A stretch of 64,000 bases of DNA, taken from a virus. How positions within the stretch are numbered: the first letter of the stretch is position 1; the number at the start of each line of letters is the position of its first letter. Shown one piece after another: positions 1 through 64,000 of the stretch. Below the pieces are notes generated by a model. It worked only from the letters and a program-made list of their open reading frames with translations, was not told where the DNA came from and searched no databases. The DNA lies in the IMG/VR virus record IMGVR_UViG_3300027977_000008, positions 32,001 to 96,000 of that record, one strand, 5' to 3'. The translations under genes were made by a program, and so were the position numbers.

Positions 1-59
1 ATAATGTAAAAACAAAAGTTATAACTGGTCAAATTACAGTAAACCCAACGGTTTCTTAA
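1..59 (+). CDS. 3' end of an upstream structural ORF (partial)
   Basis: Frame from nt 3 reads NVKTKVITGQITVNPTVS* with TAA at 57-59; runs off the window start. Confidence 0.5.
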   Translation, partial: NVKTKVITGQITVNPTVS

Positions 60-60
60 A

Positions 61-435
61 ATGACAGATATTATAGTTACTATTGAAGATAGTAACGCAG
101 AAATTATATCTACTATTGAAGATAGTAATGCAGATATTAATATTGGTATAGGAGAAATTCAAGTAGTTGTTACCTCAGCACAATCAAACGTGGCAAATTT
201 AGCAGATATTTTAGACGTAGATACAACAAATTTAAATGGATCTACTAACAAATATGTTATGGTTTATGATGCCACAACACAAAAATATGTGTTTGTAAAT
301 CCTGATACAGTAATAGATGCATCTGTTGGAATAACAACAACAGATCCTACTCCTGTAGGAATGTCAACCGCAACAATAAATTATTTGGACGATGTGTTAG
401 ATAATAAAATAGATTTAGATGCAGGAGAATGGTAA
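61..435 (+). CDS. Putative virion/fibre-associated acidic protein
   Basis: 124 aa; internal TIEDSNA duplication; LADILDVD and C-terminal IDLDAGEW motifs typical of cyanophage fibre-region proteins. Confidence 0.55.
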   Translation: MTDIIVTIEDSNAEIISTIEDSNADINIGIGEIQVVVTSAQSNVANLADILDVDTTNLNGSTNKYVMVYDATTQKYVFVNPDTVIDASVGITTTDPTPVGMSTATINYLDDVLDNKIDLDAGEW

Positions 436-477
436 ATATCTAAATAAACTTAGTTAACCATATTTCATATATATCAA

Positions 478-3099
478 ATGTCTGCTCCGGTAGTTCAGTT
501 TAAAAGAGGTTTATTTAGTAATTTACCTGGTCTGAGAATAGGTGAACCCGGTTTCACTACTGACAAATATGATCTTTATGTGGGTATTGATAGTACAACA
601 GAAAATAATAAATTCTTTGGTTCTCATCGTTATTGGACAAAGGAAACTACAACAGTAGGTTCTGGTGTAAATCTTGTTGAAGGTACTAATAATGGTGCCA
701 ATTCAATTACATTAAAAGCACCTGCATCCATTGGATCAGATGTAACTTATACATTTCCAAGTTCTGCTGTAGATCAAGGATATCTAAGAACAAACTCCAG
801 TGGAACTCTTACTTGGGAAAGTGGAGTAAACACTTCTGGCGTTTCTACAATTGCATTTCTACAGGCAACCACTACAAACGTTTCCGCTGCAGCTACTGTA
901 GGGACTGATCTATCGGTAAATAGAGACCTAACAGTATCTGGTGGCATTACAGGAAACTTAAATGCTACTGGAGTATCAACAGCATCTCATTTACAATCAA
1001 CTACAGTTAATGTTTCCGCTGCAGCTACTGTAGGGACTGATCTATCGGTAAATAGAGACCTAACAGTATCTGGTGGCATTACAGGAAACTTAAATGCTAC
1101 TGGAGTATCAACTGCTTCCTTCTTACAAGCAACCACTACAAACGTTTCCGCTGCAGCTACTGTAGGGACTGATCTATCGGTAAATAGAAACCTAACAGTA
1201 TTAGGTGGCATTACAGGAAACTTAAATGCTACTGGAGTATCAACTGCTTCCTTCTTACAAGCAACCACAGTTAATGCAACTGGCATTATTACAGCATCAT
1301 CTTTCCGTGGTGCAGATTTCCGTGATACTGATGGGTCATTAGTTCCTCTAGTTGGTGTTCAAACTGGTGGTGGTCATAACGGTCTTGTAACAGCATTTAA
1401 GTTTACTGGAACAGGTTTAGAAAATTATCAAGTTATCAATGAAGTTGCAGTCATTACAATATCTGGTGTTGCAGCATCTACATATACAACTTCAGAACTT
1501 ATAAGTGCAACACAAAATCAGGCAGCATTTACAGTTTCTGCTGGTTATCAAGAAGGATTTGTTGATGTATATTTAAATGGTCTAAGACTAGTAACTAATA
1601 CGGACTATACAGCAACTGATGGATCACTTGTAAATTTAACAACAGGTGTTAATGCAGGTGATGAACTAGAAATTGTTACCTTCAAATCACTTGGTGATGT
1701 TGTTGCAGTCCAAAACTTTAAGACTGCTGGAAATATCCTAATGACAGGATTTTCTACCTCAACTAAGGTATTTGAAGCTTTAGGTGGAGCAAAACTTGCT
1801 GGAATTACAACTACTTCACAACTTACAGCAACCACTACAAACGTTTCCGCTGCAGCTACTGTAGGGACTGATCTATCGGTAAATAGAAACCTAACAGTAT
1901 CTGGTGGCATTACTGGTGCAGTAAATAACGCTGGTGTTGGTACTGTAGCATTTCTACAGGCAACCACTGCAAACGTTTCCGCTGCAGCTACTGTAGGGAC
2001 TGATCTATCGGTAAATAGAGACCTAACAGTATCTGGTGGCATTACAGGTAATATTAATGCCTCTGGTGTTTCTACAATCACTCAAATTCAAGCAACTACA
2101 GTAAACGCTGTGGGTGTTATTACTGCATCATCTTTCAGTGGTTCTGGTGCTGGTATTTCATCCAATACCATTCCAATTCTTGCCCTTGATATTGCTGGAG
2201 GCACTGCGCTTTCATCTTTAACACAGAATGATTTATTAATTATTGCAGATGAAGGTACTGGCAATATTAGAAAAATTACTGCGGATCAAATGTCGCAGTA
2301 TGTTCTTGGTGGCGCTGGTGGTGCTACATTACCAGCGTTAAAAATCACAGGTCTTTCAACTTTTGTTGGTAACGTTAGTGCTGAAGAAAACTTAACGGTT
2401 GCTGGTGGTATTACTGGTAGATTAAATTCTGTTGGTGTTTCTACAATTTCGTTCTTACAATCAACTACAGTAAATATTTCTGCTGGTGCAACTGTAGGTG
2501 GAACTCTAAATGTAAGTACTGGTGCAAATATCACTGGTGGCGAAACAACGCTATCATCGGCAACAGTTAGTGATTTAACTTCAGGTCGTGTTGTTATTGC
2601 TGGTGCTGCAGGTGCTCTGACAGATAGTACAAATCTAACCTATAGTAATAATGGTTTGATTGTTGGTTCTGGCGGTGCAAATATTACTGGTATTTCTACA
2701 TTCTCAAGTAACGTTATTATTGGTGGTGATTTGGTTGTAAACGGAACAACAACACAAATCAATACTGTACAAACCACAGTAGAAGATACTTTACTTGAAC
2801 TTCAAATGGTTGATGGATCTGCTCCATCTTCTGACACCAACAAAGATGTTGGTTTAATCATGAATTACTATGATACCCAAGCAAGAAAAGCTGCTTTCTT
2901 CTGGGATGATAGTGCATCATTATTTGTCCTTGCAGCAACCGTTTCAGAAAGTAGTGGTGTTGTTACACCATCAACATATGGTGGATTACAAATCGGTTCT
3001 CTTTATGTAAATGACTGTGCAGGTGCTTCTCAAGTAATTTCTTGCAGTGGAACTACAAGATCTCTTGAGAACATCTCAATAGATGGTGGTTCATTCTAA
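478..3099 (+). CDS. Tail fibre / long fibre-like structural protein
   Basis: 873 aa, G/T/S/A/V-rich; N-terminal VQFKRG..GEPGFTTD motif; 44-aa repeats; C-terminal IDGGSF; CTAAATA late promoter upstream. Confidence 0.75.
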   Translation: MSAPVVQFKRGLFSNLPGLRIGEPGFTTDKYDLYVGIDSTTENNKFFGSHRYWTKETTTVGSGVNLVEGTNNGANSITLKAPASIGSDVTYTFPSSAVDQGYLRTNSSGTLTWESGVNTSGVSTIAFLQATTTNVSAAATVGTDLSVNRDLTVSGGITGNLNATGVSTASHLQSTTVNVSAAATVGTDLSVNRDLTVSGGITGNLNATGVSTASFLQATTTNVSAAATVGTDLSVNRNLTVLGGITGNLNATGVSTASFLQATTVNATGIITASSFRGADFRDTDGSLVPLVGVQTGGGHNGLVTAFKFTGTGLENYQVINEVAVITISGVAASTYTTSELISATQNQAAFTVSAGYQEGFVDVYLNGLRLVTNTDYTATDGSLVNLTTGVNAGDELEIVTFKSLGDVVAVQNFKTAGNILMTGFSTSTKVFEALGGAKLAGITTTSQLTATTTNVSAAATVGTDLSVNRNLTVSGGITGAVNNAGVGTVAFLQATTANVSAAATVGTDLSVNRDLTVSGGITGNINASGVSTITQIQATTVNAVGVITASSFSGSGAGISSNTIPILALDIAGGTALSSLTQNDLLIIADEGTGNIRKITADQMSQYVLGGAGGATLPALKITGLSTFVGNVSAEENLTVAGGITGRLNSVGVSTISFLQSTTVNISAGATVGGTLNVSTGANITGGETTLSSATVSDLTSGRVVIAGAAGALTDSTNLTYSNNGLIVGSGGANITGISTFSSNVIIGGDLVVNGTTTQINTVQTTVEDTLLELQMVDGSAPSSDTNKDVGLIMNYYDTQARKAAFFWDDSASLFVLAATVSESSGVVTPSTYGGLQIGSLYVNDCAGASQVISCSGTTRSLENISIDGGSF
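864..1272 (+). repeat. Three tandem near-identical 132-bp (44-aa) repeats in the fibre gene
   Basis: GTTTCCGCTGCAGCTACTGTAGGGACTGATCTATCGG recurs at 880, 1012 and 1144. Confidence 0.9.
1828..2050 (+). repeat. Two further copies of the 132-bp fibre repeat
   Basis: Same core at 1843 and 1975. Confidence 0.9.
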
Positions 3100-3122
3100 A
3101 TCTAAATAAAATCCAATAAATA

Positions 3123-3150
3123 GGGGAAAGTTTAAAACTTCCCCTTTTTT
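3123..3150 (+). terminator. Rho-independent terminator
   Basis: GGGGAAAGTTT...AACTTCCCC followed by a T-run. Confidence 0.75.
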
Positions 3151-3156
3151 ATTGCT

Positions 3157-3342
3157 ATGAATGAACAAGAACTAAAGTCATTAATTAATGTGTATCAAAG
3201 AAGATTGAATGAAGCAAATGCACAATCTATTGCGTTTGAAGTAAGAACATTAATTCAACAAGAACTGATCAATGACTTACAACGACAATTAGAAGAAGCA
3301 CCAAAAAGGAGTACAAAAAAAGTTGATACTGCTGAATTTTAA
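3157..3342 (+). CDS. Small coiled-coil hypothetical protein (possible fibre chaperone)
   Basis: 61 aa heptad-rich ORF directly after the fibre gene. Confidence 0.6.
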   Translation: MNEQELKSLINVYQRRLNEANAQSIAFEVRTLIQQELINDLQRQLEEAPKRSTKKVDTAEF

Positions 3343-3489
3343 ATAAAAAATATCAACCTAAATAATACCAACTTAGAGACAACATTCAATCTAAACAATC
3401 ATTCGTAAAGAGAGTATATACTATTTCTGACGGCGATTATATGAATGGAAAAAAGTCTCTGCTTTATAGCAGATTTTTTATTTTTGTAA

Positions 3490-4689
3490 ATGGTAAGTCC
3501 TACAATCAAGTTTAAAAGATCAGCTGTGTCTGGGAAAATTCCCACGACATCGCAATTGGATCTTGGAGAATTATCAATCAATACATTTGGTGGTAAAATT
3601 TATATTAAACAAGACCAATCATCAGTTGGAGTTGGTACAACAGTTGTTGTTGTTAATCCTTGGAATGTTGGTACAGGAACAAATACATATAATACTTTCT
3701 TTACTGCTGGTAATGTTGGTATAGGTTCTACATTACCAACATCAAAACTAGATGTTGTAGGAGATGTTAAATTTAGCGGTGTTGTTACTGCAACAACTTT
3801 TATTGGTAAACTAACTGGAGATATTACTGGTAATATCAACTCATCAGGCGTTTCTACAGCAACATATTTAAAAGGAACAAACGTAAATGTTACTGGATTA
3901 GTCACTGCAACTACTTTTTATGGTAGCATTTATTCAACAGGAATATCAACAATTTCTGGGTTTAAGTTTCCTTCATCTGATGGAACTTCTGGTCAGTTTT
4001 TAAAAACTGACGGATTTGGAAATTTATCATTTGCCACCGCTTCTGGTGGATCCGAAAGTGTTGGTTCTGCTACAACAATTTCGGATGACTATATTACTGC
4101 AACGCAAGGACAAACAGTTTTTACGTGCAGTCAAAACTTTACTGGAAAATCTGTTCAAGTTTTTCTTAATGGCATAAAACTTAGAACAACTACAGATTTC
4201 ACAATAACTGCACCATCAACTGTTACGCTAGTTAGTGGTGCAACTGCTAATGATCGTGTCAATATTATAGTTTCCTTTGGAAATACTTTAGAAGAACAGA
4301 TATTTACTGCAACGCAAGGACAAATAATAATTAATCCAAGCGGATCTTTTGCATCTGCTTCAAACATCAAAGTATATGTCAATGGTATCAAGTTACGAAA
4401 GACTATAGATTATGGAGCATCTTCATCTGTTGCATTTATAATTCCAACAACCGCTGGAGATGAAGTTGACTTGGTTTGCGATACTGCTGAAGATTATTTC
4501 ACATCAATTCAAGGACAAACAGTATTTACCCCAACAAGTGCTGATATTACTTCAAGCAATCTTCAAGTATTTTTAAATGGTTTTAGATTAGAAAACACAC
4601 AAGATTATACAATTGGATCCCCTGCTATTAACCTTGTTTCTGCATTGACAGATGGAGATGAAGTTGATGTCGTTATTACAAGAACATAA
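3490..4689 (+). CDS. Virion structural/fibre protein with repeated ATQGQT-F..VFLNG modules
   Basis: N-terminal IKFKRSAV.GKIP...LGELSINT motif; repeated beta-sandwich modules. Confidence 0.7.
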   Translation: MVSPTIKFKRSAVSGKIPTTSQLDLGELSINTFGGKIYIKQDQSSVGVGTTVVVVNPWNVGTGTNTYNTFFTAGNVGIGSTLPTSKLDVVGDVKFSGVVTATTFIGKLTGDITGNINSSGVSTATYLKGTNVNVTGLVTATTFYGSIYSTGISTISGFKFPSSDGTSGQFLKTDGFGNLSFATASGGSESVGSATTISDDYITATQGQTVFTCSQNFTGKSVQVFLNGIKLRTTTDFTITAPSTVTLVSGATANDRVNIIVSFGNTLEEQIFTATQGQIIINPSGSFASASNIKVYVNGIKLRKTIDYGASSSVAFIIPTTAGDEVDLVCDTAEDYFTSIQGQTVFTPTSADITSSNLQVFLNGFRLENTQDYTIGSPAINLVSALTDGDEVDVVITRT

Positions 4690-4714
4690 TAAATAGAAAA
4701 AAGTAGATATATCA

Positions 4715-5560
4715 ATGGCAAACCCTGCTTCTAGACAGGAATTAGTAAACTACGCAAAAAGACAACTTGGGTATCCTGTATTAGAGATTAATCTTGCCGA
4801 TGAGCAAATTGAAGATTTGATTGATGATGCTATTCAAATTTATCAAAATCGACATATGGATGGTGTCGAATTGATGTATTTGAAATTTAAAATTACTCAA
4901 AATTTTATCGATTCAATTCAAGCAAGAGGATCAAATAAATCAATAGGAATTACTACATCAACAGGGACATCAAATATAACTGGCATAGGAACAACTACAT
5001 TCTCCTTTGAAGAAAATCAAAACTTTATTCAAGTTCCAGATGCAGTTATTGGAATTGAAAAAGTTTGGAAATTAGATAATCGTGCAATTAGCACGAATAT
5101 GTTTAGTGTAAACTATCAATTATTTTTGAATGATATTTATTGGTTTAGTTCTACTGAACTATTGAACTATACTATGACAAAAAGATATTTGGAAGATATA
5201 GATTTTATTCTACATCCAGATAAACAAATTAGGTTCAATAGAAGACAGAATAGATTATACCTAGACACAGATTATTCTAGTATGAAGGTTGATGATTATA
5301 TTATTATTCAATGCTATAGAGTTCTAAATCCAAATGAATTTACAAAAGTTTATAATGATCCATTTTTGAAGAAGTACTTTACTGCTTTGATGAAAAGACA
5401 ATGGGGGCAAAACCTAATCAAGTTTAGGGGAGTAAAACTTCCAGGTGGAATTGAGTTGAATGGTCGTGAAATTTATGAAGATGCCTTAGGAGAATTAGAA
5501 AAACTAGAAGAAAGAATGACTTATGATTATGAACTTCCTCCATTAGATATGATCGGATAA
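4715..5560 (+). CDS. gp13: Neck protein gp13
   Basis: PASRQEL..Y..RQLG.PVLEIN; WGQNLIKF.GV.LPGG; T4 synteny. Confidence 0.92.
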   Translation: MANPASRQELVNYAKRQLGYPVLEINLADEQIEDLIDDAIQIYQNRHMDGVELMYLKFKITQNFIDSIQARGSNKSIGITTSTGTSNITGIGTTTFSFEENQNFIQVPDAVIGIEKVWKLDNRAISTNMFSVNYQLFLNDIYWFSSTELLNYTMTKRYLEDIDFILHPDKQIRFNRRQNRLYLDTDYSSMKVDDYIIIQCYRVLNPNEFTKVYNDPFLKKYFTALMKRQWGQNLIKFRGVKLPGGIELNGREIYEDALGELEKLEERMTYDYELPPLDMIG

Positions 5561-6942
5561 TGCTTAATCCATTTTTTACGCAAGGAACTAAATCAGAACA
5601 AACTCTTGTGCAAGAGTTGATGGATGAGCACATCAAAATTCATGGTATTGAATTTATTTACTTACCAAGAATTTTTGTAAATACCAAATCTATAATGCGT
5701 GAAGTTTCGACTTCAAAGTTTAATAAATCTTTTCCTATTGAAGGATATGTTCAGAGTTATGAAGGATTTGGTGATCCTGGAAGCATTTTAACAAAATTTG
5801 GTGTTAGAACAACTGCAGAAATGCAAATTGTTATTTCACAAAGAAGGTTTGAAGATAGCATTACTCCATTGCTAGAAAATGTAACTAATTTACCAAATAA
5901 TCCATCTAGACCATTAGAAGGAGATTTATTATACTTCCCATTATCAGATACTCTTTTTGAAATCAAATTTGTTGATAATGATCAACCAGCATTTTTTCAA
6001 TTACAAAAAAATTACACATACCTTTTGAAGTGTGAAGCATTTGAATATGAAGATGAAATTATAGATACTCAAATTACTGAAATTGATAATGAATTTGGAT
6101 CGTTTGGATATAATGCAATTCTTACTTTTGTTGGTATTGGATCAACTGCTGCTGCATTTACATCTCTAGTTAATGGTGGCGTTCATACGATTAATATCCT
6201 TAATGAAGGAACGGGATATACTGCAGATCCCACAGTTAGAATTGCTCCTCCAGGTATAGGTAGAACAGCGCAAGCAGTTGCAATTACTACAGAAAATAGT
6301 AGTGGTACAAGATCACTACAAGCGATTTATGTTACAAATACTGGATATGGATATACAACAATACCAAAAGTTCAAATTATTTCTACAGATGGAAATGGAA
6401 CTGGTGCGGTTGCGGTAGTTGGAATTGGAACGACTGGTTCTGTTGGCGTCGTAACAATAACTACTAGTGGTAAAAACTATGTCTTACCACCAACAATTAC
6501 ATTTACTAATGCACCTTCTGGTGGAGTTACCGCTATTGGAACTGCAGTTCTTAATACGCAAAATAATCTATCAGCAATCAGAATTATTAATGCGGGTTAT
6601 GGATATACGCAAGTACCCACAATTACAGTATCTGCTGCAGGAACTATTGGTGTGGGAACATATATGTTTGGAGATATTATAAGGGGAGTTTCTACTGGTA
6701 CAACTGCAATTACAGCATCTTGGGATAAACCAACTCTAACAATGAGAGCACGTAGTTTGACTGGTAAATTTGCTCCAGGTGAAATGATCATTGGTGCAGG
6801 AACTACATTTGGTAGTGTTGCGTACATCCTAAATACAATCAACTATGATGATGACGATCCATTTGAGCAAAATCAAGAAATTCAATCCGCAGCAAGTACA
6901 ATTCTTGATTTCTCTGAAAACAATCCATTTGGTGAGATATAA
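5560..6942 (+). CDS. gp14: Neck protein gp14 with cyanophage G.GYT..P repeat insertion
   Basis: MLNPFF, RPLEGDLLYFP, DFSENNPFG; synteny. Confidence 0.9.
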   Translation: MLNPFFTQGTKSEQTLVQELMDEHIKIHGIEFIYLPRIFVNTKSIMREVSTSKFNKSFPIEGYVQSYEGFGDPGSILTKFGVRTTAEMQIVISQRRFEDSITPLLENVTNLPNNPSRPLEGDLLYFPLSDTLFEIKFVDNDQPAFFQLQKNYTYLLKCEAFEYEDEIIDTQITEIDNEFGSFGYNAILTFVGIGSTAAAFTSLVNGGVHTINILNEGTGYTADPTVRIAPPGIGRTAQAVAITTENSSGTRSLQAIYVTNTGYGYTTIPKVQIISTDGNGTGAVAVVGIGTTGSVGVVTITTSGKNYVLPPTITFTNAPSGGVTAIGTAVLNTQNNLSAIRIINAGYGYTQVPTITVSAAGTIGVGTYMFGDIIRGVSTGTTAITASWDKPTLTMRARSLTGKFAPGEMIIGAGTTFGSVAYILNTINYDDDDPFEQNQEIQSAASTILDFSENNPFGEI

Positions 6943-6945
6943 TAA

Positions 6946-7986
6946 ATGTTAGGAGCATATTTCTATCACGAAATTATTAAAAAGACAGTTATTGCTTTTG
7001 GAACACTGTTCAATAATATTGAAATTAAACACAAAGCAGATGACACAGATCAAACGCTGAGTATTATCAAAGTTCCAATTGCTTATGGACCAATTCAAAA
7101 ATTCTTAGCAAGAGTTGAACAGCAACCAAACTTTGATAGAACTGTTGCTATTACATTACCAAGATTAGCATTTGAAATTATATCATATCGTTATGATCCT
7201 TCTAGAAAGGCATCTCCAATAACAAAATTTTGTGGAGTAGAGAATAATAAAATTAAAAAAGTATTCATGCCTGTTCCATATGATATTGGATTTAGGTTGA
7301 GTTTTGCATCTAAACTGCAAGATGATGCTCTACAAATTTTAGAGCAAATTCTACCATTCTTTCAACCATCATTTTCAGTTTCAGTAAAACTAATTGATGA
7401 AATTAACGAAGTAAGAGATATTCCATTTACATTAAATAATATTTCATTTAAAGATGAATATGAAGGATCTTTTGATAAAAGAAGATTTATTCAGTATGAT
7501 TTAGATTTTACTGCAAAGACATATTTCTATAGCGAATTACCAACTGACGAAAGTGGTGGTATCATCAAACGAGTTCAGATTGATTATGCTTCTGCAATTA
7601 GAGCACCAAGAGAAATTAGATATGTTGCAACTCCTGCTGCAACAAAAGATTATACTAATGATCAAACAACTGCATTGACAGCAACACTAGAAACTTCTAA
7701 GACATTAATGAAGGTTACAAGTTCTGCTTCATTAGAAGTTAGAAAATATATTCAAGTCAATGAAGAGGTAATGCGAATTGAAGAGATTGATGGAACAAAC
7801 ATTATTGTATCCAGAGGACAATATGGTTCATCAATTCAAGAACATTACATTGGTGATAAAGTTGATCGCATTACAATTAATGATGACGCTTTGATTGATA
7901 TTGATGATGACTTTGGTTTTAATGAAACTAGAACATTCTTCCAAGATTTTAAGTCATTTAGTTCAAGTCAAGGAAATGATGTATAA
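6946..7986 (+). CDS. gp15: Tail sheath stabiliser/terminator gp15
   Basis: FYHEIIKK.VIAFGTLFNNI; VPIAYGP; QILEQILPFF.P. Confidence 0.92.
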   Translation: MLGAYFYHEIIKKTVIAFGTLFNNIEIKHKADDTDQTLSIIKVPIAYGPIQKFLARVEQQPNFDRTVAITLPRLAFEIISYRYDPSRKASPITKFCGVENNKIKKVFMPVPYDIGFRLSFASKLQDDALQILEQILPFFQPSFSVSVKLIDEINEVRDIPFTLNNISFKDEYEGSFDKRRFIQYDLDFTAKTYFYSELPTDESGGIIKRVQIDYASAIRAPREIRYVATPAATKDYTNDQTTALTATLETSKTLMKVTSSASLEVRKYIQVNEEVMRIEEIDGTNIIVSRGQYGSSIQEHYIGDKVDRITINDDALIDIDDDFGFNETRTFFQDFKSFSSSQGNDV

Positions 7987-7989
7987 TTT

Positions 7990-8397
7990 ATGGAAAAATC
8001 TTTCGATGCTATTGATAAGGCGCTTGACATAAAAGCGGAGATAGTGGAGACTGTTAAAGAAAAACCACCAGTAGAAACTCCTGATGATCCACAAAAAGAT
8101 TATGAATATAGTAGAAAACAATTATATACTCTTATTGAAAAAGGTCAAGAAGCAGTTAATGGAATACTTGAATTAGCTCAAGATAGTCAACACCCAAGGG
8201 CATTTGAAGTTGCAGGACAATTGATCAAGTCTGTTGGTGACGTAACGGACAAGTTGCTTGAACTTCAAAAGAAAATGAAAGATATTGAAAAACCACAAAG
8301 TAATGGTCCAAAAACAGTTAATAATGCACTCTTTATTGGATCAACTGCAGATCTTCAAAAGATGTTAAAGCAAGGGTTTCTAAATAATGATAAGTAA
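7990..8397 (+). CDS. gp16: Terminase small subunit gp16
   Basis: DYEYSR, HPRAFEVAGQLIK, NNALFIGST. Confidence 0.92.
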   Translation: MEKSFDAIDKALDIKAEIVETVKEKPPVETPDDPQKDYEYSRKQLYTLIEKGQEAVNGILELAQDSQHPRAFEVAGQLIKSVGDVTDKLLELQKKMKDIEKPQSNGPKTVNNALFIGSTADLQKMLKQGFLNNDK

Positions 8398-8412
8398 TAC
8401 TTAGTTTTTATT

Positions 8413-9927
8413 GTGAAGGATCACGAAGTTTCAATGGCGAGTAGTCAACTTGACAATGCTATTGCCAATGCTAAAAAACTAAAATCAAAACTTGGCAAGA
8501 AAGAAAAAGATATTCCTGCTTGGATTCAAGCAAAGATTACTGACACTGATCATAATATGGATGCTGCTGCAGCATACTCAGTTAAAGAAGATTTGAGAAA
8601 GTGGTTTGGAACGGGTGGTGAGGGTGGAGTAGGTGGTGGTGGATGGGATAAATATAATACAAAAGGTGAAAGAATTGGTAAATGTGCTCGTGAACCTGGT
8701 GAACCAAAACCAAAATGTTTGTCTAAAGAAAAAGCATCTCAAATGGGTAAAAATGAGATTGCTACAGCAGTCAAAAGAAAACGTAAAGAAGATCCAGTAG
8801 CAGACCGTTCAGGAAAAGGAGGAAAACCAATCATGTCATCTAACAAAATTGATGAGCAATCGGAGCAAGAATATCAAAAATTTGATCGTAGAGTAAATAC
8901 TGCAATGTCAGCAAAAACTCCAGATTTAAAAATCAAATTATTAAAACTTGCTGGACAATCACATCCGGTCAAAACTGCAGAAGAGTTTATGGAAGCTTGT
9001 TGGAAAGGATATAAACAAGTTGGATTAAAGAAGAAAGGAACAAGAACAGTTCCTAACTGTGTCCCTGAAGAAACAGAACTTGATGAAATGATTGCACTTG
9101 CTGCTCCAATTGTAAGGGGAATTTCAGCAATATCAAGAATTGCACAAGGTGTTGCAAAGGCAGGACAAGCAGTAAAATCTGGTATTGGAGTAGTTAAAAC
9201 AGGAGTTCAGGCAGCAGGACAAACAGTAAAATCTGGTGTTGATACAGTTAAAACAGGAGTTCAGGATGTTATTAAAAACGTTCCGGGTGAAACAAATAAA
9301 CAACCGTTTAATACAAAAAAACCAGGAGAACCAGAATGGAAAAAGGGACTAAAGAAATCTGGTGAAACTGCAAAGTCTGCAGTAAAAACTACAGTGAGTG
9401 GTTTTACTTCAATGTATGAACCAAGAGAAGAATATATTATGGAAAAAAATGTTCCGACCAATCCTTCTCTATGGTCTAAAGCAAAATCCCAGGCAAGAGC
9501 AAAATTTGATGTATATCCATCCGCTTATGCTAATGGATGGGCTGCCAAATGGTATAAATCCAAAGGTGGTGGATGGAAGACCTCTACAAAGGAAAGTTAT
9601 GACACACAACAATTACTTTCTTTTAGTGATTTTAGGCAGATCAGTAATGATAGCATCGGCAATGAGGAAGAAAAATTAAACGAAGTTGCTGCTTGGCAAC
9701 GTAAAGAAGGAAAAAATCAAAAAGGTGGTCTCAATGAAAAAGGTCGTAAATCATACGAACGTGAGAATCCTGGTAGTGATTTGAAAGCACCTCAACCAGA
9801 AGGTGGTTCACGTAGAAATTCTTTTTGTGCCAGAATGAAAGGTTTAAAGAAAAAACTTACTAGCAAGAAAACAGCAAACGACCCCAATAGCAGAGTGAAT
9901 AAAAGTTTGAGAGCCTGGAACTGTTAG
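8413..9927 (+). CDS. Modular Lys-rich late protein, putative head-internal polyprotein
   Basis: 504 aa; modules EDLRKWF, ACWKGY, NPSLWS..YPSAYA and AAWQRKEGK..SFCARM separated by hydrophobic-x-E sites; CTAAATA at 8380. Confidence 0.65.
   Translation: MKDHEVSMASSQLDNAIANAKKLKSKLGKKEKDIPAWIQAKITDTDHNMDAAAAYSVKEDLRKWFGTGGEGGVGGGGWDKYNTKGERIGKCAREPGEPKPKCLSKEKASQMGKNEIATAVKRKRKEDPVADRSGKGGKPIMSSNKIDEQSEQEYQKFDRRVNTAMSAKTPDLKIKLLKLAGQSHPVKTAEEFMEACWKGYKQVGLKKKGTRTVPNCVPEETELDEMIALAAPIVRGISAISRIAQGVAKAGQAVKSGIGVVKTGVQAAGQTVKSGVDTVKTGVQDVIKNVPGETNKQPFNTKKPGEPEWKKGLKKSGETAKSAVKTTVSGFTSMYEPREEYIMEKNVPTNPSLWSKAKSQARAKFDVYPSAYANGWAAKWYKSKGGGWKTSTKESYDTQQLLSFSDFRQISNDSIGNEEEKLNEVAAWQRKEGKNQKGGLNEKGRKSYERENPGSDLKAPQPEGGSRRNSFCARMKGLKKKLTSKKTANDPNSRVNKSLRAWNC
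9160..9266 (+). repeat. 54-bp (18-aa) tandem duplication
   Basis: GCAGGACAA.CAGTAAAATCTGGT...GTTAAAACAGGAGTTCAGG occurs twice. Confidence 0.8.
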
Positions 9928-9971
9928 TTTTCATACCTTTTCATTAATAAAACAAAATAAAATGGTATAAA

Positions 9972-10388
9972 GTGTTGGAAAAAATTTGCACTAGATGTAA
10001 GAATTTAAAACCAAGAACATCCGAATACTTCCCACTTCATAATAAATGTAAAGATGGTTTAGATAGTTGGTGTAGAGTTTGTAGAGCTACATATAGAAGT
10101 GAAATAAACTGGGGTAAGTTTAGGGGGCAACTTACAGACGATGAGGTGCGAAAATTAAAACAACAAACCAAATGCAATATATGTGGTAAAGAAGACACTG
10201 GTGGTACTAAAAACAATAAGCATGTTGGTAAAACAAAATCTTTAGTTATGGATCATGACCACAATACAGGAAAATTTAGAGGAATGCTTTGCAATCACTG
10301 TAACAGAGGATTAGGTAATTTTTTCGATGATGTAAATATTTTGGAGAAATCTATTTCTTATTTAAAAATGGAACTACTAATACAATAG
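9972..10388 (+). CDS. Endonuclease VII-family (His-Me) endonuclease, probably a free-standing homing endonuclease
   Basis: CNIC...MDHDHNTGKFRGMLCNHCNRGLG motif plus N-terminal CxxC..CxxC; directly upstream of gp17. Confidence 0.85.
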   Translation: MLEKICTRCKNLKPRTSEYFPLHNKCKDGLDSWCRVCRATYRSEINWGKFRGQLTDDEVRKLKQQTKCNICGKEDTGGTKNNKHVGKTKSLVMDHDHNTGKFRGMLCNHCNRGLGNFFDDVNILEKSISYLKMELLIQ

Positions 10389-10397
10389 AGATATATT

Positions 10398-12047
10398 ATG
10401 GCAGCTGATATCTATCTTGGTAATCCCAATTTAAAAAAAGCAAATACTGCAATTGAATTTACTGAAGAGCAAATTCTTGAGTTTCTTAGATGTAAACAAG
10501 ATCCAGTATATTTTGCTAGAAATTATATTAAAATTGTTTCTCTTGATCATGGTCTAGTTCCTTTTGAGATGTATCCTTTCCAAGAGAAACTTATTAGGAA
10601 CTTCCATGCTCACCGTTTCAATATTTGTAAGATGCCTCGTCAGACAGGTAAATCTACAACTTGTGTTTCTTATCTTCTACATTATGCTGTCTTCAATGAT
10701 AATGTAAACATTGCAATTCTAGCAAACAAAGCATCTACTGCTGGTGATTTACTAAGTAGACTTCAACTTGCTTATGAAAATCTTCCAAAATGGATGCAAC
10801 AAGGTATTATTGCCTGGAACAAACGATCTATGGAGTTAGAAAATGGTTCAAAAATTATTGCTGCTTCTACTTCTGCCTCTGCTGTTCGTGGGGGATCTTA
10901 CAATATTATATTTTTGGACGAATTTGCGTTCATTCCTAACCATATTGCTGACGAGTTCTTCGCTTCTGTCTATCCTACTATTTCATCTGGTCAATCTACA
11001 AAGGTAATTATTGTTTCTACCCCTCACGGTATGAATCACTTTTATCGGTTGTGGCATGATTCCGAAAGAGAGCGAAATGAATATATTCCAATAGAAGTTC
11101 ATTGGTCAGAAGTTCCAGGTAGAGATACAAAATGGAAAGCATCTACAATTGCAAATACTTCAGAACAACAATTTAGGGTTGAATTTGAATGTGAATTTTT
11201 AGGATCAGTTGATACTTTGATTGCACCATCTAAACTAAAATCAATGGTTTATGATGATCCAGTAAAAACTAACGGAAGTCTGTATGTATATAATGAACCA
11301 GATAAAATTCGAGATTATATTATTACTGTTGACGTTGCTCGTGGAGTATCAAAAGATTATTCAGCATTTATAGTATTTGATATTACTACGTTCCCATATA
11401 AAGTTGTAGCAAAATATAGAAATAATGAAATTAAACCAATGCTATTTCCATCAGTCATTGAAGAAGTAGCAAGAGCATATAATAATGCATACATTTTATG
11501 TGAAGTTAATGATATTGGAGATCAAGTTGCTTCAATTTTAAATTTTGATCTTGAATATGAAAATATATTAATGTGTTCTATGCGTGGACGTGCTGGACAA
11601 ATTGTTGGAACTGGATTTTCCGGAAAGAAAACTCAACTTGGAGTAAAGATGAGTTCGACTACAAAAAAAGTAGGATGTTCAAATCTAAAAACTTTAATTG
11701 AAGATAACAAACTTATTATAACAGATTATGAGACAATCAGTGAGTTAACTACATTCATTCAAAGAAAACAGTCATTTGAGGCTGAAGAAGGATGTAATGA
11801 TGATTTGGCAATGTGTCTTGTAATATTCTCATGGTTAGTTGCTCAAGAGTATTTTAAAGAAATGACGGATCAGGATATTCGTAAAAGAATTTATGAAGAT
11901 CAAAGAAATCAAATTGAACAAGATATGGCACCATTTGGGTTTGTTAGTGATGGGTTAGATATTTTTGATAATGAAATTGATAAAAATGGTGATGTGTGGA
12001 AAGTTGATGAATATGGAGACAAATCTTACATGTGGGAGTATGAGTGA
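10398..12047 (+). CDS. gp17: Terminase large subunit gp17
   Basis: YLGNPNLK, PRQTGKST Walker A, IIFLDEFAF, DDLAM nuclease motif. Confidence 0.96.
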   Translation: MAADIYLGNPNLKKANTAIEFTEEQILEFLRCKQDPVYFARNYIKIVSLDHGLVPFEMYPFQEKLIRNFHAHRFNICKMPRQTGKSTTCVSYLLHYAVFNDNVNIAILANKASTAGDLLSRLQLAYENLPKWMQQGIIAWNKRSMELENGSKIIAASTSASAVRGGSYNIIFLDEFAFIPNHIADEFFASVYPTISSGQSTKVIIVSTPHGMNHFYRLWHDSERERNEYIPIEVHWSEVPGRDTKWKASTIANTSEQQFRVEFECEFLGSVDTLIAPSKLKSMVYDDPVKTNGSLYVYNEPDKIRDYIITVDVARGVSKDYSAFIVFDITTFPYKVVAKYRNNEIKPMLFPSVIEEVARAYNNAYILCEVNDIGDQVASILNFDLEYENILMCSMRGRAGQIVGTGFSGKKTQLGVKMSSTTKKVGCSNLKTLIEDNKLIITDYETISELTTFIQRKQSFEAEEGCNDDLAMCLVIFSWLVAQEYFKEMTDQDIRKRIYEDQRNQIEQDMAPFGFVSDGLDIFDNEIDKNGDVWKVDEYGDKSYMWEYE

Positions 12048-12058
12048 TTTTGAGAATT

Positions 12059-12066
12059 TATAAATA
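12059..12066 (+). promoter_or_regulatory. T4-type late promoter
   Basis: TATAAATA upstream of gp18. Confidence 0.8.
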
Positions 12067-12105
12067 ATTTTAGATTAAAATTAGGGTTACTGTAGGGAGT
12101 ATAGA

Positions 12106-14310
12106 ATGGCACTTCAGTTAGCATCTCCAGGTATTCGTGTAAGAGAGGTAGATCTAACCCGTGGCGGCGTAAATGCAACACTAAACGTCTCTGCAGGTAT
12201 TGCTGCACCTTTTAAAAAGGGTCCTGTCAATGAAATAGTAAGAGTTACAAACGAAAAGGAATTAGTAGAAGTTTTTGGTGGTCCTGGTGTTGGTCTAACG
12301 GACTATCATTACGAAAGTTGGTACGCAGCATCAAACTTCTTATCGTATGGTGGTCAGTTAGATGTAGTTAGAGCAGGCGGTGGACAACTAACCAATGCAA
12401 ACGCTGGTGTTGGTATTGCATCAACAACATCTCTAAGTATTAATAATTTTGATGATTACAATAACAACCACACTTCAGATACTTCTTTTTACTGGGCAGC
12501 AAAGAACCCAGGAAACTGGGCAGAAAATCTCAAAGTTTGTGTAATTGATGCGGCGGCAGATCAAAGAATTTCTGGAATTTCAACTACAGTTGTTGTAACT
12601 ACTGGTATTACTACCGCTTTTCATGGAATTCAAGTTGGTTATGCAGTAACTCAAACATTGAGTGGTGTTTCAATTGGTATTGGTACAACTGCAGCGGCAA
12701 GCGGATATCTAAAGGGTGTTGTTACTGCAATCGGAGCAAGTTTTGTTGATGTAAAAGTTGTAACTTATGTATCTGGATTTGGAACTGAAACTGCAGTAGA
12801 TTATCAATCTGGTTCTCTATATCAATTCACTACTGCTAACATTGGTTTCTCATCTTCTACCATAGGTGATGTTGGCATCATGACTGGTGGCAAATCACTA
12901 ACTGATTGGTATGATCAACAGAACGTTTTAACGAGCGTTGCTGATGGTGGTTCTGATGCAGTAACAGTATCTTGGAGATCGGTTCTTGCAAAACCAGGAA
13001 CTAACTCATATGTTGCTCAAAGAAACGGACGCAACGATGCACTAAATGTAGTTGTCATTGATGCTTCTGGTTCTGTAACAGGTGCTGTTGGATCAATTTT
13101 AGAAAAATTTGGTAATCTTTCAAAAGCAAAAGATGCTGAAGTTTCTCCACAGAAGTCAATTTACTATGAAGATTATCTTGCAGTAAATTCTGAGTATATC
13201 TACGCTGGTCTATCTCCAGTGAATGCAACTGATACTTACTGGGGAACAAGATCACGTCCTAGTGGATTTAGTACTGGTGTTATTGCAATAACAGCATCTG
13301 CTGGTTCGTGGGGACAGGAAGCAAAAAACATTACATTCTCCTCACTGGGAAATGCTAATTACAGCCTAACAGGTGGTAAGGATTATCAAGGAGTTGGATA
13401 TTATGATGCTCCACTTGGAGATCTTCTAACTGCATATGATTTGTTATCAGATCCTGTAAATAGTGATATTAGGTTCTTATTACAGGGCGGTGCTTATAAA
13501 TCTAAGGAAGAAGAACAAGCAAAAGCAAATAAACTAATTTCAATATGTGAAGAACGCAAGGATTGTGTCGCATTTATTTCACCAAATAGAGATAGTGTTG
13601 TAAACGTTACAAACACAAGTACACAACTAACGAATGTTCTATCATTCTTTGCTCCACTTTCATCGTCTTCTTACGTCGTATTTGATAATAGCTATCAATA
13701 CGTTTATGATCGTTTCAATAAGAGATTTATATATATTCCTTGTTCAAACGATATAGCAGGTCTATGTGTAAGAACTGATAGAGATCAATTCCCTTGGTTC
13801 TCACCAGCAGGAACAAGCAGAGGTTCTCTAAACTTTGCAGTCAAACTTGCGTTTAACCCAGGACAAGATGCAAGAGATAGATTGTATTCAAACAGGATCA
13901 ATCCAATTATCGCATCACCTGGTTCTGGAATTATTCTCTTCGGAGATAAGACTGGACTAGGATTTGAAAGTGCATTTGATCGCATCAATGTAAGACGCTT
14001 ATTCATCACCATTGAAAAAGCAATTGAAAATGCTGCTAAAGCACAATTATTTGAACTCAATGATGCTGGAACAAGATCTAACTTTGTAAATATCGTTGAA
14101 CCATATCTACGTGATGTTCAAGCGAAACGAGGTGTAACTGAGTTCCTTGTTGTTTGTGACGAAACAAATAACACACCTGACGTAATTGATCGTAATGAGT
14201 TTATCGCTGACATCTACGTGAAGCCAGCAAGATCGATTAATTTTATCGGTCTAACGTTCGTCGCCACGAGAACGGGAGTTTCGTTCTCCGAAATCGTCGG
14301 CACCGTTTGA
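12106..14310 (+). CDS. gp18: Tail sheath protein gp18
   Basis: SPGIRVREVD, PWFSPAG, FDRINVRRLF, KPARSINFI. Confidence 0.96.
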   Translation: MALQLASPGIRVREVDLTRGGVNATLNVSAGIAAPFKKGPVNEIVRVTNEKELVEVFGGPGVGLTDYHYESWYAASNFLSYGGQLDVVRAGGGQLTNANAGVGIASTTSLSINNFDDYNNNHTSDTSFYWAAKNPGNWAENLKVCVIDAAADQRISGISTTVVVTTGITTAFHGIQVGYAVTQTLSGVSIGIGTTAAASGYLKGVVTAIGASFVDVKVVTYVSGFGTETAVDYQSGSLYQFTTANIGFSSSTIGDVGIMTGGKSLTDWYDQQNVLTSVADGGSDAVTVSWRSVLAKPGTNSYVAQRNGRNDALNVVVIDASGSVTGAVGSILEKFGNLSKAKDAEVSPQKSIYYEDYLAVNSEYIYAGLSPVNATDTYWGTRSRPSGFSTGVIAITASAGSWGQEAKNITFSSLGNANYSLTGGKDYQGVGYYDAPLGDLLTAYDLLSDPVNSDIRFLLQGGAYKSKEEEQAKANKLISICEERKDCVAFISPNRDSVVNVTNTSTQLTNVLSFFAPLSSSSYVVFDNSYQYVYDRFNKRFIYIPCSNDIAGLCVRTDRDQFPWFSPAGTSRGSLNFAVKLAFNPGQDARDRLYSNRINPIIASPGSGIILFGDKTGLGFESAFDRINVRRLFITIEKAIENAAKAQLFELNDAGTRSNFVNIVEPYLRDVQAKRGVTEFLVVCDETNNTPDVIDRNEFIADIYVKPARSINFIGLTFVATRTGVSFSEIVGTV

Positions 14311-14328
14311 TACTAGGAGAATAAAACA

Positions 14329-14961
14329 ATGCCATTACAGAACACAAACATCTTTAATACTCCTAATAATGGAAGAACAATTGACAATTTCAAGTCAAGA
14401 CTTGTTCAAGGTGGTGCTAGAGCAAATCTTTTTGAAGTAGAAATGAATTTCCCATCAGGGAATGGAATTTTTGATGAGATTGGTGACACTTCATATAGAA
14501 TGCTCATCAAAGGTGCTCAACTTCCAGCATCAAATATTGCTGAAGTTATTGTTCCTTTTCGTGGTAGACAACTCAAAGTTGCTGGTGATAAAAGAATTGA
14601 TCCATGGACAATTACAGTCATCAACGATGCTGACTTCAAACTAAGAGAAGCATTTGAAAAGTGGTCAAACTACATCACCAAAATTTCTGATGGTTCGGGT
14701 ACAATAAACCCAGCAGATTATTTTGCTGATTGGGTTGTATCTCAACTAGGACGTGCAGAAACCGTTCCTACTCCTGGTTCTCAAAATGCTACACCAATTC
14801 CAGTAAAGCGTGCATACAAGATGCACGGATGCTGGCCAAGTTCAGTTGGTGCTATTGAACTTTCTTACGACACTGCTGACGTTATTGAAGAATTTTCGGT
14901 AACACTGCAAGTTCAATGGTGGGAAGCTTATACGGGTTCAAATACAGATTCCGTAGTCTGA
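14329..14961 (+). CDS. gp19: Tail tube protein gp19
   Basis: GGARANLFEV, VPFRGR.LKVAGD, WT.TV.ND. Confidence 0.94.
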   Translation: MPLQNTNIFNTPNNGRTIDNFKSRLVQGGARANLFEVEMNFPSGNGIFDEIGDTSYRMLIKGAQLPASNIAEVIVPFRGRQLKVAGDKRIDPWTITVINDADFKLREAFEKWSNYITKISDGSGTINPADYFADWVVSQLGRAETVPTPGSQNATPIPVKRAYKMHGCWPSSVGAIELSYDTADVIEEFSVTLQVQWWEAYTGSNTDSVV

Positions 14962-14989
14962 TAAATAGTCAAAACAGTTTATTATATTG

Positions 14990-16636
14990 ATGGCGAAACT
15001 TTTTGGTTTTTCAATTGACGATCAGGAAAATAAGTCTAAAGGCATAGTCAGTCCAGTTCCTCCAAACAATGAGGATGGATCTGACTATTATCTTTCTTCA
15101 GGTTTCTATGGACAATATGTAGATATTGAAGGTGTCTTTAGAACAGAATTTGATATTGTTAAAAAATATCGTGATATGTCATTGCATCCAGAATGCGATA
15201 CTGCAATTGAACATGTTGTAAATGAAGCAATTGTTTCAGATTTAAATGATAGTCCTGTTGAAATTGATTTAGATAATCTTCAAATCGGTGCTTCACTCAA
15301 AAAAGTAATTAGACAAGAGTTCAAGTACGTAAAAGATTTACTTGAATTTGATAAAAAATCACACGAAATTTTTCGCAACTGGTATGTTGATGGTAAAATT
15401 CATTATCACAAAGTAATTGATTTAGAAAAACCTGATGAAGGTATCAAAGAAGTAAGATATATTGATGCTTTAAAGATAAAATTTATGCGAGTTCGTCCCA
15501 ATGATAAAAAAGCATTGCCAGCAAGACCTTATAGTGAAGATGTAACAACTACTAAAGATGCTGATATAGTAGAATTTTATACATATTATCCAGAAGGTGT
15601 TGCCCAACAATATGGATCAATTACCGGAAAGGGTATAAAAATTGCAAAAGATGCAATTACACATGTAACTTCAGGACTTGTAGATAGAAATAAACATTTA
15701 ACACTATCATATTTACATAAAGCAATTAAATCTCTCAATCAACTTCGCATGATTGAAGATAGTCTTGTAATTTATAGATTGTCTCGTGCTCCAGAACGTC
15801 GTATTTTTTATATTGATGTTGGCAATTTACCAAAAGTAAAAGCAGAACAATATCTTCGTGATGTTATGAGCCGTTATCGTAACAAACTTGTTTACGATGC
15901 AAACACTGGTGAAATTAAAGATGATAAAAAGCATATGTCCATGCTAGAAGATTTCTGGCTACCTCGTCGTGAAGGTGGACGTGGAACAGAAATTACTACG
16001 CTTCCTGGTGGACAAAATCTTGGTGAACTTACTGACGTTGATTATTTTCAAAAAAAACTTTATAGATCTTTAAATGTTCCTGATAGTAGAATTGGATCTG
16101 ATAGTGGTTTCAATCTAGGACGTTCATCAGAAATTCTTCGTGATGAATTGATGTTTAGTAAGTTTGTAGGTCGTTTAAGAAAACGTTTTAGTGCATTATT
16201 CTTAGATCTTCTTAAAACACAACTTATTCTAAAAAATATTGTAACTCCAGAAGATTGGGAGGTAATGGCAGAACATATTCAATTTGATTATATTTACGAC
16301 AATCATTTTGCCGAATTAAAAAATACAGAATTAATGAATGAACGTCTCAATCTTATGGTTGCTATTGAACCATATATTGGAACTTATTATTCTAGGGATT
16401 ATGTAAAACGTAAGGTTCTTCGTCAAACTGATGAAGAAATTATAGAAATGGAAGGAGAGATGGAAAATGAAAATCAAATAGGTATTGGAATTCCATTAGA
16501 AACTCAAAATACAATTATGCAAGGTCAAATGCAAAATGATCTTGGTATGAAACAAATGGAACCAAATCTAGATAACAAGAAAGACGGTGGATCAACTAAA
16601 GCACCGTCAATAAATATCAAAAAAGCTAAGATATAA
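14990..16636 (+). CDS. gp20: Portal protein gp20
   Basis: YRLSRAPERRIFYIDVGNLP, EDFWLPRREGGRGTEI; ATG at 14990. Confidence 0.96.
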   Translation: MAKLFGFSIDDQENKSKGIVSPVPPNNEDGSDYYLSSGFYGQYVDIEGVFRTEFDIVKKYRDMSLHPECDTAIEHVVNEAIVSDLNDSPVEIDLDNLQIGASLKKVIRQEFKYVKDLLEFDKKSHEIFRNWYVDGKIHYHKVIDLEKPDEGIKEVRYIDALKIKFMRVRPNDKKALPARPYSEDVTTTKDADIVEFYTYYPEGVAQQYGSITGKGIKIAKDAITHVTSGLVDRNKHLTLSYLHKAIKSLNQLRMIEDSLVIYRLSRAPERRIFYIDVGNLPKVKAEQYLRDVMSRYRNKLVYDANTGEIKDDKKHMSMLEDFWLPRREGGRGTEITTLPGGQNLGELTDVDYFQKKLYRSLNVPDSRIGSDSGFNLGRSSEILRDELMFSKFVGRLRKRFSALFLDLLKTQLILKNIVTPEDWEVMAEHIQFDYIYDNHFAELKNTELMNERLNLMVAIEPYIGTYYSRDYVKRKVLRQTDEEIIEMEGEMENENQIGIGIPLETQNTIMQGQMQNDLGMKQMEPNLDNKKDGGSTKAPSINIKKAKI

Positions 16637-16639
16637 ATA
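16632..16639 (+). promoter_or_regulatory. T4-type late promoter
   Basis: TATAAATA. Confidence 0.75.
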
Positions 16640-16661
16640 AATATAGGCATTTTTACAAATT

Positions 16662-16853
16662 ATGAATTCTGCAGAATTAGTTGATATTTTAGTTTCTGAT
16701 GCTCCGTCATCAGAAATTTCCGATTACATTAAAAGTCTTTTGTTTGCAAAAACAAGTGAAAAAGTTGATACTTTAAAACCAGCAGTTGCTTCTGGTCTAT
16801 TTGGAGAAGATGATAATATTGAAGATGAAATCGAAAACGAAGAGGAAGCATGA
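16662..16853 (+). CDS. Small acidic prohead core-like protein (gp67-like position)
   Basis: 63 aa with acidic tail, between gp20 and gp21. Confidence 0.55.
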   Translation: MNSAELVDILVSDAPSSEISDYIKSLLFAKTSEKVDTLKPAVASGLFGEDDNIEDEIENEEEA

Positions 16854-17416
16854 GCGCATCTCAACCATTAAAGTTATATCAAACTGTTGGAAAGTTATCT
16901 GCCGCTAATGCAAGTTCAGTAACTTCAAATCCATTTATTATTAGAACTGGTACAATTTTATCAGTAGCTTCGACAACAAGAGGTGGTGGTAGTATTGGAA
17001 TTTGCAATACAACAACAGATGCTGGAATTGGATCTATTTTTGTAAACAGAGAAGATTCAATTCTTTATCGTTATGGACATCCAGCACAATCGACAGTTAT
17101 TGGCATAACTACTGGAGCATCAACAGTTCTAACATTAGATCATCCAGATACTAAATTGAGAGTTGGTGATTATATTCAACTAGTAGGCGCTGGATCTACA
17201 TATATAACATCACTTTTACATAAACAAATCACTGCAATTTCAAGTCCGCAACAGTGGAATAACTACACAATGGCGGTTACAGTGAATGCAAATACAAGTT
17301 CTGGTCATCATGCGTTTGTTGGTTTTGCAACTGCAGCAAAATCAGTAGTTTTTGTTCTTGCACCAGAAAATGTTTCTGGATGTGATATGTTCATCCACGA
17401 GGTTCAAATAGCATGA
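16850..17416 (+). CDS. Hypothetical structural protein
   Basis: 188 aa beta-rich ORF coupled to gp21. Confidence 0.6.
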   Translation: MSASQPLKLYQTVGKLSAANASSVTSNPFIIRTGTILSVASTTRGGGSIGICNTTTDAGIGSIFVNREDSILYRYGHPAQSTVIGITTGASTVLTLDHPDTKLRVGDYIQLVGAGSTYITSLLHKQITAISSPQQWNNYTMAVTVNANTSSGHHAFVGFATAAKSVVFVLAPENVSGCDMFIHEVQIA

Positions 17417-18060
17417 AATTAATCTCCGAAGAAATCGAAGCAGTAGAAGTTATTACCGAAGAAAAAAATGGTAAGAAAATTCTTTACATTCAAGGTCCAT
17501 TCCTTCAAGCTGAAGTAGTTAATCGCAACAAACGTTGCTATCCACTTCAGATAATGATGAATGAAGTAAAGAGATATACTGAATCCTTTATTAATAAAGG
17601 TCGTGCTCTTGGAGAACTTGGACATCCTGATGGTCCACAAATTAATCTTGATCGTGTATCACATAAAATTGTTGCACTAACACAAGAAGGAAATAATTTT
17701 GTTGGTAAAGCACAAATCCTGAGTACACCAATGGGGAAGATTGCATCTTCACTTATTGGTGAGGGTGTAAAACTAGGAGTTTCTTCTAGAGGAATGGGAT
17801 CCATTTATATGAAAAATGGTATCAATTACGTTGGTGAAGACTTTATGTTAGCGACTGCTGCTGACATTGTTTCAGATCCTTCTGCACCTGATGCATTTGT
17901 TAATGGTATTATGGAAGGTAAAGAATGGGTATGGGACGGTGGAGTATTACGTGAACTTCATTGTGAGCAAATAAAGAAGACAATAAATACTTTAGTAGAT
18001 CAGGACATTTTAGAGGCAAATAAACTACGTCTCTTTGCAAACTTCCTATCAAATCTATAA
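17413..18060 (+). CDS. gp21: Prohead protease gp21
   Basis: ALGELGHP, GVSSRGMGS, DIVSDPSAPDAFV. Confidence 0.95.
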   Translation: MKLISEEIEAVEVITEEKNGKKILYIQGPFLQAEVVNRNKRCYPLQIMMNEVKRYTESFINKGRALGELGHPDGPQINLDRVSHKIVALTQEGNNFVGKAQILSTPMGKIASSLIGEGVKLGVSSRGMGSIYMKNGINYVGEDFMLATAADIVSDPSAPDAFVNGIMEGKEWVWDGGVLRELHCEQIKKTINTLVDQDILEANKLRLFANFLSNL

Positions 18061-18062
18061 TT

Positions 18063-18070
18063 TATAAATA
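18063..18070 (+). promoter_or_regulatory. T4-type late promoter
   Basis: TATAAATA upstream of gp22. Confidence 0.8.
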
Positions 18071-18105
18071 ATAACAGAAATTCTAGGTATTCTTGGAAAG
18101 AAAAA

Positions 18106-19203
18106 ATGACCGTTAATAACGAACTACATGAGATGGAAAACCAGGTAACCCGTGGTGCTAAGGCTGCTGATTCGATGCCAAAAGCGTCTAACTATGTACC
18201 TGATACTAGTTCTATCGAGAATCTTGGTGGTCCAACTCCGCAAAATTCAAGACCAACTGACGATAGCAATAAGATGAAAACACCTTCTGCATCTTTTGCT
18301 CAATCTGGTGATGTTCAATTCAAAGGTGCTTCTGGAAAAATACAACTACCTGGTCCTGCTGCTTTAAAAGCAACTGGATATGGTCGTGGTGCTAATGAGG
18401 AAGTTGAGCAAGAAGACGAAAGTGTAATTGCTGAAACCGAAGAATTAGAAGATCAAGTTGAAGAAGAAATTGAAGAGGAAGAAGAAGAAGAAGAACTAGA
18501 TCTTGAAGAGGATGTAAAAGCACTTCTAAAAGGCGAAGATCTTTCCGAAGAATTTCAAAATAAAGCAAAGACAGTTTTTGAAGCAGCTGTTCGTTCAAAA
18601 ATCGGTTCTCTGAAAGAAACTTTAGAAAACCGTTATGCTACAGTTCTTGTTGAGCAAGTAGAAGCAATCAAGAGCGAACTAACCGAGCGTGTTGATTCAT
18701 ATCTAGAGTATGTTGCTAATGAGTGGATCAACGAAAACGAATTACAAGTTGAGACAGGACTAAGAGGTGAACTCTCGGAGTCCTTTATGACTGGTCTTAA
18801 GAACCTTTTTGAAGAACATTATGTAGAAATCCCTGAAGATAAATATAATGTTCTTGAGGCTATGGTCGAGAAACTTGATGAAATGGAGACAAAACTCAAC
18901 GAACAGATCGACACCAATATTGCTCTAACCAAGCGTTTATCGGAATCTGTTTCTGACAACATCCTAGATGAAGTAAGTGGAGGTCTTGCTCTTTCCCAAA
19001 AGGAAAAACTAGCAAGTCTTGCTGAAGGTGTTGAGTTTGATAGTGAAGAACAATATCGTGAAAAACTTGCTACGCTACGTGAAGCATATTTTGCTTCTAA
19101 GCCTGTATTAAATTCACAAGAAGTCATTTCAGAGGATGCACTTGCTGATGATGTATCACCAGTAATGTCTGCATATCTCAATGCATTGACTAAGTTCAAC
19201 TAA
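18106..19203 (+). CDS. gp22: Prohead core scaffold gp22
   Basis: Acidic coiled coil; LSEEF..KA.TVFEAAV; YLEYV..EW; synteny. Confidence 0.92.
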   Translation: MTVNNELHEMENQVTRGAKAADSMPKASNYVPDTSSIENLGGPTPQNSRPTDDSNKMKTPSASFAQSGDVQFKGASGKIQLPGPAALKATGYGRGANEEVEQEDESVIAETEELEDQVEEEIEEEEEEEELDLEEDVKALLKGEDLSEEFQNKAKTVFEAAVRSKIGSLKETLENRYATVLVEQVEAIKSELTERVDSYLEYVANEWINENELQVETGLRGELSESFMTGLKNLFEEHYVEIPEDKYNVLEAMVEKLDEMETKLNEQIDTNIALTKRLSESVSDNILDEVSGGLALSQKEKLASLAEGVEFDSEEQYREKLATLREAYFASKPVLNSQEVISEDALADDVSPVMSAYLNALTKFN

Positions 19204-19259
19204 TTGATTTTTTTGTAAACACTAAACACTAAACACTTTCCAAAACGGAGTAAACTATC

Positions 19260-20663
19260 ATGTTCAATTCTGCTGCACTGCAGAAGAAGTGGGCTCCTCT
19301 TCTAGAGGCACAAGGTCTTGATTCAATCAAAGACAACCACAGAAGAGCAGTTACTGCCCAACTTCTTGAAAACCAAGAAAGATTTCTAAGAGAAGAGCGT
19401 GCTTTTCTAACTGAAGGACCTCCAACAATTAACACCGACCCTTCTGCAACAGGTAATGCAGGTTTCAGTGGTTCTGGTGCATCACCTGTTGCTGGTTTCG
19501 ATCCAGTTCTAATCTCATTGATTAGACGTGCAATGCCTAACTTGGTCGCCTATGACCTAGCAGGTGTTCAACCAATGAACGGTCCAACAGGTCTTATCTT
19601 TGCGATGAGAACCCGTTACGACAACCAGAACGGTACTGAAGCATTCTTCAACGAACCAGATTCTGCATTCTCTGCACAAAACTCTGCAGCAACTCTTACC
19701 CAAGGCGACTACACTGGTGGTTCCGATGATGGCACCAACGTTGGTTTTGGTACAACTGCACAGTCAGGCACCAATCCATCGATCCTAAATGGTGGCGTAA
19801 ATAATACCTACAACCTAGGTCAAGGTTTTAACACCCAATCACTAGAAACACTTGGTGATAATAGTGCTACTAACGACTTCCGCGAAATGGCTTTCTCTAT
19901 TGAGAAAGTTAGTGTTGCCGCAAAGTCAAGAGCACTTAAAGCTGAGTACTCGCTAGAACTAGCACAAGACCTTAAGGCAATCCACGGTCTTGATGCTGAA
20001 GCTGAACTAGCAAATATCCTCAGCACTGAAATTCTTGCTGAGATCAACCGTGAGATCATCCGTACAATCTACAAGGTTGCTAGAACAGGTGCTCAAACCA
20101 ACGTTGCAACCGCTGGTATATTTGACCTAGACGTTGATTCCAACGGTCGTTGGATGGTTGAGAAGTTCAAGGGACTAATGTTCCAACTTGAGCGTGATGC
20201 AAACGCTATTGCACAAGAAACTCGTAGAGGAAAGGGCAATATTATCCTTTGTTCTGCTGACGTTGCTTCTGCACTTGCTGCTGCTGGTCAACTGGATTAC
20301 ACTCCAGCACTTTCAGCAAACCTACAGGTTGACGACACTGGTAATACCTTCGCTGGTGTTCTAAACGGTCGCTTCAAGGTCTATATCGATCCATTCGCTG
20401 CAAACCTAACCGCAGATCAGTACTACGTCATGGGTTATAAGGGTTCAACTCCTTATGATGCAGGTCTATTCTATTGCCCATACGTTCCTCTTCAGATGGT
20501 TCGTGCAGTTGGTCAGGATAACTTCCAGCCTAAGATTGGATTTAAGACCCGCTACGGCATGGTCGCAAACCCATTCGCTGAAGGAACTGGTGCTGGCGCA
20601 GGTCGCATTGCTGAGAACACCAACCGTTACTACAGAAGAGTAAAGGTACAAAACCTAATGTGA
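19260..20663 (+). CDS. gp23: Major capsid protein gp23
   Basis: KWAPLL, GVQPM.GPTGLIFAMR, ELAQDLKAIHGLDAE, FQPKIGFKTRYG. Confidence 0.97.
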   Translation: MFNSAALQKKWAPLLEAQGLDSIKDNHRRAVTAQLLENQERFLREERAFLTEGPPTINTDPSATGNAGFSGSGASPVAGFDPVLISLIRRAMPNLVAYDLAGVQPMNGPTGLIFAMRTRYDNQNGTEAFFNEPDSAFSAQNSAATLTQGDYTGGSDDGTNVGFGTTAQSGTNPSILNGGVNNTYNLGQGFNTQSLETLGDNSATNDFREMAFSIEKVSVAAKSRALKAEYSLELAQDLKAIHGLDAEAELANILSTEILAEINREIIRTIYKVARTGAQTNVATAGIFDLDVDSNGRWMVEKFKGLMFQLERDANAIAQETRRGKGNIILCSADVASALAAAGQLDYTPALSANLQVDDTGNTFAGVLNGRFKVYIDPFAANLTADQYYVMGYKGSTPYDAGLFYCPYVPLQMVRAVGQDNFQPKIGFKTRYGMVANPFAEGTGAGAGRIAENTNRYYRRVKVQNLM

Positions 20664-20681
20664 TCTTGGATCACATTCATT

Positions 20682-20712
20682 AGGATCTTCTTTTGTAAGG
20701 AGATCCTTTTTT
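20682..20712 (+). terminator. Rho-independent terminator after gp23
   Basis: AGGATCTTCTT...AAGGAGATCCT followed by a T-run. Confidence 0.8.
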
Positions 20713-20718
20713 ATTGCC

Positions 20719-20726
20719 TATAAATA
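20719..20726 (+). promoter_or_regulatory. T4-type late promoter
   Basis: TATAAATA upstream of gp3. Confidence 0.75.
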
Positions 20727-20747
20727 ATCCTAGCTTGGGAAGTTGAC

Positions 20748-21314
20748 TTGTCAAATAATCCGTGTACCCTACATCAAGTTTCAAATAAAAACTTTCTGTC
20801 ATTGGGTGGATTCAAACTTATTATCAATAGGTGTCCAAAGGTAGATTTTCTTTGCAACAAAGCAAATTTACCAGGTCTGACATTGGGTAGTTCAACGCAA
20901 TCAACATATCTAAAAGACATTCCTGTTCCAGGAGACAAACTTAGATATGAAGATCTGTCAGTCAATTTTATTGTAGATGAGGAATTGGAAAATTACCATC
21001 AAATCTACCAGTGGATGACATCATTAGGATATCCACAATCAATTGCACAATACTCTGAATTACAAACAAAAAACAGATTTTATCCAAATACAGATGCAAA
21101 TGATCCGTACAGCGAAAGGTCTGATGCTACATTATTAATTTTGAATAGCAATTATCAAACTGCTGGAAAGGTAGTCTTTAAAGATATATTTCCAATATTT
21201 CTTTCAGGAATTCCTTTCGATGCAACGTTGCAAGAACAGCAATACTACACTGCAACTTGCACATTCCGTTATACTATTTTTGATTTGATTGACATTGATG
21301 GAAAAAAAGTTTAG
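20748..21314 (+). CDS. gp3: Tail completion protein gp3
   Basis: NFLS..GF, ANLPG..LG, PGDKL.Y..L...FIVDE.LENY. Confidence 0.85.
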   Translation: MSNNPCTLHQVSNKNFLSLGGFKLIINRCPKVDFLCNKANLPGLTLGSSTQSTYLKDIPVPGDKLRYEDLSVNFIVDEELENYHQIYQWMTSLGYPQSIAQYSELQTKNRFYPNTDANDPYSERSDATLLILNSNYQTAGKVVFKDIFPIFLSGIPFDATLQEQQYYTATCTFRYTIFDLIDIDGKKV

Positions 21315-21747
21315 TGTTTCTCTGGAAGTAATCCAGGAAATGTGGCAAAAAGATAGTGTGGTAAATCAAGACGAACTTGATACTGAAAGTCTAAAGATAC
21401 CTCAATTACACGCTAAATATTACCAACTATATAATACTATACTGTTGCTTCGCAAACAAGCAGAGCATCAACATAGCAGTATTCTTTTAGAACGTAGAAA
21501 ATTTTACATGGGGAAAGCGGAAACGCAAGTTTATATTGACGAACCATTTCCATATAAAGTCAGAGACAAAGAAGATTTAAAACTTTATCTTGAAGCAGAC
21601 GAAAAAATTAGCAAGATAAGATTAAAAATCGATTATTACGACACAATGCTGAAGTATCTTGAAGAAATCTTAAAACAAATTTCTAACAGAACTTACCAAA
21701 TCAAAAATGCAATTGATTTCAGAAGATTCACTGCCGGGTATGGTTGA
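21289..21747 (+). CDS. uvsY: Recombination mediator UvsY
   Basis: W.KDS, ESLKIPQLHAKY, R.YQIKNAI. Confidence 0.9.
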   Translation: MTLMEKKFSVSLEVIQEMWQKDSVVNQDELDTESLKIPQLHAKYYQLYNTILLLRKQAEHQHSSILLERRKFYMGKAETQVYIDEPFPYKVRDKEDLKLYLEADEKISKIRLKIDYYDTMLKYLEEILKQISNRTYQIKNAIDFRRFTAGYG

Positions 21748-23188
21748 TTTAATTATAAGTAAGAAGAATGAAGTTTGGTTGAATATTGAATGTGATCCTC
21801 ATATCAAGTATGAGTTGCAGGATCATTTTACATTCGATGTTCCTAATGCAAAATTTATGCCTCAGTATCGCAACAAATACTGGGATGGAAAAATTAGATT
21901 GTTTAATATTGAAAAGTCTGAAATTTATGCAGGACTGATTGATAAATTACAAGTTTTTTGTGAAAGATATAATTATACCTTTGAATTTGAAAATAATAAA
22001 TTTTATGGACTACCATACGAGGAAAATGATATGGTGTCTGAAGAGGGCGTTAAAGATTATGTTACAAGCGTCTCTAAGCACCCTCCACGGGATTATCAAC
22101 TAGAGGGCATTTATGATGCCTTAAGACGTAACAGACGCCTTCTAATCAGTCCTACGGGGTCTGGTAAATCTTTAATGATCTATGCTGTCTGTAGATATCA
22201 TGCAGAAGCAGGACGAAGAATTTTAATCATTGTTCCTACTACATCACTTGTAGAACAGATGTACAAGGACTTTGAGGACTATGGATGGGATGCAGAAGAA
22301 AACTGCCACAAAATCTATTCGGGTAAAGAAAAAATAACAGATAAAAATGTTGTTATTACAACTTGGCAATCAATTTATAAATTAGATCGTAAATGGTTTA
22401 CACCTTACCAAGTGGTTATTGGTGATGAAGCACATCAATTTAAGTCTAAGTCATTGGTTAGTATTATGACAAAACTTGATGCTGCAAAATATCGTTATGG
22501 ATTTACAGGAACACTAGACGGTACACAAACTCATAAGTGGGTACTTGAAGGATTGTTTGGTCCATCTTACAAAATTATTAATACAAAAGAATTACAAGAT
22601 GCTGGATACTTAGCTAAACTAGGTATTAAAGTTATTCTCCTAAAACACGATTCACAAAAGTTTGAAACTTATGAAGACGAAATTCAGTATTTGATTGGGC
22701 ATGAAAAAAGAAACAAATTTATAAAAAATCTTGCTCATGATTTAAAAGGAAATACTTTAGTACTTTTTAGTCGGGTTTCTACACATGGGCAAGTTCTTTA
22801 TGACCTCATAAATACTAGTGATAGAAGAGTATTCTTTGTTCACGGTGGCGTGGACGTTGAAGAACGAGAAGAAGTTAGAAAAATTACTGAAAAAGAAAAT
22901 AACGCAATCATCATTGCTTCTTTTGGAACATTCTCAACTGGCATCAACATCAAGAACTTACATAATGTTATTTTTTCATCTCCAAGTAAGTCCAGAATTA
23001 GAACACTACAATCAATTGGTAGAGTACTAAGAAAAAGTGAAAACAAACTCAAAGCAACATTATATGATATAGCAGATGATTGTAAAAAAGGATTAAAATC
23101 AAACTATACACTCAACCATCTCATCGAACGTATAAGATACTATAACGAGGAGAAATTTAATTATGAAATTATTCAAATCAAAATCTGA
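21740..23188 (+). CDS. uvsW: UvsW helicase
   Basis: SPTGSGKS, DEAH, QSIGRVLR; ATG 21740 preferred. Confidence 0.95.
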   Translation: MVDLIISKKNEVWLNIECDPHIKYELQDHFTFDVPNAKFMPQYRNKYWDGKIRLFNIEKSEIYAGLIDKLQVFCERYNYTFEFENNKFYGLPYEENDMVSEEGVKDYVTSVSKHPPRDYQLEGIYDALRRNRRLLISPTGSGKSLMIYAVCRYHAEAGRRILIIVPTTSLVEQMYKDFEDYGWDAEENCHKIYSGKEKITDKNVVITTWQSIYKLDRKWFTPYQVVIGDEAHQFKSKSLVSIMTKLDAAKYRYGFTGTLDGTQTHKWVLEGLFGPSYKIINTKELQDAGYLAKLGIKVILLKHDSQKFETYEDEIQYLIGHEKRNKFIKNLAHDLKGNTLVLFSRVSTHGQVLYDLINTSDRRVFFVHGGVDVEEREEVRKITEKENNAIIIASFGTFSTGINIKNLHNVIFSSPSKSRIRTLQSIGRVLRKSENKLKATLYDIADDCKKGLKSNYTLNHLIERIRYYNEEKFNYEIIQIKI

Positions 23189-23585
23189 TGATTTATACGA
23201 TGAGTTTTACGCTTCAGTAAAACTTATTAGTGGTGAAGAAGTTCTTTGTATGTTAGTTATTGATAGAACAAATTCCGAACATGTAATATTAGATAATCCT
23301 ATTATATGTTTAGATATTCGTTCCAGAGGAACGAATATAATTTCTGGGTATAAATTTGAACCATGGATAAAGTTTTCTGATGATCAAACTTTTATTCTAG
23401 AAACTTCAAAAATTATAACAGTTAGTAAAATCAAAGATGAAGATATTATTAAAATGTACAAACATGTTCTAAATGTAGGTTTTAAACAGTCTCATCCAGA
23501 CATCAGTAAGGAAATGGGATATGTTTCTTCCGTAGATAATGCTAGAGTTCTTTTAGAGAAACTTTATAACATTAAAAGTATCTAA
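23163..23585 (+). CDS. Conserved cyanophage hypothetical protein (Sm-like fold)
   Basis: VKL.SGEEV motif; position between uvsW and gp55. Confidence 0.7.
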   Translation: MKLFKSKSDDLYDEFYASVKLISGEEVLCMLVIDRTNSEHVILDNPIICLDIRSRGTNIISGYKFEPWIKFSDDQTFILETSKIITVSKIKDEDIIKMYKHVLNVGFKQSHPDISKEMGYVSSVDNARVLLEKLYNIKSI

Positions 23586-23614
23586 GATATATTGATTTCA
23601 ACCCTAACAGAGTT

Positions 23615-23643
23615 ATTATACAGGCATTTGAATATCTTGTCAA
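23615..23643 (-). promoter_or_regulatory. Consensus sigma70 promoter firing leftwards (antisense)
   Basis: Minus strand TTGACA(23643-23638)-17 nt-TATAAT(23620-23615). Confidence 0.7.
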
Positions 23644-23656
23644 GATATGCTATAAT
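23628..23656 (+). promoter_or_regulatory. sigma70-type promoter for gp55 with palindromic spacer
   Basis: TTGAAT-17 nt-TATAAT with TG extension; ATATCTTG-T-CAAGATAT inverted repeat. Confidence 0.65.
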
Positions 23657-23672
23657 GAATTGTTGATTTGTA

Positions 23673-24146
23673 ATGATAATGACACAAAAAAAATCAGAAC
23701 ACTATGTAAATAACAAGGAATTTTTAATTGCAATTGTTGCTTACAAACAAGATATTAAAGATGCTGAATATCTAGGAAAACCAAAACCAAGAATTACCAA
23801 TTATCTTGGAGAATGTTTCCTAAAGATTGCAACACACTTATCATATAAACCAAACTTTGTGAACTATATTTTCAAAGACGATATGATTTGTGATGGTATT
23901 GAAAATTGTGTTCAGTACATCAATAACTTCAATCCAGAAAAGTCCAGCAATCCTTTTGCATACTTTACTCAGATTATTTACTTTGCTTTCCTCCGTCGTA
24001 TCCAAAAAGAAAAAAAACAATTAGAGATCAAACAAAAAATTATTGAACAATGTGGATTTGACGAAGTTTTTGTTGCAGATCAAAATGGTAAGTCATCTGA
24101 GTATAATTCTATCAAAGATGCAGTACAGTATCGCTTCAACCTATGA
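23673..24146 (+). CDS. gp55: Late sigma factor gp55
   Basis: HYVNNKEF, NPFAYFTQI..AFLRRIQKEK. Confidence 0.95.
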   Translation: MIMTQKKSEHYVNNKEFLIAIVAYKQDIKDAEYLGKPKPRITNYLGECFLKIATHLSYKPNFVNYIFKDDMICDGIENCVQYINNFNPEKSSNPFAYFTQIIYFAFLRRIQKEKKQLEIKQKIIEQCGFDEVFVADQNGKSSEYNSIKDAVQYRFNL

Positions 24147-25183
24147 AGGTAGCTATCATTACAGATCAACACTTTGGGTTCAAAAAAGGATCCAAACTAT
24201 ATCATGATTTTTTTCTTAAGTTCTATGATGAAGTTTTTTTTCCAGAACTACAGAAACGTGATATTACAACTGTTATCGACATGGGTGATACTTTTGACAG
24301 TCGTAAGACTATTGATTTTTGGTCTTTGGATTGGGCAAAGAAAAATTACTTTGATCGTCTTCAAGATATGGGAATTGAACTTATTTCAATTGTTGGAAAC
24401 CATACCGCATTTTATAAAAATACTAACGAAATCAATACTATCAATCTTCTTTTACGAGAGTACAATAATATTAACATTATTGTTAATGCAAAAGAATTGA
24501 CTGTTGGTGGTTTAAATATACTATTTGTTCCTTGGGTAAACACTGATAATACTGAGTTTACTTACAATATTATTAATAATACTAAGGCAAAAATTGTCAT
24601 GGGACATTTAGAACTTAATGGGTTCTATGCACATTACGGATATACTATGGAAGATGGTGCAGATATTCTTCCTTATGAAAAGTTTGATCGAGTATTCTCT
24701 GGGCACTATCATACTAGATCTAATAATGGTAGAATTTTTTATCTAGGCAATCCTTACCAAATGTTTTGGAATGATGTTAATGATGCTAGGGGTTTTCATA
24801 TTTTTAACACTGAAACTTATGAGTTAGAAGCAGTTGATAATCCATTCTCACTTTATGAGATTATCTACTATAATGATACTCCTAGACAAATGTTTAAGTT
24901 TAAGAATTATACAAATAAGATTGTCAAAGTTATTGTCAAGCAAAAGAGTAATGAAAAGGAGTATGATCGGTTCTTAGATGCTCTGATGAAAGTCAATCCA
25001 TATGATGTAAAGATTGTAGAAAAAATTGATAATATTTCTTTTGATGATGAGATTGTCAATCAAACAGAAGATACAATGACACTTCTTGATAAGTATGTTG
25101 ATGATTTGGAGACAAATCTAAATAAATCTAAGATTAAAAATCTAATTAAAAATATCTATCAGGAAGCGTGTGAGGTTATGTAG
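24143..25183 (+). CDS. gp47: Recombination endonuclease subunit gp47 (Mre11-like)
   Basis: TDQHFG, MGDTFD, VGNH, SGHYH. Confidence 0.95.
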   Translation: MKVAIITDQHFGFKKGSKLYHDFFLKFYDEVFFPELQKRDITTVIDMGDTFDSRKTIDFWSLDWAKKNYFDRLQDMGIELISIVGNHTAFYKNTNEINTINLLLREYNNINIIVNAKELTVGGLNILFVPWVNTDNTEFTYNIINNTKAKIVMGHLELNGFYAHYGYTMEDGADILPYEKFDRVFSGHYHTRSNNGRIFYLGNPYQMFWNDVNDARGFHIFNTETYELEAVDNPFSLYEIIYYNDTPRQMFKFKNYTNKIVKVIVKQKSNEKEYDRFLDALMKVNPYDVKIVEKIDNISFDDEIVNQTEDTMTLLDKYVDDLETNLNKSKIKNLIKNIYQEACEVM

Positions 25184-25446
25184 TGTATATCATTACAATC
25201 AAAAAAAAAGAAGATGAAGGAGCATATTCAGTAAAAGATGAATTTGGAGAAAGGATTGTATTTTTGTTTGAAGAAAAAGATGATGCTATAAGATATGCTA
25301 TACTAATGGAAGAAGATGGATCTCCAGAAATGAATGTTATCAAAGTCAATGATAATATTGCAATTGCAGCATGTGAAAACGCAGGAATAAGATATACTAT
25401 AATTACTGAAGATGACATTGTAATTCCACCACGAGATAATGATTGA
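25183..25446 (+). CDS. Conserved cyanophage hypothetical protein
   Basis: 87 aa; LFEEKDDA.RYA motif; between gp47 and gp46. Confidence 0.7.
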   Translation: MYIITIKKKEDEGAYSVKDEFGERIVFLFEEKDDAIRYAILMEEDGSPEMNVIKVNDNIAIAACENAGIRYTIITEDDIVIPPRDND

Positions 25447-27151
25447 GTTTAAAAAAATTTGTTATAAGAATTTTCTTTCATCAGGAAACCAGTTTACATC
25501 AATCAAACTAAACCAAAATACCAACACTTTAATTGTTGGACAGAATGGTGCTGGTAAGTCAACTATTCTTGATGCTTTGTGTTTTTCGTTGTTTAATAAA
25601 CCATTCAGGAAGATCAACAAAAATCAAATTATCAACTCATCCAATGAAAAAGATTGTGTAGTTGAGATTAATTTTAATGTAAACAATAACGAATATAAAG
25701 TTGTTCGTGGCATCAAACCTGGTATTTTTGAAATTTACCAGAATGGTAAAAAGATGAATGAAGATGCTTCTGCACAGGATCAGCAAAAGATGCTTGAGAA
25801 TAATATTCTCAAGTTAAACTACAAGTCATTTACTCAGATCGTTATTCTTGGTAGTGCCTCGTTTGTCCCATTTATGCAGCTTCCTGCAGCACATAGACGA
25901 GAAGTGATTGAGGACCTTCTTGATATCAAAGTTTTTTCTTCAATGTCTGAGATCTTGAAGAACAAGATTAAAGAATCTAAAGAAACTGTCAAGACATTGG
26001 AGTTGAAAAAAAAAGGGATTGCTGATAAAATTATTATGCAGCAAAACTTTATCAAGCAAATTGAAGAGACTGGGCAGAATGATATCAAAAATAAACAAAC
26101 CCAAATTACTGAGTGTGAAAGTGAAGTTTCTAAGTACAATGAAAGTGTCTTCAGTCTTTTACATGAAGTTGAAAACAAACAACAAGAAATAGAAAAGTAC
26201 TCGGATGCTTCAGATACTCTTCGTAAACTTGGAACTTTCCGAGGTAAGATTGGAAATAAGAAACAAAACTCCAGTGATGTTTTGGAGTTTTTTAAAGAAC
26301 ATTCGGTTTGCCCAACATGTACACAAACAATTGAAGAAACGTTTCGTGTAAATAAAACAGAAGAGCTCCAGCAAGTCCTAAGTTCTTATGAAAGTAATCT
26401 TCAAGAAATTGAAGACACAATCAAAAAAGAAGAAGAACGTGAAAAAGCATTTTTCGGACTTCAAATGGAGATTACAAAACTACAAAATGAAATTTCTCAG
26501 ATCAACATTCGTATTGCTAACTCAACTAAATCAAAATCAATTATTGAGAAAGAAATTCAAATTATTACCACAAGACTTGAAAATAAAAATACTGAACACG
26601 AAAAACTAAGCGAATACAAATCCAATTTAAAACAACTACTGATAGACCTTGAACATCTCAAAGATGATTATGGATACTATATTCAAGCAAATGTTCTACT
26701 CAAAGATGATGGTGTAAAGAGTAGTATTATTAAAAAGTATTTGCCACTAATCAATCAGCAAGTCAATAAGTATTTACAGATGATGGACTTCTTCATAAAC
26801 TTTACGTTAGATGAAGAATTCAACGAAAAAATTAAAACTCCAATTCACGAAAACTTTTCTTATCCTTCTTTTTCTGAAGGTGAAAAGATGAGAATTGATT
26901 TATCATTATTGTTTACTTGGCGAGAAATTGCAAGATTGAAGAACAGTGTTTCCACAAATCTTTTGATCATGGACGAAGTATTTGATAGTTCTCTAGATGG
27001 TTTGGGAACAGATGAATTCTTCAAAATTATTCGACATGTGGTTAGCAATGCTAATATCTTTATCATTTCTCATAAAAATGAATTGCACGAAAAGTTTGAA
27101 AATGTGCTAGAATTCCATAAGGTCAAGGGTTTCAGTCAATTGAAACCTTGA
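25439..27151 (+). CDS. gp46: Recombination ATPase gp46 (Rad50-like)
   Basis: GQNGAGKST, CPTC hook, FSEGEK, LIMDEVFD. Confidence 0.95.
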   Translation: MIEFKKICYKNFLSSGNQFTSIKLNQNTNTLIVGQNGAGKSTILDALCFSLFNKPFRKINKNQIINSSNEKDCVVEINFNVNNNEYKVVRGIKPGIFEIYQNGKKMNEDASAQDQQKMLENNILKLNYKSFTQIVILGSASFVPFMQLPAAHRREVIEDLLDIKVFSSMSEILKNKIKESKETVKTLELKKKGIADKIIMQQNFIKQIEETGQNDIKNKQTQITECESEVSKYNESVFSLLHEVENKQQEIEKYSDASDTLRKLGTFRGKIGNKKQNSSDVLEFFKEHSVCPTCTQTIEETFRVNKTEELQQVLSSYESNLQEIEDTIKKEEEREKAFFGLQMEITKLQNEISQINIRIANSTKSKSIIEKEIQIITTRLENKNTEHEKLSEYKSNLKQLLIDLEHLKDDYGYYIQANVLLKDDGVKSSIIKKYLPLINQQVNKYLQMMDFFINFTLDEEFNEKIKTPIHENFSYPSFSEGEKMRIDLSLLFTWREIARLKNSVSTNLLIMDEVFDSSLDGLGTDEFFKIIRHVVSNANIFIISHKNELHEKFENVLEFHKVKGFSQLKP

Positions 27152-27176
27152 CAACTTTTTAGATTTGTAATATAAT
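27148..27176 (+). promoter_or_regulatory. sigma70 early promoter for hli
   Basis: TTGACA-17 nt-TATAAT. Confidence 0.8.
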
Positions 27177-27203
27177 ATTGTTGTAAAACTTTATGATACT
27201 CAA

Positions 27204-27413
27204 ATGACGATCACAACCAACGAACGCGGCGAACAAAATGTGTTTGCCCAAGAACCTAAAATGTACATTACGGAGAAAGACATGCAACAAAATGAAGTTG
27301 AAACTTATGCTGAACGTGCCGAAAAATTAAATGGTCGTCTAGCCATGCTAGGTTTTATTGCTGCTGTTGGTGCTTATGCATTGACTAAGCAAATTATTCC
27401 TGGAGTTTGGTGA
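27204..27413 (+). CDS. hli: High-light inducible protein
   Basis: AEKLNGRLAMLGF chlorophyll-binding helix; IIPG.W. Confidence 0.93.
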   Translation: MTITTNERGEQNVFAQEPKMYITEKDMQQNEVETYAERAEKLNGRLAMLGFIAAVGAYALTKQIIPGVW

Positions 27414-27430
27414 TAGCGTAGATATATTTT

Positions 27431-27460
27431 TAAAGGAGGTAAAAAATACCTCCTTTTTTA
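27431..27460. terminator. Bidirectional terminator between convergent genes
   Basis: AAAGGAGGTA-AAAAA-TACCTCCTTTTTT. Confidence 0.75.
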
Positions 27461-28135
27461 TTAACTATACCAGGGATGTTCAGGATCTTTTTTCAACATA
27501 TCTTGAGTATAACTTCTTGGTTTAAAACGTAACTCCGAGTTTTCTGCTTGCATTGATTCACAATTCTCCCACCATCTACTAGAAATTTTTTTGTTTATTT
27601 TGATACCATATTTATTTGCAAGAATTTCACATTCCTGCAAATTATGTTCATTGTAATTAAAAATTATACAATCCCATTCTGTTTTTATTCCCATTTGAGC
27701 ACACATTTTCATTATTTCAAACAGTTTCTCTCCATTTTGATTTTTTCTATACAAATGACTTTGACTTGGTAATCCATCCAACGCAAAAACCCATTTAACA
27801 TTACCCCTTTTAGAAAGTAAAAACGGTTTTAGGTATTGTTTCCTATCTTTTAAAACTGAGGAATGATATACTATAGATGATTTTTTATTATCCACACATA
27901 TTTTTAATAGTTCATAAAACTTTGGGTGGTATAGAGGATCTGAAACTTGACCACAGAATGTTATATTATCAAAATAATCTACAATTATTTTCATCTGTGC
28001 TATGGTTATATCTCTTCCTGGAATTTTTTTAGCATCTCCATCATAATATTTTTGTCTATTGCATCCTGGACATGCTAATCCACATTTATTAGATATGTCT
28101 AAATTAATTTGCTTAAGAAGTTTTTCTGGTATCAT
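27461..28135 (-). CDS. Radical SAM protein
   Basis: CGLACPGC (CxxxCxxC), FCGQVSDP, FALDG. Confidence 0.85.
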   Translation of the reverse strand: MIPEKLLKQINLDISNKCGLACPGCNRQKYYDGDAKKIPGRDITIAQMKIIVDYFDNITFCGQVSDPLYHPKFYELLKICVDNKKSSIVYHSSVLKDRKQYLKPFLLSKRGNVKWVFALDGLPSQSHLYRKNQNGEKLFEIMKMCAQMGIKTEWDCIIFNYNEHNLQECEILANKYGIKINKKISSRWWENCESMQAENSELRFKPRSYTQDMLKKDPEHPWYS

Positions 28136-28419
28136 TTTACAACCATGTTAGGTGTTGAAGTATCACTACAATAATAATGGCAAGGATAAGGCAAACTTTC
28201 ACTTTTATTTTCTAATTGTTCAAAAAATTTTTGCCACGTTTTTGAGTTGAACACTTCTTCAATTGAATTTACATTATTTAAATTTAATTTTTCTTCAACA
28301 AACTGAAGAGCATCATATTTTAATGAGTATTCGTTGTCGTAATAACAACATGGCAAAATAAATCCCCGCGAAGAGAACCCAAAACATTGCTGTTTTTTTA
28401 AACACTTTGGATCAATCAT
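28132..28419 (-). CDS. Stand-alone SPASM/Twitch-like Fe-S domain protein
   Basis: C..G.ILPCCY..YPCHYYC cysteine pattern; overlaps the radical SAM start; ATAAATA on the minus strand at 28444-28438. Confidence 0.7.
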   Translation of the reverse strand: MIDPKCLKKQQCFGFSSRGFILPCCYYDNEYSLKYDALQFVEEKLNLNNVNSIEEVFNSKTWQKFFEQLENKSESLPYPCHYYCSDTSTPNMVVK

Positions 28420-28478
28420 AGTAAATGATATTTTTTGTATTTATTTTTATTTTCTTGACAATTGTGCTATAATCTAAA

Positions 28479-28808
28479 TTGAACTTTATTATGATGGAGA
28501 TGTCTGACAACGGTTTTTGGAAATATAGTGAGGATCTAACACTCAAAGTATTGGAAGAGTATCTTGCAAGTACTTACAATTCTCATTACACTTCGGAGCA
28601 ATCAAAAACTCAAACTCTAGATTTAATTGAAAGTATTGGAGACGCTGAACCGTTTACTCGATCCAATGCAATAAAATATCTTTCCCGTTTTGGAAAGAAG
28701 AATGGCAAGTCTAAAATGGATATACTAAAAGCAATTCATTATTGTATTCTTCTGTATCACTTTTCAGGTCTTCATAACCAACCTACTCAACCTTATATTG
28801 AACGATGA
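28479..28808 (+). CDS. Conserved phage protein, DUF3310-like (possible nucleotide kinase)
   Basis: STY..HY, NAIKYL.R.GKK, D..KA.HY. Confidence 0.7.
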   Translation: MNFIMMEMSDNGFWKYSEDLTLKVLEEYLASTYNSHYTSEQSKTQTLDLIESIGDAEPFTRSNAIKYLSRFGKKNGKSKMDILKAIHYCILLYHFSGLHNQPTQPYIER

Positions 28809-29479
28809 AATTTTCTGATAAGACAATCAAAATTCTTCAAAACTTTACTTCAATCAATCAGTCTCTATCCTTCAAAGAAGGTAAAAAACTTCGGACTATT
28901 TCTCCGATGCAGAATGTATTTGCGGAAGCTGAGATTGAAGAATATATTCCAAAAAACTTTGCGATCTATGATCTTCCTCAGTTTTTAAACACAATTTGTA
29001 TTTACAAAGATCCTGATATTGATGTGTCTAGCGAAGAAAGTTATGCTTCCCTTAAAGAAGGTAAAGCAAATCGTTCTAAGTATTTTTTCTCAGATCCTAG
29101 TGTAATTATTGCACCACCAGATCGTGAGATGAAACTTCCTTCTGAAGATGTTTGTTTTATTCTTCAGGAAGAGCAACTTCAAAAGATTTTGAAATCTTCT
29201 TCAATTCTAGGACTTCCTGATCTTGCTGCTGTTGGTGAAGCAGGAGTTATTAAAGTTGTTGTCAGTGATCGTAAAAACGATACCTCTAATGAGTATTCAA
29301 TTGTTGTTGGAGAAACTGACGCTGAGTTTTCATTTAATTTCAAGATTGAAAATATTAAATTAATTCCTGGCAGTTACGAAGTTGTAATCTCAAAGAGCAA
29401 ACTTGCCAGGTTCTACAGCGAGCGTTATAATCTTACTTACTTTATCGCACTTGAACCCGATAGTGTTTATGGATCGTAA
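28805..29479 (+). CDS. gp45: Sliding clamp gp45
   Basis: NF.SINQS, FAIYDL..FL, YFIALEPDS. Confidence 0.93.
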   Translation: MKFSDKTIKILQNFTSINQSLSFKEGKKLRTISPMQNVFAEAEIEEYIPKNFAIYDLPQFLNTICIYKDPDIDVSSEESYASLKEGKANRSKYFFSDPSVIIAPPDREMKLPSEDVCFILQEEQLQKILKSSSILGLPDLAAVGEAGVIKVVVSDRKNDTSNEYSIVVGETDAEFSFNFKIENIKLIPGSYEVVISKSKLARFYSERYNLTYFIALEPDSVYGS

Positions 29480-30419
29480 TGACTTTCTTTGGGTAGAAAA
29501 ATATCGACCCAAAAAAATTGATGATTGTATTCTTCCTGATGCAATCAAATCTACTCTAAAGGACTTTGTGACTAAAGGAGAAATTCCAAATCTTCTTCTT
29601 GCAGGTCCTCCTGGTATTGGTAAAACGACTGTTGCTAAGGCATTGTGCTATGAACTAAAAACAGACTGTTATGTAATTAATGGATCAGATGAAGGACGAT
29701 TTTTGGACACGGTTAGAAATCAAGCAAAGAACTTTGCTTCGACCGTATCGCTTTCGTCAATGGACGCAAAGCACAAAGTCATCATTATTGATGAAGCTGA
29801 CAACACAACCCACGACGTACAACTCCTCTTACGGGCAAATATTGAGGCATTTTATAACAACTGTCGCTTTATCTTTACCTGCAATTACAAAAACAAAATC
29901 ATCGAACCCCTACACTCAAGATGTGCAGGGATTGATTTTACCATCAATGGGAAAGAAAAACCTGCAATCGCAGCACAGTTCTTCAAGCGTCTCGGGACTA
30001 TTCTTGAGACAGAAGGTGTCAAACATGATCCAAAAGTTCTTGTTGAAATAATCAATCAACACTTTCCAGATTGGCGTCGTATTCTAAATGAATGTCAACG
30101 ATATTCTGCTGGTGGATCTATCGACACTGGCATTCTTAGTTTATTGTCTAATGTTAATACAAAAGAACTTGTTGGATACCTTTCTAAAAAAGAATTTGCC
30201 AATGTTCGTAAGTGGATTGTACACAATTTGGATAACGATCCAAACACAATTCTTCGTAATATTTACGATTGTATTTTTGATACACTAAAATCAAATTCTA
30301 TTCCTGAAGCAGTTTTAATTATTGCTAAGTATCAATATCAAACTGCATTTGTTGCTGATCAAGAAATTAATTTACTGGCAGCACTAACTGAAATTATGTG
30401 TAATTGTGAATTCAAATGA
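29469..30419 (+). CDS. gp44: Clamp loader large subunit gp44
   Basis: LWVEKYRP, GPPGIGKTT, IIDEAD; ATG 29469 preferred. Confidence 0.95.
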   Translation: MDRNDFLWVEKYRPKKIDDCILPDAIKSTLKDFVTKGEIPNLLLAGPPGIGKTTVAKALCYELKTDCYVINGSDEGRFLDTVRNQAKNFASTVSLSSMDAKHKVIIIDEADNTTHDVQLLLRANIEAFYNNCRFIFTCNYKNKIIEPLHSRCAGIDFTINGKEKPAIAAQFFKRLGTILETEGVKHDPKVLVEIINQHFPDWRRILNECQRYSAGGSIDTGILSLLSNVNTKELVGYLSKKEFANVRKWIVHNLDNDPNTILRNIYDCIFDTLKSNSIPEAVLIIAKYQYQTAFVADQEINLLAALTEIMCNCEFK

Positions 30420-31051
30420 CTATTGAACCTGGATATATTATTCGTCCTTTTGGACCAGTAATTTATAAGAACAAAGTATCAGAACAATTGCGGCAAGTTA
30501 TTATTGATGCTGCAGAAAATTCAAATATTGAAAACAATCATCTTCTTGCAGGCAACATTGATCGAGAAGTTGCTTTTCATACTGAAATTGATACTGTCAA
30601 CGAACTTCAAGAGTATCTTGGAGATTGCCTTATTCAAATGGGTAAAGTTGGATTATATAACCCACCAGAAGATCATAAATTGGATAGTATTGAACTTGAT
30701 CGTCCCTGGGTCAATGTTCAACGTAAAGGCGAATGGAATCCACCTCACATTCATGCAGGGGATTTTTCGTGCATAGTTTATGCACAAGTTCCACAGGAAC
30801 TAAAAGATGAATGGAAACATCCTACACAACGAGGAAGAAATCCTACTGCTGGTATGGTAGAATGGCAATATGGTCAATGGGCTCCTCATAATATGCATAC
30901 TTTTGGTCCTGTTGCACCAGAAGAGGGTGATATCTATTTGTTTCCAGCATGGTTGATTCATTATGTGTATCCCTTTAATGCTGATGTAGAAAGAATTAGT
31001 TTTTCTACAAATTTCTTTTTACATTACGGACAAAAAGAAACTAATTCTTGA
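30416..31051 (+). CDS. 2OG-Fe(II) oxygenase-like protein (TIGR02466-like)
   Basis: WVN.Q..GEWNPPHIH, FPAWL.H.V.P, RISFS.N. Confidence 0.8.
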   Translation: MTIEPGYIIRPFGPVIYKNKVSEQLRQVIIDAAENSNIENNHLLAGNIDREVAFHTEIDTVNELQEYLGDCLIQMGKVGLYNPPEDHKLDSIELDRPWVNVQRKGEWNPPHIHAGDFSCIVYAQVPQELKDEWKHPTQRGRNPTAGMVEWQYGQWAPHNMHTFGPVAPEEGDIYLFPAWLIHYVYPFNADVERISFSTNFFLHYGQKETNS

Positions 31052-31053
31052 TT

Positions 31054-31899
31054 ATGGCAAATCTGAAAACACCTCTTCGTTATCCTGGAGGAAAGTCAAG
31101 AGCAACAAATAAAATAAATCAGTTCTTTCCAGATTTTTCTAAGTACCAAGAGTATCGTGAACCGTTTCTTGGAGGAGGATCTGTTGCACTTTATGTTACT
31201 CAACAGTATCCTAATCTTAATATTTGGGTCAATGATCTTTATGAACCACTGGTAAATTTTTGGCAAACTCTTCAAGATGAAGGAGAAGAGTTATCAAAAG
31301 AACTTTTGAGTTTAAAAAAATCTTATTTTAATCCAGATAAGGCAAAAGTTTTATTTTTAGAAGCAAAAGACTGTCTTGCTCACAAGAAGTCAAAGGACTT
31401 TGATAGGGCAGTATCTTTTTATATTTTGAATAAGTGTTCTTTTAGTGGACTAACTGAAGCATCAAGTTTTTCTGCTCAGGCATCAGTCAGTAATTTTTCA
31501 GAAAGAGGGATTGAAAAATTACCAGAGTACTCTAAAATAATTGAAAAGTGGTGGATAACTAATTACTCTTATGATTGTTTGATTGATGGAAACAGATGTT
31601 CTTTTGTGTATCTTGATCCTCCTTATGATATTAAGGATAATCTCTATGGCAATAGAGGAGCAATGCACAAAGGATTTGATCACGATAAGTTTGCTGTTGC
31701 TTGTGATATTATTAATATGGATATGATGATTAGTTATAATTCATCACAATTGGTCAAAGATAGATTTTCTAAATGGTCTGTAGTTGAATTTGATCATACA
31801 TATACTATGAGATCAACTGGAGATTACCTAATGAATCAGAAAGATCGAAAAGAACTTATTCTTCTAAATTACTTTGATGGGCAAGCATTATCTACTTAA
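31054..31899 (+). CDS. dam: DNA adenine methyltransferase (D12 class)
   Basis: LRYPGGKS, EPFLGGGSV, YLDPPY. Confidence 0.9.
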   Translation: MANLKTPLRYPGGKSRATNKINQFFPDFSKYQEYREPFLGGGSVALYVTQQYPNLNIWVNDLYEPLVNFWQTLQDEGEELSKELLSLKKSYFNPDKAKVLFLEAKDCLAHKKSKDFDRAVSFYILNKCSFSGLTEASSFSAQASVSNFSERGIEKLPEYSKIIEKWWITNYSYDCLIDGNRCSFVYLDPPYDIKDNLYGNRGAMHKGFDHDKFAVACDIINMDMMISYNSSQLVKDRFSKWSVVEFDHTYTMRSTGDYLMNQKDRKELILLNYFDGQALST

Positions 31900-32203
31900 T
31901 TTGTATGGATGTTCATTTGTTCTTTTGGACGATGAACAATACCTTATAGAATTATTAAAAAATGCTGCAATAGCAAGTGGTGCTACTGTACTTCAAACTA
32001 TTTCAAAAAAGTTTGATCCACAAGGTGTCACTGTCATTTCTTTACTTGCGGAAAGTCATATTAGCATTCACACTTGGCCAGAAGAAGGTAGAGCGGCAGT
32101 AGATGTTTATACCTGTGGAAATTCTAATCCAAAAATAAGTTGCGATATTATTATTCATCAATTATACTCACAATCACACACACTATCTTATATTGAAAGA
32201 TGA
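31877..32203 (+). CDS. speD: S-adenosylmethionine decarboxylase proenzyme
   Basis: F.PQGVT, LAE-SHISIHTWPE (pyruvoyl site), DVYTCG. Confidence 0.92.
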   Translation: MGKHYLLNLYGCSFVLLDDEQYLIELLKNAAIASGATVLQTISKKFDPQGVTVISLLAESHISIHTWPEEGRAAVDVYTCGNSNPKISCDIIIHQLYSQSHTLSYIER

Positions 32204-32721
32204 TTACTAATTTGAATTCTGACTTTAAGCCAGTCGTTCGTTATGGAAAAGTAATTCCTAATTATTATTGTAATCAAAATGGTGACGTTTATAGTACCAT
32301 TGGTAAATCTGGAAGGTTCTTAAAAGCAAAAGTTAAATGGTCAGCTAGATTGACAATGGATCAAAGACGATTACGATGTCATTCATACACACTTTCTATA
32401 CCAAAAGATTTATTCGATGATTATAATCATCGGGCAAGAGGTAAAGGACATTCACCAGCAATGTCAATAGATCGTCATCGTATTGTAATGGAGACATGGA
32501 GACCAATTGATGAATATCCTCCCATTCAAGTTGTAACATGTTGGAATGAAATTCCAGAACCTGCTAAAGAATGGGTTAGAAGGACAGCATTTGTTGACCA
32601 TATTGATGATAATCCTGCCAATAATCATGTAGATAATCTTAGGTGGGTAATGCCGATTGATAATCAATCACACAGAAAGAAGGCAAAACTGGATATTATG
32701 ATAGTTGGAGTGAAGAATTGA
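32200..32721 (+). CDS. HNH endonuclease (homing-type)
   Basis: HRIVMETW, VDHIDDNPANNHVDNLRW. Confidence 0.85.
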   Translation: MITNLNSDFKPVVRYGKVIPNYYCNQNGDVYSTIGKSGRFLKAKVKWSARLTMDQRRLRCHSYTLSIPKDLFDDYNHRARGKGHSPAMSIDRHRIVMETWRPIDEYPPIQVVTCWNEIPEPAKEWVRRTAFVDHIDDNPANNHVDNLRWVMPIDNQSHRKKAKLDIMIVGVKN

Positions 32722-32740
32722 AAGATCGTATTCTAAATCG

Positions 32741-33124
32741 ATGATAGAACTAAAAGACTGGTTGAATAGTATTAATACTTCTAAGATCAATTTGATTGAT
32801 GAAGATCCTACAATTGAAAATAAATATCTTCCATATATTATTAACAGATGTTTATCTGGACATGTTGATGCTGTGATGTTTGCTAACGAAATGAACATTA
32901 ATCATCATCTTAATAAAAAGTTGCAGTATGATTTTTTACTAAATACTTTGAGATCAAAACGGAGATTTTCTCCGTGGATTAAAAAGGAAGAATTGAAAAA
33001 TCTTGAATGCGTCAAATCTTACTATGGTTATAGTAATGAAAAAGCCAGGCAAGTTCTTTCTCTTCTAACAGAAGATCAACTAACGTTTATTGGAAAAAAA
33101 CTTGATACTGGAGGAATAAAATGA
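32741..33124 (+). CDS. gp62: Clamp loader small subunit gp62
   Basis: LKDWLNSIN, PYIINRCLS, ANEMN, YYGYS. Confidence 0.92.
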   Translation: MIELKDWLNSINTSKINLIDEDPTIENKYLPYIINRCLSGHVDAVMFANEMNINHHLNKKLQYDFLLNTLRSKRRFSPWIKKEELKNLECVKSYYGYSNEKARQVLSLLTEDQLTFIGKKLDTGGIK

Positions 33125-33552
33125 GTGTTGTCGTTGAACCAGAATATCATTGGTCTCCTGATAAGATGGTTGAAGTTGTTCTTGCAGAACCTGATGATTT
33201 TCTCAAGGTTCGTGAGACACTAACAAGGATCGGTGTTGCATCAAGAAAGGAAAAAAAATTATATCAATCTTGCCATATTCTGCATAAACAGGGTAAGTAT
33301 TATATTGTTCATTTCAAAGAACTTTTTGCACTAGATGGTAAAAGCACAAATCTTAGCATCAATGATGTGCATAGAAGAAATAGAATTATTCAACTCCTTG
33401 CTGACTGGGGATTGGTTGAAGTGATTAAACCAGATACTATTTCTGATATTGCACCATTAAATCAAATCAAAGTGATTCCATATAAGGTAAAAAGTGAATG
33501 GGTGTTGGAAACCAAATACAATATTGGTAAAAAACGAACTGAACCAGGATAA
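33121..33552 (+). CDS. regA: Translational repressor RegA
   Basis: PDDFLKVRETLTRIG, LYQSCHILHKQG. Confidence 0.96.
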   Translation: MSVVVEPEYHWSPDKMVEVVLAEPDDFLKVRETLTRIGVASRKEKKLYQSCHILHKQGKYYIVHFKELFALDGKSTNLSINDVHRRNRIIQLLADWGLVEVIKPDTISDIAPLNQIKVIPYKVKSEWVLETKYNIGKKRTEPG

Positions 33553-33563
33553 CCGAATATAAC

Positions 33564-33590
33564 AAGCGGGTTTTTACGACCTGCTTTTTT
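33564..33590 (+). terminator. Rho-independent terminator
   Basis: AAGCGGGT...ACCTGCTT followed by a T-run. Confidence 0.65.
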
Positions 33591-33659
33591 ATTGATTAGT
33601 ATATAATTAGTAATGTCGCCGTAAGGGACATTTAACACTAGACGCTCAAAGAGGTCACT

Positions 33660-34040
33660 ATGTTTGGTTCACATTCAATTACACTTAGCGTGCCTGAAAC
33701 CAGGACGTATCTAGACGCAATTACAAATAAAAGTTATCCACCACATAATATTCTTAAGACCAAGGAAGGATACTGTCTTGAACTAGCAGTAGCAGGTTTC
33801 AAAAAAGAAGAGATCAAAGTTTACACTGAAGAGGATACTCTTTACGTTGAAGGATTGCGTGAAGACATTCATGATGAAACTGAATACATTTATCGTGGAT
33901 TAGCATTCCGTCGCTTCAGTCGTGTATGGAAAATGCCAAATAACTTAGAAGTTGACAAGGTTACTCATAGTGATGGATTGGTTTCTGTTAACTTTAAGAA
34001 GATTATTCCTGAAGCACAAAGGAGAAAAGATTACCTCTAA
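33660..34040 (+). CDS. hsp20: Small heat shock protein
   Basis: YPPHNI, LELAVAGF, YRGLA.R.F. Confidence 0.9.
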   Translation: MFGSHSITLSVPETRTYLDAITNKSYPPHNILKTKEGYCLELAVAGFKKEEIKVYTEEDTLYVEGLREDIHDETEYIYRGLAFRRFSRVWKMPNNLEVDKVTHSDGLVSVNFKKIIPEAQRRKDYL

Positions 34041-34063
34041 ATACTTCAAACGAATGAAGTGTT

Positions 34064-34807
34064 TTGTATAGTCGGATAATAAAACATATTTCAGCGTCAG
34101 ATTTTAGACGACTAAATGAAAATCTGACGTTAAAATTTAGAGATCAACTCAATCCAACATTCTGGGAGGGCAACGTTCTGAAATCAAATATCAGAACTGC
34201 CCTTTTTAAATTTGCTGATGCTTTTGCGGAATACGTTGGGATTGATAGTAAGGCAATCAAAGATGTATTGATGCTTGGTGGTAATGCTGGATATAACTAT
34301 ACGACATATTCAGATGTTGATGTTCATTTAGTTATTGATCCAAAGTATCTTCCTCAGTGTGATCCTGAACTATTAGATGATTATTTCAAGGACAAAAAAA
34401 CTTTATGGTCATTAACGCATGACGTAAAAGTTTATGGTGCAGATGTAGAACCTTATATTGAAAAACCTGGTATTATCAGAAGAAAAAGTCAAGGAGTTTT
34501 TAGTATACTAAAAAACAAGTGGATGCAAAGTCCACAAAAGTTTGAAGGAGAACTTGACGAAGCAGAACTGCAAAAAAAATTAAACAACATTAAAAATAAA
34601 ATTGATACGTTGATCCAAGGTAATAATGAAACTGGACTTCGTGCAATTTTAAAGAAGTTAAATACCGCAAGAAATTCTTCTTTAGATAAATTTGGAGAAT
34701 ATGGATTTGAAAATCTTGTGTTTAAAGAACTACGTAACAGTGGATACATTGACAAAGTGCGTACATCAGTGGTAGAATTAAAGACGAAAAAGTTGTCTTT
34801 GCCATGA
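34064..34807 (+). CDS. Pol-beta superfamily nucleotidyltransferase-like protein
   Basis: LGGNAGYNY..YSDVDVH (hG[GS]..DxD), VE.Y, ENLVFK.LR..GY. Confidence 0.7.
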   Translation: MYSRIIKHISASDFRRLNENLTLKFRDQLNPTFWEGNVLKSNIRTALFKFADAFAEYVGIDSKAIKDVLMLGGNAGYNYTTYSDVDVHLVIDPKYLPQCDPELLDDYFKDKKTLWSLTHDVKVYGADVEPYIEKPGIIRRKSQGVFSILKNKWMQSPQKFEGELDEAELQKKLNNIKNKIDTLIQGNNETGLRAILKKLNTARNSSLDKFGEYGFENLVFKELRNSGYIDKVRTSVVELKTKKLSLP

Positions 34808-35052
34808 TCAAAATTTTGTTTTTGAAGACTAATATTATTTTGATTGCTAGAGTTGATGAAGTATCATCAGAACTTGGAGAGCCTGATTGTAAACTAATTA
34901 AACCATTTATAGTTTCTCAGAATGGTTTGATTCCATGGATGAATGAGTTTACTAATCAACCTGAAATTATGATTCATTCTGATAGCATTCTAACTATTGT
35001 AGATCCTAATAAGGAGTATTTGGACAAATATCAATCGTTGACTGCTGAATGA
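34804..35052 (+). CDS. Conserved hypothetical protein upstream of gp43
   Basis: GEPDCKL..P, IHSD.ILT. Confidence 0.7.
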   Translation: MIKILFLKTNIILIARVDEVSSELGEPDCKLIKPFIVSQNGLIPWMNEFTNQPEIMIHSDSILTIVDPNKEYLDKYQSLTAE

Positions 35053-37544
35053 GGTATTATACAAACGTTCAAATGGTAGGGAACGAATTTCTCGTTCGGG
35101 GATTTGAAAATGGTAAAAGTTTTATTACCCGTGAAAACTTTGAACCAACATTATTTGTTCCAAGTCAAAATAAAACTAAGTATAAAACATTAGAAGGAAA
35201 GTACGTACAGTCCATTCAACCTGGTAGTGTACGAGATTGTCGTGAGTTTATCAAAACACACCAGAACGTAGAAGGATTTGAGATCTACGGAAATACAAGA
35301 TATATCTATCAGTATATTTCTGAAAAGTATCCCGAAGATCATATTGAGTTTGATCTTAAAAAGATGAAACTTGTAACAATTGATATTGAAGTTGCATCTG
35401 AACGTGGATTTCCTACCGTTGCAAAATGTGATGAAGAAATGCTTTGCATTACTTTGCAAAATTATTCAAACAAAAGAATTATTACTTTTGGGCAAGGTAA
35501 ATTTAAAAACGATGATCCAGACGTTCAATATGTTGAATGTAAAGATGAATATGATCTTCTCAATAAATTTCTAGGTTATTGGCAAGTCAATAGTCCAGAA
35601 GTAATTACTGGTTGGAACTGTACATTATATGATATTCCATATCTTGCAAAACGTATTGCAAGAGTTCTTGGAGAAAAGTCGGTAAAAATTCTTTCTCCGT
35701 GGGGACTTGTTACAAATGAAGAAATTACTCTTGCTGGTCGTCATCATTTAGTCTATGATATTGGTGGTATTACTGTTCTAGATTATCTAGATCTTTATAA
35801 GAAATTTACTTATAAATCACAGGAAAGTTATCGTCTTGATTATATTGGTGAAGTAGAACTTGGTAAGAAAAAACTTGATCACTCAGAATTTGATACTTTC
35901 AAAGAGTTTTATACAAAAAATTGGCAAAAGTTTGTAGAATACAATATTCAAGACGTGCGACTTGTTGACGCACTTGAGGAAAAAATGAAGCTCGTTGAGT
36001 TAGCAGTTACTATGGCATTTGATGCTAAGGTAAATTTTCACGACGTTTTTTATCAAGTTCGCATGTGGGATATGATTATCTACAATGATTTGAAAAAGAA
36101 GGATATCGTTATTCCACCCAAAAAATCTGAAAGTAAAAATGAAAAATATGCTGGTGCTTATGTAAAGGAACCTATTCCTGGTATCTATGATTGGGTTGTA
36201 AGTTTTGACTTGAATAGTCTGTATCCACACCTAATCATGCAATATAATATTTCTCCAGAAACACTTCTCGATAAGAAGTTTGCTGGTGTTAGTGTTGATA
36301 AACTTTTAAAAAAAGAAGTTGATCTTAGTAGTCTTGACGGTGTAACTGTATGTCCAAACGGAGCGCAGTTTACAACAAAGAAGCGTGGGTTCCTTCCAGT
36401 ATTGATGGAAAGGATTTATAATGAACGTGTAGTCTTCAAAAATAAGATGTTGGAGGCAAAAAAAGAATATGAGAAGAAAAAAACTAAAGTACTGGAACGC
36501 GAAATTGCGCGATGTAACAACATCCAGATGGCAAAAAAGATCCAGCTTAATAGTGCTTATGGTGCTATTGGGAATAATTATTTCCGTTACTATAAGTTAG
36601 ATAATGCTGAAGCAATTACTCTTGGGGGTCAACTTAGTATACGATGGATTGAAGCAAAGATGAATTTATATATAAACAACATTCTTAAAACTAACAATAT
36701 CGATTATGTGATTGCTTCTGATACCGATAGCATATATCTCAATCTTGGTCCTTTGGTCAAAAGTGTATACATAGGAAGAGAGAAAACTACTGAAGAGATT
36801 GTTTCGTTTCTTGATAAAGTATGTAAGGTGGAACTTGAAAAATATATTCAAAATTCTTATGAAGAACTAGCAGAATATGTAAATGCTTATGATCAGAAGA
36901 TGATTATGAAGCGAGAAACAATTGCTGACCGTGGAATTTGGACTGCTAAGAAACGTTATATTTTGAATGCATGGGACGTTGAAGGAGTTCGGTACAGTGA
37001 ACCAAAACTCAAGATCATGGGTATCGAAGCAGTAAAATCTTCAACTCCGGCACCATGTCGATCCATGATCAAGGAGGCACTTAAATTGATGATGAATGGG
37101 ACTGAAAATGATGTTATAGATTTTATTGAAAAATCTAGAATTCAATTTAAAAAATTATCTCCAAATGAGATTGCATTTCCGCGTTCAGTATCTGATGTAG
37201 ATAAGTATAAAAGTAATCTTTCAATTTATGCAAAAGGAACTCCAATTCATGTAAGAGGAGCACTTTTATTTAACCATCATATAAAAGATAAGAAACTTAC
37301 TGAAAAGTATAATACCATTAACAATGGTGAAAAAATTAAATTTTGCTATTTAAAAAAACCAAATCCAATACATGAAAATATTATTTCATTTATCAATGAA
37401 TTCCCAATAGAACTTGGACTAATGAATTACATTGACTATGATTTACAATTTAATAAAGCATTCTTAGATCCATTGAAGACACTTCTTGATAGTATTAAAT
37501 GGTCGGTAGAAAAAATTTCTACACTTGATAGTTTTTTTATATAA
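35049..37544 (+). CDS. gp43: DNA polymerase gp43 (family B)
   Basis: DIEV exonuclease motif, SFDLNSLYP, K..LNSAYG, DTDS; no intein or intron. Confidence 0.97.
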   Translation: MRYYTNVQMVGNEFLVRGFENGKSFITRENFEPTLFVPSQNKTKYKTLEGKYVQSIQPGSVRDCREFIKTHQNVEGFEIYGNTRYIYQYISEKYPEDHIEFDLKKMKLVTIDIEVASERGFPTVAKCDEEMLCITLQNYSNKRIITFGQGKFKNDDPDVQYVECKDEYDLLNKFLGYWQVNSPEVITGWNCTLYDIPYLAKRIARVLGEKSVKILSPWGLVTNEEITLAGRHHLVYDIGGITVLDYLDLYKKFTYKSQESYRLDYIGEVELGKKKLDHSEFDTFKEFYTKNWQKFVEYNIQDVRLVDALEEKMKLVELAVTMAFDAKVNFHDVFYQVRMWDMIIYNDLKKKDIVIPPKKSESKNEKYAGAYVKEPIPGIYDWVVSFDLNSLYPHLIMQYNISPETLLDKKFAGVSVDKLLKKEVDLSSLDGVTVCPNGAQFTTKKRGFLPVLMERIYNERVVFKNKMLEAKKEYEKKKTKVLEREIARCNNIQMAKKIQLNSAYGAIGNNYFRYYKLDNAEAITLGGQLSIRWIEAKMNLYINNILKTNNIDYVIASDTDSIYLNLGPLVKSVYIGREKTTEEIVSFLDKVCKVELEKYIQNSYEELAEYVNAYDQKMIMKRETIADRGIWTAKKRYILNAWDVEGVRYSEPKLKIMGIEAVKSSTPAPCRSMIKEALKLMMNGTENDVIDFIEKSRIQFKKLSPNEIAFPRSVSDVDKYKSNLSIYAKGTPIHVRGALLFNHHIKDKKLTEKYNTINNGEKIKFCYLKKPNPIHENIISFINEFPIELGLMNYIDYDLQFNKAFLDPLKTLLDSIKWSVEKISTLDSFFI

Positions 37545-37573
37545 TGCTATAATATGTAAAACAAACTTGTGCT

Positions 37574-38617
37574 ATGGACTTTTTAAAAGACATTTTAAAG
37601 GAAATTAAAGATGAATACACAAATCTTGCTTCAGATATAAATGAAGAAGAAACGTATGTAGATACTGGATCCTATATTTTTAATGGTTTAGTTAGTGGAT
37701 CTATTTACGGTGGTGTATCTGGAAACAGAATTACAGCAATTGCTGGTGAAACCTCAACAGGTAAAACATTCTTTAGTCTTGCTGTAGTTAAAAACTTTTT
37801 GGATACTAATCCTGATAGTTATGTTCTTTATTTTGATACTGAAGCAGCAATTACTAAATCACTTTTAGAAAGTCGTGGTGTTCCTACTAATAGGTTAGTT
37901 GTTATCAACGTTGTAACCGTTGAAGAGTTTCGTAATAAAGCACTTAAAGCTGTAGATATATTCTTAAAAAAACCTGCAGATCAACGCAAACCATGTATGT
38001 TTGTGTTAGACTCATTGGGAATGCTTTCAACCAACAAGGAAATTAATGATGTTTTAAACGATAAAGATGTAAAGGATATGACCAAATCTTCACTAATTAA
38101 AGGTGCATTTAGAATGCTAACTTTAAAACTTGGTCAAGCAAATATTCCTCTTATTGTTACTAATCATACCTATGATGTCATTGGATCTTATTTTCCCACA
38201 AAAGAAATGGGCGGCGGTAGTGGTCTTAAGTATGCTGCTTCTACAATTATATATCTCAGTAAATCAAAAGAAAAGGAAGGAACAGAAGTCGTTGGAAATA
38301 TTGTCAAAGCAAAGACTAATAAATCACGTTTAACTAAAGAAAATAAGCAAGTTGAAGTTCGTCTTTTTTATGATGAACGTGGATTGGATCGTTATTATGG
38401 TCTACTTGATCTTGCTGAAAAACATGAAATTGTTAAGAAGATTGGTACTAGATATGAAATTAATGGTGTTACAGCATATGCTAAGTCAATTTATGCCAAT
38501 CCAGAAAAATATTTTACTAAAGAATTAATGCAGTATTTGGATGCTGCAGCAAAAATGGAGTTTACTTATGGCGGAGAAAGTTGCACTGACGATACTGAAG
38601 AACTTGCTAAATCGTGA
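37574..38617 (+). CDS. uvsX: RecA-like recombinase UvsX
   Basis: GETSTGKT, YFDTE, MGGGSGLKYAAS. Confidence 0.95.
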   Translation: MDFLKDILKEIKDEYTNLASDINEEETYVDTGSYIFNGLVSGSIYGGVSGNRITAIAGETSTGKTFFSLAVVKNFLDTNPDSYVLYFDTEAAITKSLLESRGVPTNRLVVINVVTVEEFRNKALKAVDIFLKKPADQRKPCMFVLDSLGMLSTNKEINDVLNDKDVKDMTKSSLIKGAFRMLTLKLGQANIPLIVTNHTYDVIGSYFPTKEMGGGSGLKYAASTIIYLSKSKEKEGTEVVGNIVKAKTNKSRLTKENKQVEVRLFYDERGLDRYYGLLDLAEKHEIVKKIGTRYEINGVTAYAKSIYANPEKYFTKELMQYLDAAAKMEFTYGGESCTDDTEELAKS

Positions 38618-39953
38618 AGAGTATACTCGTAAAGTATTACCCTTTATTAAAACAGAATACTTTGAAGAACGAACTGACAAGGTAATTTTTGAAGAGATTA
38701 GTTCTTTTATAACAAAGTATGATAGTCTTCCATTGAAGGAAGTTTTGTTTATTGAAATTGAAAAGAGAACAGACATAACTCAAGATGAATTTAAGTTATG
38801 TGAACAACTTATTGTTGCATTAGAACCATCTGATGTAGACTTTCAATGGGCAATTGATACTACTGAAGAGTGGTGTAAGGAACGTGCCATTTATTTGGCA
38901 CTGATGGAAAGTATCAAGATTGCTGATGGGCAAGATGATAAAAAGGGAAGAGATGCTATTCCTTCTATTTTGTCTGATGCATTAGCAGTGAGTTTTGATA
39001 ATCATGTTGGGCACGATTACATAGATGATTACCAAGATCGCTATGCATATTATCATAAGGTTGAAAGTAAAATCCCATTTGATCTTGAATACTTCAATAA
39101 GATTACTGCTGGTGGTATTTCTAACAAAACTCTTAATATCGCGCTTGCTGGTACTGGTGTAGGTAAGTCTCTTTTTATGTGCCATTTTGCTTCCAGCGTT
39201 CTTGTTGCAGGAAAAAATGTTTTATACATTACACTTGAAATGGCAGAAGAAAAGATTGCAGAAAGAATTGACGCAAATCTTCTCAATACTAACATTGGGG
39301 AAATTAGTCAATTGCCAAAAAACACATTCTTTAAAAAAATCAATGCACTCAGTTCACGTACTAACGGGAAGTTGATCGTAAAAGAATATCCTACAGCATC
39401 TGCACATGTTGGACATTTTAGATCACTTCTAAATGAATTATCACTAAAGAAATCATTTAGACCAGATATTATTTTTGTTGACTATTTAAATATTTGTTCT
39501 TCTTCTAGGTATCGTTCTGCAGTCAATGTCAATTCTTATTCTTATATCAAAGCGATTGCTGAAGAATTACGGGGTTTGGCAGTTGAATTTAATTTGCCTA
39601 TTGTCTCTGCTACTCAAACCACTAGAAGTGGATCTACAAGTTCCGATCCAAATCTAACGGATACTTCAGAAAGTTTTGGTCTTCCTGCTACTGCTGACTT
39701 GATGTTTGCTTTGATTAGTAGTGAAGAATTGGAGCAGTTGGGACAGATTATGGTGAAACAATTGAAGAATAGATATAATGATCCTACTATTAACAAGAGA
39801 TTTGTTGTTGGTATTGATCGTGCTAAGATGCGTCTTTACGATTGCGAACAAAAAGCTCAAGATAATATTCTTGACAAAGGAGATGATGCGGAGTATAATA
39901 ATACGGGTGATGATAAATCATCTAAAGCTAAATTCAATGATTTTAAATTCTAA
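38568..39953 (+). CDS. gp41: Replicative helicase gp41
   Basis: AGTGVGKS, TLEMAEE, DYLNI, ESFGLPATAD; ATG 38568 preferred. Confidence 0.95.
   Translation: MAEKVALTILKNLLNREEYTRKVLPFIKTEYFEERTDKVIFEEISSFITKYDSLPLKEVLFIEIEKRTDITQDEFKLCEQLIVALEPSDVDFQWAIDTTEEWCKERAIYLALMESIKIADGQDDKKGRDAIPSILSDALAVSFDNHVGHDYIDDYQDRYAYYHKVESKIPFDLEYFNKITAGGISNKTLNIALAGTGVGKSLFMCHFASSVLVAGKNVLYITLEMAEEKIAERIDANLLNTNIGEISQLPKNTFFKKINALSSRTNGKLIVKEYPTASAHVGHFRSLLNELSLKKSFRPDIIFVDYLNICSSSRYRSAVNVNSYSYIKAIAEELRGLAVEFNLPIVSATQTTRSGSTSSDPNLTDTSESFGLPATADLMFALISSEELEQLGQIMVKQLKNRYNDPTINKRFVVGIDRAKMRLYDCEQKAQDNILDKGDDAEYNNTGDDKSSKAKFNDFKF
39871..39899 (+). promoter_or_regulatory. sigma70 promoter for mazG within the gp41 3' end
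   Basis: TTGACA-17 nt-TATAAT. Confidence 0.7.
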
Positions 39954-40351
39954 TGGCATTTGAAAAATATAAAAAGTTTGTTTCTGAAGTAACTAGTCCT
40001 GCTTCTAGTAATAAAGATGCATTTGTTGCTCGTATTCAAGAACTTGAAGATGGTGGTTTAGAAATTCATCGTCTTCTTACTGGTGCAGTTGGAATTTCAG
40101 CAGAAGCAGGAGAGTTTATGGAAATTGTAAAAAAAATTATTTTTCAAGGCAAACCTGCTAATGAAGATAATCTTGAGTATTTGAAGATTGAACTTGGTGA
40201 TATTATTTGGTATGTTGCTCAAGCATGTCTTGCTCTTGATATTTCATTGGAAGAATTGACTGATATGAATATCAAAAAACTTTCAAAGCGTTATCCTGAA
40301 GGAACCTTTGATGCTTACTATTCGGAAAATCGAACAGCAGATGATCGATAA
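39953..40351 (+). CDS. mazG: MazG-like nucleotide pyrophosphohydrolase
   Basis: AEAGEF.E..KK, ELGDI.WY, N..KL..RYP. Confidence 0.9.
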   Translation: MAFEKYKKFVSEVTSPASSNKDAFVARIQELEDGGLEIHRLLTGAVGISAEAGEFMEIVKKIIFQGKPANEDNLEYLKIELGDIIWYVAQACLALDISLEELTDMNIKKLSKRYPEGTFDAYYSENRTADDR

Positions 40352-41045
40352 TTATTGTATTACATGTCTAAAAATTGGCGATAAGTTTGGTTCAGATTAT
40401 GTAAACAAACTTTATACTATGGTGCGTCACCAAACTGATGCACCATTTTTCTGTTTTACAGATAATGTTGATGGAATTATTGATGGTATTGATATAGTTT
40501 TTATTGACGTATCTGAATACTTAACATGGCAAAATTGGTGGGCAGCATGGTATAAACTATGTTTGTTTGTTGCTCCAGAACTAAGTGAATTTGATAGAAA
40601 AATATTCTTTGATCTTGATGTTATTATTCATGGAGATATAAGTTCTATTTTAAATTGCAATGATAAATTTTCATTAATTTATTCTAAGTGGAAAGGAGTT
40701 ATGCATAAAGCAAAATATCCTACCAAATCCATGTTCAATTCTAGTGTTATGATGTGGAAAAATAACACTTCAATTTATGAATATTGGATGAAAGATCCAA
40801 AAACATACGTTAAAAAGTATCATGGTACAGATGATTTTTATCACAATGAAAGAATAGAAAGAACTCATATACCAAGTATTTGTTATTCTTATCGAGATGG
40901 ATGTAAAACCAATCAGGAAAATAGTTTAGTATTACGAGAAGATCATGCTCTAGCAATACTTCATCAACAACCAAAAAATCATGAGTTGAATGTATCACAG
41001 CATCCTATTGTTGAATACTGGAATGGAAAGAAACCCCTTCTCTAA
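40341..41045 (+). CDS. GT-A fold glycosyltransferase-like protein
   Basis: K.G.K..YVNKL, CFTD, FFDLDV (DxD), NSSVM.W. Confidence 0.7.
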   Translation: MIDNYCITCLKIGDKFGSDYVNKLYTMVRHQTDAPFFCFTDNVDGIIDGIDIVFIDVSEYLTWQNWWAAWYKLCLFVAPELSEFDRKIFFDLDVIIHGDISSILNCNDKFSLIYSKWKGVMHKAKYPTKSMFNSSVMMWKNNTSIYEYWMKDPKTYVKKYHGTDDFYHNERIERTHIPSICYSYRDGCKTNQENSLVLREDHALAILHQQPKNHELNVSQHPIVEYWNGKKPLL

Positions 41046-41068
41046 ATATCTGGAGAAGGGGGATTTTT

Positions 41069-41881
41069 ATGGCAATCGACAGGGGAAAGCAATTTGAATA
41101 TGCTATTATGCTTGCAGCATATAATAGGATTATTAATCCTACCCTTGGCGAACAAAATGAAATTCGTAAATTATCATTTCAACCAATAGAAGGGGCAGTT
41201 CAATCAGCTGCTAATGTAATGATTGATAAAATTGAACCATATAATCCTCAACAATTTTATAAATCATTTAGACAACTTGGTGGTTCTAGTCCAGAACCAA
41301 AAACAGATGTCTTGTGTATAAAAAATGGAATGAAACTTAAGTGTTCATTAAAATGGGGTGATGCATATCAACTTTCTAGTTCTGGAATTCAAGGAACAGT
41401 AAATGTATTAAACAATGTTTTATTTAAAGTTGCAATAGCAGGAGGGATGGGTGCAGCAGAAGTAAAAAAAGTTGCTATGGTTCTTGATGAATTATCTCAA
41501 ACTTTAGGTGAAGGTCCAAAGAAACAACCTCAACCAGTAATTAAAGCAATTCTTGATCAAGCAAAAAGATCAGGTGGTTTAAATGAACGACTTCAAGGTA
41601 TTTTAGGTTCAAGAAAAAATCCTGAAGGAGATAAATTATTTTTAGTATTTAAACGAGAACTTGTAAGAGAATCCTTGACTGGTGAATCGCTTTTTGGAAA
41701 ATCTAATGATAAAACTGCAAACTATATTTTAAATGAACGGGAGTTAAAACCAATAGATGATAAATTGGTGAATGAAATTGCTGATAAAACTTATGTCGAT
41801 ATTAGATTAAAAGGTCGTGGAACAGATCCTTCAGGTGTTAGATTGAACGAAGCAGTTATTAGAATTGAACCAGTATCATGA
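41069..41881 (+). CDS. Hypothetical late protein, possible PD-(D/E)xK nuclease
   Basis: G..FE, EPKTDV, C-S-L-K motif spacing. Confidence 0.5.
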   Translation: MAIDRGKQFEYAIMLAAYNRIINPTLGEQNEIRKLSFQPIEGAVQSAANVMIDKIEPYNPQQFYKSFRQLGGSSPEPKTDVLCIKNGMKLKCSLKWGDAYQLSSSGIQGTVNVLNNVLFKVAIAGGMGAAEVKKVAMVLDELSQTLGEGPKKQPQPVIKAILDQAKRSGGLNERLQGILGSRKNPEGDKLFLVFKRELVRESLTGESLFGKSNDKTANYILNERELKPIDDKLVNEIADKTYVDIRLKGRGTDPSGVRLNEAVIRIEPVS

Positions 41882-42180
41882 ACCAACTTATAGATGAACT
41901 AATTACTTCATATAAATCTTTAAGAAGACGGAAGCAAATTATGAAGCGTGAAATTGAAGATTTTATGCGATTTTATTTAGCGTCTATTGAAAACTACAAA
42001 GAAAACAAAACTAAATATTTACAACATAAAACGCTAGGACTAGCGTTTATTGAGAAGAATAAAACTCAAATCTATCAAAAAATTAGTGAAGCAGTTCAAC
42101 CAATTCATTCTAGAAGCACGAAACACCCAAGCATCGCAGCAAGCAAAGCGTTTGGGGTTGGTAGGAAACGGGCACGGTGA
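41878..42180 (+). CDS. Hypothetical basic protein
   Basis: ORF coupled to the upstream gene; 3' end overlaps the next ORF. Confidence 0.45.
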   Translation: MNQLIDELITSYKSLRRRKQIMKREIEDFMRFYLASIENYKENKTKYLQHKTLGLAFIEKNKTQIYQKISEAVQPIHSRSTKHPSIAASKAFGVGRKRAR

Positions 42181-42976
42181 TTGGTACGATAAACAAGGAG
42201 CGTTAAAAGCTAAAACTGTAAGGGGTCAACTTAAGATGCTCACCCCAAGACAGGGTGATGATAAAGATGGAGAAAAATCTTCCCAATCGGCAGCAAATTC
42301 TGGAAGTGGCAAAGCGAATAAAACGAATGGATCTGAAACTTCTACAACTTCTACAACTACTGCACGAACAGCAGACTATGAAAAACTGCAGAAAGTAGTT
42401 CAAAATCAACAAGATAGACAAGAATTTGATGCAATGGCACGTAAGGAGCCATTAACAATTGCTTTTGATAAGTTTGACAGTGATGAAGTTACTAATAATA
42501 TCTTAGCAGCTGTAGAAGAAACTGCTCAAGGTTCTCCTTATTATATCTTCCCAAGTAGAGATGCAGATATCGCCAAACTAAAAGAAACTTTTGGTGATAT
42601 TATTATTGACGATGTTAATGCAGAAACAATTTATGATGTCCTACAGTCCATTTATGAAAGTGGATACAATGCAATCAATATTATAGTACGAAAAAGTAGA
42701 GCACAAGAGATTGCCAAACTTGCATTAGAGCAGAATGGGGAATTATATCGTTATGTGATGATGAATATTATTCCTGTAGATGAAAGATCTATTAGAGAAC
42801 AATATATTGCTGGTGATATTTTTAGAGAAGGTAAACTTGTAGAAACTAAAAAATCTTCTGGTGTTATTATAAGGCGTGGAGCAAATCATATCATTTGTCT
42901 TGATGAGAATAATAATACTTTTAGATCTTGGATTACTGAAGTAAAACTTGATTACGATACTTACTTGTTACAATAA
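42086..42976 (+). CDS. Degenerate cytidyltransferase-like late protein with capsid-targeting-like N-terminus
   Basis: GTG start MKQFNQFILEA; GL..GHG.W; RE.Y..G.IF and RRGANH motifs; HxGH motif absent; CTAAATA at 42011. Confidence 0.6.
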   Translation: MKQFNQFILEARNTQASQQAKRLGLVGNGHGDWYDKQGALKAKTVRGQLKMLTPRQGDDKDGEKSSQSAANSGSGKANKTNGSETSTTSTTTARTADYEKLQKVVQNQQDRQEFDAMARKEPLTIAFDKFDSDEVTNNILAAVEETAQGSPYYIFPSRDADIAKLKETFGDIIIDDVNAETIYDVLQSIYESGYNAINIIVRKSRAQEIAKLALEQNGELYRYVMMNIIPVDERSIREQYIAGDIFREGKLVETKKSSGVIIRRGANHIICLDENNNTFRSWITEVKLDYDTYLLQ

Positions 42977-43005
42977 ATAAATACAGAAAAGTATAAATTT
43001 ATCCA

Positions 43006-43890
43006 ATGAACATTTGGGAGCAGTCTTTTGAAGATCTTCGTCGTCCTCATCTTGAGGAAAAGAAAGGCGACGGAAATCTAGCAAACAATTATCCTCCTTA
43101 TGGTAAAGTTACTAGAGGAGATGTAATTGCTGGTGCAACTGGTAAGGACCAGATGGGTGGAAAAAAACTTGTTACTGCAAAACGTTACAAAGAAATGAAA
43201 AAGGAACACTCCAGTTGGAGATCCGATTTTAAAATTCTTGATGAAGAAGGATGTGAATCTGATAATTCTATAAAACCTAAAAGAGGTATTAAAAATAAAA
43301 TCACGATTAATCCAGAGTTAAAGACTGAGCAAATTACAACTGGTCCAGTAATGAAACCTGGATCTGGATTGGGTGGTGGTAAATTAGTATATCCAAAAGG
43401 TCAAGAACCAAAAACGACTGGAGCAAAACTGCCAACTCTTCAGCAAGCACATTATGAACCAGAAGGTGGAGAGATTTCTGAAAGAGAAATGACTTCTAGT
43501 GATATGCAGAAGGAAAAAAATCTAAAAAAAAGGTATGATCCTTCTGGCATGAAATCTTCTATGAAGAAGCAATATGGCACTGAGAAGGGTAAGGAAGTTT
43601 ACTTTGCTACAATTCGTAAAAAAGCGAAAGAAGCAAATACCAATATAACCAACGAAGGCGCTTTGGGTTGGGCAGCTCTTGCCGCCGGAGCTTCTGCATT
43701 ACCATATCTTGCCAAAAAGTTCATTGGACCAACAATCAATAAGGCGCTTGATAATGCATCAAGTCCAACTGGTGCTGCACAAAGGGCAGTAACAGATATC
43801 AATAAAAAAAATCAAAGTACCGTAGATGCTGTAAATCAAGTAATGCCTGGTAGTGCTTCTATTACATATCCTGGTCGGAAAAAAATCTAA
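43006..43890 (+). CDS. Modular Lys-rich late protein, putative head-internal polyprotein
   Basis: ATAAATA upstream; modules separated by LEE/LDEE/ISE/TNE. Confidence 0.55.
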   Translation: MNIWEQSFEDLRRPHLEEKKGDGNLANNYPPYGKVTRGDVIAGATGKDQMGGKKLVTAKRYKEMKKEHSSWRSDFKILDEEGCESDNSIKPKRGIKNKITINPELKTEQITTGPVMKPGSGLGGGKLVYPKGQEPKTTGAKLPTLQQAHYEPEGGEISEREMTSSDMQKEKNLKKRYDPSGMKSSMKKQYGTEKGKEVYFATIRKKAKEANTNITNEGALGWAALAAGASALPYLAKKFIGPTINKALDNASSPTGAAQRAVTDINKKNQSTVDAVNQVMPGSASITYPGRKKI

Positions 43891-43962
43891 AAAATGATCC
43901 CAGGTATGGATCTGTAAAAGATAAATAATTTAGAATTATATTTCAAACTATAAGAGGGTATC

Positions 43963-44136
43963 ATGAACGTAATAGTTGCAGTGGTAAAACCACTACTAAT
44001 CACAATCGCAACACATCCTGCTGTAAAGCAGTTGGTTGTTGATCTTCTAACCAAGTATGTAAGAACAACCGACAACTCGATTGACGATTTTGTTCTTACA
44101 TTAGTTAAAGAGAAACTATTCTCACCACAAGCATGA
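43963..44136 (+). CDS. Small conserved hypothetical protein (57 aa, below the ORF-track cutoff)
   Basis: MNVIVAVVKPLL...VKQLVVDLL.KYV.TTDNSIDD; AGAGGG SD; ATAAATA at 43921. Confidence 0.7.
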   Translation: MNVIVAVVKPLLITIATHPAVKQLVVDLLTKYVRTTDNSIDDFVLTLVKEKLFSPQA

Positions 44137-44288
44137 TTACTTGCCTAGTTACAAACTGGGGATTTACGATCATATTTGGTCTATTGTTGTCATTTTCTGA
44201 ATGGTTAGCAAAAACAAAGCGGTTTAAAGAAAATGGAATAATAGATTTTATTTCACATTACTTAAAAATTATATTAAAAAGTAAATAA
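44133..44288 (+). CDS. Small membrane protein (51 aa)
   Basis: MITCLVTNWGFTIIFGLLLSFSEWLAK..ENG; ATGA overlap with the previous ORF. Confidence 0.6.
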   Translation: MITCLVTNWGFTIIFGLLLSFSEWLAKTKRFKENGIIDFISHYLKIILKSK

Positions 44289-44330
44289 ATAAACAAACCA
44301 ACTTTGCCACAACTTCGGTTGTGGTATTTT

Positions 44331-44338
44331 TATAAATA
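44331..44338 (+). promoter_or_regulatory. T4-type late promoter
   Basis: TATAAATA just after a GCCACAAC-TTCG-GTTGTGGT hairpin terminator. Confidence 0.75.
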
Positions 44339-44369
44339 TTTCAAGCAAAACCGATAGGGAAAACAGAAG

Positions 44370-45218
44370 ATGGCAATTTGGGGAATTTCAACTCAAGGTG
44401 AATATGCTGCTAATTATTATAATGTTCCTAAGCATCTAATTGATGTGGATAGAAATAGAACACCTCATAATTGTTTTGCAGATGAAAGAGGATGGGTATA
44501 TAGACATTATGGTGATAAAATATATTCTGGACTTTCTACTTCATATTATGATGAAGTTTTAGTTCATGTTTCGGGACTTTGCACTACAAGAAATCCAAAC
44601 GGAAGCAGAATTACTGGACTAGGTGCTGCTACACCGGTTGCTGTCTTCTTTGAAGATCCAAACGTTGCATCACCAATCAGCATCGGTGCTGGTGGCACTG
44701 ATAGAATTGTTAGAGCTGGTGGAGCATCAACTACAGGAATTAGTACTGGATTTGTCCATGTTGTTTGGAATGAACCAGTATTCTGTTCTGCTGGTGCTAC
44801 TGTAAACATTAGAGCAACAACTGGTGCAGGAACTTCGTTTGCTGTTGGTACTGCTGTATCGATGACACCAAACGTTGAAATTCCAGTTTATTTCGGAACT
44901 CGTACATCAGGTTCTGATACTGGTTATGGTTATACCATGATGAAGAACTTCAATGGTCAAATTGGTAATATAATTGCTTTCAGATTTACAACCAATCTAG
45001 GTATTGGAACTATTTTAAACATCCATGTTGCAGGTAACGTGGTAGGAACAATCACAGACTTCCAAAACACAACTGCAGAAAAAACTTTCACTTCTAACAT
45101 GATTAGAAATGTTGGCGGTGCAGGAACATTCTTTGGCGGTGGTATTGCTGGAGTTAGCACATATCCTAATGCTGTAAGAGGCGTAGGCATCGGAACAACC
45201 ACACTAACACTTAAATAA
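44370..45218 (+). CDS. Virion structural protein
   Basis: MAIWG start, GWV motif, G/T-rich; late promoter. Confidence 0.65.
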   Translation: MAIWGISTQGEYAANYYNVPKHLIDVDRNRTPHNCFADERGWVYRHYGDKIYSGLSTSYYDEVLVHVSGLCTTRNPNGSRITGLGAATPVAVFFEDPNVASPISIGAGGTDRIVRAGGASTTGISTGFVHVVWNEPVFCSAGATVNIRATTGAGTSFAVGTAVSMTPNVEIPVYFGTRTSGSDTGYGYTMMKNFNGQIGNIIAFRFTTNLGIGTILNIHVAGNVVGTITDFQNTTAEKTFTSNMIRNVGGAGTFFGGGIAGVSTYPNAVRGVGIGTTTLTLK

Positions 45219-45224
45219 TTTTAG

Positions 45225-45596
45225 ATGATATTTGATGAATTGAATGAAGATAACCATCTTCTATTCGCCATAAAGCATTATGAAAACCCTCATACTTCCA
45301 CTATGGAAGAGTTTGAAGAGGATTTGAAACGCTTCAAATATATCAAGAGATTGCTAAAGAAATATCTTGAGCAGAATGAACTGAGGCACCATTTGATTTT
45401 AAACCACTTGATAATTTGCTTCAATGTTTTTGGTGAAGCAACGGTTCCTCTTTTGTTTTTTAAAATTGAAAAGGAATACTGGTCTATTATAAAAACATTT
45501 TTAATTTTTTTAAATAAAATCCCAGATTACCCTAAATCAGGATTAGATGATATTTTAATTCATGATGAATGTCACAGAATACTTAGTTCAATCTAA
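45225..45596 (+). CDS. Conserved T4-like hypothetical protein
   Basis: FAIKHY.NP, EF.EDLKRFKY, LILNH.I...NVFG. Confidence 0.75.
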   Translation: MIFDELNEDNHLLFAIKHYENPHTSTMEEFEEDLKRFKYIKRLLKKYLEQNELRHHLILNHLIICFNVFGEATVPLLFFKIEKEYWSIIKTFLIFLNKIPDYPKSGLDDILIHDECHRILSSI

Positions 45597-45826
45597 TGGA
45601 TTTTTCTAAATTGAACCGTATCATAAATATTATTAGAGAAGATATTATGTCTACCGATCCTGGTGGCACTAGCAAACCAGGATTTAGTTCATCTGCGGAA
45701 AAACCTGTTGCAGGTTTCGATCCTGTTATGGATTTGCGACGTAAGTATGGTAAAAAATTGAATCTTTTTTATCGCAAACGTCTAGGAGAACTAAGAGATG
45801 TTAACAAACAACGACACAAAAACTAG
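45596..45826 (+). CDS. Small late protein carrying a copy of the gp23 N-arm motif
   Basis: STDPGGTSKPGFSSSAEKPVAGFDPVM aligns without gaps to gp23. Confidence 0.7.
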   Translation: MDFSKLNRIINIIREDIMSTDPGGTSKPGFSSSAEKPVAGFDPVMDLRRKYGKKLNLFYRKRLGELRDVNKQRHKN

Positions 45827-46238
45827 AATAGCTGTCTTGGAACAAAAAAGTATAACCCAAGAAAGATTGATTGAAAAAGTTGAAGATGCCATCCAAGTAA
45901 TGAAGGATGTTGTTGAAAACGTTTCAAAAATGCTTGCCGTTCATGATGAAAGAATAGAGCAGGCATCAAAGAGTGATAGTATTATTATTTCTATGCTAAA
46001 AGAAATGAAGCATGATCTTGACGCAGAAGATATTGATCTAAGTGCTAGAATTGATGAGATTAGTATAAAGGTTGAAGAGATCAAAAAAATTAAATGGATG
46101 ACCATTGGTATCGGAGTTTTTGGTGCTGTATTGGTTGGAGCAATTTCAACTGTTGCTTCTGGGTGGTTGACACCAGGCGAATTGGAGTATAGAATGGAAC
46201 CTAGGTATGTTCCAAATCCTGAAAACATTAAAAAATGA
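45798..46238 (+). CDS. Coiled-coil protein with C-terminal transmembrane helix
   Basis: MLAVHDERI; hydrophobic WMTIGIGVFGAVLVGAI. Confidence 0.65.
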   Translation: MLTNNDTKTRIAVLEQKSITQERLIEKVEDAIQVMKDVVENVSKMLAVHDERIEQASKSDSIIISMLKEMKHDLDAEDIDLSARIDEISIKVEEIKKIKWMTIGIGVFGAVLVGAISTVASGWLTPGELEYRMEPRYVPNPENIKK

Positions 46239-47254
46239 GTTATGTTGATGTCAAGTACATCTGTTTGATTTCTTCAAGATTACAAAAATTTACTAAGAAA
46301 AAGGAAAATTTATACAACTTTAGATGTCCTTATTGTGGAGATTCTCAAAGGAATACAAATAAGACAAGGGGGTATTTCTATCAGTGTAAATCGGATTACA
46401 ACTTTAAGTGTCATAATTGTGGAGTTTCAAAATCTTTTACATATTTTCTAAAAGATATTGATCAGTCTTTATACGACCAATATCTTTTAGAAAGATATAA
46501 AGAAGGATTAACTGGCAGATCCACTAACACACCAGAACCAAAGTTTGAGTTTAAACAACCAGTCTTTATAAAGAAGACAAAAGTAAATCTACCACAAGCA
46601 TCCGAAAATCCAAGATCAAGTGATTACCTAAAAAAAAGAAAAATCAATCCTACAAAATTTTTCTACGCAGAAAAATTTAAAGAGTTTACAAATAAACTCA
46701 AACACACATTTAATGATATTCGTAATGATCATGCGAGAATTATCATTCCCCTTTATAATGAAGAAAAGCAACTTATAGGTTTTCAGGGTAGAAGTCTTGA
46801 TCCTTGGGCACAACCCAAATATCTTACTGTTATGCTTGATGAAGATGCTCCCAAAGCTTATGGACTTGATACTGTAAATAAAGATGAGACAGTTTATATT
46901 ACGGAAGGTCCATTTGACAGCACGTTTATCGAAAATTCAATTGCAATGTGTGGAGCTGATGCTAATCCTGTATTGTGGGGTATCAGTGATTGTGTTTACA
47001 TATATGATAACGAACCACGCAATACAGAAATTGTATCAAGAATTTCCCACACTATTGAAACTGGACAAAAGATTGTTATTTGGCCATCATCAATAAGTGA
47101 AAAGGACATAAACGATATGGTTCTGTCTGGACATAATATTCAAGACGTGGTAAAATTAAATACTTACTCAGGTCTAGAAGCAAAACTAAAATTCACTAAC
47201 TGGAAGAAGAATGAGCAACGGAATAACAGTCAAAAAACGAGACGGTTCTATTGA
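46235..47254 (+). CDS. gp61: DNA primase gp61
   Basis: FRCPYCGDS, CHNCG, TEGPFDS, DNEPRN. Confidence 0.95.
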   Translation: MSYVDVKYICLISSRLQKFTKKKENLYNFRCPYCGDSQRNTNKTRGYFYQCKSDYNFKCHNCGVSKSFTYFLKDIDQSLYDQYLLERYKEGLTGRSTNTPEPKFEFKQPVFIKKTKVNLPQASENPRSSDYLKKRKINPTKFFYAEKFKEFTNKLKHTFNDIRNDHARIIIPLYNEEKQLIGFQGRSLDPWAQPKYLTVMLDEDAPKAYGLDTVNKDETVYITEGPFDSTFIENSIAMCGADANPVLWGISDCVYIYDNEPRNTEIVSRISHTIETGQKIVIWPSSISEKDINDMVLSGHNIQDVVKLNTYSGLEAKLKFTNWKKNEQRNNSQKTRRFY

Positions 47255-49502
47255 AGGTCTGAACCTCGATAAACTACATGTGATGGTAGAAGAAGCCTGC
47301 AAAGACATTGCAGGTGTTTCTGCATCGCAAGTAGAAATTAATTCCGGTATTCAGTTCTACGATGGCATTACTACGGGAGAAGTTCAAGAAATCTTGATTC
47401 GTAGTGCTTCAGATTTGATTGATTTGGAAACTCCAAACTATCAATTTGTAGCAGCAAGATTGCTTCTATTTGCGATTAGAAAGCAGTTTTGTGGAAGAAT
47501 AAAGGAAATTATTTCTTTAAAAGATCATATCCACAAATGTGTTGCTTCTGGCGTATATGATAAAGAAATTCTTTCTAAATATACCAAAGCAGAAATAGAT
47601 AAGATTGATACTTTTATCAATCATGATCGTGATTATTTGTTTACATATGCTGGACTACGACAGGTTGTTGATAAGTATCTTGTACAGGATAGAAATTCTG
47701 GTAAGATTTTTGAACTACCACAGTTCATGTATATGTTAATTTCAATGACGATCTTTGCAGAATATCCTTATGAAACAAGATTGTCATATGTCAAACGATA
47801 CTACGACGCAATCAGCAAACACAGAATCAACATTCCTACCCCCATTATGGCAGGAGTTAGGACGCCACTTAGACAATTCGCTAGCTGTGTTCTTATTGAT
47901 GTTGATGACACCCTCAATAGCATCTTTAGCAGTGATATGGCTATTGGGAGATATGTTTCTCAAAGAGCGGGTATCGGTATCAACGCAGGTCGCATCCGTG
48001 GCATCAACAGTAAGATCCGAGGCGGAGAAGTTCAGCATACTGGCGTTGTTCCGTTTCTCAAAAAGTTTGAGTCAACTGTGCGATGCTGTACGCAAAACGG
48101 CATACGAGGCGGAAGCGCGACAGTCCACTTCCCAATTTGGCACCAAGAAATCCAAGACATCTTAGTATTAAAAAATAACAAGGGAACTGAAGACAATCGT
48201 GTCCGTAAACTAGATTATAGTATTCAACTTAGTAAACTTTTTTATGAAAGATTTATTCAAGATGGTGAGATCACGCTTTTCTCCCCACACAATGTTCCTG
48301 GTTTGTATGATGCTTTCGGAACAGACAAGTTTGACGAGTTATATGTCCAATACGAGAACAATTCGTATATTCCGTCGAAAACTGTTAAGGCACAGGAACT
48401 CATTCTTAGTCTCCTGAAAGAACGTGCTGAGACAGGTCGTATCTATATCATGAATATTGATCATTGCAATTCACATTCTTCTTTTAAGGATAAAATTGAG
48501 ATGAGTAATTTGTGTCAAGAAATTACTCTTCCTACTAAACCACTTCAACACATTGATGGTGAAGGTGAAATTGCACTTTGTATTCTTTCTGCAATTAATG
48601 TTGGTAAAATAAAATCCGATGAAGAGTTAGAAAATCTTTGTGACTTGTCTGTACGTGCTCTTGAAGAATTAATTGATTATCAACAGTATCCAATTATTGC
48701 TGCTGAAAAAGGAACCAAAGCACGTAGATCTCTTGGTATTGGATTTATTGGTCTAGCACATTATTTGGCTAAACTTGGATACAAGTATGACAGTCAAGAA
48801 GCATGGAATGCTATTCATGGACTTTCCGAAAGTTTCCAATACTTTTTATTGAAATCTTCTAATCAATTATCAAAAGAAAAGGGTCCATGTTCGCTATTCA
48901 CAAATACCAAATATGCTGATGGAATGTTACCAATTGATACATATAAAAAAAATGTAGATGAAATTGCTTGTATTCCTTACAACCATGATTGGGAATCTCT
49001 TAGGGCATCTATTTTGGAACACGGTCTCCGGCACTCAACATTGTCGGCACAAATGCCTTCGGAGAGCAGTTCCGTTGTGTCAAATGCAACAAATGGAATT
49101 GAACCACCTAGAGGATTCTTGTCCATTAAGAAATCCAAGAAAGGTCCACTTAAGCAAATTGTTCCACAGTATCAAACTCTTAAAAACAACTATACGCTTC
49201 TTTGGGATATGCCTAGCAATCGTGGTTATATCAATACTGTTGCTGTTATGCAAAAATTCTTTGATCAGGCAATCTCGGGTAACTGGTCATATAATCCAGA
49301 GCATTATGCCGATAATGAAGTACCTGTGTCGGTAATGGCACAAGATTTTCTGACTACATACAAATATGGTTGGAAAACTAGTTACTATCAAAATACTTAT
49401 GATAGTAAAGGTGATGAAATGGATAATAAATCTGATATCAATTCACTAATATTTGAACTTTTAAATGAAAATGAAGAAGACTGCGAAACGTGTAAAATCT
49501 AA
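47211..49502 (+). CDS. nrdA: Ribonucleotide reductase class Ia alpha subunit
   Basis: ATP cone, PTPIMAG, SNLCQEI, PSESSS, C-terminal CETCKI. Confidence 0.97.
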   Translation: MSNGITVKKRDGSIEGLNLDKLHVMVEEACKDIAGVSASQVEINSGIQFYDGITTGEVQEILIRSASDLIDLETPNYQFVAARLLLFAIRKQFCGRIKEIISLKDHIHKCVASGVYDKEILSKYTKAEIDKIDTFINHDRDYLFTYAGLRQVVDKYLVQDRNSGKIFELPQFMYMLISMTIFAEYPYETRLSYVKRYYDAISKHRINIPTPIMAGVRTPLRQFASCVLIDVDDTLNSIFSSDMAIGRYVSQRAGIGINAGRIRGINSKIRGGEVQHTGVVPFLKKFESTVRCCTQNGIRGGSATVHFPIWHQEIQDILVLKNNKGTEDNRVRKLDYSIQLSKLFYERFIQDGEITLFSPHNVPGLYDAFGTDKFDELYVQYENNSYIPSKTVKAQELILSLLKERAETGRIYIMNIDHCNSHSSFKDKIEMSNLCQEITLPTKPLQHIDGEGEIALCILSAINVGKIKSDEELENLCDLSVRALEELIDYQQYPIIAAEKGTKARRSLGIGFIGLAHYLAKLGYKYDSQEAWNAIHGLSESFQYFLLKSSNQLSKEKGPCSLFTNTKYADGMLPIDTYKKNVDEIACIPYNHDWESLRASILEHGLRHSTLSAQMPSESSSVVSNATNGIEPPRGFLSIKKSKKGPLKQIVPQYQTLKNNYTLLWDMPSNRGYINTVAVMQKFFDQAISGNWSYNPEHYADNEVPVSVMAQDFLTTYKYGWKTSYYQNTYDSKGDEMDNKSDINSLIFELLNENEEDCETCKI

Positions 49503-49536
49503 TAACTTTAGAATTAACCCACCGCAAACGAAAAAA

Positions 49537-50682
49537 ATGGCCATCAACGGAATGACCGTTTTTAATGATGCTCAAGTTGACATAAAAAAGGAACCAATGT
49601 TCTTTGGACAACCATTAGGTATTCAAAGATATGATACTTATAAGTATCCAGTATTTGAAAAACTAACTAATCAACAACTTAGTTATTTTTGGCGTCCAGA
49701 AGAAATATCCTTACAAAAAGATCGTAGTGACTACCAGACACTACGACAAGAACAAAAACATATTTTTACTTCCAATTTAAAGTATCAAGTTCTTCTTGAT
49801 AGTATTCAAGGTCGTGGACCTAGTATGGCATTTGCTCCATACTGTTCACTACCAGAACTGGAAGGTGCTATGAAAGTATGGGAGTTTATGGAGATGATCC
49901 ATAGTCGTTCTTATACTTACATCATAAAAAATATATATGCAAATCCTTCTGAAGTTTTTGACACAATTTTAAATGATCAAAAGATCTTAGATCGTGCTAG
50001 GTCTGTAACTGAAGCGTATGATGATTTCATCAATGCTGCTCATGCATATGATAGTAGTAATCAATGGAAGTTTGTAAATGAAGGAGTTCCTTCTGCTACG
50101 GATGAATTGTATGAACTAAAGCGTAAACTTTATAGAGCAGTTGCTAACGTTAACATTCTTGAGGGTATTCGTTTTTATGTTTCTTTTGCATGTTCTTTTG
50201 CTTTTGGTGAACTGAAAGTAATGGAAGGATCTGCAAAGATAATCTCACTTATTGCTCGTGACGAAAATCAACATCTTGTTCTTACTCAGAATATTTTGAA
50301 CAAGTGGAAAGAAGGTGATGATCCTGATATGGAAAGGATTGTTGAAGAGGAAGAAGAAAATATTGTTGCAATGTTTAGGAAAGCAGTTGATCAAGAAAAA
50401 GAATGGGCAGAATATTTGTTCCAGGATGGATCAATGATTGGATTGAATCAAAAACTTCTCAGTTCTTATGTTGAATGGATTGCCAATCGTCGTATGAAAG
50501 CGATTGGATTGAAATCAATTTATGATATTTCTTCTAAAAATAATCCACTTCCTTGGACTGAACATTGGATCTCTTCTAAAGGTCTTCAAGTTGCTCCACA
50601 AGAAACGGAAGTTGAAAGTTATTTGGTTGGTGGCATCAAACAAGATATGAAGAACAATACCTTTGCTGGATTTCAGTTGTAA
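49537..50682 (+). CDS. nrdB: Ribonucleotide reductase class Ia beta subunit
   Basis: FWRPEE, EMIHSRSY, EGIRFYVSF, RDE..H, VAPQETE; start uncertain. Confidence 0.96.
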   Translation: MAINGMTVFNDAQVDIKKEPMFFGQPLGIQRYDTYKYPVFEKLTNQQLSYFWRPEEISLQKDRSDYQTLRQEQKHIFTSNLKYQVLLDSIQGRGPSMAFAPYCSLPELEGAMKVWEFMEMIHSRSYTYIIKNIYANPSEVFDTILNDQKILDRARSVTEAYDDFINAAHAYDSSNQWKFVNEGVPSATDELYELKRKLYRAVANVNILEGIRFYVSFACSFAFGELKVMEGSAKIISLIARDENQHLVLTQNILNKWKEGDDPDMERIVEEEEENIVAMFRKAVDQEKEWAEYLFQDGSMIGLNQKLLSSYVEWIANRRMKAIGLKSIYDISSKNNPLPWTEHWISSKGLQVAPQETEVESYLVGGIKQDMKNNTFAGFQL

Positions 50683-50831
50683 TGGAAGAGTGGAAAGAGA
50701 AGGCACTGAAATACAAAAAACTCTTGGAGTACAACAAACGAATTCTTCGGGAGGGACCAAGAGATCTGTCGGAAGCGTGGTTTCTGGGAGCAATGAAACA
50801 AAAATACTACCAACCCCCCTGGTTTAACTGA
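50682..50831 (+). CDS. Small hypothetical protein (49 aa)
   Basis: MEEWKEKAL...ILREGPRDLSEAWFLGAMK; TAATG overlap with nrdB. Confidence 0.6.
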   Translation: MEEWKEKALKYKKLLEYNKRILREGPRDLSEAWFLGAMKQKYYQPPWFN

Positions 50832-50865
50832 ATAGATAAATACCTCCATATGGAGGTATTTTATT

Positions 50866-51204
50866 ATGAACCCAAGTTCGGCTAAAGCTAAAGGCAGAAG
50901 ATTGCAACAATGGGTTCGTGATCAATTGATTGAGCACCTTGAAGTACATCCTGAAGATATTGAAAGTCGTAGTATGGGTGCTGGTGGAGAAGATCTTATC
51001 ATGGCTCGTGCTGCCAGATCTAAGTTTCCTCATAGTATAGAATGTAAAAATGTCGAGAAGCTAAATATCTGGGATGCTTACTCTCAAGCATGTGCAAATT
51101 GTGGCGAGTATGAGCCCGTTTTGTTTATAAAAAAGAATAACAAAAACCCATTAGTGGTTGTGGATGCAGAGTATTACATAAACTTATTTGGAGATAAAAA
51201 ATGA
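50866..51204 (+). CDS. PD-(D/E)xK nuclease, Holliday junction resolvase-like
   Basis: AKAKGR, GEDL, SIECKN, AY.QA. Confidence 0.75.
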   Translation: MNPSSAKAKGRRLQQWVRDQLIEHLEVHPEDIESRSMGAGGEDLIMARAARSKFPHSIECKNVEKLNIWDAYSQACANCGEYEPVLFIKKNNKNPLVVVDAEYYINLFGDKK

Positions 51205-51896
51205 AAATTGATTTACATAACTTCTTTAAGCATTACGATGAAAAAAATCCTAAGCATGTTGCTGGTGTAGAGCAACTGGAAAAGGATCTAACAGATTCTC
51301 TATTGATTGATGACACCTCAAATTGGGTTAGGATTTATAGAACTAAACCAAGCAAACCAGTAAATCCATCTATTCTTGATGTGCCTTACTATCCACAGAC
51401 AGATAACTATACAAATGCAGAACGCACTTGTAATTCCTCTGCCTGTGCGATGTGTCTTGAGTATTTCAAACCCGGAACTCTTAAAGGAGCACAAGGAGAT
51501 GATGCCTATATTAGAAAAGTATTTGCCATCGGTGATACAACTGACCATTCTGTGCAGACAAAAGTTCTCGCAAGTTATGGAATTCAGTCAAGTTTTAGTT
51601 ATAATCTTTCTTTTGCTGATCTTGATAAAAGTCTTAGTGCTGGCAAACCTGTTGTTATTGGCATCCTACATCGTGGTTCTTTGTCTTATCCTACGGGCGG
51701 CCACATGGTTGTAGTGATTGGTAAGACACAGAGTGGTGACTATGTTGTAAATGATCCTTATGGGTCACTCAATGATGGTTATACGGGTGATGTTTATAAT
51801 GGCAAAGGTGCTATCTATAAGAAATCAGATCTATCTGCTCGCTGGTGTCCTAATGGTAATGACGGATGGGGCAGAATCTTTGATGTAAAAAAGTAG
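51201..51896 (+). CDS. Peptidase C39-like (papain-like) endolysin component
   Basis: VPYYPQ.DN, TCNSSACAM (catalytic Cys), GGHM (His), VNDPYG (Asp); ends on A AAA AAG TAG. Confidence 0.85.
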   Translation: MKIDLHNFFKHYDEKNPKHVAGVEQLEKDLTDSLLIDDTSNWVRIYRTKPSKPVNPSILDVPYYPQTDNYTNAERTCNSSACAMCLEYFKPGTLKGAQGDDAYIRKVFAIGDTTDHSVQTKVLASYGIQSSFSYNLSFADLDKSLSAGKPVVIGILHRGSLSYPTGGHMVVVIGKTQSGDYVVNDPYGSLNDGYTGDVYNGKGAIYKKSDLSARWCPNGNDGWGRIFDVKK

Positions 51897-51948
51897 AAAA
51901 CTCTACTCCTTCTGGAAGCAAGTATGATGTACCTGCAAAAGGAGTAGA
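51887..51948 (+). promoter_or_regulatory. Candidate programmed -1 ribosomal frameshift signal
   Basis: A AAA AAG heptamer 51887-51893; in-frame TAG follows; 10-bp stem TCTACTCCTT(51902-11)/AAGGAGTAGA(51939-48). Confidence 0.8.
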
Positions 51949-52387
51949 TCTTATTAAAGAGTTTGAAGGTTGTCATTTGCAGGCATATCCAGATCCTCTG
52001 TCTGGACATCTTCCGATTACTATTGGTTGGGGAAGCACTAGAGATTTGAATGGAAAACCATTTAAACTGGGTCAAAAGATATCACAAAAAGTTGCTGATG
52101 ATCTTTTGATAAATCAAATTAAAAATGAGTTTCTTCCTACACTTTCAAAAATACCTTATTGGAGTGAGATGACAGATGGAAAACGTGGTGCTCTTCTTAG
52201 TTTTGCTTACAATCTTGGAGCTGGTTTTTATGGATCTGGAAATTTTAGTTCAATCACTGCGAGATTAAAAAATAAAGAATGGGATAAAGTTCCTGATGCT
52301 CTTTATCTTTATCGTAATCCTGGTTCAAATGCAGAAGCAGGTCTGGCACGTAGAAGAAAGGCAGAGGGAAAACTCTGGAATTCTTAA
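51893..52387 (+). CDS. GH24 (T4/P22-type) lysozyme domain, reached via the -1 frame
   Basis: LIKEFEGC.L.AYPD..TIGWGST, SFAYNLG, GLARRR.AE; no ATG/GTG upstream of the catalytic Glu in this frame. Confidence 0.85.
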   Translation, partial: VENSTPSGSKYDVPAKGVDLIKEFEGCHLQAYPDPLSGHLPITIGWGSTRDLNGKPFKLGQKISQKVADDLLINQIKNEFLPTLSKIPYWSEMTDGKRGALLSFAYNLGAGFYGSGNFSSITARLKNKEWDKVPDALYLYRNPGSNAEAGLARRRKAEGKLWNS

Positions 52388-52796
52388 AGGAGCACAAGGA
52401 GATGATGCCTATATTAGAAAAGTATTTGCCATCGGTGATACAACTGACCATTCGGTTCAAACTAATGTGTTGAATTCATATGGGGTTAAATCACACTTTA
52501 GTTACAATCTTTCTTTTGCTGATCTTGATCGTGAAATAGCAAATCAAAGACCAGTAGTGATTGGCATTCTACATCGTGGTTCTTTATCTAATCCTACGGG
52601 CGGCCACATGGTTGTAGTGATTGGTAAGACACAGAGTGGTGACTATGTTGTAAATGATCCTTATGGGTCACTCAATGATGGTTATACGGGTGATGTTTAT
52701 AATGGCAAAGGTGCTGTATATAAGAAGTCTGACTTAACTTATAGATGGTTAGAGAATGGTAAGGATAAGACTGGTTGGGGAAGAATTTTTAAATAA
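52382..52796 (+). pseudogene. 5'-truncated second copy of the C39 peptidase (lacks the catalytic Cys)
   Basis: Identical blocks 51479-51550=52382-52453 and 51688-51812=52591-52715, interleaved with divergent but in-frame segments. Confidence 0.75.
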
Positions 52797-52812
52797 AGTT
52801 TAAAACAGTAAA

Positions 52813-53007
52813 ATGTTACGCGAATGGAATACTCCCTTTAGAGAACCATGGAACCCTGTTATAAAAAAATGCTTAGATGCAATAGATTTGCACACTAAAT
52901 TGTATTTAGAAACTAAAAATTCTTTTCATTTATCTCAATCAAATCTTCTTAGAGAATATATTACCAATTTAAAAAATTGGATTATTGAAAATGAACCAGA
53001 AGGTTGA
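52813..53007 (+). CDS. Conserved cyanophage hypothetical protein
   Basis: REWNTP.REPWNP.I...L.AID.H. Confidence 0.7.
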   Translation: MLREWNTPFREPWNPVIKKCLDAIDLHTKLYLETKNSFHLSQSNLLREYITNLKNWIIENEPEG

Positions 53008-53017
53008 CATAGAAGTC

Positions 53018-53046
53018 TTGACAAAAGATAAATAATCACTTATAAT
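53018..53046 (+). promoter_or_regulatory. sigma70 promoter with nested late ATAAATA
   Basis: TTGACA-17 nt-TATAAT; ATAAATA in the spacer. Confidence 0.7.
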
Positions 53047-53170
53047 GAAACATCGCCTTACAGCGGTTACATCATGAGATTTTGATGTGAAAATTAGAGC
53101 CCAGGAGATTGCCCTTTGAAAAAAGGGAAGTGTGCTTTCTCTATTGGGATGTAGAATTCTATTAAACTTA

Positions 53171-53830
53171 ATGCTACTATCAACAATTGCTACCCTTTCA
53201 GTCTTAACTGCGTTTCAGTCACCACTCTTAATACCAGTGAGTGCTCCACCAGTTCCTGAGAAAGAAAGTTTAGAACTCACAGTTCAAGACTTCTCAAATC
53301 AGAAAGACACCAAATCTGAAAAACTAAACATTACAGAAACGAAGGTCGAAAATAAAGAAAAGATTTGGAAATGTAAAGGGTGTAATCAAACAGAAACTTA
53401 TGCTTTGAGTTACTTACAAAAACAAGGAATCAAAGATAAGAATGCTCTAGCAACAATCATGGGCAATATCAAACAGGAATCAGATTTTGTTCCTAATATC
53501 TGTGAGGGTGGGTCTAGAGTTTCCTACCAAGGATGTGGAAGCGGTGGTTACGGATTAATTCAGTGGACCGATTCTGCAAGATATAATGGTTTAGGAAGAC
53601 ATGCTGCCCGTATGGGTGCCAGTGCTTCCACACTTGACACTCAACTCAACTATATGTTGTATGAGGGTGACTGGAAAATGATTGAACCAAGAATGAAAAC
53701 TCCTGGTAAATCTATTGACCAGTACATGTATTATGCTAGTAAGTGGATTCGTTGGGGACATCATGGAGCAAGAACTGACTTTGCATATAACTATGCAAAG
53801 AAAATGGTTCTTACTGAAGTAGATGCCTAA
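53171..53830 (+). CDS. Phage tail-lysozyme-like cell wall hydrolase with signal peptide
   Basis: IMGNIKQES.F.P, GYGLIQWT, QL.Y; ATG 53171 preferred. Confidence 0.8.
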   Translation: MLLSTIATLSVLTAFQSPLLIPVSAPPVPEKESLELTVQDFSNQKDTKSEKLNITETKVENKEKIWKCKGCNQTETYALSYLQKQGIKDKNALATIMGNIKQESDFVPNICEGGSRVSYQGCGSGGYGLIQWTDSARYNGLGRHAARMGASASTLDTQLNYMLYEGDWKMIEPRMKTPGKSIDQYMYYASKWIRWGHHGARTDFAYNYAKKMVLTEVDA

Positions 53831-53865
53831 CTGAATAAATATGGGGGAATATATCTTCCCCCTTT

Positions 53866-54273
53866 GTGGTTAACTTTAATTTTGGCAAGAAGAAACCAGA
53901 TATAAAACAGTATGCTATCATCGGAGTTGTATTGACAGCAGTGATAGCAACCCTCTCGCAATGCACTAAGATATCTGAAAATAATCTATGGGATATTTTA
54001 GATGAGATACAAAGAAAATATTTTCCTCAAACCATATTGAATGAGTTTATAATCAAAGATGATGAAAAACTTCAGAGAAGAATTGGTAGAGATGTAGATC
54101 GAGCAATAAATGATATAACTCCGGAGTATGATCGTATTATTTCTGATTATGACAGGAAATACAAACCCAGATACAGCGAAAAACCGGTTGACGAAAATGT
54201 GTGCTATACTAAAGACTGTAAGGCATTGGGAGGTGAGATTAGACTAACTGCTCCATGGTACGTGTCTCAGTAA
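53866..54273 (+). CDS. Hypothetical membrane-anchored protein
   Basis: N-terminal TM ending in LSQC; stop overlaps the 5' end of tRNA-Arg. Confidence 0.6.
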   Translation: MVNFNFGKKKPDIKQYAIIGVVLTAVIATLSQCTKISENNLWDILDEIQRKYFPQTILNEFIIKDDEKLQRRIGRDVDRAINDITPEYDRIISDYDRKYKPRYSEKPVDENVCYTKDCKALGGEIRLTAPWYVSQ

Positions 54274-54337
54274 CTCAGTGGACTAGAGTAACGCTCTTCT
54301 AAAGCGTGAGTCGTAGGTTCGAATCCTACCTGAGACG
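54264..54337 (+). tRNA. tRNA-Arg(TCT)
   Basis: GTCTCAG/CTGAGAC acceptor; ACGCT-CTTCTAA-AGCGT anticodon arm; GTTCGAATC. Confidence 0.92.
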
Positions 54338-54396
54338 TTCCTTTACTAAGGAAAATTATATCAGTACTATACCACCCAGTTGCTATTGTAACTCAG

Positions 54397-54921
54397 ATGG
54401 ATATTTTAGAAATCCAAATGAAACTTATAAAGAACTCCCTTAGAAAAGAATTGATTTCATTATGCAACGATGAAATAGATAAGTTGCTTCCTAGTCGTGC
54501 ATGGTCCATTAATCAAACCACATGGAATAAAGAATTACTTGGAGATGATTTTCATGGAGTTTGTCTTTCTGCTGATGTTTCTTCCTTTACAGAAAGAAAA
54601 ATAAAAACTGAATTGTTGAAGTTGCTTCCAGAAGCAGACAAAATTACCATGAATTATAATGTGTTTCTTAAAAATTCTGGCATCCGATGGCATAGTGATG
54701 CTAATTATAAATTTGGTGCAACATTATATTTGAATGAATGGAATAATAAGTGGGGTGGATTATTTCTATGGGAAGACAAAGAGGAAAACTTACACGTTAT
54801 TTGTCCTGAACCAGGCACATTAGTAATAAATACAGAAGAAGAAAACCATTCTATAACTCATTTGTCTTCTATTGCACCATATCCAAGAAGGTCTTTACAG
54901 ATTTGGGGAACCATGCTATAA
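54397..54921 (+). CDS. 2OG-Fe(II) oxygenase (prolyl hydroxylase-like)
   Basis: WHSD, TLYLN.W...WGG.F, H.I, R.SLQ. Confidence 0.8.
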   Translation: MDILEIQMKLIKNSLRKELISLCNDEIDKLLPSRAWSINQTTWNKELLGDDFHGVCLSADVSSFTERKIKTELLKLLPEADKITMNYNVFLKNSGIRWHSDANYKFGATLYLNEWNNKWGGLFLWEDKEENLHVICPEPGTLVINTEEENHSITHLSSIAPYPRRSLQIWGTML

Positions 54922-54976
54922 TGTTCAAGTGTGAAGGAAGTGCAACAGGCATGAGAAATTTGTAAGTCCCTTTTTT

Positions 54977-55056
54977 GTCGGTGTGGCGGAATGGTAGACG
55001 CGCTGGGTTTAGGTTCCAGTGACTAGTTCGTGGAGGTTCAAGTCCTCTCACCGACA
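54977..55056 (+). tRNA. tRNA-Leu(TAG)
   Basis: GTCGGTG/CACCGAC; CTGGG-TTTAGGT-TCCAG; variable arm; GTTCAAGTC. Confidence 0.92.
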
Positions 55057-55059
55057 TTT

Positions 55060-55131
55060 GCGAAATTAATTCAGCGGTAGAATGTCTGCCTTCCAAGCAG
55101 AACGTCAGGAGTTCAAATCTCCTATTTCGCT
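55060..55131 (+). tRNA. tRNA-Gly(TCC)
   Basis: GCGAAAT/ATTTCGC; TCTGC-CTTCCAA-GCAGA. Confidence 0.9.
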
Positions 55132-55189
55132 TGCCCAAAAAATTGGGCACTAAATAAATCTTGTATTTGTAATTTTTTAATACATTCTT

Positions 55190-56065
55190 ATGAAAATCAA
55201 ATCTATTGTTGCTAGTGCAGTTGCTGTTTCTGCAATGACTGTTCCTGCATTTGCTGGACAATTCTCTGATGTTTCCCCCACTAACTGGGCATATCAGGCA
55301 ATTACCAATCTAAATGCTCGTTACGGTTGTCTTGTTGGATATCCTAATGGTACTTTAAAGCCTGCTCAGGATGCTACTCGTGCTGAGCTGGCTGCTCTGA
55401 CGAATGCTTGCCTGGATCGCATTTCCGAGTTCTCCAGTGCTGAAGATGCCCGCACTGCTGCTGCTCTTCGTGCTGAGTTCTCTAAGCAACTTGCTGCTAC
55501 TAATGTTCGTGTAAGGACTCTTGAAGTTGCTGCCGCTCGTAAGGCACAAGGAGTTGGTCAGTATGTTGGTGTTGGTGTTCTTGTAAATAAGCAAGGTACT
55601 GATGGTAATGGTTATGGTGCTAACCGAACTGTTTCTGGTGCTACTGTTCAAGCGCGTTTCCCTGTGGCGACTGTTTGGAGTAATGATGTTTCAGTTCGTC
55701 CTTATGCTAACTTTGTCGGTAGTCCTGCTGGACAGATTGGTGCTGCTGGTGGAGCACTTGCTACTTATGATTACTCCATCTCACGCAAGACTCTTGCTAA
55801 TGGAACTAAAGTAAGTCGTGCAAATGTTTATGGTGGTGTTGGTTATCAAGTTCCTTTCGTAAACAATACTTCTTCTAACTATCAGTCTGCTGTTGGTTCA
55901 CAGGGTCAAGTTGTGTTTGCTCTGGGTGTTGAAAGTCGCATTACAGATTCTCTGGTTGGTTTTGCTGATGTTAAGTTTCCCACTACCAATGCTACCAATA
56001 GCTATGGTGGTTCCAATGGAACTTATAGTCCAGTATTTACAACTGGTCTAGGTATCAAGTTCTGA
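55190..56065 (+). CDS. SLH-domain outer-membrane protein (cyanobacterial porin-like)
   Basis: Signal peptide; FSDV.P.NWAYQAI..L..RYGC..GYPNGT SLH domain; beta strands; C-terminal GLGIKF. Confidence 0.8.
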   Translation: MKIKSIVASAVAVSAMTVPAFAGQFSDVSPTNWAYQAITNLNARYGCLVGYPNGTLKPAQDATRAELAALTNACLDRISEFSSAEDARTAAALRAEFSKQLAATNVRVRTLEVAAARKAQGVGQYVGVGVLVNKQGTDGNGYGANRTVSGATVQARFPVATVWSNDVSVRPYANFVGSPAGQIGAAGGALATYDYSISRKTLANGTKVSRANVYGGVGYQVPFVNNTSSNYQSAVGSQGQVVFALGVESRITDSLVGFADVKFPTTNATNSYGGSNGTYSPVFTTGLGIKF

Positions 56066-56118
56066 TAAACTACTCATAGGTTGAGTTAGATCACTCATTT
56101 TTTGAGTGGTCTTTGAAA

Positions 56119-56188
56119 GGAAGTTAAGTCAAAGAATCAAGACAAGCAGATAATGCCCTCGTAACTGGTGTAAGTCCAGTAACTTTCT
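56119..56188 (+). ncRNA. tRNA-like structured RNA (non-canonical)
   Basis: GGAAGTT/AACTTTC 7-bp acceptor, GTC/GAC D-like stem, ACTGG-TGTAAGT-CCAGT T-like arm, no canonical anticodon arm. Confidence 0.55.
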
Positions 56189-56192
56189 TTAT

Positions 56193-56264
56193 TCCACAAT
56201 AGCTCAGCGGTAGAGTCGGTGACTGTTAATCACTTTGTCCCTGGTTCGAATCCAGGTTGTGGAG
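56193..56264 (+). tRNA. tRNA-Asn(GTT)
   Basis: TCCACAA/TTGTGGA; GGTGA-CTGTTAA-TCACT. Confidence 0.92.
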
Positions 56265-56267
56265 CTT

Positions 56268-56339
56268 GGGCGATTAACTCAGCGGTAGAGTGCCTCGTTT
56301 ACACCGAGTATGTAGGCGGTTCAATCCCGTCATCGCCCA
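56268..56339 (+). tRNA. tRNA-Val(TAC)
   Basis: GGGCGAT/ATCGCCC; CTCG-TTTACAC-CGAG. Confidence 0.9.
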
Positions 56340-56347
56340 TATAAATA
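56340..56347 (+). promoter_or_regulatory. T4-type late promoter
   Basis: TATAAATA. Confidence 0.7.
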
Positions 56348-56378
56348 AATAAAATTGGTGTATAAGCATTAGTAATAA

Positions 56379-56891
56379 ATGAAAAATTTTGCTGAGTTTA
56401 TGCTAGAATGTCAGTGTATTCAAGAGACTTCACTCAATCGTGTAAAATCTAAATCAGACAAAGGTGGCATGGCAATCATGTCTGCCGAAAGAGGTGATAA
56501 GTCTAAGTCTCAAAACAAAGCACGATCCAAGCAATTAACAAAAGACATTCGTGGTGCTGGTCTTCCTGGTCCAACAAAAGTAAAAGGAAGATATACAGAA
56601 AATCCTGGCACTAAAGATGAGAAAAAAGTTTCTGAAAAGTCTTATGTAATTTCATCTGGAAAGAAAAGTAAAAAAAAGTTTAAAAAGGCAGTTGCTAAAC
56701 TTGGTGCTAAGTATGATCAAGATTCCGTTTTAGTTCAAAAAAAAGGAAAGGGTGGTGCAAGTCTTACTGGAACTTCTAAAACATCTTGGCCAGGGAAAGG
56801 AAAAAATGTTAAGGTTGGCAAAATGAAACCTGGACGTACTGGTGAATTTGACACTAAAGTGAAAAACAAAACATTTACTTATGAAAACTAA
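56379..56891 (+). CDS. Basic late protein with capsid-targeting-like N-terminus
   Basis: MKNFAEFMLE..IQE; SA.RG, G.Y.E, KY.QDSVL. Confidence 0.7.
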   Translation: MKNFAEFMLECQCIQETSLNRVKSKSDKGGMAIMSAERGDKSKSQNKARSKQLTKDIRGAGLPGPTKVKGRYTENPGTKDEKKVSEKSYVISSGKKSKKKFKKAVAKLGAKYDQDSVLVQKKGKGGASLTGTSKTSWPGKGKNVKVGKMKPGRTGEFDTKVKNKTFTYEN

Positions 56892-57087
56892 ATTTCCTCT
56901 TCCACATGTAGTGGACACTAATGAAAAAACTGTATGGGTACTTTGTGATAGTGCCATTACTACAATGGGTATTGGTAGTATTGTAAAAAAATTCTATCCT
57001 GGATATACTCTTAAAATTGCAAGTAAAGAATATTTTAAAACCTTAAATGAATTTAAACACACTGACAATACGTTGCAAAACTTGTAA
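56881..57087 (+). CDS. Hypothetical protein
   Basis: CDSAIT.MG...KKFYPGY. Confidence 0.6.
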   Translation: MKTKFPLPHVVDTNEKTVWVLCDSAITTMGIGSIVKKFYPGYTLKIASKEYFKTLNEFKHTDNTLQNL

Positions 57088-57307
57088 CAAGGAGTTAACA
57101 AACTCCTCAAAATGGATCGTTTGTGGATGTCCAAATCAAGCAACAATTTATAATGATAAAATTTCTGCAGTAGATCTTTCGCAGATTGTTATCATAGAAG
57201 GGTTGACAAAGAAAAAAAATTCTGGTATACTGAGTCAAGATGACCTCGCTTTTCAAGAGGCAAAACGTCAACGAAAAGTTAAAAAACTTGAATTTGAAAT
57301 TCGTTAA
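57047..57307 (+). CDS. Zn-finger hypothetical protein
   Basis: CKTC..CGCPN; R.VKKLEFEIR. Confidence 0.7.
   Translation: MNLNTLTIRCKTCNKELTNSSKWIVCGCPNQATIYNDKISAVDLSQIVIIEGLTKKKNSGILSQDDLAFQEAKRQRKVKKLEFEIR
57203..57231 (+). promoter_or_regulatory. sigma70 promoter
   Basis: TTGACA-17 nt-TATACT with TG extension. Confidence 0.6.
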
Positions 57308-57438
57308 TGTGGAAACTTTGGTGTAAAGCATTAGGTGAAAAATCTTCTGATAACAATCATGAAGCAGATCGCATAGCAATTATTCGTACCATAATCTTTC
57401 TGAAATTGCAAGATTTAGATCTTGGAAGAATGTTCTAA
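57307..57438 (+). CDS. Small hypothetical ORF, 3' end probably disrupted
   Basis: MWKLWCKALGEK...ADRIAIIRTIIF then runs into the HNH remnant sequence. Confidence 0.5.
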   Translation: MWKLWCKALGEKSSDNNHEADRIAIIRTIIFLKLQDLDLGRMF

Positions 57439-57503
57439 AAGAACTTAGTAAATGCGAAGTCTTATGTTCTAACTGTCATAGAATAGAACACTTCAAAGAA
57501 TAA
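57390..57503 (+). pseudogene. C-terminal remnant of an HNH endonuclease
   Basis: Start-less frame reads HNLSEIARFRSWKNVLKELSKCEVLCSNCHRIEHFKE*. Confidence 0.65.
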
Positions 57504-57579
57504 CCGAACGTCGCCTAACTTGGTCATGGCACCGCTTTTGGGAAGCGGAATAATCTGAGTTCAAATCTCAGCGTTCGGA
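57504..57579 (+). tRNA. tRNA-Pro(TGG)
   Basis: CCGAACG/CGTTCGG; CCGCT-TTTGGGA-AGCGG; GTTCAAATC. Confidence 0.88.
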
Positions 57580-57582
57580 CTC

Positions 57583-57616
57583 GGCACTTGACAAAAGTGC
57601 CTTTTCATTCTATACT
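57583..57616 (+). promoter_or_regulatory. Terminator-like hairpin containing the -35 box of a sigma70 promoter
   Basis: GGCACTT-GACAA-AAGTGCC plus T-run; TTGACA(57588)-17 nt-TATACT(57611). Confidence 0.65.
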
Positions 57617-57640
57617 AAAACAGTAAACTTACAACAACAA

Positions 57641-57868
57641 ATGTCTCGCAGTCCATTTTTTTCTAAGTTCAAAACAGACATCAAAAAACTTACTTCTGCT
57701 GTAAAAGGAAGTGTTTATCTTGATGAAATGTATCCTAAACTTTATGAAAAACTTTGTAAATACTACAAATCTCGCAATGTTTATTTTTATGACGATGCGG
57801 AAAAGGATTACAACGTAATTCTTGATAATCTAGAATATGATCTAATGGACGCGGGCGTTTTAGTCTAA
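57641..57868 (+). CDS. Conserved cyanophage hypothetical protein
   Basis: F.SKFK.DI..L..A..G...LD..YPKL. Confidence 0.7.
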   Translation: MSRSPFFSKFKTDIKKLTSAVKGSVYLDEMYPKLYEKLCKYYKSRNVYFYDDAEKDYNVILDNLEYDLMDAGVLV

Positions 57869-58269
57869 GTCATGGAGAGACTATAAAAACCCTGGTCGGG
57901 AGCAACCCAATGCCTAAATCTAGTATTTTACGATACCTAGGCAACATTCTCCTCATACTTGGGTATCAACTTATGTTATGGGGAGATTTTCGTTATGGAT
58001 TACTTATCAAGTGTATTGGTGGTATTCTAATAATACCGTTTGCAATTAAACTTAAACTTTATGACGTTTTAACCTTATGTGGATTTTTCTCCATAAACGA
58101 AATTGCAAAACTGGTAAATTTGTTTTCTTAATTTTTTAAAAAAATAAGTGGTGGAGTCAATTATGACCCTATTGTTTTCTTGCTTTTTTCAAGAGCAAGT
58201 GGTGCGGATGGGGAATTCTTTCTCCGCCTGGTTTCCAATTTCCAGTTAAAGAATTGGTGGCGAGCTTGA
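57868..58269 (+). ncRNA. manA-type cyanophage structured RNA, apparently interrupted by an ORF
   Basis: AGTC-ATGGAGA-GACT and CCCTGGTCGGG elements, then three GTTTC-hairpin-GTGG(T/C)G units; upstream of a Man-6-P isomerase-like cupin and near tRNAs; family recognised from memory, not from a covariance search. Confidence 0.6.
57910..58131 (+). CDS. Small multi-TM membrane protein
   Basis: 73 aa hydrophobic; LRY.GN..L..GY..MLWG. Confidence 0.65.
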   Translation: MPKSSILRYLGNILLILGYQLMLWGDFRYGLLIKCIGGILIIPFAIKLKLYDVLTLCGFFSINEIAKLVNLFS

Positions 58270-58287
58270 GAATTTACTTATACGAAA

Positions 58288-58656
58288 ATGGATTGTACAT
58301 GTGTACGTAGGAAAAGACCTTGGGGTTGGTATGAAACTATTGACAAAGGACTAACACATAAAGTCAAACGAATTTATGTAAATCCAAATCAAAGGTTTTC
58401 ACTTCAGTATCATAATTATCGAATAGAGCACTGGATTATTGTCCAGGGTTCTGGTATTGTTCAATTAAACGAATATACTGAATGGGTTTATCCTGGAAAA
58501 CATTTTCATATTGCAATTAACTCCCGTCACCGCATGACTGCTGGTGACAATGGAGTTCTTTTTATTGAAGTTCAACATGGGCAATGCCAGGAGAACGATG
58601 TTGTAAGATTGGAAGATGATTATGGTAGAATTGATAACGTGTATTATAACGACTGA
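58288..58656 (+). CDS. Mannose-6-phosphate isomerase type II cupin domain
   Basis: RPWG.Y, SLQYH..R.EHW.IV.G, IEVQ.G...E.D.VR.EDDYGR. Confidence 0.85.
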   Translation: MDCTCVRRKRPWGWYETIDKGLTHKVKRIYVNPNQRFSLQYHNYRIEHWIIVQGSGIVQLNEYTEWVYPGKHFHIAINSRHRMTAGDNGVLFIEVQHGQCQENDVVRLEDDYGRIDNVYYND

Positions 58657-59588
58657 TGTTTTTAGTTACTGGCGGCGCAGGTTTTATCGGCAGTAACTTC
58701 CTTCACTATATGAAGGAAGTTACGAATGAAAAAGTTATTGTGCTGGACAACTTAACTTACGCTGCGGATCTTCGGTTTATTCCTGAAGATCCGCAGTTTG
58801 AGTTTGTTTGGTGCGATATCACAAATGAAAATCATGTAAATTATATCTTCAAAAAATATAAACCACGCAAAGTTTTTCACTTTGCTGCAGAAAGTCATGT
58901 TGATAATTCAATCAGAAACTATAGACCATTTTTAGAAACAAATGTAATTGGAACAGTCAATCTTTTAAATGCAAGTTTAACAATTGATATACAGAAGTTT
59001 CATCATATTTCCACAGATGAAGTCTATGGATCATTAGAATACGAAGATACAGAATTATTCACAGAAGAAACTCCTTATGATCCCAGGAATCCATACAGTG
59101 CCAGTAAAGCAGCTTCCGATCATTATGTCAGAACATGGCACAACACTTACGGATTACCTTATCTCATTACTAACTGTAGCAATAATTATGGTCCTCATCA
59201 GCACATTGAAAAACTTATTCCAAAGGTAATTTTCAATACACTAAAGGATGAAGTGACTTATATGTATGGTGGTGGGCAACAGATTAGAGACTGGTTATAT
59301 GTTTACGATCATTGCCGCGCTATTTGGATGCTTGAAGATCAGCGTGTTATGAATGATCGTTTTAATATTGGTGGGGACTGTGAATTAAAAAACATTGATG
59401 TTACCAAAAAGATTTTAAAAATTCTTGGTAAACCAGAAAATTTAATTAAAGTATCTCAAGATCGTCCTGGACAAGATAAACGTTATGGTATGAGTTTTGA
59501 AAAACTTACACAACACACTGGTTGGATCCCACATTTTGATTTTGATCAAGCACTTAAAATGACTGTTGATTGGTATTTGAAACAATGA
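58656..59588 (+). CDS. rfbB: dTDP-glucose 4,6-dehydratase
   Basis: GGAGFIG, HFAAESHVD, STDEVYG, YSASK, NCSNNYGP. Confidence 0.92.
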   Translation: MFLVTGGAGFIGSNFLHYMKEVTNEKVIVLDNLTYAADLRFIPEDPQFEFVWCDITNENHVNYIFKKYKPRKVFHFAAESHVDNSIRNYRPFLETNVIGTVNLLNASLTIDIQKFHHISTDEVYGSLEYEDTELFTEETPYDPRNPYSASKAASDHYVRTWHNTYGLPYLITNCSNNYGPHQHIEKLIPKVIFNTLKDEVTYMYGGGQQIRDWLYVYDHCRAIWMLEDQRVMNDRFNIGGDCELKNIDVTKKILKILGKPENLIKVSQDRPGQDKRYGMSFEKLTQHTGWIPHFDFDQALKMTVDWYLKQ

Positions 59589-60400
59589 TTTCTCTATACG
59601 GTGGTACTGGGTTTGTAGGTGGTAATTTTAAAAAAATGTATGATGGTTGCATAGAAATGCAACGTGATGAACGCAAACCCAAGACAAAGAATATTTTATA
59701 TTTTATCTCCACAGTTGACAATTATAATGTTCATGATAGAATTACTCTAGACGTAGATACTAATTTAAAAGTTCTATGTGAAGTATTAGATCATTGTAGA
59801 TCTGAAGACATTACTTTCAATTTTATTAGTTCTTGGTTTGTGTATGGTAAAACACCATATATTCCAGCAAAAGAAGATGCACGTTGTGAACCAACAGGAT
59901 TTTATTCCATTACTAAACGCTGTGCAGAACAACTAATCATGTCGTTCGCAGAGACATACGGAATAAAATATCGCATTCTTCGCCTTTGTAATGTTCTTGG
60001 TGTTGGGGATCAAAAAGCATCTAGAAAAAAGAATGCTATTACTTGGTTGATTGATGAACTCAAACTTCATCATGACATCAAACTTTATAATCACGGATCA
60101 CATTGTCGTGATATTATGCACGTTCAAGATGTTTGTCGTGCAATTAAACTTGTAATTGATGGTGGTAATTTAAACGAAATCTATAATATTGGATCTGGTA
60201 AACCAACATCAGTTGGTGAAATCATTCATCTTGCTAACCACTATATAAAGTCGAAAGGTAAGATTGAGAATATGGAACCGCCAGCGTTTCATAAAAATGT
60301 TCAGACAGAAAACTTCTGGATGGACACAAGGAAACTTCAAATGCTTGGGTTTGAACCAAAACTTTCATTAGAATTTATCGTCAAAGATTTATGTCTGTAA
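59585..60400 (+). CDS. NAD-dependent epimerase/dehydratase
   Basis: GGTGFVG, SSWFVYG, YSITK. Confidence 0.85.
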   Translation: MISLYGGTGFVGGNFKKMYDGCIEMQRDERKPKTKNILYFISTVDNYNVHDRITLDVDTNLKVLCEVLDHCRSEDITFNFISSWFVYGKTPYIPAKEDARCEPTGFYSITKRCAEQLIMSFAETYGIKYRILRLCNVLGVGDQKASRKKNAITWLIDELKLHHDIKLYNHGSHCRDIMHVQDVCRAIKLVIDGGNLNEIYNIGSGKPTSVGEIIHLANHYIKSKGKIENMEPPAFHKNVQTENFWMDTRKLQMLGFEPKLSLEFIVKDLCL

Positions 60401-61707
60401 ACGGAAAAGTAACAAATTTTATTTCGCAACTGCAACGTGAAGGTGAAAACCTTTTTCCTTATCTTGCTAATAAGAATTGGAAGAAGGGGGATCAGATTTT
60501 TTACTCTGGTCCTTACTGGGATGAACGTGAAGTTGCTGCAGCAATTACAACTCTTCTAGAAGGTAAGTGGTTGCCTGCTGGTGAAGAAGTCGATAAGTTT
60601 GAACGAGCATTTTCTAAGATGTTTGATTTCAAACATTCTTTGATGGTTAACTCAGGTTCTTCTGCAAACCTGGTGATGATCGCTGCACTAAAAAAATACT
60701 TTGACTGGCAAGATGGTGATGAGATCATCGTTTGTGCTTGTGGATTCCCAACTACAATTAATCCTATCATTCAGAATGGTTTGAAACCAATCTTTGTAGA
60801 TATTGATTACAGTGATTTGAATTGGGATCTAAAACAGATTCGTGAAAAGATTATGACTAGAACAAAAGCAGTATTCTCTTCACCTGTCTTGGGAAATCCC
60901 TACGACTTTGATAAGTTTTTTGATATTATCAAGCAGTATAATCTTCATTACATCGCTGATAACTGTGATAGTCTTGGTAGTAAGTGGAGAGGTGATCTTC
61001 TTACCAAACATGCCGTCGCAGCGTCGTGTTCGTTTTACCCAGCTCACCATATCAGCACTATCGAAGGAGGAATGGTTTCCTCTAACAATGAAGAGATTGT
61101 TCAGATTGCTAGATCTTTTGCCTGGTGGGGTCGTGGATGTTATTGTGTAGGATCCCAAAATAAACTGCCTAACGGTGTTTGTGGTAATCGCTTCGACCGC
61201 TGGTTAGAAGGGTACGATAAGGATATTGATCATAAGTATGTCTTTGGCGTTCAAGGATACAACCTCAAACCTGCAGACTTGCAAGGGTCTATTGGTCTTG
61301 TGCAGTTGGAAAAACAAATAGATATCCATGATATTCGTCGTATCAACAAATCTCGACTTCATGAGATCTTCTCTAAGATCCCTGGTGTAAGAGTTATTGA
61401 AGAAAAAGAACATGCCGAAACCTCCTGGTTTGGAGTTCCTATTGTATATGATGACGGTAAACCACAACTTGTTAAATATTTGGAGGGTTGTGGTATTCAA
61501 ACAAGAAATTATTTTGCTGGTAATATTCTTGCACATCCTGGATATCGTCACATCGAACCAGCATCAAACTATCCTAACGCATCTAAAGTGTTAGATAATG
61601 TATTTTTCCTTGGATGTAGTCCAGTTATTACCAGTGAAATGATCGACTACATAGAAGAGGTTGTCCAAAACTATACAAAAGAAACTTTATTCTATCATTC
61701 AGTATGA
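60391..61707 (+). CDS. RfbH/DdhC-like PMP-dependent 3-dehydratase (DegT family)
   Basis: NSGSSANL, DNCD.LG, SFYPAHH (His in place of Lys), GRGCYC...C Fe-S ligands, GYNLK. Confidence 0.8.
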   Translation: MSVNGKVTNFISQLQREGENLFPYLANKNWKKGDQIFYSGPYWDEREVAAAITTLLEGKWLPAGEEVDKFERAFSKMFDFKHSLMVNSGSSANLVMIAALKKYFDWQDGDEIIVCACGFPTTINPIIQNGLKPIFVDIDYSDLNWDLKQIREKIMTRTKAVFSSPVLGNPYDFDKFFDIIKQYNLHYIADNCDSLGSKWRGDLLTKHAVAASCSFYPAHHISTIEGGMVSSNNEEIVQIARSFAWWGRGCYCVGSQNKLPNGVCGNRFDRWLEGYDKDIDHKYVFGVQGYNLKPADLQGSIGLVQLEKQIDIHDIRRINKSRLHEIFSKIPGVRVIEEKEHAETSWFGVPIVYDDGKPQLVKYLEGCGIQTRNYFAGNILAHPGYRHIEPASNYPNASKVLDNVFFLGCSPVITSEMIDYIEEVVQNYTKETLFYHSV

Positions 61708-62765
61708 CTCAATATATTAAAAAAGCACTAGTTCTTGGTGCAGGTGGCTTTATTGGAAGTCATATGGTTAAAAGACTACGATCCGAAGGATATTGGGTTC
61801 GTGGTGTAGATCTAAAGAACCCTGAGTATTCTCCTACTGAAGCACATGAATTTGTTCATGGGGATCTTCGTGATGTAGATTTTGTTCGTCGTGTTCTGGA
61901 ATATAAAGGTGATAGAGGAAACTTCTATCAGTCAGTTCCCTATCGTTATATTCAGGCATTTGATGAGATCTATCAGTTTGCTGCTGATATGGGAGGCGCA
62001 GGATTTGTTTTCACTGGTGAAAATGATGCAAACATTATGCATAATTCTGTAACAATTAACTTAAACGTTCTTGAGATGCAGCATCAAATGAATGAAAGAC
62101 TTGGTATTAATAAGACCAAGATCTTTTATTCTGGTTCTGCATGTATGTACCCAGAGCATAATCAACTTGATCCTGACAATCCTGACTGCCGTGAAGAATC
62201 CGCTTATCCTGCTGCACCAGATTCTGAATATGGTTGGGAGAAACTTTTTTCGGAACGTCTTTACTTTGCGTACCATAGGAATCATGGCATACCTGTTAGG
62301 GTATCTCGTTATCATAATATATTTGGTCCAGAGGGAACCTGGGAAGGTGGACGTGAAAAAGCACCAGCAGCAATCTGTCGTAAGGTAGCATATCTTCCTG
62401 CAGAAGGTGGAACTATTGATGTATGGGGAGATGGTGAACAAACTCGTTCATTCCTTTATATCGATGAATGTATTGAGGCAACTCGTCGCATGATGGATTC
62501 GGATTTTATTGGACCAGTAAATATTGGTTCTGAAGAAATGGTAACTATCAATCAGTTGGTAGATACTGCTGCCAAAATTGCTAATAAACAAGTAGAAAAA
62601 AATCATATTGATGGTCCTCTTGGTGTTCGTGGACGTAATTCTAACAACGATCTTGTCCGTGAGAAACTTGGTTGGGAGTATTCTATGACATTGGAAGATG
62701 GAATTTTAAAAACTTATAAATGGATTACTAATCAAATTTTAAAAAAAATTTATAGTGTTGACTGA
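61704..62765 (+). CDS. GDP-mannose 3,5-epimerase-like NAD-dependent epimerase
   Basis: GAGGFIG, AADMGG.GF, SAC.YPE, YGWEK, GGREKAPAA.CRK, GVRGRNS. Confidence 0.85.
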   Translation: MTQYIKKALVLGAGGFIGSHMVKRLRSEGYWVRGVDLKNPEYSPTEAHEFVHGDLRDVDFVRRVLEYKGDRGNFYQSVPYRYIQAFDEIYQFAADMGGAGFVFTGENDANIMHNSVTINLNVLEMQHQMNERLGINKTKIFYSGSACMYPEHNQLDPDNPDCREESAYPAAPDSEYGWEKLFSERLYFAYHRNHGIPVRVSRYHNIFGPEGTWEGGREKAPAAICRKVAYLPAEGGTIDVWGDGEQTRSFLYIDECIEATRRMMDSDFIGPVNIGSEEMVTINQLVDTAAKIANKQVEKNHIDGPLGVRGRNSNNDLVREKLGWEYSMTLEDGILKTYKWITNQILKKIYSVD

Positions 62766-63424
62766 TGAATACAAATTACAATGTGGATTGTGATATCCTA
62801 ATTAACAACTTCCCTGGGGTTGAAAAAATTAAAAGAAATTTTTCTCAAGCATATCAAGATTTATTTGTTTTGACTATGCTTCAAGGAAAACGTAGTGGTA
62901 AGTATCTTGAAGTTGGTGCTAATCATCCAGTAGAATTTAATAATACTTTTCTTTTAGAAGATATGTTTATGTGGAAAGGAATTTCTGTTGAAATCAACAA
63001 AGAAATGGTTGAACTATTCAATACCATTCGTCATAACAAATGTGAATATGCAGATGGTACTGTCTTTGAGTTTTTAAAGAAACTGGATGGTCGTAGGTGG
63101 AAAGATAAAACGATTGATTATCTTTCACTTGACTGTGAACCTGCGATGACAACTTATAAAATTCTTACTAGAATTCCTTTTGATGAATATAAAGTTTCTG
63201 TCATTACATACGAAACAGATGTCTATAAAGATGGTCCTCAAGCAAGAGAACTATCAAGAGAATTTTTGAAATCTAAAGGATTTGAATTGGTTGCTGCTGA
63301 TGTTTGTAATGGTGACAATCCTTATGAAGATTGGTATGTAGATCCAACAGTCATTCCAGAAACAATCTGGGGACCATTTATTTCTAAAGGTGCTGAAGCA
63401 AGAAATTTGTTTGTATGTCAGTAA
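62765..63424 (+). CDS. FkbM-like SAM methyltransferase
   Basis: SQ..QD, YLEVGA..P...NNT..LE, IDYLSLD.E. Confidence 0.75.
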   Translation: MNTNYNVDCDILINNFPGVEKIKRNFSQAYQDLFVLTMLQGKRSGKYLEVGANHPVEFNNTFLLEDMFMWKGISVEINKEMVELFNTIRHNKCEYADGTVFEFLKKLDGRRWKDKTIDYLSLDCEPAMTTYKILTRIPFDEYKVSVITYETDVYKDGPQARELSREFLKSKGFELVAADVCNGDNPYEDWYVDPTVIPETIWGPFISKGAEARNLFVCQ

Positions 63425-64000
63425 AAATTTCACATTGGTATGGAAGACTTGGTAATAACATTCAGCAGTGTGCTGTTGGATGTATGGTTGCTGAAGTATT
63501 GATGACACAATTTGAAAGTATTGATCATGAAATTATCTCAAAATATCAAACTTCATTTGGATATGGCACTCAAGAACTATCATCAAAGTTCTTCTACTGG
63601 GAAGGTATATATAAAGAAGTTGATCTTCCTAGGGATCATATCTATCGCAACATGCGTAGGATTTGTAAAGAATACATTGCACCACATCTAAAATTGCCAC
63701 CCAAGAAAATTATATCTGACGATACTGTTGTTATTCACCTTAGGAGTGGAGATATTTTTGACCAAGTTCATCCTAACGGTCATCAGTATACTCCTAATCC
63801 TCTTGATTTTTACAACAAATTACTTTCTAATTTTGAAAAAGCGATTGTTGTTACCGAACCCGATAAAAACAATCCCATTGTTGAAGTTCTTAGACAAAAT
63901 CCAAAAGTAACTATTCAATCTTCTTCTGTTGCTGAAGATTTTGTAACCCTAATGTCAGCAAAAAATTTAGCAAATTCTGGTGTGGGAACATTTTGTGTAG
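63415..64000 (+). CDS. GT11-like (alpha-1,2-fucosyltransferase-like) glycosyltransferase, partial
   Basis: ATG 63415 MSVKISHWYGRLGNNIQQ; VIHLRSGD motif; open to the window end, so absent from the ORF track. Confidence 0.7.
   Translation, partial: MSVKISHWYGRLGNNIQQCAVGCMVAEVLMTQFESIDHEIISKYQTSFGYGTQELSSKFFYWEGIYKEVDLPRDHIYRNMRRICKEYIAPHLKLPPKKIISDDTVVIHLRSGDIFDQVHPNGHQYTPNPLDFYNKLLSNFEKAIVVTEPDKNNPIVEVLRQNPKVTIQSSSVAEDFVTLMSAKNLANSGVGTFCV

Follow-up and report, generated by a model that had tools for sequence, protein, structure and literature searches.

A 76-aa ORF on the plus strand of a T4-like cyanophage genome encodes a free-standing copy of the N-terminal segment of the phage's own major capsid protein, gp23, placed behind a candidate prohead-protease site and ahead of a basic tail. 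The ORF lies at 45596..45826 of the window, i.e. the 64,000-nt stretch analysed here, which covers positions 32,001 to 96,000 of the 171,943-bp IMG/VR record IMGVR_UViG_3300027977_000008. Judged by synteny with Sinorhizobium phage phiM7 and by architecture, the ORF appears to be the cyanophage member of the gene-61.1 group, and we regard it as roughly an even bet that the product of this group member is a peptide that is processed in the head and acts through the interface of the gp23 N-fist.

The 76-aa ORF contains a copy of the gp23 N-fist

The ORF (phrog_3286) begins with an amphipathic 15-residue leader, MDFSKLNRIINIIRE (45596..45640, plus strand), ending in I-R-E (residues 13-15, 45632-45640, plus strand), which is a hydrophobic-x-Glu motif and a candidate cleavage site for gp21. 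Residues 19-45 (45650..45730, plus strand) copy the N-terminal segment of mature gp23 and read (DIM)STDPGGTSKPGFSSSAEKPVAGFDPVM; residues 46-76 (45731..45823, plus strand) form a tail with 12 Lys/Arg vs 3 Asp/Glu and a conserved KKLN(L/M)FYR. gp23 (PF07068) is encoded at 19260..20663 on the same strand; its maturation-type site FLTE52 (19404-19415, plus strand) aligns with T4 FLTE65 and is followed by the copied N-fist region (19416-19511, plus strand). ORF residues 18-45 match gp23 residues 57-84 without gaps, with 16 of 27-28 residues identical (BLASTP E=1e-9), and the core of the alignment pairs ORF residues 19-45 with gp23 residues 58-84 (19431-19511). The gap from I-R-E to the ORF segment is 4 residues, and that from FLTE52 to the gp23 counterpart is 5-6 residues. 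Thus, the mimicry, the site ahead of it and the basic tail behind it, all of which had been proposed in a first-pass annotation of this DNA, were borne out.

A gp23 query against the whole 171,943-bp record and a six-frame motif scan of the record both returned gp23 and the 76-aa ORF and no other place. Because only these two places carry the segment, we conclude that the similarity between them is real and specific. Neither the leader nor the copied segment was found a further time in the 172-kb record and, in agreement with the earlier remark that gp24 is not seen in this window, neither a gp24-like protein nor a full-length gp23 paralogue was found in the whole record.

In T4, the N-fist comprises residues 66-91 of mature gp23 (gp23*) and is followed by the N-arm (PMC7136217). 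Because FLTE52 aligns with T4 FLTE65, the copied region corresponds to residues ~70-95 of mature T4 gp23. In T4 terms, the copied part comprises the N-fist and the first residues of the arm (~66-97) rather than the whole arm; the initial description of an N-arm mimic was therefore right about a gp23 N-terminal copy and too wide about its extent. The ORF segment corresponds to the N-fist/N-arm of mature T4 gp23 (66-105; PDB 5VF3, 7VS5, 6UZC), starting at the maturation site; however, the N-fist of gp23 is joined to an HK97-fold body, whereas the copy in the ORF is free-standing. A capsid-fold domain (PF07068, HK97 fold) is absent from the ORF, and the 28 gp23-like residues lie upstream of the Pfam domain in gp23.

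Homologues of the ORF numbered 36 in metagenomes (47-84% identity), and R14, E15, G29, S31, P37, G40 and D42 are invariant among the homologues. Within the leader, 26 homologues showed no variation at R14 and E15 and very little at I12/I13. dN/dS relative to IMG/VR relatives is 0.1-0.5 and, on the same contigs, the ORF is ~70% identical while the neighbouring DUF7207 protein is 91% identical, showing that the ORF evolves faster. We conclude that the ORF is a real, conserved gene on which purifying selection acts. Among the PHROGs, the ORF matched phrog_3286 and phrog_696 only; Pfam gave no match for the ORF, nor for the T4, phiM7 and phT4A forms described below. Megablast returned no near-identical phage record. 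Matches in the PDB were limited to designed TIM barrel repeats and were rejected as spurious.

The ORF is located upstream of the primase gene in a cluster headed by a late-promoter-like box

As the first-pass annotation had stated, the ORF is part of a cluster headed by TATAAATA. This T4-type late-promoter-like box (44331-44338, plus strand) precedes by 32 nt a series of tightly packed genes that all point the same way, of which the ORF is the third. In order, the genes encode a 282-aa protein (44370..45218, plus strand) homologous to SSM1_195 of S-SM1 (T4-GC 425, E=3e-15), a DUF7207 protein (T4-GC 198; 45225..45596, plus strand) whose stop codon overlaps the ATG of the small ORF, the ORF itself, a DUF7201 protein that has a coiled coil and, at its C terminus, a hydrophobic segment (T4-GC 201; 45798..46238, plus strand) and the DNA primase gp61 (46235..47254, plus strand). 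DUF7207 and DUF7201 served as the upstream and downstream markers of the slot occupied by the ORF.

The TATAAATA box occurs at 12059, 16632, 18063, 20719, 44331 and 56340 of the window, in all six cases on the plus strand, and at least three boxes closely precede the starts of ORFs (gp22, the ORF at 20748 and the ORF at 44370). This count is not above chance in AT-rich DNA, and only the placement is suggestive. In T4, no TATAAATA box was found near 61.1.

Head genes of the window, all on the plus strand, include those for the portal protein gp20 (14987..16636), the prohead protease gp21 (Peptidase_S77; 17413..18060), which is expected to cut after hydrophobic-x-Glu, and the scaffolding core protein gp22 (T4_CASP; 18106..19203). 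gp22 has a long acidic stretch; both the N-region of gp23 and the basic tail of the ORF are candidates for interacting with it.

Most proteins in the same slot of other cyanomyophages resemble gp23 in register with its cleavage site

DUF7207, which anchored the survey of the slot, is present in 489 phage records, and the slot was examined in 22 isolate genomes. Nearly all 22 have a gene for a protein of 60-290 aa between DUF7207 and DUF7201/primase; earlier clustering had scattered these genes over T4-GCs 426, 657, 844, 1228 and 1363. Most slot proteins start with a gp23-like segment, e.g. MMTAGTGGFSGSAAAKGPVAGFDPVM, followed by a Lys/Arg run. In slot proteins with a leader, the hydrophobic-x-Glu motif coincides with the position of the gp23 cleavage site: P-TIM40 has MINE↓DAPTMSAG... 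in the slot protein vs VLTE↓AAPTMSAG... in gp23, and S-SSM4 has VNE↓SPTMSVG... vs LTE↓APTMAAG... (arrows, candidate cuts). In leaderless forms, Met1 is 1-3 residues from the cleavage position. In P-TIM40, S-SSM4, T4, phT4A and KVP40, the match is ungapped over at least 28 residues from the Glu of the cleavage motif. Through leader cleavage in one case and translation start in the other, the slot product would begin where mature gp23 begins.

Mimicry is weak or absent in the slot gene of ~5 of 24 cyanophages (S-PM2, S-H9-1, P-SSM5, ACG-2014f and Bellamy). Moreover, in the clade of P-RSM1, ACG-2014a and Syn30, gp23 is altered (TTGYTG...) and the slot gene did not follow. The slot gene of P-SSM5 (1872-2174 of the retrieved piece) has a leader of the type of the window's clade, MDINKAIEIIRE↓S, without the N-fist copy, and the remainder of the protein comprises a part rich in Cys and Lys and a repeat of Gly and Asn. 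The P-RSM1 slot gene (NC_021071, reverse strand; 1842-2407 of the retrieved piece) has no RefSeq annotation and is divided between two reading frames, with the N-fist copy in 1842-2042 and the PSRLFQYKV domain in 1961-2407; the split could come from a frameshift, from an error in sequencing or from disruption of the gene.

Long slot forms, as in S-SM1 and S-ShM2, have an extra PSRLFQYKV domain and a K/Q-rich coil, and the slot gene of S-B68 is annotated as a GC119-like structural protein. Long slot proteins are labelled 'major head protein' by RefSeq and phrog_696 (2510-3370, 1867-2565, 1902-2270 and 1806-2354 in the coordinates of the retrieved pieces), and only ~28 N-terminal residues of these proteins are gp23-like. 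They contain no capsid-fold domain; the label is a misnomer, and this mis-annotation of the cyanophage forms is hereby removed.

T4 gene 61.1 and its relatives have the same position and architecture

In Sinorhizobium phage phiM7, the genes for DUF7207, gp353, DUF7201 and primase follow each other as in the window. As DUF7207 and DUF7201 flank the slot in cyanophages as well as in phiM7, the four-gene block predates these families. phiM7 gp353 ends ...VEVE↓GSAVPSTNTGNIPDTVAKKSPVLKRKEK, and phiM7 gp23 reads LLQE↓AAPTTNTGNIATYDPVLISLVRR. In hundreds of Straboviridae, a match to the N-domain of gp353 is encoded shortly before the primase gene, and the annotation of Apostate names its pre-primase protein 61.1. 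The 61.1-type gene is located directly upstream of the primase gene in T4, KVP40, Apostate, 44RR2.8t and JK45; in phT4A, two small ORFs separate the two genes. The phT4A protein ends RMLE↓DMVAGDSGGDTEKIASGVTTGAVTNIGPKVLGVTRAGKRKKK and its cognate gp23 reads FLAE↓AEIAGDHGYDATKIASGNSSGAITNIGPAVIGMVRR. While the phiM7, phT4A and KVP40 forms have an N-domain of ~100 aa ahead of the copy, T4 gene 61.1 encodes a short form (54 aa, NP_049649, 'hypothetical'), MKTFKEFIKE↓DMVAGDSGGNPENISIGTTSGAVVNKGPEQIPKKKKEESKEKEE, which starts with a leader, I-K-E and a copy of residues 66-97 of mature gp23. In BLASTP comparisons with their own gp23, the 61.1-type proteins gave E values of 5e-12 (44RR2.8t), 2e-11 (phT4A), 6e-9 (T4), 1e-8 (KVP40), 3e-6 (Apostate), 3e-5 (JK45) and 3e-3 (phiM7).

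The pattern MKT[YF][QK]EFI occurs four times in T4, i.e. in 61.1, ipII, ipIII and ipI. In the leader of the internal proteins, residues 4 and 7 function in targeting and residues 8 and 10 in processing (Kuhn and Thomas review, PMC9026906); all four are retained in gp61.1. Because 61.1 and ipI-III have this pattern in common, we conclude that gp61.1 carries the capsid targeting sequence of the internal proteins. In T4 gp23 itself (NC_000866), residues 58-65 (AFGSFLTE), which precede the cut, resemble the targeting sequence F-x-x-F-[IL]-x-E.

T4 61.1 (phrog_1823) and the long forms of Straboviridae (phrog_2086) share with the cyanophage gene the position upstream of the primase as well as the architecture of a leader or domain, a hydrophobic-x-Glu, a copy of the cognate mature gp23 and a Lys-rich tail. 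However, the T4-type and cyanophage proteins have no significant sequence or profile match. The ORF had no detectable homology to phrog_1823 or phrog_2086, and an hhalign profile comparison was not significant (probability 0.3%). Moreover, the leader of T4 61.1 is the internal-protein targeting sequence, while cyanophages have another leader, a helix of 15 residues, and DUF7201 lies between the ORF and the primase in cyanophages. Because each protein resembles its own gp23, the tie between the cyanophage and T4 genes consists of synteny and architecture. Locally, the cyanophage ORF and the T4-type forms have in common the residues I-(K/R)-E↓D-(M/I), which gp23 lacks; similarly, the hydrophobic-I-(K/R)-E-D of the cyanophage leader recurs in FIKE↓D of T4 gp61.1.

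These relatives qualify the first-pass annotation. The ORF copies the phage's own gp23, but genes of this kind are not peculiar to this phage and occur across the superfamily, including T4 61.1. The lack of gp24 had been offered as a possible reason for the gene; however, a 61.1-type gene coexists with gp24 in T4 and in phT4A (for gp24 in T4, see PMC9546572), so that a missing gp24 does not explain it.

The gene spans coliphages, marine cyanophages and rhizobiophages and remains 'hypothetical' even though T4 assembly is well studied. 61.1 has been listed among conserved ORFs with no function given (Nolan et al. 2006), and the literature that could be searched, i.e. that outside subscription-only T4 papers, contained no functional study of 61.1 or gp61.1. 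At least five PHROGs (3286, 696, 1823, 2086 and 18642) and T4-GCs 426, 657, 844, 1228 and 1363 merge into one positional family.

In the PDB, which holds no chain of gp61.1, the best match of this protein is T4 gp23, with gp61.1 residues 3-39 aligned to gp23 residues 58-94. This likeness spans the cleavage site, as might be expected if the product were a pseudo-substrate or competitor for gp21 or for the core sites of gp23 that tunes the timing of cleavage or expansion, or head size. Substitutions A66D, A94V and G97S in this region of gp23 alter T4 head length (PMC9546572), in line with such a function. On the other hand, protease recognition rarely needs ~30 residues past the cut, and the basic tail would be left unexplained; we consider this explanation improbable.

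The copied segment co-varies with the cognate gp23 at the protein level

We paired the slot gene and gp23 from 24 genomes. The mean Smith-Waterman score of cognate pairs was 73.1 vs 57.8 +/- 2.3 for shuffled pairings (permutation p<5e-5). Among 12 cyanophage representatives less than 80% identical to each other, the sum of the two cognate scores exceeded that of the two swapped scores (S_ii+S_jj > S_ij+S_ji) in 61 of 66 pairs; because correction for phylogeny is incomplete in this test, these pairs represent a smaller number of independent events. Covariation with the cognate gp23, which the first-pass annotation had named as a test of its proposal, was thus detected. In S-T4, where the slot protein reads GGGAMYRGSGREDSGSPTAGYDP and its own gp23 GGGAYYRGSGQTDSGAPTGGFDP, the cognate pair scored 108, compared to 54 for the best non-cognate pair. 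In the window's clade, the slot protein and gp23 agree in the length between TDP and PVAG, which is either 14 or 16 residues. Copied segments gave mean scores of 57-78 against gp23 of the same family and of 22-30 across families. In total, these scores argue for concerted evolution of the copied segment and gp23 at the level of families.

At the DNA level, the same codon is used at 120 of 299 identical aligned residues, while codon usage predicts 114.7 +/- 8.3 (z=0.6). In S-T4, six of the 19 identical residues share a codon vs 6.9 expected. For the window pair, 56 of 84 nucleotides are identical over the segment and 10 of the 16 identical residues share a codon vs 6.0 expected, which is slightly high and not convincingly so. 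Recent gene conversion or re-duplication was ruled out, as same-codon use is as expected and nucleotide identity is only 52-75%. Because synonymous sites are saturated, we conclude that the likeness between the ORF and gp23 is kept by selection at the protein level. With tracking of gp23 in protein sequence and no similarity in DNA, this pair offers a clean case from nature of a protein segment co-evolving with its free-standing copy.

The same data speak to the idea that the ORF is a functionless, decaying remnant of a partial gp23 duplication. The similarity spans only a 28-aa segment and the protein is predicted to be unstructured (pLDDT under 50), as a remnant might be. However, the gene is kept in its slot across three phage families, it has a dN/dS of 0.1-0.5 and invariant leader residues, and the likeness has persisted although synonymous sites are saturated. 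We consider a remnant extremely unlikely.

A segment that evolves fast and tracks gp23 could also be a decoy, i.e. a free peptide that occupies or misleads a host sensor of the gp23 N terminus. In a T4 omics study, the 61.1 RNA was classed as early, which would suit a decoy, and the protein was not detected in the T4 infection proteome. However, coliphages, cyanophages and rhizobiophages, whose hosts are very different, all carry the gene, and the targeting-type leader, the cleavage site and presence in virions point into the head. Moreover, the known trigger in the T4 capsid, the Gol peptide for Lit, is located directly behind the copied part. We therefore consider a decoy very unlikely.

A slot protein is present in virions of S-SM1

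The slot gene of S-SM1 encodes SSM1_197 (T4-GC 426, 'structural protein'; RefSeq 'major head protein', phrog_696), a long form of 182 aa that begins MTMMSAGTGGFSSSADATGPNAGYDPVLNFRKK. It shares with the 76-aa ORF the slot, the N-fist copy (MTMMSAGTGGFSSSADATGPNAGYDPVL) and a basic stretch; unlike the ORF, it has no leader and continues into an additional C-terminal domain and a K/Q-rich coil, and it does not have a capsid fold. In purified S-SM1 virions, T4-GC 426 was detected with 17 counts, compared to 18 for gp20 and 119 for gp23 (Sullivan 2010, PMC3037559, Table S8). S-SM1 virions also contained GC 425, to which the 282-aa protein of the window is homologous, and the T4-GC 426 orthologue was not detected in Syn9 virions (PMC3037559). 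By inference, the presence of the long form in virions together with a gp21 gene in the window supports that the 76-aa product may be packaged and cleaved.

In the unexpanded T4 head, residues 66-105 of mature gp23 are disordered and probably located inside, contacting the core (Fang et al. 2022, PMC9546572). After expansion, the same residues form the arm and N-fist and make inter-capsomer and Soc contacts (PMC9546572). In the T4 capsid and portal-vertex map papers (PMC9546572, PMC7136217), no density was assigned to a peptide of this kind.

The probable core contact of the gp23 N-region in T4 proheads and the detection of the S-SM1 long form in virions would both fit a docking signal, i.e. 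a segment that binds the scaffolding core and loads an effector, the basic tail or, in long forms, the extra domain, for injection with the DNA as for the internal proteins of T4. Similarly, the copy occurs with unrelated partners, i.e. none in the 76-aa ORF, the PSRLFQYKV domain with the K/Q coil in long forms, a GC119-like protein in S-B68, and the ~100-aa N-domain in phiM7-type forms. Against this, T4 gp61.1 has a canonical targeting leader yet keeps the copy, the T4 and window forms are a copy plus a short charged tail, so that the copy is in the mature product, and the segment was not found in any other gene of this genome. We therefore regard a mere docking signal as unlikely, although a better prospect than a pseudo-substrate. 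Because T4 already has a targeting leader, and the minimal unit is site, copy and tail, the copy probably belongs to the working product.

A possible mechanism and its versions

The preferred explanation, a head-processed peptide that acts through the N-fist's interface, would operate as follows. The 76-aa product would enter the prohead along with gp23 and the scaffolding core, and gp21 would cut it after Glu15, as it would cut gp23 after Glu52. The cut would leave a peptide of ~61 residues with a free N terminus resembling that of mature gp23. This peptide would act via whatever surface the N-fist of gp23 uses, while the basic tail would hold it to DNA or to the acidic scaffold.

Within this scheme, the peptide may act as a spare fist on the lattice, as a link that joins the shell to the acidic scaffold, or as a competitor that times maturation. 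As to its role, a spare N-fist on the capsid lattice is one tentative possibility, an adaptor or docking signal between shell and scaffold a slightly more doubtful one, and some other role has a little under half of our expectation. A broader version, in which all T4-like phages release, by protease, a peptide that docks on the capsid lattice where the fist of a neighbouring capsomer is missing while its basic tail grips DNA, seems to us rather improbable; the vacant sites could be those of the five hexamers around the portal. If true, the lattice would be completed by a separately encoded fragment that must co-evolve with the capsid protein. If the product is a head component, then T4-like capsids have a constituent that their parts list lacks, and the role of the gp23 N-region in head size, expansion and portal-vertex sealing could be tested via a small, dispensable-looking gene.

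Relation to the internal proteins of T4

The ORF resembles T4 IPI, IPII and IPIII in the short propeptide ending in (L/I)-x-Glu, the basic mature part, a putative head association and variable 'cargo'; its 15-residue leader meets the pattern of a 10-19-residue propeptide ending in (L/I)-x-Glu, which is a pattern match only. However, IPI-III have no gp23 copy, and the cyanophage leader is unlike the targeting sequence beyond its last four residues. Moreover, in T4-type internal proteins the leader is common to several head proteins of a phage, whereas the leader of the ORF had no counterpart at the N terminus of any other ORF in the 172-kb record.

At 111370-113000 of the record, 15.4 kb beyond the end of the window, are two adjacent late genes (ATGs at 111397 and 112289). 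Both lie behind TATAAATA and encode an identical 21-residue leader, MSPQELRALQEAYLSVYELDE, which ends in L-D-E and differs from the leader of the 76-aa ORF. Beyond this leader, the two genes diverge into charged proteins, and they are candidates for targeting-leader internal proteins of this phage.

Follow-up and report, generated by a model that had tools for sequence, protein, structure and literature searches.

A T4-like cyanophage contig from a lake-water metagenome assembly carries a peptidase gene that ends where a lysozyme reading frame opens in the -1 register with no start codon of its own, and the question raised by this locus is how such a lysozyme could be made. The window, which here means the whole 64-kb stretch of DNA that was analyzed, had previously been read from its letters only, and that sequence-only reading proposed a programmed -1 frameshift between the two frames. 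Its sequence observations (the peptidase end, the heptamer, the stop, the stem, TGA 51881 and TTG 51977) were correct at every coordinate. Comparison with related loci strongly supported its interpretation as well: with a probability of about 0.85, the locus is a programmed -1 ribosomal frameshift of the dnaX/IS3 type that would give both a peptidase and a peptidase-linker-lysozyme.

Two enzyme frames and the junction between them

The peptidase ORF, whose 3' end reads GAT GTA AAA AAG TAG, is made up of a small helical module (approximately residues 1-50) followed by a papain-like, C39-like domain. Residues 59-187 matched Peptidase_C39_2 (PF13529; 2.4e-15, 57.8 bits, cut-off 24), and in the structural model of a close natural fusion this domain was matched by Foldseek to the C39-like structure 3erv (TM 0.58). 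The C77 and H168 columns were invariant in alignment A5, which contains natural fusions only; a mixed alignment of separate ORFs and fusions (A4) was misaligned by MAFFT and left out. The earlier label of C39 peptidase is corrected to C39-like, the Pfam family to which the match was made. The bacteriocin-processing peptidases of MEROPS C39 proper cleave double-glycine leaders and are fused to an ABC transporter; there was no ABC transporter context for the peptidase among the ORFs of the window, and its fusion partner suggests that the substrate is peptidoglycan.

In the -1 frame a TGA stands at 51881-51883, after which the frame is open up to the TAA at 52385-52387. There is no ATG, GTG or TTG in this open stretch upstream of the TTG at 51977, which comes after the glutamate of the EFEG motif. 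The ORF matched Phage_lysozyme (PF00959; 3.8e-21, 76.1 bits, cut-off 22.3) and contains all of the EFEG, YPD and TIGWG motifs, and the lysozyme fold of the close natural fusion had TM scores of 0.80-0.87 to the GH24 endolysins 9kbq, 6et6 and 2anv. Joined to the peptidase, the -1 ORF gives a predicted long product of 395 aa. On the model of the close natural fusion the shift site maps to residues 233-241, a disordered linker between the two domains. The product may serve as an endolysin instead of a virion-borne lysin.

Features of the peptidase-lysozyme locus, in positions of the window
Feature	Coordinates	Strand	Basis
Peptidase ORF (0 frame), predicted short product, 231 aa	51201..51896	+	ORF list, Pfam, PHROG 3617/10051
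Candidate slippery heptamer A_AAA_AAG, X_XXY_YYZ register	51887..51893	+	sequence, conservation
0-frame stop TAG, abutting the heptamer	51894..51896	+	sequence
Predicted 3' hairpin, 10-bp stem plus inner stem, 8-nt spacer	51902..51948	+	fold, family statistics, covariation
Start-less -1 ORF: linker (KKVENSTPSGSKYDVPAKGV) and GH24 lysozyme domain	51884..52387	+	ORF list, Pfam PF00959, fold
Junction microhomology GGAATTCTTAA, 11 nt	52377..52387	+	peptidase codons G I L K coincide with the natural lysozyme terminus (W N S stop)
Partial second copy of peptidase C-half (residues 92-end; 0 frame)	52377..52796	+	903-nt offset, Pfam PF13529 partial

The arms of the hairpin, TCTACTCCTT (51902-11) and AAGGAGTAGA (51939-48), pair perfectly over 10 bp beginning 8 nt after the heptamer and enclose an inner stem, GCA.GTA/TAC.TGC; the MFE was -17.3 kcal/mol, which 200 shuffled sequences place at z = -2.9. 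The heptamer by itself occurs at chance frequency, with 47 AAAAAAG in the window versus 45 expected, so only its setting and its conservation make it significant. An additional stimulator in the sequence-only reading, the SD-like tract GGATGGGG at 51864-51871 upstream of the heptamer, had to be dropped: it consists of the codons of an invariant GWG motif, is equally present in relatives where no frameshift is needed, and has no match to GGAGG. An SD stimulator is optional in this class of -1 frameshift, and cso2 is without one (PMC5009743). A_AAA_AAG is highly shifty where one tRNA-Lys reads both codons (PMC5009743), and none of the six tRNA genes in the 64-kb window of this 172-kb contig was a tRNA-Lys.

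Under the proposed mechanism, a ribosome translating the peptidase would meet the heptamer with the stop codon next and the hairpin 8 nt downstream, and a fraction of ribosomes would slip back by one base while both Lys tRNAs re-pair on AAA AAA. Shifted ribosomes would then read on through GTA GAA and a flexible linker into the GH24 lysozyme, so that the locus would produce a 231-aa peptidase and a 395-aa peptidase-linker-lysozyme with the helical module and peptidase domain common to both. The slip itself is a prediction, and both products would be expected to act in cell-wall breakdown at lysis, possibly at the set ratio that was originally suggested.

Conservation of the junction and competing explanations

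The heptamer, the stop, an open start-less -1 lysozyme ORF and a 3' hairpin were found together in 95 distinct junctions, including that of isolate S-PM2. As related sequences these are not phylogenetically independent, so fewer separate events lie behind them than the counts suggest. The stop directly adjoined the heptamer in 80 of the 95 junctions and came one codon later in the other 15, and the core stem of the hairpin usually began 2-8 nt downstream of the heptamer, with a sequence that differed by clade. Mean MFE for the family was -14.8, versus -6.3 for dinucleotide shuffles and -7.5 for synonymous recoding, a control that removes coding constraint only in part, as the hairpin arms are coding sequence. 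Across three clades the stems were unrelated in sequence, yet 93-98% of cells were paired versus 0.5-53% in slid controls, and there were compensatory double changes at 6, 5 and 3 stem pairs. This covariation and the 95 junctions support the frameshift reading.

In S-PM2 the junction reads GCA AAA AAG TAA, and the lysozyme is likewise in the -1 frame with no start; the sole annotation there is a 72-aa 'putative lysin'. The frame break is present in three database records of S-PM2, one of which (LN828717) is a separate record of 186,736 bp. Three S-CAM7 isolates have U_UUU_UUU as the slippery run, followed after 5 nt by a hairpin. In S-PM2, S-CAM7 and about 95 contigs the -1 ORF runs unbroken for approximately 160 codons. 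It is under purifying selection: 61% of differences in the lysozyme ORF among 95 relatives fall on codon position 3, and the catalytic Glu/Asp/Thr motifs were kept in 94-95 of the 95.

These observations bear on the objection that the break in frame arose in sequencing or assembly, or that the lysozyme is a decaying pseudogene. The contig does come from a metagenome assembly, and a homopolymer is involved. However, the same break occurs in S-PM2, in the three S-CAM7 isolates and in about 95 distinct contigs, and the intact ORF has changed mainly at third positions. The extra A that would make the break an artifact was looked for in Logan assemblies of three lake-metagenome runs, and independent contigs in two of the runs, with 1 mismatch, directly showed the A6 allele of the window strain (among the contigs listed). 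An error or a pseudogene is scarcely credible as an explanation.

A diverged strain that co-occurs in the same lakes carries A7, which makes an in-frame fusion. The coexistence of A6 and A7 alleles could be taken to favor slippage of RNA polymerase on the A6 run, by which an A would be added to some transcripts and the fusion made by ordinary translation. Six A residues are a short run for efficient polymerase slippage. The A7 contigs differ from the window strain at 8 of 125 other positions, which identifies them as another strain and not as slippage products, and the hairpin, which the polymerase would not yet have transcribed while copying the A residues, would have no role, yet it is conserved and is lost together with the heptamer. 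Transcriptional slippage, although it is used by Thermus dnaX (PMC5009743), is very improbable here. Contigs from an RNA run had zero depth over 51869-51932. Another RNA-run contig, which skips 903 nt (51478 to 52382), was considered as a deletion derivative of the locus and rejected, since it is approximately 90% identical to the second peptidase copy described below and represents a relative with a plain peptidase.

The distribution of the heptamer was also examined in sets that were not selected for it. There it was present in all 20 architectures in which a start-less lysozyme abuts the peptidase. It was found in none of the 30 peptidases followed by a separately started lysozyme, which end in ...GWGRIFD and a stop; homologs with an independent start, a possible source of contrary evidence for the sequence-only reading, thus came out in its favor. 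In a second, protein-selected set the heptamer was present in 37 of the 39 junctions with a lysozyme in the -1 frame, and in the two others the lysozyme starts from an ATG or GTG of its own.

The lysozyme could alternatively be made alone, by termination-reinitiation or from a non-canonical start, with the heptamer serving merely as a Lys-Lys tail. Picocyanobacteria rely little on SD sequences, which would ease such a start. In a sister lineage of the S-SRM01 type an ATG or GTG overlaps the stop directly behind the heptamer (ATGA/GTGA), and 29 of the 95 junctions have an in-frame ATG or GTG between the shift site and the catalytic Glu. On the other hand, the remaining 66 have neither, and the first start-like codon of the window's -1 ORF comes too late to include this residue. 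Every peptidase without an adjoining start-less lysozyme lacks the Lys-Lys tail, so the peptidase does not need it, and in L280 the lysozyme has its own GTG and the heptamer has been lost. A covarying hairpin over the would-be initiation region also fits a frameshift stimulator better than a start site. Independent initiation is very improbable as the general explanation, but it may contribute in the clades with an in-frame GTG or ATG.

Alternative architectures and the second peptidase copy

In-frame fusions of the two domains occur naturally and give the junction predicted for frameshifting, which reads DVKKVENSTP in L008-11; there are hundreds of further fusions. The single-ORF fusions of cyanomyoviruses (ACG-2014f gp211; PHROG 3617; P0002-P0120) contain the same three modules in the same order. 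They are 57-76% identical to the query L008, which is itself 87-89% identical to the two ORFs of the window, and their junction is collinear (...AKVE... versus the transframe ...KKVE...). In every case the annotation is hypothetical, lysozyme or GH24. Unlike the window locus, they make the long form without recoding. In-frame fusions, which the sequence-only reading named among the findings that would refute it, do exist, but they either keep the cassette together with a -1 stop or have lost both heptamer and hairpin: ACG-2014f, L110 and L120 are in-frame fusions that retain both elements and have GTC TGA as the stop in the -1 frame, and the fusions without the heptamer are also without the hairpin. 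It is possible that in the ACG-2014f type the frameshift acts to truncate the product.

A broader reading, held at somewhat less than even odds, is that the phage requires the short as well as the long isoform, that selection acts on the ratio between them, and that the family flips between frameshifting to the long form and frameshifting to the short form by single-nucleotide changes while heptamer and hairpin are kept. Under this reading the long form would be made by frameshifting in S-PM2, S-CAM7 and the window contig, the short form would be made that way in ACG-2014f, L110/L120 and the A7 strains of the same lakes, and lineages that drop recoding would instead place a second copy of the N-terminal helical module on a separate lysozyme. 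Such duplication would point to this module as the part that both enzymes must have, for instance to co-assemble or to be targeted.

The lysozyme in the window is followed, at an exact offset of 903 nt from the peptidase, by a partial second copy of the peptidase with 84-93% identity, which the sequence-only reading of the junction did not mention. This copy has neither the catalytic-Cys half nor its own start, and it ends in RIFK and a stop with no heptamer. It is a mosaic, in which stretches of 97-100% identity (one of 120 nt at 100%) are interspersed with patches of 37-59% identity. The S-PM2 lysozyme stops at the same residue as that of the window (KLWMS and a stop). The copy was not seen in related loci, either in the first 80 by tblastn or in any locus compared by blastn, where matches were the relatives' own peptidase genes.

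The second copy is probably the scar of an unequal crossover, at the 11-nt microhomology, between two diverged phages, as judged from its sequence. It could also be an assembly chimera in which the alleles of two co-occurring strains were threaded in series. The source lakes contain several related strains, and exact stretches of up to 120 nt common to both copies can confuse short-read assemblers; in addition, degenerate patterns for the junction of the lysozyme end with the copy were unmatched in IMG/VR and JGI metagenome contigs, and none of the Logan contigs listed bridges position 52377. Against this, an 11-nt joint would be too short for a false de Bruijn join, which implies that the junction k-mers were in the reads, and the copy (52497-52598) and its downstream flank had a depth of approximately 110-123 in run X1, equal to that of the unique flanks of the strain. 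A chimera is unlikely, though it keeps a substantial share of the odds. The copy is most likely no part of the recoding device. Two further candidates were rejected at this site: an ORF at 52296-52796 (166 aa, with a hydrophobic overprinted N-terminus and the peptidase C-half) as a third product, which would be without the catalytic-Cys half, and a +1 shift by which ribosomes would pass from the end of the lysozyme to the copy (UCU UAA A), which has no slippery logic and no conservation.

Comparison with known recoding systems

Lysins that combine a papain-like cysteine peptidase with a muramidase or glycosidase are known, and some endolysin genes produce a shorter isoform beside the full-length protein, by an in-frame internal start and not by recoding. 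These two-domain and two-isoform endolysins are mostly from phages of Gram-positive hosts and have cell-wall-binding domains. The full-text literature searched did not describe frameshifting in any cyanophage lysin; the PRFect paper, with reference to Shearman et al., counts 'lysins' as genes in which a frameshift is known. The frameshift mechanism is a textbook one, and its context in a lysin gene seems undescribed.

If the frameshift reading is true, it would explain why the 'putative lysin' of the model cyanophage S-PM2 and of S-CAM7 is annotated as a truncated fragment, and it would define the main cell-wall hydrolase locus for a sizeable set of T4-like cyanophages from marine and fresh waters, in which gene callers mis-annotate the peptidase-lysozyme loci. 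The family also has a natural experiment built in, with four alternative architectures that include a topology reversal like that of dnaX. Because S-PM2 and its host Synechococcus WH7803 are culturable, the signal is easily testable there.

Phage recoding would thereby gain a widely conserved enzymatic example that is neither structural nor replicative. The -1 frameshift of tail-assembly chaperones, of the lambda G/GT type (Xu et al. 2004, as cited in PMC5506516), differs in its genes and heptamers and has structural products. In the IS3 family, for example in IS911 OrfA/OrfAB, A_AAA_AAG also lies near the end of the upstream ORF with a structure 3' of it, and the fusion gains a catalytic domain (PMC5009743). 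The stimulator in IS911 is a three-way junction, whereas the hairpin here is plain and sometimes bulged, and the products serve transposition in one case and would be lysis enzymes in the other. In E. coli dnaX, A_AAA_AAG and a stem-loop give rise to tau and gamma, and the topology is reversed between lineages (PMC5009743). The window proteins, phage-encoded cell-wall hydrolases, are unrelated to those of dnaX; the frameshift here would lead to the long product, with the 0-frame stop right behind the site and no supported SD stimulator. Both systems have the same heptamer, a simple 3' stem-loop and products that are common in their N-terminal part with extra domains in the long one, and in both it depends on the lineage which of the products requires frameshifting, the contrast in this family being between the S-PM2 type and the ACG-2014f type.

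Anatomy and integrity of the lysin locus

The window covers part of a 171,943-base IMG/VR viral contig from a T4-like cyanomyovirus, and the nearest isolate is Synechococcus phage S-PM2 (~74% nucleotide identity over the frameshift locus). The sequence-only reading had proposed that a programmed -1 frameshift produces a peptidase and a peptidase-lysozyme fusion. The elements on which it drew were confirmed: a heptamer in X_XXY_YYZ register directly followed by the 0-frame stop, a -1 frame closed just upstream of the heptamer, a perfect stem with an inner stem starting 8 nt after the heptamer, and a lysozyme frame without ATG, GTG or TTG until a TTG that itself lies past the EFEG glutamate. The SD-like upstream stimulator that it also claimed was unsupported. 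Peptidase_C39_2 matched residues 59-187 of the peptidase (Pfam profile, 2.4e-15). The window hairpin had a folding energy of -17.3 kcal/mol (z = -2.9); AAAAAAG was observed 47 times in the A-rich window sequence against 45 expected, and the heptamer alone is unremarkable.

Features of the lysin locus (window positions)
Feature	Position	Strand	Remarks
Perfect 12+12 nt palindrome	50838-50861		AAATACCTCCAT/ATGGAGGTATTT; just 5' of PDDEXK/RusA-like ORF start (50866)
Peptidase ORF, 231 aa	51201-51896	+	3' of nrdB and a small PDDEXK/RusA-like nuclease gene
TGA closing -1 frame	51881-51883		
-1 frame ORF	51884-52387 (open)	+	Phage_lysozyme/GH24 match, 3.8e-21
A_AAA_AAG	51887-51893		
0-frame TAG	51894-51896		
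10-bp stem	51902-51911/51939-51948		
First TTG in lysozyme frame	51977		
ATG-started ORF, 166 aa	52296-52796		hydrophobic N-terminus MLFIFIVILV
Copy 2, peptidase C-half (residues 92 to end)	52377-52796	+	behind lysozyme; repeats 51474-51896
ORF, 232 aa	53132-53830		hydrophobic N-terminus; Phage_lysozyme2 (PF18013), 4.4e-18

The 232-aa ORF, 750 nt downstream, encodes a second putative cell-wall hydrolase.

An AlphaFold2 model (mean pLDDT 85) was examined for L008, a natural in-frame fusion sharing 87-89% identity with the two window ORFs. Its parts were a small helical module at the N-terminus (helices at 5-8, 17-29 and 41-47), a peptidase domain of alpha/beta type matching C39-like peptidase 3erv (TM 0.58), and a lysozyme domain matching GH24 endolysins 9kbq, 6et6 and P22 lysozyme 2anv (TM 0.80-0.87; Foldseek). 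The sole long low-confidence segment, residues 233-241, lies directly past the shift site, so recoding would fall in a flexible interdomain linker.

A homopolymer indel was considered using Logan contigs from three lake-water metagenomes (X1-X3), in which the unique flanks of the window strain were matched with 0 mismatches at depths of ~110, 90 and 13. The run of six A (A6) was seen directly in X1 and X2 (contig over 51804-51905, 1 mismatch); in X3 it was only implied, by depth beyond that of the seven-A (A7) contig among the matches listed. The co-occurring A7 contig differed at 8 of 125 other positions and therefore comes from a different strain, with the in-frame arrangement of L008, which at window position 51886 made up a quarter to two-fifths of summed local depth in X1-X3. 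Among 95 relatives, the -1 ORF was intact in all, the Glu, Asp and Thr motifs were kept in 94-95, and 61% of nucleotide differences in the lysozyme ORF fell at codon position 3. Together, these results rule out both sequencing error and pseudogenisation.

Conservation of the predicted shift site and hairpin

Related loci were gathered by lysozyme homology (80 from IMG/VR), by peptidase-end pattern (>118) and by the natural fusion protein (80). Among them were 95 distinct junctions in which the heptamer is accompanied by a 0-frame stop and by a -1 ORF leading into lysozyme; the stop directly adjoined the heptamer in 80 and lay one codon on in 15. Isolate S-PM2 has the window arrangement (GAT GCA AAA AAG TAA, with a start-less lysozyme in the -1 frame), annotated only as p156 and a 72-aa 'putative lysin', p157. 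The sequence-only reading had counted independently started homologues lacking the heptamer as evidence against itself. The lysozyme-selected set was assembled without regard to the heptamer, and in it the association was perfect. Peptidases with a separately initiated lysozyme behind them terminate in GWGRIFD*, and Lys-Lys and the heptamer occur in 0 of 30; those that adjoin a start-less -1 lysozyme terminate in RIFD[V/A]KK*, with A_AAA_AAG in 20 of 20 distinct cases. Both are raw counts that ignore kinship. Of the 39 '-1 lysozyme' junctions in the fusion-selected set, 37 had the in-register heptamer; the two exceptions carry their own ATG or GTG, and one of the two, L280, is a start-bearing relative with a decayed heptamer.

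Across the 95 junctions, the segment from the heptamer to the LIKEFEG codons folded at a mean of -14.8 kcal/mol, against -6.3 for dinucleotide shuffles and -7.5 when recoded synonymously in the lysozyme frame. The core stem mostly starts 2-8 nt past the heptamer, and the MFE helix sometimes reaches back to the stop codon. Stem sequences are wholly different between clades: TCTACTCC/GGAGTAGA, GCCAACTAA/TTAGTTGGC, TCAACACCACA/TGTGGTGTTGA, GTTCTATTC/GAATAGAAC, GGCACCA/TGGTGCC and CCCCG/CGGGG. Three clades were aligned without using structure, with the pairing partner slid 1-3 columns as a control. Paired cells amounted to 93.6%, 93.1% and 98.0% (slid controls 0.5-53%), pairs changed on both sides numbered six, five and three, and the observed covariation score was equalled by 0/500, 0/500 and 5/500 shuffles, respectively. 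The hairpin predicted to covary does so in these clades, and is therefore kept as RNA and not as a peptide by-product.

The best explanation of these sequence patterns, with a probability of about 85%, is a canonical tandem-slippage -1 frameshift, in which ribosomes would slip in tandem at A_AAA_AAG, stimulated by the 3' hairpin and perhaps also by the adjacent stop codon. Independent initiation or reinitiation of the lysozyme may contribute in some clades, where there is an in-frame GTG or ATG (in the S-SRM01 type, one overlaps the peptidase stop immediately past the heptamer). For the window and most relatives it is unlikely, as the start codon is absent, the hairpin covers the would-be start region, and a Lys-Lys tail is found only in peptidases that require it. 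Transcriptional slippage at the A run could also yield the fusion; it gives no account of the conserved downstream hairpin and is highly improbable. Under ribosomal frameshifting, we infer both the set ratio of the two products and the frameshift efficiency, as well as the biological role, as endolysin or virion-borne lysin.

Other architectures and the repeated peptidase segment

In three S-CAM7 isolates (L206, L208, L209), A_AAA_AAG is replaced by G UUU UUU U, that is, U_UUU_UUU in register, with the stop two codons after the slippery run and a hairpin GUAGAACC/GGUUCUAC 5 nt downstream (about 1457-1505 of L206); here too the lysozyme lies in -1 without a start, and the annotation shows a lysin fragment of 72-90 aa. 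In-frame homologues, which the sequence-only reading had also held to be adverse, do exist, but heptamer and hairpin are kept or lost together in them. Such fusions number in the hundreds (388-410 aa; PHROG 3617, 'unknown function'). L008-L011 are the window type plus a single additional A, and their encoded junction is precisely the predicted DVKKVENSTP; these A7 forms and L227 keep heptamer and hairpin, with a -1 stop 12-13 codons later. ACG-2014f (>40 genome records; L207 860-930), L110 and L120 are likewise in-frame fusions; their A_AAA_AAG has a hairpin starting 5 nt further on, and the -1 frame stops directly behind the heptamer (GTC TGA). Folding z was -3.4 to -4.8 in heptamer-bearing in-frame fusions, and +0.6 to -2.2, with no significant structure, in heptamer-less ones (L210-213, L218-222). 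Frameshifting in the former could possibly yield a short form, the mirror image of the window.

Loci of the DSL-LC03 type carry the lysozyme as a gene of its own, with ~50 N-terminal residues that show homology to residues 2-50 of the peptidase (46-58% identity, E 1e-10 to 1e-13). Separate lysozyme genes with their own ~50-aa helical module of this kind were seen in L004, L005 and ~50 IMG/VR loci (e.g. L024 2297-2953). This suggests that the module may be a part both enzymes need. S-CREM1 has the reversed order, an in-frame lysozyme-peptidase fusion. Taken together, the architectures show the fusion to be a real, widespread protein, with heptamer and hairpin travelling together and retained only in loci able to give two products.

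In L205 (S-CRM01, 1297-2633), the lysozyme frame is broken within the domain at AAAGAAAAAGATGG, and the frame that follows enters a domain whose HG...HGCIR motif looks, by eye, L,D-transpeptidase/YkuD-like; the break reflects either an error in sequencing a homopolymer or a further recoding site.

Copy 2 repeats the C-half of the window peptidase (copy 1) at an offset of exactly 903 nt (301 codons; 51474-51862 vs 52377-52765). It reads in the peptidase frame and has no Cys-bearing half, start codon or heptamer; its end is GWGRIFK*. Its joint with the lysozyme is an 11-nt microhomology, GGAATTCTTAA, within which the lysozyme's natural terminus and peptidase codons overlap. Between the copies, stretches of 97-100% identity, including 120 nt at 100%, are interspersed in mosaic fashion with patches of 37-59%, with synonymous and non-synonymous codon differences equal (19 and 20). 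The nearest relative of copy 2 is copy 1 (other fetched loci, <=82%), and among related loci screened a second C-half behind the lysozyme was seen only in the window contig. The simplest history is that two diverged phages, infecting together, underwent a single unequal crossover at the microhomology; one would have carried the frameshift module and the other a plain peptidase. The joint was seen in no other IMG/VR or JGI metagenome contig, and among the Logan matches listed none spans it; that copy 2 is an assembly chimera is the less likely reading. Because the repeats are direct, homologous recombination could delete 903 nt, leaving an intact peptidase without lysozyme. No sign of a role for copy 2 in the recoding device was found. 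The 166-aa ORF, which overprints the lysozyme 3' end and runs into copy 2, is probably fortuitous.

Relation to known recoding systems

No description of a frameshift in a cyanophage lysin was found in full-text searches of the literature. For lysis genes, the sole pointers to frameshifting that emerged were the MS2 L gene and, reportedly, a 1994 lactococcal lysin paper cited by PRFect. As enzymes, the two belong to common families (GH24 and C39-like); what appears to be new is the gene setting and how widely the arrangement is conserved. A_AAA_AAG is shiftiest where one tRNA-Lys reads both codons (PMC5009743), and no tRNA-Lys gene was found among the six tRNA genes of the 64-kb window. Reversal of which product needs the frameshift has been described for dnaX, and the topology of ACG-2014f, L110 and L120 corresponds to this dnaX-type reversal (PMC5009743). 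Mechanistically, the window locus is predicted to belong with the -1 frameshift cassettes of dnaX/IS3 type: the optional 5' SD is unsupported at this locus, and the heptamer, the 3' stem-loop and the coding -1 ORF are shared.
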